Source: Calditrichaceae bacterium
GTDB lineage: Bacteria; Calditrichota; Calditrichia; Calditrichales; JBFXGD01
NCBI GenBank assembly: GCA_050178385.1
Contig: JBFXGD010000090.1
Span: 1-13,639, forward strand
Direction of reading: 5' to 3'
DNA length: 13,639 nucleotides
In this document: in pieces, positions 1-13,639 of the stretch
Layout of the letters: the number at the start of each line of letters is the position of its first letter
How positions within the stretch are numbered: position 1 is the first letter of the stretch
Position numbers and translations under genes: made by a program
The notes under the pieces: generated by a model
The model's database searches: none
Told to the model about the DNA's origin: nothing
Seen by the model: only the letters and a program-made list of their open reading frames with translations

Positions 1-126
1 CGGCATACGTTATAAATTATTAATGGTATACTCTGGCGGTATTATTTTTGAAACATTCTATTTTATCAGAAAGCAGGAAATATATAAAAGGTTCATTAGA
101 GTTTTTGGATACTAACCAATTTATCT

Positions 127-675
127 ATGATGAAATTTATGGCGCTTATGGAAGTGAAATATATTATTGAAACAGAAAGATTATTCCTTAGAGAGTTAAG
201 ATCATCGGATGCAGAAAAAATGTATGATTTAAATTCTGATCCGGATGTTGTAAAATTTACGGGTGATATACCTTTTACTTCTATTGAAAGCGCTCGAGCG
301 TTCTTAGAAAAATACGATGAATATAAAAAACAAGGATACGGCCGTTGGGCAGTGATAACCAAAGATTCCAACGAATTTATTGGCTGGTGTGGGCTTAAAT
401 ACAATGAAGAAAAATATACTGATATTGGATTTAGGTTCTTTCGAAAAGAATGGAATAAGGGATATGCAACCGAGGCCGCAAAAGCCACTTTGGAATATGG
501 ATTTAGTGTCCTGAAGTTAAATGAAATTATTGGACGCGCATCAACAGATAATAAACCTTCCATAAGAGTTTTGGAAAAATTAAAAATGAGCTTTTGGAAA
601 CTGGACAAATGTGATGGGATTGAGAACTCTTCATATTTTAGGATAAGTAAAGCGCAATATGACAGATGGAAATAA
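127..675 (+). CDS. GNAT family N-acetyltransferase (RimJ/RimL type)
   Basis: IETERLFLRE N-terminus, FIGWCGL, acetyl-CoA motif A 'EWNKGYATEAA', and 'NKPSIRVLEKLKM'. The true start may be ATG 148 or GTG 154. Confidence 0.92.
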   Translation: MMKFMALMEVKYIIETERLFLRELRSSDAEKMYDLNSDPDVVKFTGDIPFTSIESARAFLEKYDEYKKQGYGRWAVITKDSNEFIGWCGLKYNEEKYTDIGFRFFRKEWNKGYATEAAKATLEYGFSVLKLNEIIGRASTDNKPSIRVLEKLKMSFWKLDKCDGIENSSYFRISKAQYDRWK

Positions 676-726
676 AACAGAGACTATGATATTTATTCTC
701 AGGTGAATAAATCATCTCAAAGAACC

Positions 727-857
727 GCCTATCAGCAGGTTAAGCTGAATTTAAATGTTTGCTGTTCTTAAGAAAACTTTTTAATCTGCGGAAATGTTGT
801 GTGTCATTTAATGCTGTGGACGTAGAGTTTAAATCAGTTTAACACGCAATGTTTTGT
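727..857 (+). other. Degenerate attC site after the GNAT gene
   Basis: R''-like GCCTATC (727-733, AAC mutated to ATC). Arm GTTAAGCTGAATTTAAA (739-755) pairs with TTTAAATCAGTTTAAC (828-843) with one extra base and one G-T pair. R' GTTTTGT at 851-857. Confidence 0.62.
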
Positions 858-873
858 GCAGGAAAGAAGAAAA

Positions 874-1581
874 ATGGAAGATTATTTGAAAGAAACAAAA
901 CTTCTTGACTTTAACCATCATGATATTGATGTATTAGTTCAGGATCATGGTTGGAAAGGTTTTTCTGATTACGAAAAAATAGGTTCTATTTATCATTTCG
1001 TCCAAAATGACATCGCTTTTGGCTACAACGAATCTGATGACATACCAGCTTCAGCCGTTCTGAAAGATGGTTATGGCCAATGTAATACAAAAGGTACATT
1101 ACTTATGGCTTTGCTCAGAAGCGTCGGAATTCCCAGCCGATTCCATGGTTTCACCATAGACAAAAAATTGCAAAAAGGCGCCATTACAGGCATATCTTAC
1201 CTGTTGGCGCCAAAAAGCATTATCCATAGTTGGGTGGAGGTTTTTTATCAAGATAACTGGTTAAACTTAGAGGGATTTATTCTTGATAAAAAATATTTGA
1301 ACAACCTGCAATGTAAGTTTCCGGATATTACGGGTCCATTTTGTGGGTATGGTGTTGCGACTCCAGATTTCAGAAATCCTAAAATTGACTGGAACGGTAC
1401 TGACACCTACATCCAAAAAGAAGGAATTAATTATGATTTTGGTGTGTATGATGATCCGGATTCTTTTTACAAAGTTCATGGCTCCAATTTAAGCGGTATA
1501 AAATCAATTTTTTATAAGCATGTGGTAAGAAAATATATGAATTTAACTGTATCGAAGATCAGAGATACAAAAATCACATGA
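874..1581 (+). CDS. Transglutaminase-like cysteine protease family protein
   Basis: Catalytic Cys in 'GYGQCNTKGTLLMALLRSVGIPSR', His in 'HSWVEV', and an acidic third residue in 'WLNLEG'. ATG 874 follows a purine-rich RBS; the ORF track start is GTG 856. Confidence 0.9.
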   Translation: MEDYLKETKLLDFNHHDIDVLVQDHGWKGFSDYEKIGSIYHFVQNDIAFGYNESDDIPASAVLKDGYGQCNTKGTLLMALLRSVGIPSRFHGFTIDKKLQKGAITGISYLLAPKSIIHSWVEVFYQDNWLNLEGFILDKKYLNNLQCKFPDITGPFCGYGVATPDFRNPKIDWNGTDTYIQKEGINYDFGVYDDPDSFYKVHGSNLSGIKSIFYKHVVRKYMNLTVSKIRDTKIT

Positions 1582-1665
1582 CAAGGCAAATGCACACGGA
1601 CGGCAAAATGCACCGCTCGCTCCTCGTTCCTCTTTTTAACACCGATGATTACACCACTTTGTGTG
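1575..1665 (+). other. Degenerate attC site after the transglutaminase-like gene
   Basis: R''-like CACATGAC (1575-1582) contains the TGA stop and complements cassette-start GTTTTGTG (851-858) at 6/8. L'' GCAAAT[G]CAC (1586-1595), then CGG/CCG and AAAA/TTTT arms, an eroded L' ATGATTACA (1645-1653) and an eroded R' CTTTGTG (1657-1663). Confidence 0.68.
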
Positions 1666-1666
1666 A

Positions 1667-2056
1667 AGAAATCAGGATGAAATTTTAAATCGTTATCTTG
1701 GAGACATGAAAATTGTATGGGATTCATTTATTGAAAGTTTAAAGGAAGATTACCCACTCTTTTCATCAGAGTGGCGATATTATAATGAAGCAAAAACCTG
1801 GCTTATTAAAATCACAAAAAAGTAAAAAACTAGTTGCTTGGTTTCTATTCTTGATAGAAAGTTTAAAACTACTTGCTATTTTTCTCTAAAAACTGAAGAT
1901 TTAATAAAAAATAGTAATCTTAAAAAAGAATACATTGATCAATTTTTACATGGAAAGAATTACGGAAAAATAAAAGGCGTGACTGTGGAAATTCATGGTT
2001 CAGCTGATTTAGAAATGATCAAAATACTTATAGAAATCAAAGAAAAGTTAAATTAA
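1667..2056 (+). pseudogene. DUF3788-family protein, 5'-truncated with an internal stop
   Basis: The frame of ORF 1838-2056 extends upstream as ...DEILNRYLGDMKIVWDSFIESLKEDYPLFSSEWRYYNEAKTWLIKITKK*KTSCLVSILD..., with TAA at 1823-1825. 'EWRYYN..K.WL.K...K.KT' and 'GKNYGKIKGVTV' match my recollection of DUF3788. Confidence 0.72.
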
Positions 2057-2265
2057 AGTAATAAATATCGAATAATCTCAAGTGAGAAAAGGGGAAATTT
2101 ATATGCCCAAAAATGCAACGAAATGGGGAATATTTTTCGATGCTTTTCTTAGTCGTTGGAGATAGAAATTATTAATAGAACCAACCGAAGTTGATATTTC
2201 TGTTGAAGAAGAAGATTTCCCGCTTGAAGAGGTGGTGTAAAGATTTTTGAATAAACTATAACACA

Positions 2266-2311
2266 GGGTTTTGGGACGAAGGGAGCCGAAGGGACCGGAG
2301 TTCCAAAACCC
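2266..2311. repeat. GC-rich inverted repeat / stem-loop
   Basis: GGGTTTTGGGAC (2266-2277) pairs with GTTCCAAAACCC (2300-2311): 11/12 Watson-Crick plus one G-T, with a 22-nt purine-rich loop. Confidence 0.75.
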
Positions 2312-2458
2312 AACGCCAAATTTTTGACGCCGGCACTGGATTTTTATGTCTAATTCCCCTAAAATTTATTTAAATTGAAGGCGTTACAGGTCAATTTATC
2401 CGGGATTTAATTTGGGAAAACCGCGCCCTTTATGCCAAAACGACCGGGTATACATTAT

Positions 2459-3085
2459 ATGAAACTAGTATTTGCAGGACTAGGAAGAACCGGAACGACA
2501 TCCCTCGTAAAAGCGATGGAGATTCTGGGATTATCAGTTCTGGCTCAGGAAAAACTATTTCGGAACAGAAAGGTCCACAGGAAGGTGAACGATAGCCTGA
2601 GAGGCAAAGCTGATCTTGATCCGGCTTTATTTTCGGGCATTGATGTAACCATCGGATGGCCGCTTTGCTTTTTGTTTAAAGAGCAGCTTGATCGTTTTCC
2701 CGATTCCCATTGTATTCTGAATGTGCGTGAACCGGAGAGATGGTTTGATAGCGTTGAAAAAACCTGGGATCAAATCAGGATATTACGTAAAGCCCGCTAC
2801 GTGCCGGGAATACGTGAAATCAATTCAACTCTGGAATTTGTTCAGGAAAGATTCGGAGGGGCTCCTGAAAAAACACGATGGATTGAAGCGTACAACAATC
2901 ATATAGCTCTGGTAAAAAAAACGGTTCCGTCAGATCGACTGACCGTTTACCAAATTCACGAAGGATGGGATCCTCTATGTGAGGTTCTCGGTATAGCCGT
3001 TCCGGAAGAAGCGTTTCCTGTCAAAAATACCGGTAAAAGCGGTGAGCTTGGGGAAAAACTGAAAAATTTATTCGGAATTGGATAA
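2459..3085 (+). CDS. Sulfotransferase-family protein (P-loop-like, Sulfotransfer_4 type)
   Basis: N-terminal 'AGLGRTGTTSL..AMEILG', 'ILNVREPERWFDS', 'YNNHIALVKKTVPSDRL', 'EGWDPLCEVLG...PEEAFPVKN'. Alternative start ATG 2432. Confidence 0.88.
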   Translation: MKLVFAGLGRTGTTSLVKAMEILGLSVLAQEKLFRNRKVHRKVNDSLRGKADLDPALFSGIDVTIGWPLCFLFKEQLDRFPDSHCILNVREPERWFDSVEKTWDQIRILRKARYVPGIREINSTLEFVQERFGGAPEKTRWIEAYNNHIALVKKTVPSDRLTVYQIHEGWDPLCEVLGIAVPEEAFPVKNTGKSGELGEKLKNLFGIG

Positions 3086-3142
3086 TTTTAAGGTGTCATT
3101 ATTGCTAAGCGAATTAATCAAATGAAAAAGGAATCCTGAACA

Positions 3143-4123
3143 TTGCGAAATGATTTTAATATACTCAATTCGATCGGAAACACACCGTTAGTTGAATTAT
3201 GTCATGTGGTTCCCGACGGCTGCGCGCGTATCCTTCTCAAGCTCGAAAGCCATAACCCGACCGGCAGTATGAAAGATCGTATGGCACGCGCCGTGATCAC
3301 CGGAGCCGTTTCCCGGGGTGAGCTGGTTCCCAAAGGAACCGTTGTGGAATATACGGGTGGCAGTACGGGAACTTCGCTCGCATTTGTATGCGCCGTCATG
3401 GGGTTTCACCTGTCAATTGTTACGTCCGATGCCTTCAGCCGGGAAAAGCGGGATCATATGCGGGCTCTCGGGGCTCAGGTTCTGGAACTCCCGAGCGATG
3501 GGGGAAAAACAACCAAAGAACTTATTCAGCGGATGATCGCCAGAGCGAAAGAACTCAGCGCCTCCCCCAACTCCTTTTTCGCTGATCAGTTTAACAATCC
3601 CGACGCCGCATCGGGTTATGCGTCCATGGCTGAGGAAATCTGGGAGCAATCGGGCCAAAAAGTAAATGCTTTTGTCCAGTCTGTCGGTACAGCACAATGC
3701 ATCACAGGCGCCGCCGGGGCGTTGCGTAAACTAAACAACTCAATCCATATAATCGCTGTTGAACCCTTTGAATCACCCGTTCTCTCAGGAGGCCAACCCG
3801 GTCCCCACAAGATAGAAGGTGTCGGTCCGGGATTCATTCCGCCAATCTGGTTGGAACATCTGGCTGATGAGATTATTCAGATCTCAACAATTGACGCGAA
3901 AGAGATGGCCAGACGTCTGGCAAGGGAAGAGGCCATATTCGCGGGTACATCAACCGGCGCCAATGTTCTGGCAGCCATTAAGGTTGCCGCTCGTCTTGGT
4001 TCCGGGCAGACCGTTGTCACCGTTGCCTGTGATTCAGGTCTCAAGTATTTGTCAACCGATTTGTACAGTTTTACGGATCCTAATGGAAATGAGTACGCGG
4101 TATGGTCAGATAAAGACGCGTAA
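3143..4123 (+). CDS. PLP-dependent cysteine synthase family protein (divergent CysK-like)
   Basis: 'IGNTPLVEL', PLP lysine in 'NPTGSMKDR', 'DQFNNP', 'HKIEGVGPGFIP', 'CDSGLKYLST'. TTG start with an AAGGA RBS. Visibly GC-richer than its neighbours. Confidence 0.92.
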   Translation: MRNDFNILNSIGNTPLVELCHVVPDGCARILLKLESHNPTGSMKDRMARAVITGAVSRGELVPKGTVVEYTGGSTGTSLAFVCAVMGFHLSIVTSDAFSREKRDHMRALGAQVLELPSDGGKTTKELIQRMIARAKELSASPNSFFADQFNNPDAASGYASMAEEIWEQSGQKVNAFVQSVGTAQCITGAAGALRKLNNSIHIIAVEPFESPVLSGGQPGPHKIEGVGPGFIPPIWLEHLADEIIQISTIDAKEMARRLAREEAIFAGTSTGANVLAAIKVAARLGSGQTVVTVACDSGLKYLSTDLYSFTDPNGNEYAVWSDKDA

Positions 4124-4290
4124 CAGGTCAATGAAATTTTTACTCCTAACATCCGTAACGGGAGAGTCTGACCTTCTCATGGGGAGAGTTAAAACGCCTT
4201 TGGGCAGCACAAAACCCGGCGGGGAAGAATTGTTCTATATTTAAAACAAATTATCCAATATTAGAATAAAAATGATAAATAACGGAGATT

Positions 4291-4310
4291 TCTAATCAAT
4301 AGGTTAGGGT
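4291..4310 (+). other. Possible cassette entry core (attI-like or collapsed attC) upstream of the SDR gene
   Basis: TCTAAT-CAATAG-GTTAGGGT. GTTAGGGT (4303-4310) complements the SDR cassette's R'' GCCCTAAC (5155-5162) at 7/8. Confidence 0.38.
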
Positions 4311-4391
4311 GACGCTGCGCGCGCTCATTAATACTATAAAGTTCCAGACAGTTTACTTGTGGTTTCTCTGAATAAACAGTGGGGTAATTCT

Positions 4392-5105
4392 ATGAAGACA
4401 TTAGTACTTGGGGCTAGTGGGGCAACTGGAAGACTAGTTGTATCACAATTAATCAACAACGGCATATCGACTAAAGTATTAATACGATCTAGCGCAACCC
4501 TACCTAAAGAAGTATCGGATAATAATGACATTGAAATCATTAAGGGAAATGTTAATGATTATTCCACAGATCAGATCAGAGATCTGTTAATCGAATGCGA
4601 TTCAGTTGTTTCATGTCTCGGCCACAATATTAGCTTCAAGGGTATATTCGGCAAACCTCATAACCTTGTTTACAATGCAGTAAGAAAAGTCACAGACGTA
4701 CTAAGAGAATCAGATGGTAAGAAGAAATTTATACTAATGAGTACAACTGCGTATACGGATAAGATTCATGGAGAAAAAGAAACATTTGGGGAAAGTATTG
4801 TATTTGCTTTGTTGAAACTACTATTACCTCCTCACACAGATAATGTAAATTCCGGCGACTACTTGTTTAAAATAATCAGAGAATCAGAAAAGTTTGAATG
4901 GATTGCCATCCGTCCTGATTCACTAATTGATGAGACTATCATAGGTGAGTATGAAATCGTAAATATGAAGAAAAGAAGCCCAATATTTGATCCAGGTAAG
5001 ACAAGCAGGGGAAATGTTGCACATCTCATGGTTGAGTTGTTGTCAAATGATAAACTATGGCAATCCTGGAAATTTAAAGGACCTGTGATATATAACAAAG
5101 AGTAA
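4392..5105 (+). CDS. NAD(P)H-binding atypical SDR oxidoreductase (flavin reductase/BVR-B-like)
   Basis: Rossmann motif 'LVLGASGATGRLVV', 'DSVVSCLG', 'WIAIRPDSL', 'TSRGNVAHLM'. ATG 4392 follows a GGGG RBS. Confidence 0.9.
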   Translation: MKTLVLGASGATGRLVVSQLINNGISTKVLIRSSATLPKEVSDNNDIEIIKGNVNDYSTDQIRDLLIECDSVVSCLGHNISFKGIFGKPHNLVYNAVRKVTDVLRESDGKKKFILMSTTAYTDKIHGEKETFGESIVFALLKLLLPPHTDNVNSGDYLFKIIRESEKFEWIAIRPDSLIDETIIGEYEIVNMKKRSPIFDPGKTSRGNVAHLMVELLSNDKLWQSWKFKGPVIYNKE

Positions 5106-5154
5106 GTTGATTACCTATGTATAAAATATTCGTCATGAATAATAAAAAAGAAAA

Positions 5155-5255
5155 GCCCTAACAAACGCTAAAACTTGATTCGGTACTCTAAAGCCTGGAT
5201 CTACAGACGTCAGCCTGGAAACACAGGCACCTCACAAGTTAAGCGTCTGTCAGGC
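5155..5255 (+). other. attC site after the SDR gene
   Basis: R'' GCCCTAAC (5155-5162). L'' ACGCTAAAACTTG (5165-5177) pairs with L' CAAGTTAAGCGT (5235-5246) with one extra base and one mismatch. Inner GGTAC/GCACC arm. R' GTCAGGC (5249-5255). Confidence 0.8.
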
Positions 5256-5286
5256 AGAAATAGACAATCAGAGAGGGTTCTCAAAT

Positions 5287-5709
5287 ATGAATAAATTTGA
5301 TTTCTTAATCGGTGATTGGAATCTAAAATATTCAGTACCAAAGTCATCTTTAAGTGCTGAATCTAGCGGTTCTGGTGAAGGCACATTTTATAGAGCGCTA
5401 AACAATAAATATGTTTTTTTTGACTATAAAGCTCAATTAACTACCGGTTCAGCACAAGCTCACGGAATTTTTGCTAAAGATGGAAGCCGGGATAATTATA
5501 AATATTGGTGGTTTGATGATTCGGGTGCTTTTTCAATCGCGTCCTGTAAATTCATAAAAGATAATCTTTTATTTATGATTTGGCATGACTCGTGTTTAAT
5601 ACAAACTTTTGAATTAATCAATCAAAATTATATTGTATTAATTATGTCTCAAGCAATCGATAATCAAAATTTTGAACCTGTTCTAAAAGTTGAATTTTCA
5701 AGAAAATAA
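5287..5709 (+). CDS. DUF1579-like beta-barrel protein (hypothetical)
   Basis: 'FDFLIGDW' start, 'G.GTF...LNNKYV..DY' and 'YKYWWFDDSG' resemble DUF1579. GAGAGGG RBS. Bounded by two attC sites. Confidence 0.68.
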   Translation: MNKFDFLIGDWNLKYSVPKSSLSAESSGSGEGTFYRALNNKYVFFDYKAQLTTGSAQAHGIFAKDGSRDNYKYWWFDDSGAFSIASCKFIKDNLLFMIWHDSCLIQTFELINQNYIVLIMSQAIDNQNFEPVLKVEFSRK

Positions 5710-5721
5710 GTATGCTTGCCT

Positions 5722-5826
5722 GCCTGACAATCGCTTGAGGCGGATACGAAAACGTCCGGTATGAATTCGAAGAATTTTGTGTTTTGCCAAGTTCGTCGGT
5801 GCGGCGCTTAAGCGTGGCCGTTAGAA
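5722..5826 (+). other. attC site after the DUF1579-like gene
   Basis: R'' GCCTGAC (5722-5728). L'' CGCTT[G]AGGCG (5732-5742) pairs with L' CGCTTAAGCG (5805-5814) with an extrahelical G. Inner ACGAA/TTCGT arm. R' GTTAGAA (5820-5826). Confidence 0.82.
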
Positions 5827-5840
5827 TACAAGGGGAAAAA

Positions 5841-7028
5841 ATGAAGAACTCACAAGAGACATTCCTAACAAGATTTTTGAAGATGGAAGCGTCGGGTGGC
5901 ATAATTCTAATGATCGCTGCTGTGATCGCTTTGATTCTTGCCAATACTCCCTTTAAATTAATATACGCTTTATTGATAGATACCCCGGTAGAAATTCGAA
6001 TAGGTCCTCTGGAAATTGCAAAACCATTGTTACTGTGGATCAATGACGGACTAATGGCAATATTCTTCTTTCTGGTCGGATTGGAATTAAAGCGAGAGTT
6101 AGTTGAAGGCGAGTTATCCAATAAAAGAAATATAATTCTTCCAGGTTTGGGAGCTATTGGGGGAATGTTGTTTCCGGCGTTAATCTATACATATTTCAAC
6201 GCTGGAGATGCAACGGCAATGAAAGGTTGGGCAATTCCAGCAGCCACTGATATTGCATTTGCTCTGGGAATCTTATCTTTGCTTGGCTCAAGGGTGCCAA
6301 CAAGCATAAAAATATTTCTGACATCCCTTGCAATCTTTGATGATATCGGTGCAATCATCATTATTGCACTTTTTTACACCGAAAAGATTTCTCTAGCTGC
6401 ACTAATTGTTGTAGTCTGTTGCATTCTGATACTTGCCTTGATGAATAGGAAAAAGATAGAAGCCAGGAGCGCTTATGTCATGATCGGGAGTATCATGTGG
6501 GTTGCAATGTTAAAGTCCGGTGTTCACGCAACCTTAGCGGGTGTGATTCTGGCGATGTTTATTCCAATGAAATCCGAAACACGAGATAATTATTCACCAC
6601 TAAAGAGCTTCGAGCATGATTTACATTTTTCGGTAGCATACATCATCTTACCAATCTTTGCATTTGCAAATGCGGGGATTAGTTTTGTCGGCCTGGGAAT
6701 TGATGAACTCTTTCATGAAGTTCCATTAGGCATCGCGCTGGGCTTATTTTTCGGAAAACAAATTGGCGTATTTGGCTTGTGTTGGTTGGCCATTAAGAGC
6801 AACATTACTGAACTGCCAAAAGGGATGTCCTGGTTATCATTATATGGATCTGCGGCTTTATGTGGCATAGGGTTCACGATGAGCCTGTTTATTGGTTCAT
6901 TATCATTTGAGGAAACGGGCATAAATTTATTGTTTGATGAGCGTCTTGGGATCATATTTGGATCATTGGCATCGGGTATTGTTGGATATCTTATTTTGCG
7001 GAGAAGTCTGCGTTTTAACCCTGCATGA
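5841..7028 (+). CDS. nhaA: Na+/H+ antiporter NhaA
   Basis: 'WINDGLMAIFFFLVGLELKRE', 'GWAIPAATDIAFALG', the DD pair in 'AIFDDIGAI', 'SGVHATLAGV', 'GKQIG', 'CGIGFTMSLFI'. ATG 5841 follows an AGGGG RBS; the longer TTG 5784 start lies inside the attC. Confidence 0.97.
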   Translation: MKNSQETFLTRFLKMEASGGIILMIAAVIALILANTPFKLIYALLIDTPVEIRIGPLEIAKPLLLWINDGLMAIFFFLVGLELKRELVEGELSNKRNIILPGLGAIGGMLFPALIYTYFNAGDATAMKGWAIPAATDIAFALGILSLLGSRVPTSIKIFLTSLAIFDDIGAIIIIALFYTEKISLAALIVVVCCILILALMNRKKIEARSAYVMIGSIMWVAMLKSGVHATLAGVILAMFIPMKSETRDNYSPLKSFEHDLHFSVAYIILPIFAFANAGISFVGLGIDELFHEVPLGIALGLFFGKQIGVFGLCWLAIKSNITELPKGMSWLSLYGSAALCGIGFTMSLFIGSLSFEETGINLLFDERLGIIFGSLASGIVGYLILRRSLRFNPA

Positions 7029-7141
7029 AGCAGACGGGCGGGCAAAATCCCCGCGGGAAGTACTCGGTCGCGTTTTAGGTGATCTCTGCTTATGAATTCT
7101 TATGCGCAAACGCCTGTGCGCCGCTTATGCTCTCATTATAC
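7013..7141 (+). other. attC site after nhaA (R' mutated)
   Basis: R'' TTTTAAC (7013-7019) complements cassette-start GTTAGAA at 6/7. L'' GCAT[G]AAGC (7023-7031) pairs perfectly with L' GCTTATGC (7123-7130) apart from the extrahelical G. Inner GGGCG/CGCCT arm. R' reads ATTATAC (7135-7141) instead of GTTATAC. Confidence 0.8.
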
Positions 7142-7144
7142 ATC

Positions 7145-7173
7145 TTGACATTTAACATTGCTCATATTAAAAT
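7145..7173 (+). promoter_or_regulatory. Near-consensus sigma70 promoter with an overlapping operator-like palindrome
   Basis: TTGACA (7145-7150), a 17-nt spacer, then TAAAAT (7168-7173). TTTAACAT-N5-ATATTAAA (7151-7171) is a 7/8 inverted repeat. Confidence 0.7.
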
Positions 7174-7266
7174 ATGGCAAACTAATTCCAGAACAGAGAT
7201 TCTGAACATATATTTAATAGAGAGATGTCCCGCCGATATGTCCGGGAAATTCAAGTTTTTATTTAG
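7174..7266 (+). pseudogene. higB: 5' remnant of a HigB (RelE/ParE superfamily) toxin gene
   Basis: Translates as MAN*FQNRDSEHIFNREMSRRYVREIQVFI*, which aligns without gaps to my recollection of the HigB N-terminus (MIKSFKDKETEKIFNREFSRKLPQDIQ-like). TAA at 7183-7185 occupies the Ser position. No C-terminus or higA is recognisable. Confidence 0.62.
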
Positions 7267-7487
7267 CGAAATCACAAGTATGTTTTTTCTCGCATGCCAC
7301 TCATGCCATACAACCTTTCCATTTTCGCTCATGTCAGAAAAAAAATATCCATATTAGAGTTCAAAATTCATAAACCGGATCCTGTGCCGGGGTAAGGAAT
7401 GATCTTGGAGATAGTATCTTTCAACCTTCTGCTGCCCGGAGACAATTTCGGATTAATTCAAGTAAGAACGATCTTTTGGAGCTAACT

Positions 7488-8333
7488 ATGAAAAACCTTA
7501 TTTGCATCTCCCTGCTTTTTATCACAACCGGCCTCTTTGCTGCGCAGTCGGTTATTGTCCAAGCCGTAGGAACGGCAAGCATGGGCGATACGAAAAGCAA
7601 GAAAGAGACAATGGATGAGGCTAAAGCCAACGCCTTGAGAAACGCGGGCGAAAATGCGGGGATTTATATTTCATCAGAAACGAAGATCAAAAATTATATA
7701 ATGGAAAGCGATCTCGTGGAAGCGTTCTCGAAGGCCGATGTGAAGATCCTGAGCGAAACCGGCGAATGGTTCAGGGATGAATCATTGGGCGACAGCTACA
7801 GGCTGACGATAATGGCTGAAGTTACGCCAAAGGAAATGAAAGAGAAGCCGGGTAGAAACGATATGTCAGATGACCCGAACGCTTTGCTGAAAGTCAGGTT
7901 GTGGACTGAAAAAAATCAGATGGAATTCAAAGCAGGCGAAAAAATTGCTTTGTTTATAAAAGGAAACAAGCCGTTCTTTGCGAGAGTAGTCTATTTTCAG
8001 GTTGACGGAACGCAGGTCCAGTTGCTGCCAAATCCCTTTAGAAAGGACAATTATTTTAACGGTGGTACGGTCTATAATCTGCCTTCGGGAACGGATGGCT
8101 ATGAGCTGACTGTTGAGCCGCCGTTCGGAGCTGAAAAGATCGTATTGTATGCGAGCACCGGCGAACTGGGCGATTTGAAGGTCGAGGATGCGGGAGCCGT
8201 TTATACCGTCGGGGAGAAACCTGAAGATACCGGTATCAAAACAAGAGGAATTAAAATCACGAAAAAAGAGGGCAAAAGCACTCAGGCAGCCGAGTTTGAC
8301 GAGCAGGTTCTGGAGATCAGGACCGGCAGGTAA
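7488..8333 (+). CDS. Secreted protein with an N-terminal FlgT_N/LPP20-like domain and a C-terminal DUF4384 domain
   Basis: Signal peptide MKNLICISLLFITTGLFA. 'AVGTA...EAKANALRNAGENAGIYISSET' is FlgT_N-like. 'FKAGEKI.LFIKGNKPFFARVVY...DG..VQLLPN...LPSG..YELTVEPPFGAEKIVLYAS' is DUF4384. GGAG RBS. Confidence 0.82.
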   Translation: MKNLICISLLFITTGLFAAQSVIVQAVGTASMGDTKSKKETMDEAKANALRNAGENAGIYISSETKIKNYIMESDLVEAFSKADVKILSETGEWFRDESLGDSYRLTIMAEVTPKEMKEKPGRNDMSDDPNALLKVRLWTEKNQMEFKAGEKIALFIKGNKPFFARVVYFQVDGTQVQLLPNPFRKDNYFNGGTVYNLPSGTDGYELTVEPPFGAEKIVLYASTGELGDLKVEDAGAVYTVGEKPEDTGIKTRGIKITKKEGKSTQAAEFDEQVLEIRTGR

Positions 8334-8377
8334 ATGACTGTTCATTCAGATTAATGGTGTAAATCCCGAGGTGAAAA

Positions 8378-11158
8378 GTGCATAGAAAAAGTATTTCAAT
8401 CAAAATATTTTTAGTTTTTATTTTAATTTCCGCTTTCTTTCAGCCTGCTGCCGCGGCGGATTCGCCTGAAGTATTTGTACAGACCGGCCATGCAAATGGA
8501 GTGAAACTAATGGCTGTTTCGCCTGACGGCAGGTTTCTTGTCAGCGCCGAAACACTGGGATATCAAAAGCTATGGGATATATCCAGCGGCAGGGAATTAC
8601 GGACTATTAAGTTTGGCGACACGGTTCACGGATTGGAATTTATTGATACTGAACGTTTTATCATACTGGGCGCTGATAAAGGCGAGATTTTTAATTCCGC
8701 CGGTGAAAAACTTGAGACGCTGTCGTTGCCGGTATTGTCGGCTTACGGGAAAAAATCGGTCACGCCAAATCTCAAATACTTGTGCGTTGATAATTCGCTT
8801 AACGGAAGCGGCGAGATAACTCTTTTTGATATCAAAGATGGCTCCAAAATCCGGCTGCCGGAAGACAGAGACGATTACAGCTCTCCATTGTTGGATTTAG
8901 GATGTGGCTTCTTTGGATTTTTCTACGACAGTTACCGCGATGATAAAAGCGATATCAATCTAATCGGGAATACCGCCTATGTAATTTATGATCAGGAGCT
9001 GAATGTTAGAAAAAGAGGGCTGATAAAAGGCCAAATCTATATAGGGGCCCAGCTGAAAGTCGATAATGATCTAAAGTATGTGTATAAAAACCTTAATTTC
9101 AATGATAATTCCAATATTACAGTATACGATCTGGATACAGGAACTGCTGTAAGGACGCTTCCGGGGAAAAAAGGGGCGCAGTTCGAATTGGTGGAAAATA
9201 AAATTTTTACAAGCATGATCAGGCTTCGCGGAGATGGGGGCAAAAGCGTTTATGATATCGATTTCACCGTCTACGAACTACTCGGTAACGGCGGCTACAA
9301 AGAAAAGAAAATGTTGTTTACAGATCTGAACATTCTAAATCCGTTCAAAATCACACCAAGGGGACAGATCATCCTGAATAAGGCTAGAGATTTGAATAAT
9401 CGGGATTATGCTACGGACCTTGAATTATATGATATCAATGCCGGGAAAGAAGTTCGTAAATTCGGAGTCAAGCCCATTGTGTATCAGCAGGTCGCTTATG
9501 AAAACGGCCGTCTCCTGAATATTGAGAAGAGTTTTCATAGAACCGATAACATTATGAAAGTATGGTATAAATATAATATCTGGAACGCTAAAACAGCAGG
9601 ATTGGAAGTTTTTGAATATTCTCACAGCACGGAGGATGTTTATCAGGATCGAAACAACAAATGGATAATTAGAAATGCGAAAGATTTTTACCGGCAAGTG
9701 CCGGCGGAGTTCTTTGCTGATCCATACGAAGGCAGGTACAAAGAGTATTATGACAGCGCTGTCGGGTATCCGATATTTTTTAAAAGCTCTTCCGGTGATA
9801 TTTTAAATTATAAATTGGATGCTATCTTTGTAGATGCTACTTATATCTCTGTGGAGAGGAAATCGGATAAAACTGAAGTGGCGAGATTTTATGCTTTTTC
9901 AGACGGCGAATGGATCGTAATAACTCCGGAAGGATATTTTAACGCATCCCCGAACGGAGCTAAATATATCAATGTCAGAATTGGGAATCAGGTTTACAGC
10001 ATTGATAATTTTTATGAAAAATTTTATAATCCGCTTTATGTCGCTGCGGTGCTTCAGGGTACTGAAGCAAGACCTGTCGCGGATATCAGAGCGGGCGTCG
10101 CCTTACCTCCGCAGGTGAGAATAATTTCTCCCGAAACGAACGCCGAATTTAAGAGCGAGCAGGTTGCGATCACCATAACGGCAAAAGATATGGGTGGCGG
10201 AATTGACGAGATCAGGCTCTATCATAACGATAAAGCGATAGGTGAAGAAACCAGAGGGGTTAAGCTCACGTCCAAAATCGCGGAAAGCACAAAAACTTAC
10301 AATGTCATGCTCGTTGACGGGATAAATACCTTCAGGGCTGTAGGATTCAGCAGAGACAGGACAGAATCAAATCCATCCGAAATCGTCATAAAACTGCTCG
10401 CGCCTGAAAAAGAGACATCCATGTATGTTCTTTCCGTGGGGATTAACGGTTACAAAAATCCGGCGCTGGATTTAAATTACGCTGAACCTGACGCAAAGGC
10501 TGTGGCTGAGTTTTTCAGGACCGGCGGGACCGGTCTTTTTAAAAAGGTGGTGATCAAAGATGTTTATAACGAACTGGCCACAAAAGAAGGAATTCTGCTA
10601 AAGATGCAGGAGCTGCGGAACACACAACCACAGGATGTTGTATTGATATACCTTGCGGGACACGGGGAGAACGTTAACGAGAACTGGTATTTTATTCCTC
10701 ACGAACTGGTTTATCCTGAAAGGGAAGATGATGTTATAGCAAAAGCCATTTCTTCAGAAGAGCTCACATCAGCCATCAAGAATATCGCGGCGCAGAAAAT
10801 ACTTGTGCTCATCGATGCGTGTAAATCAGGCGCGGTGCTTCTGGCATTCAGGGGATTTGAAGACAGAAAAGCTCTGTCACAATTATCCAGGGCGACCGGG
10901 GTTCATGTGGTAGCAGCCTCTGCAAAAGATCAGTTTGCGGCTGAAGTAAAGGATCTTGGCCACGGGGTATTCACATATACACTGCTTGAAGGCCTCAAAG
11001 GCAAGGCAGCGGGGGCGGGCGAAAACGTAACCGTGAGGAAGCTGATGAGTTATATAGAAGAGCAGCTTCCCGAACTGACTAAAAAATATAGACAGGAAGC
11101 GCAATACCCTGTTGTAGATTCAAGAGGAATGGATTTCCCTCTGGTGCAGGGGAAATAA
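8378..11158 (+). CDS. Secreted WD40/beta-propeller + Ig-like + caspase (peptidase C14) protein
   Basis: Signal peptide ending AAAA|DS. WD40 repeat 'QTGHANGVKLMAVSPDGRFLVSA.....KLWDISSGRELRT', linker 'GEWIVITPEGYFNAS', Ig-like 'PPQVRIISP...AKDMGGGIDEIRLYHN'. C14 domain 'VLSVGINGY...LNYAEPDA' with dyad 'YLAGHG' (H762, nt 10661) and 'IDACKSG' (C815, nt 10820), plus 'GHGVFTYTLLEGL' and 'QYP'. GTG start with a GAGG RBS. Confidence 0.92.
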   Translation: MHRKSISIKIFLVFILISAFFQPAAAADSPEVFVQTGHANGVKLMAVSPDGRFLVSAETLGYQKLWDISSGRELRTIKFGDTVHGLEFIDTERFIILGADKGEIFNSAGEKLETLSLPVLSAYGKKSVTPNLKYLCVDNSLNGSGEITLFDIKDGSKIRLPEDRDDYSSPLLDLGCGFFGFFYDSYRDDKSDINLIGNTAYVIYDQELNVRKRGLIKGQIYIGAQLKVDNDLKYVYKNLNFNDNSNITVYDLDTGTAVRTLPGKKGAQFELVENKIFTSMIRLRGDGGKSVYDIDFTVYELLGNGGYKEKKMLFTDLNILNPFKITPRGQIILNKARDLNNRDYATDLELYDINAGKEVRKFGVKPIVYQQVAYENGRLLNIEKSFHRTDNIMKVWYKYNIWNAKTAGLEVFEYSHSTEDVYQDRNNKWIIRNAKDFYRQVPAEFFADPYEGRYKEYYDSAVGYPIFFKSSSGDILNYKLDAIFVDATYISVERKSDKTEVARFYAFSDGEWIVITPEGYFNASPNGAKYINVRIGNQVYSIDNFYEKFYNPLYVAAVLQGTEARPVADIRAGVALPPQVRIISPETNAEFKSEQVAITITAKDMGGGIDEIRLYHNDKAIGEETRGVKLTSKIAESTKTYNVMLVDGINTFRAVGFSRDRTESNPSEIVIKLLAPEKETSMYVLSVGINGYKNPALDLNYAEPDAKAVAEFFRTGGTGLFKKVVIKDVYNELATKEGILLKMQELRNTQPQDVVLIYLAGHGENVNENWYFIPHELVYPEREDDVIAKAISSEELTSAIKNIAAQKILVLIDACKSGAVLLAFRGFEDRKALSQLSRATGVHVVAASAKDQFAAEVKDLGHGVFTYTLLEGLKGKAAGAGENVTVRKLMSYIEEQLPELTKKYRQEAQYPVVDSRGMDFPLVQGK

Positions 11159-11222
11159 GCGTTGTACGGATTGCGATAATAATTGCAGACGATACTAAAA
11201 AGTGGCAGGACAAAGTTGGGCA

Positions 11223-11455
11223 ACAGTAAGCGGGGTTACTTAATCGCATTAAAAGGTCTTAAAGCATTATACGCAGATGAGATGCCCAAAAGGAGGGAAA
11301 CACTGGTCGAATTGAAAAAATCAACCACCGGTGATAATACAGGCGTAGTGGGATGTATTCTTTCTGATATTACAGGAGCAACTACTGATTATGGTTTTGG
11401 GGAATTCCGGGTGGCAAATTTTGATAGAAGTACTGCTTATTATGGGACACTTTAA
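11223..11455 (+). pseudogene. Internal fragment of an FmdE-family-like gene with frameshifts
   Basis: TVS(G)/GYLIALKGLKALYADEMPKRRETLVELKKSTTGDNTGVVGCILSDITGATTDYGFG, then GIPGGKF in a shifted frame. This resembles the FmdE-like pattern 'CPTVAGAYLM...L..LY..E.P.RG...GV...V...ITGA....GF.G..G.F.R'. The N-terminal H-x-C-P and the C-terminus are absent. Confidence 0.55.
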
Positions 11456-11619
11456 CCAGGATGAGTCGGCGATAGAAAATGCATCTTCTGAAAACATAAA
11501 CACATTATTCGAATAGGATTATGATGAAATTACGTTGTCATGATATGATGCAACTAAGAAGTATTAAGAAAAGCTATCTTGATAGCTGCTATTCCGCATG
11601 GAATTAGCGGGACTAAATT

Positions 11620-12243
11620 ATGAATAAAAATTTGATTTTATCCTGGATCAATATCGGAATTATTTGCGGCTTTTTAGTTAGCATCATTTATCCACTTTTA
11701 CAGTTTATTTCAGATTTAACTCTGGGAGTGGTTCTCGCTGTTTTAATGGGTATCCTGCTCAGCCTGGCTTCCGTCGGCCTGTATTATTTTATTCTTATTT
11801 ATAAGAAAACAATCACCTCTAAAATTGCTGTTTTTTCAAATATTATTGCCGGCGCTCTGCTGACTCAAATGTTTTTAGTCCAGCTTGCGATCAAATCTTC
11901 CAGGCCAATCCTGATTGAAGAATCGAGTAAATGGATATGGCAATCACTGAATCATATTCACTACGGGCTGGATGTTGCCTGGGATGTTTATATATTTTTA
12001 GGAACATTTTTGTTTGCCATAAATATATATACACATCCAAAATTCGGAAAAATTTTTTCTGTTTCCGGAATATTAGTCTCTCTGCTAATGATAATCACAA
12101 ACATATTCTCATTCCCAAATCCACCGTCTGAAGAGTTTATTGATTTTGGGCCGCTCATTGGATTGTGGTATTTAGGAATTACTATAAAAATTGCATTTTC
12201 AAAGAAGTGGATTCATCATCAGATCACGAAAGCGATTGTATAA
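11620..12243 (+). CDS. Hypothetical integral membrane protein (about 6 TM helices)
   Basis: 207-aa ORF with multiple hydrophobic segments and polar motifs 'HYGLDVAWDVY' and 'FPNPP....DFGPLIGLWY'. GGGA RBS. Confidence 0.8.
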   Translation: MNKNLILSWINIGIICGFLVSIIYPLLQFISDLTLGVVLAVLMGILLSLASVGLYYFILIYKKTITSKIAVFSNIIAGALLTQMFLVQLAIKSSRPILIEESSKWIWQSLNHIHYGLDVAWDVYIFLGTFLFAINIYTHPKFGKIFSVSGILVSLLMIITNIFSFPNPPSEEFIDFGPLIGLWYLGITIKIAFSKKWIHHQITKAIV

Positions 12244-12310
12244 TCAATCAATCTGCCCGAATGCCTATTGGTGGCATTTTTTGAGTTTGGTGGTGATTAA
12301 AATGTATAAA
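12238..12310 (+). other. Weak, highly degenerate attC-like site after the membrane protein gene
   Basis: The TAA stop lies in R''-like GTATAAT (12238-12244). AATCAATC (12246-12253) pairs with GGTGATT (12292-12298), the inner stem is AATGCC/GGCATT (12260-12278), and R'-like GTATAAA is at 12304-12310. Confidence 0.38.
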
Positions 12311-12963
12311 TTGAATTTACTTTGGTTGATAGAAATTAATATATCAGATTCCAGAAAAAAGCTGCATCTTTTGAAAGATTTTCCTGCTTGCCTGTTTACA
12401 GTAGTTAAAGAATGACCACTTTAAACTATATTTGGTATAAACCGATCTGACGTATGTCTTCATAAAGATTTCGGGCAAATGCAGGTTTACTTTCAAGCAG
12501 AATTTACATTGCCAAAAAACGGAATCATTTTGGGTTAAAATTTTTTTCATTGTTCTCTAAAAGCCCCTTTTGTTTTTGATCGCTTATGATAGACAGAACA
12601 TAGGCAGAACTATTCTTAAACAAGATTAATCAAACGACATCATATCTAACCGGAAAATAAACAAGTGACCGTAAGATAAAAATAAGAAAGCCCTGAATGA
12701 TACAGGTAATAATGATTTTGAAGCTGAAGACCAACCCCGGGCCGGGTCAAAACCTGATGCATAGGGAAAGTGTCAGGCGGCATAAAATCGTATTTAAGAT
12801 TCTGGGAATCTCTTTTGGAGTTCACGTAATCTATGTAATTTTTCCGGACGGAATGTTTTTGATCTGTTTTGTTGTTATTAGTTCTACTTTAAATGATTTA
12901 AGCAATGCATGAACTTTTGTTGATGATAGTTGAAATAAATATGGTAAAATAGGGGGAATAAAG

Positions 12964-13410
12964 TTGAATAATTCATCTCAATCAGATCAGGGACGTAGGT
13001 TATTAAAATATGGTGTATTGTTGTTTTTGTTAGGATTACTAACCGGATTTGTAATACCCGCGATGCAAAATCCACGGATGGGACTTTCAAGTCATCTGGA
13101 AGCGGTAATGAACGGTATGTTTTTGATATTGTTAGGTATTGTCTGGCCCAGACTGCGTCTCTCAGACGGTATGTTTAAATGGGCTTTCCTCCTTGCTCTT
13201 TTTGGTACCTATACGAACTGGATGACCACCTTGCTGGCGGCAATATGGGGTGCGGGCGCGGACATGATGCCCATCGCCGGAGGCGGTTTTTATGGAGTCG
13301 CCTGGCAGGAAGCACTGATTAAATTTGGTTTAATCTCCTTGTCATTGGCAATGATCATCGTAAGTGGCTTGTCATTTTGGGGGCTAAGAGGAAGCGCTTC
13401 AAACAGCTAA
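12964..13410 (+). CDS. 4-TM membrane protein of the styrene-oxide isomerase (StyC)-like family
   Basis: 'GVLLFLLGLLTG...NPRMGLSSHLEAVMNG' has the H-x5-NG pattern of StyC (AHSGPALNG). TTG start with an AGGGGG RBS. Confidence 0.7.
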   Translation: MNNSSQSDQGRRLLKYGVLLFLLGLLTGFVIPAMQNPRMGLSSHLEAVMNGMFLILLGIVWPRLRLSDGMFKWAFLLALFGTYTNWMTTLLAAIWGAGADMMPIAGGGFYGVAWQEALIKFGLISLSLAMIIVSGLSFWGLRGSASNS

Positions 13411-13574
13411 GATATGCAAATTCGCCCGTTTGTTTTCAGGCTATTTAAAGGACAAAATTAATTAGAAAATTTGTCGGATATATCATAATTTTACTAAATA
13501 GAGGTAAATGCCATAATTTAAATGAAGATCGCTACCTGAATGGCACACTTCAATTCAAATTTCAGAATCAAATA

Positions 13575-13595
13575 ATGTGAATTATATAATCACAT
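13575..13595. promoter_or_regulatory. Operator-like palindrome upstream of the last CDS
   Basis: ATGTGA[A]TTATATAATCACAT is a perfect 20-bp palindrome once one A is removed. It contains TATAAT and abuts the RBS. Confidence 0.5.
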
Positions 13596-13609
13596 AAGGG
13601 AGGTGGGAG

Positions 13610-13639
13610 ATGAAAAAAGGTGATAAGCCGGTTGTCGTG
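13610..13639 (+). CDS. 5' end of a CDS truncated by the window edge (MKKGDKPVVV...)
   Basis: Strong RBS GGGAGGT followed by ATG 13610; the frame is open to the window end. Too short to assign a product. Confidence 0.6.
   Translation, partial: MKKGDKPVVV

Follow-up and report, generated by a model that had tools for sequence, protein, structure and literature searches.

Characterised C14B enzymes cleave after Arg or Lys (PMC5756287), and the existence of exported caspase homologues in bacteria has been on record since 2012 (PMC3501461). As far as the available portions of the cited literature go, the enzymes with known substrates are cytoplasmic defence proteins. In Craspase (Csx29/Csx30, type III-E; 10.1101/2022.08.17.504292) the target of a caspase-like protease is encoded alongside it, and the text available assigns one group of C-terminal domains of Csx30 to DUF4384, noted as often protease-fused; the system differs from the locus presented here in having a CHAT protease that is triggered by RNA and cuts after Met or Leu. 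The SAVED-CHAT/PCaspase/PCi system (type III-B; 10.1101/2023.06.23.546230) offers a signal-activated bacterial C14 and a co-encoded protein, PCi, that is cut and inhibitory, while type IV Thoeris (10.1101/2024.10.24.620036) offers a signal-activated C14B caspase cleaving after Arg or Lys, PsCaspase being Arg-specific with small residues flanking the cut. Both caspases differ from ours: they are promiscuous executioners that respond to nucleotide signals in the cytoplasm and are not exported, and the accessible parts of the two reports do not mention DUF4384. In DdvA-DdvS of Myxococcus xanthus (PMC11506125) an extracytoplasmic caspase-like domain is fused to a repeat sensor, and the available text has DdvA cutting a flexible linker on signal as a proposal, the self-cleavage itself being likewise proposed. 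DdvA itself sits in the membrane as an anti-sigma factor with a TPR-CHAT part, whereas our locus encodes a soluble C14B with neither membrane part nor sigma factor.

Here we describe a two-gene locus within a 13,639-nucleotide stretch of Calditrichaceae DNA, the window, in which a DUF4384 protein (P0001) is encoded beside a caspase-like protein with predicted export (P0002). A literature search, mostly outside the subscription journals, found no paper describing a DUF4384-caspase pairing or its Arg motif, and writing on DUF4384, in the parts available, gives neither function nor motif. On balance, and with moderate confidence, we take the conserved Args of the two proteins to be P1 residues at which a C14B protease, exported and gated by a signal, processes its targets, with the DUF4384 protein as its dedicated substrate.

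Results

Both genes lie on the forward strand and, as the sequence-only reading had it, 44 bp apart: gene 1 (P0001, 281 aa) at 7488..8333 and gene 2 (P0002, 926 aa, GTG start) at 8378..11158, each preceded by a Shine-Dalgarno-like sequence. P0001 combines a signal peptide, an FlgT_N/LPP20-like alpha/beta domain and a DUF4384 beta-sandwich; P0002 a signal peptide, a variable beta-propeller, an Ig-like domain and a C14B caspase-like domain. Signal peptides were judged by eye from a basic N-region, a hydrophobic stretch and small residues preceding the cut. The predicted Sec signal peptide of P0001 (residues 1-18; 7488..7541, +) is followed by a conserved AQS, with Q20 kept in at least 90% of 90 aligned homologues and S21 invariant, and that of P0002 (residues 1-27; 8378..8458, +) coincides with a model helix at 3-20. 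No membrane transducer is linked to the locus, the window holds no CRISPR or CBASS genes, and among its ORFs there is no DdvA-type membrane anti-sigma factor with periplasmic TPR-CHAT and linked ECF sigma. Contigs from three DNA runs, patchy in cover for two of the three, carry strain variants with no frame-breaking change listed in either gene, and no RNA run was listed as carrying the locus. A plasmid search returned 31 records, every one below 60% identity. A good fold (z -3.55) was obtained for just one of 10 intergenic stretches and no integron integrase scored over cut-off, hence the operon is not called an integron cassette.

P0002 had been called a WD40-Ig-caspase. Pfam supports the Peptidase_C14 and Ig parts and the model shows a propeller, but WD40-type matches are weak and below cut-off. 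From models and alignment the propeller region spans about residues 31-515 (8468..9922, +) and is a candidate sensor; it is poorly conserved and varies in length, homologues running from 517 to 1147 residues with the consensus mostly undefined there. Foldseek with P0002 returned propellers only. The Ig-like domain covers about residues 576-675 (10103..10402, +; Pfam Big_7 at 578-626, E 1.4e-7, and the model), and the C14B catalytic domain lies at 10412..11155 (+), with Peptidase_C14 (PF00656) over cut-off at 685-915. The profile is matched over positions 5-225 of 233 and the model has strands and helices beyond the Cys, p10 status, the point that would set a p20-only orthocaspase apart, depending on the definition used. 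Against PDB, phmmer with the catalytic domain found a single match, at E 0.95. The model has the caspase fold, aligning with AtMC4 at Z 20.5 (rmsd 3.2, 210 aligned) and with MALT1 at Z 18.9.

By homologue alignment the catalytic residues are His762 (10661-10663, +) and Cys815 (10820-10822, +), and this dyad, described earlier as intact, is present in 120 of 120 homologues. Asp705 (10490-10492, +), on helix 1, and Asp813 (10814-10816, +), two residues before Cys815, do not vary across 79 homologues. They fall in the alignment columns of the S1 aspartates in AtMC4 and Yca1, with roles taken from PMC4357240, giving an acidic S1 pocket. A third putative S1 residue, Glu856 (10943-10945, +), would by its position be the equivalent of MALT1 Glu500. 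The invariant acidic residues support a probable Arg specificity. Ala702, also invariant in 79 homologues, occupies the column of TbMCA2 Cys92, so the second pocket Cys of a canonical metacaspase is absent; loss of the pocket Cys in TbMCA2 and AtMC9 lowers activity, and this Ala would count against the processing of the conserved Args by P0002.

The characterised C14B set (MaOC1; TbMCA2, AtMC4 and Yca1; MALT1) thus shares with P0002 the His-Cys dyad, the caspase fold (Z 18-20.5), the acidic S1 and a basic residue in the loop behind the Cys, and MALT1 further has Ig domains joined to the protease. P0002 departs from the set in its predicted export, its variable N-terminal propeller and the Ala replacing the pocket Cys. 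It also has a co-encoded partner with a matching site, which none of the characterised C14B enzymes compared has in the texts available.

P0001 matches DUF4384 (PF14326) at residues 147-224 with E 6.7e-22 and 77.8 bits against a curated cut-off of 27, and FlgT_N below cut-off (Pfam E 0.0016). Foldseek with its model found no convincing relative. An analogy with the bait region of alpha-2-macroglobulin found no support, as VIA-align of P0001 gave common beta-sandwiches only, an alpha-2-macroglobulin domain scoring best at Z 8.8. The supplement of 10.1101/2022.08.17.504292 holds alignments of the Csx30 C-terminal domains, which may bear on a DUF4384 motif.

What joins the two proteins is a short Arg-centred sequence, noticed earlier as a shared nine-residue motif, TRGIKITKK in P0001 (8241-8267) and TRGVKLTSK in P0002 (10250-10276), at positions we confirm. 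The core, R-[GAS]-hydrophobic-K-hydrophobic, is kept (TRGIKI at 8241..8258, +; TRGVKL at 10250..10267, +) but the TxK tail is not conserved, T631 occurring in 10/120 caspase homologues and T258 in 45/120 DUF4384 homologues. The families share P1 to P4' (R, small, hydrophobic, K, hydrophobic), and the Arg is the best conserved position. Its conservation had been set beforehand as the test of the shared site, and for either protein 119 of the 120 homologues carry Arg, sets that are related and not independent. At Arg626 the remaining homologue has Lys; across the 120, P1' is taken by Ala 60 times and by Gly 57 times, and Arg recurs in all but one of 11 caspases reaching down to 24% identity. Around Arg253 the flanks are variable; the Arg itself is kept in at least 90% of 57 representatives, where mean column identity is 27%, and T-R is found in 20/20 DUF4384 proteins from GTDB loci. 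Counts for the 11 distant caspases, the 57 representatives, the fusions and the TPR-CHAT and motif-less DUF4384 loci were made by eye.

In the models both sites lie in or beside low-confidence loops, which bears on the question of burial raised with the original proposal. Arg626 lies in a loop of pLDDT below 50 (623-634) between two Ig strands, and Arg253 closes helix 245-253 of the P0001 model ahead of a loop of pLDDT below 50 (257-265) and the last strand. The LAFRGF site pointed out behind the catalytic Cys also stands: AFRGF begins at residue 823, Arg825 is present in 119/120 homologues and 8/11 more distant caspases, and Arg825-Gly-Phe (10850..10858, +), a candidate self-processing site, begins a stretch of pLDDT below 50 (825-841). 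DSRGM (residue 914), proposed alongside it, was rejected as a shared site, with Arg in 81/120 and Lys in 32/120 homologues and, among the 11 distant caspases, Arg in the query only.

The two genes also neighbour each other at other loci. A C14 gene directly adjoins DUF4384 in 8 of 23 related loci; counting the whole of the stretch fetched, 12 of the 23 contain one, and the two are fused in three proteins. In nine of the 23 neither a C14 match nor a CHAT was seen, several of these loci stopping at contig ends and the CHAT search covering some of them. Four genomes (G007, G008, G010, G027) put forward from blank PF00656 results as having a TRG-bearing DUF4384 and no caspase were rejected: the family profile gave caspase matches in 4/4, so PF00656 blanks are unreliable. 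The three natural DUF4384-WD40-Ig-caspase fusions have the core motif behind the catalytic Cys and lack the Ig loop, and a distant caspase-DUF4384 fusion has FRG behind the Cys and TRDV ahead of the last DUF4384 strand. In another DUF4384 subfamily 6/6 full-length proteins lack the Arg loop. As judged from the fusions' Ig domain and this motif-less subfamily, neither fold appears to need the loop. The same subfamily adjoins caspases in 6 of 7 loci read, hence pairing does not require the motif. Co-variation, suggested as a check, is not seen within loci, since P1' of the partner and of the Ig loop agree in 6 of 11 loci only, with 1 mixed, 3 differing and 1 missing. The core motif is a family-wide signature, not private to P0001 and P0002, and is also found behind the catalytic Cys and in TPR-CHAT proteases.

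Discussion

Our preferred reading, cleavage at the conserved Args, starts from the observed architecture, dyad, acidic pocket, Arg conservation and loop position, gene linkage and fusion. P0002 would be an exported Arg-specific C14B protease held as a zymogen, whose variable propeller may gather protease molecules upon binding some ligand, periplasmic or surface-located. The targets of the enzyme would then be exposed loops of the form R|[GAS]-hydrophobic-x-hydrophobic, cleaved after the Arg. Two of the likely cut sites are in P0002 itself, Arg825 behind the Cys and Arg626 in the Ig-like domain; the third is Arg253 of the partner that would be exported with it. DUF4384 might be a reusable "cut-me" module, free here with an LPP20/FlgT_N-like domain and elsewhere fused to a caspase or forming the outer part of a membrane kinase, and its cutting would either relay the signal or damp the protease. 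A conserved site common to protease and partner names three candidate peptide bonds, and could give DUF4384 a first function as well as a handle on the switching of the CHASE2 cyclases, DUF4384 kinases and sigma factors adjoining such genes. Counting against cleavage of the partner, the Arg-Gly of P0001 could, from its place at a helix end in the model, be a structural cap, and in MALT1 many proteins with consensus-like sites escape cutting (PMC9463181). Complex prediction with P0002 575-926 and P0001 126-281 scored 0.00 in 2/2 runs and was given no evidential weight.

The motif could instead be a docking strand or pseudo-substrate, lying as a short beta-strand in the active-site cleft or on an exosite and being cut slowly if at all; the Ig and post-Cys loops would hold the enzyme off and the DUF4384 protein would be a bait-type inhibitor or scaffold. 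We find this doubtful. In its favour, the shared P1 to P4' has the alternating hydrophobics of a strand, caspases beside motif-less DUF4384 keep a [GN]ISP-hydrophobic stretch behind the Cys mostly without Arg, MALT1 requires no cut in its post-Cys loop (PMC4357240), and PCi, in the available account, inhibits PCaspase and is also cut by it (10.1101/2023.06.23.546230). Against docking, it is the Arg that is best conserved, followed by a small residue as at known C14B cut sites in the sources available, and the loops are predicted disordered.

A wider and, to us, unlikely proposal is that one code for periplasmic proteolytic signalling is common to DUF4384 proteins and the exported proteases of clan CD, C14B and CHAT alike. 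The cut N-terminus, G-hydrophobic-K-hydrophobic, would act as a tethered ligand, much as caspase-9 processing exposes an IAP-binding N-terminus. Here the protease or the DUF4384 domain might receive the new N-terminus, or it might bind to a receptor, for example a kinase, an anti-sigma factor or a CHASE2 cyclase; the two-gene unit would be a mobile input cassette plugging into receptors encoded elsewhere. Such a code would account for the conserved prime side and for a motif moving between unrelated loops. A CHASE2 cyclase gene is absent from the window and occurs in 3 of 23 related loci; the genome itself has two CHASE2 genes, unlinked to the operon.

We think it quite unlikely that the sites are cut by another Arg-specific protease, be it a TPR-CHAT, a gingipain-like C25 of the host or an enzyme made by a predator or competitor, with the pair as a tripwire switched on by such a foreign or upstream protease. 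TPR-CHAT genes do occur in 5/23 related loci and carry the core in an insert in 5/5 translated neighbours, which are close kin; two C25 genes are found in the genome; and PCaspase is, in the text available, activated through SAVED-CHAT cleavage (10.1101/2023.06.23.546230). On the other side, the genome (94% complete) gave no CHAT match and P0002 is its sole C14 match, the fusions carry motif and C14 in one chain, and MaOC1 self-processes unaided (PMC5756287).

The nine-residue match alone is weak and near chance: at least 6 identities in an ungapped 9-mer, the 6/9 observed, turned up in 47% of the shuffles (n = 1000) and in 43% of the random genome pairs (n = 600). BLOSUM scores reach 33 or higher in 4.4% of shuffles and 6.2% of random pairs, the observed score being 36 and the tail counted at 33. 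Profile-profile comparison of the DUF4384 and caspase families aligned the motif region only, in favour of a shared site, though at low probabilities (E 0.013, probability 3%; E 0.0017, probability 16%), and relaxed TR[GAS][IVLM]K motifs are not enriched in the genome (7 observed, 9.6 expected). These figures, and the fact that both host domains are beta-sandwiches whose descent might be common, fit a structural or accidental likeness of a DUF4384 helix cap, an Ig surface turn and an ordinary active-site loop with no common ligand, which we regard as improbable given an Arg-small-hydrophobic core that is found in four structural settings, seems dispensable for each fold and shifts position in fusions. 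The strict motif pattern, written after the fact, picks out just these two among 3201 genome ORFs.

Results

The window is an entire 13.6-kb contig from a genome of 3.9-Mb. ORF translation gives two forward-strand genes 44 bp apart, gene 1 (7488-8333; P0001, 281 aa) and gene 2 (8378-11158; P0002, 926 aa). P0001 is a member of DUF4384 (Pfam domain at 147-224, with a weak FlgT_N match at 23-112) and P0002, in which a propeller and an Ig domain accompany Peptidase_C14, belongs to C14B; they are the sole DUF4384 and C14 matches in their own genome. Sec signal peptides were predicted by eye at both N-termini, and two close P0002 homologues look lipoprotein-like. The sequence-only reading had proposed a shared nine-residue motif, TRG[IV]K[IL]TxK, and an intact catalytic dyad. 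Both motifs translate in place (TRGIKITKK at Arg253 of P0001, TRGVKLTSK at Arg626 of P0002), and His762 and Cys815 are both present.

The C-terminal half of P0002 was aligned over the best 120 of 743 matches, query included. Arg626 is found in 119/120, with Lys in the remaining one, and is followed by Ala (60/120) or Gly (57/120), a hydrophobic residue, Lys (110/120) and another hydrophobic residue; Thr625 is conserved in 74/120 and Thr631 in only 10/120. Arg825, inside a near-invariant AFRGFEDR, is also kept in 119/120, and Arg916, in DSRGM, in 81/120. Because these first 120 matches are 66-100% identical, 11 more distant caspases from related loci were aligned too, 8 of them 24-33% identical; the Ig-loop Arg is retained in 10 and the post-Cys Arg in 8, with a ninth having Arg one column earlier. 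Among the best 120 of 138 P0001 matches, Thr252 (113/120), Arg253 (119/120), Gly254 (115/120) and Lys256 (90/120) stand out between variable flanks, and Arg253 is one of few columns reaching at least 90% in 57 sequences (the query plus 56 of the 150 representatives listed), where mean column identity is 27%. As residue conservation in both families implies, the core common to them is, on these alignments, R-[GAS]-hydrophobic-K-hydrophobic; the conserved Arg core of the proposed motif stood up and its full nine residues, Thr631 above all, did not. Profile comparison of the two families returned only the motif region (E 0.013, probability 3%; E 0.0017, probability 16%). The motif is real, conserved and testable; it is shorter than the proposed nine residues and extends beyond this operon.

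The P0001 AlphaFold model places Arg253 at the end of a helix, after which a loop of pLDDT below 50 leads into the last strand. In the P0002 model, Arg626 sits in a loop between Ig strands, again with pLDDT below 50, and Arg825 starts a low-confidence stretch following the catalytic Cys. Such low confidence suggests flexibility, from which exposure does not follow. By structure comparison the catalytic domain resembles AtMC4, MALT1 and Yca1 (Z 18.5-20.5). Two invariant residues, Asp705 and Asp813, fall in the alignment columns of the metacaspase S1 aspartates (S1 roles as described in PMC4357240), a match that predicts Arg/Lys specificity for P0002; Ala702 replaces the second pocket Cys. Characterised C14B enzymes are reported to cleave after Arg/Lys (PMC5756287), and a type IV Thoeris caspase to be Arg-specific (10.1101/2024.10.24.620036).

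Discussion

On balance, we think that the conserved arginines serve as P1 residues for the exported C14B enzyme P0002. The variable propeller would bind a ligand, P0002 would process itself at Arg825 and Arg626, and the partner P0001 would be cut at Arg253. The pair may function similarly to DdvA (as described in PMC11506125) or PCaspase/PCi (10.1101/2023.06.23.546230), yet it is a member of neither system.

Several results tell against a shared cleavage site. For MALT1, motif likeness is reported to predict cleavage poorly (PMC9463181). The P1' residue, directly after Arg, showed no co-variation between partner and Ig loop: across 11 loci the two matched in 6 and differed in 3, while one locus was mixed and in one the residue was missing. 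None of the 6 full-length proteins examined from a second DUF4384 subfamily has the loop, yet this subfamily adjoins a caspase in 6/7 loci from the single class sampled, and therefore pairing does not need the motif; only 1/6 caspases beside it has the full post-Cys motif, a pattern that fits joint loss. At L056, L057 and L059 the caspase, the motif-less DUF4384 gene and a lytic-transglycosylase-like gene (by eye) form one run, hinting at a link of this subfamily to the cell wall. That the motif is instead a docking or decoy element we regard as unlikely. Cutting of the sites by some other Arg-specific protease is more doubtful still; two C25 genes in the same genome speak for it, but no CHAT match was found there.

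Structural coincidence is the least probable explanation, even though the P0001/P0002 likeness is weak as a single pair and the argument for the motif rests on conservation. Nine-residue matches with at least six identities arose in 47% of 1000 shuffles and in 43% of 600 pairs drawn at random from size-matched own-genome proteins; BLOSUM scores from 33 upwards (36 for the observed pair) arose in 4.4% and 6.2%, respectively. The strict pattern, defined post hoc, is confined to P0001 and P0002 among 3201 ORFs, and TR[GAS][IVLM]K occurs 7 times in own-genome ORFs against 9.6 expected.

P0001 relatives occupy 23 GTDB loci, with named records from Delongbacteria, Nitrospirota, Deltaproteobacteria and others. 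A C14 gene lies within the fetched stretch in 12/23 (directly adjacent in 8), TPR-CHAT genes in 5/23 (4 by Pfam, L011 by translation; these add 2 loci to the 12), and a clan CD protease of either kind in 14/23, several of the other 9 stopping at contig ends. In 5/5 genomes rechecked with a family profile (G077:C42, G007, G008, G010, G027), clear caspase homologues had escaped the PF00656 genome search. CHASE2 cyclases lie downstream in 3/23 loci; the window holds no transducer gene beside the operon, and the genome's two CHASE2 genes are both on other contigs. Full-length P0001 matches occur in 2/86 genomes of its class, with none in the one same-genus genome examined, and in DNA comparison 2/30 relatives match, in the caspase part only. 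The two-gene unit is patchy in distribution and probably mobile.

The Arg-Gly loop is present in five of seven long representatives, namely three DUF4384-WD40-Ig-caspase and two kinase-DUF4384 fusions; a repeat protein with an OmpA-like end gave no clear motif match. In the three caspase fusions the Ig loop is absent but RG[IV][EQ][VI] follows the catalytic Cys, and a distant fusion of caspase and DUF4384 shows FRG behind its Cys and TRDV ahead of the last strand. TPR-CHAT neighbours, five close kin, carry [YF]RG[LVI]x[IV] in a CHAT-domain insert (5/5 translated), and an additional Arg-Gly sits directly behind the signal peptide in two lipoprotein-type homologues. In an exported protein of 500 residues with DUF4384 at its end (L034, L029, L083, L094), TRGFI occupies the corresponding place; the gene for this protein lies 5' of a transglutaminase-like gene within an envelope lipoprotein cluster, and in G027 is divergent from a WD40-caspase gene. 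Surveys already describe exported and WD40-bearing bacterial caspase homologues (PMC3501461), caspase-DUF4384 fusions (23 among 473 cyanobacterial proteins, PMC8283722; likewise PMC7475262), kinase-DUF4384 fusions (10.1101/2025.01.12.632604) and some Csx30 proteins ending in DUF4384 (10.1101/2022.08.17.504292). Our literature search found no publication on the Arg motif or on the function of the DUF4384-caspase pair.

Positions 1-7100 of the window carry a series of unrelated forward-strand genes (GNAT, transglutaminase-like, sulfotransferase, PLP enzyme, NAD-binding protein, NhaA) with uneven GC. Sequences resembling attC follow several of these genes, that at ~5155-5256 folding into a long hairpin (z -3.55), and no integron integrase in the assembly exceeded the cut-off; the region is possibly a decayed cassette array adjoining the operon. 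At L095 (G017:C276, 2040-12754) two WD40-Ig-caspases stand in tandem ahead of a large membrane sensor whose end looks CheA-like by eye; the two caspases are nearly identical in their C-terminal parts and differ in their propellers, which suggests swappable sensor domains. At L082 (G045:C39, 1.8-4.4 kb) the gene of a TRGVKI-bearing P0001 homologue is followed immediately by a sigma-70-type gene and then by two unknown ones, the second of which starts Lon-protease-like (by eye) and runs off the contig. Near the P0001 homologue of L003, an exported caspase with an FGE-sulfatase-like end (12404-14614) carries KGIKV in its post-Cys linker, Lys replacing Arg.
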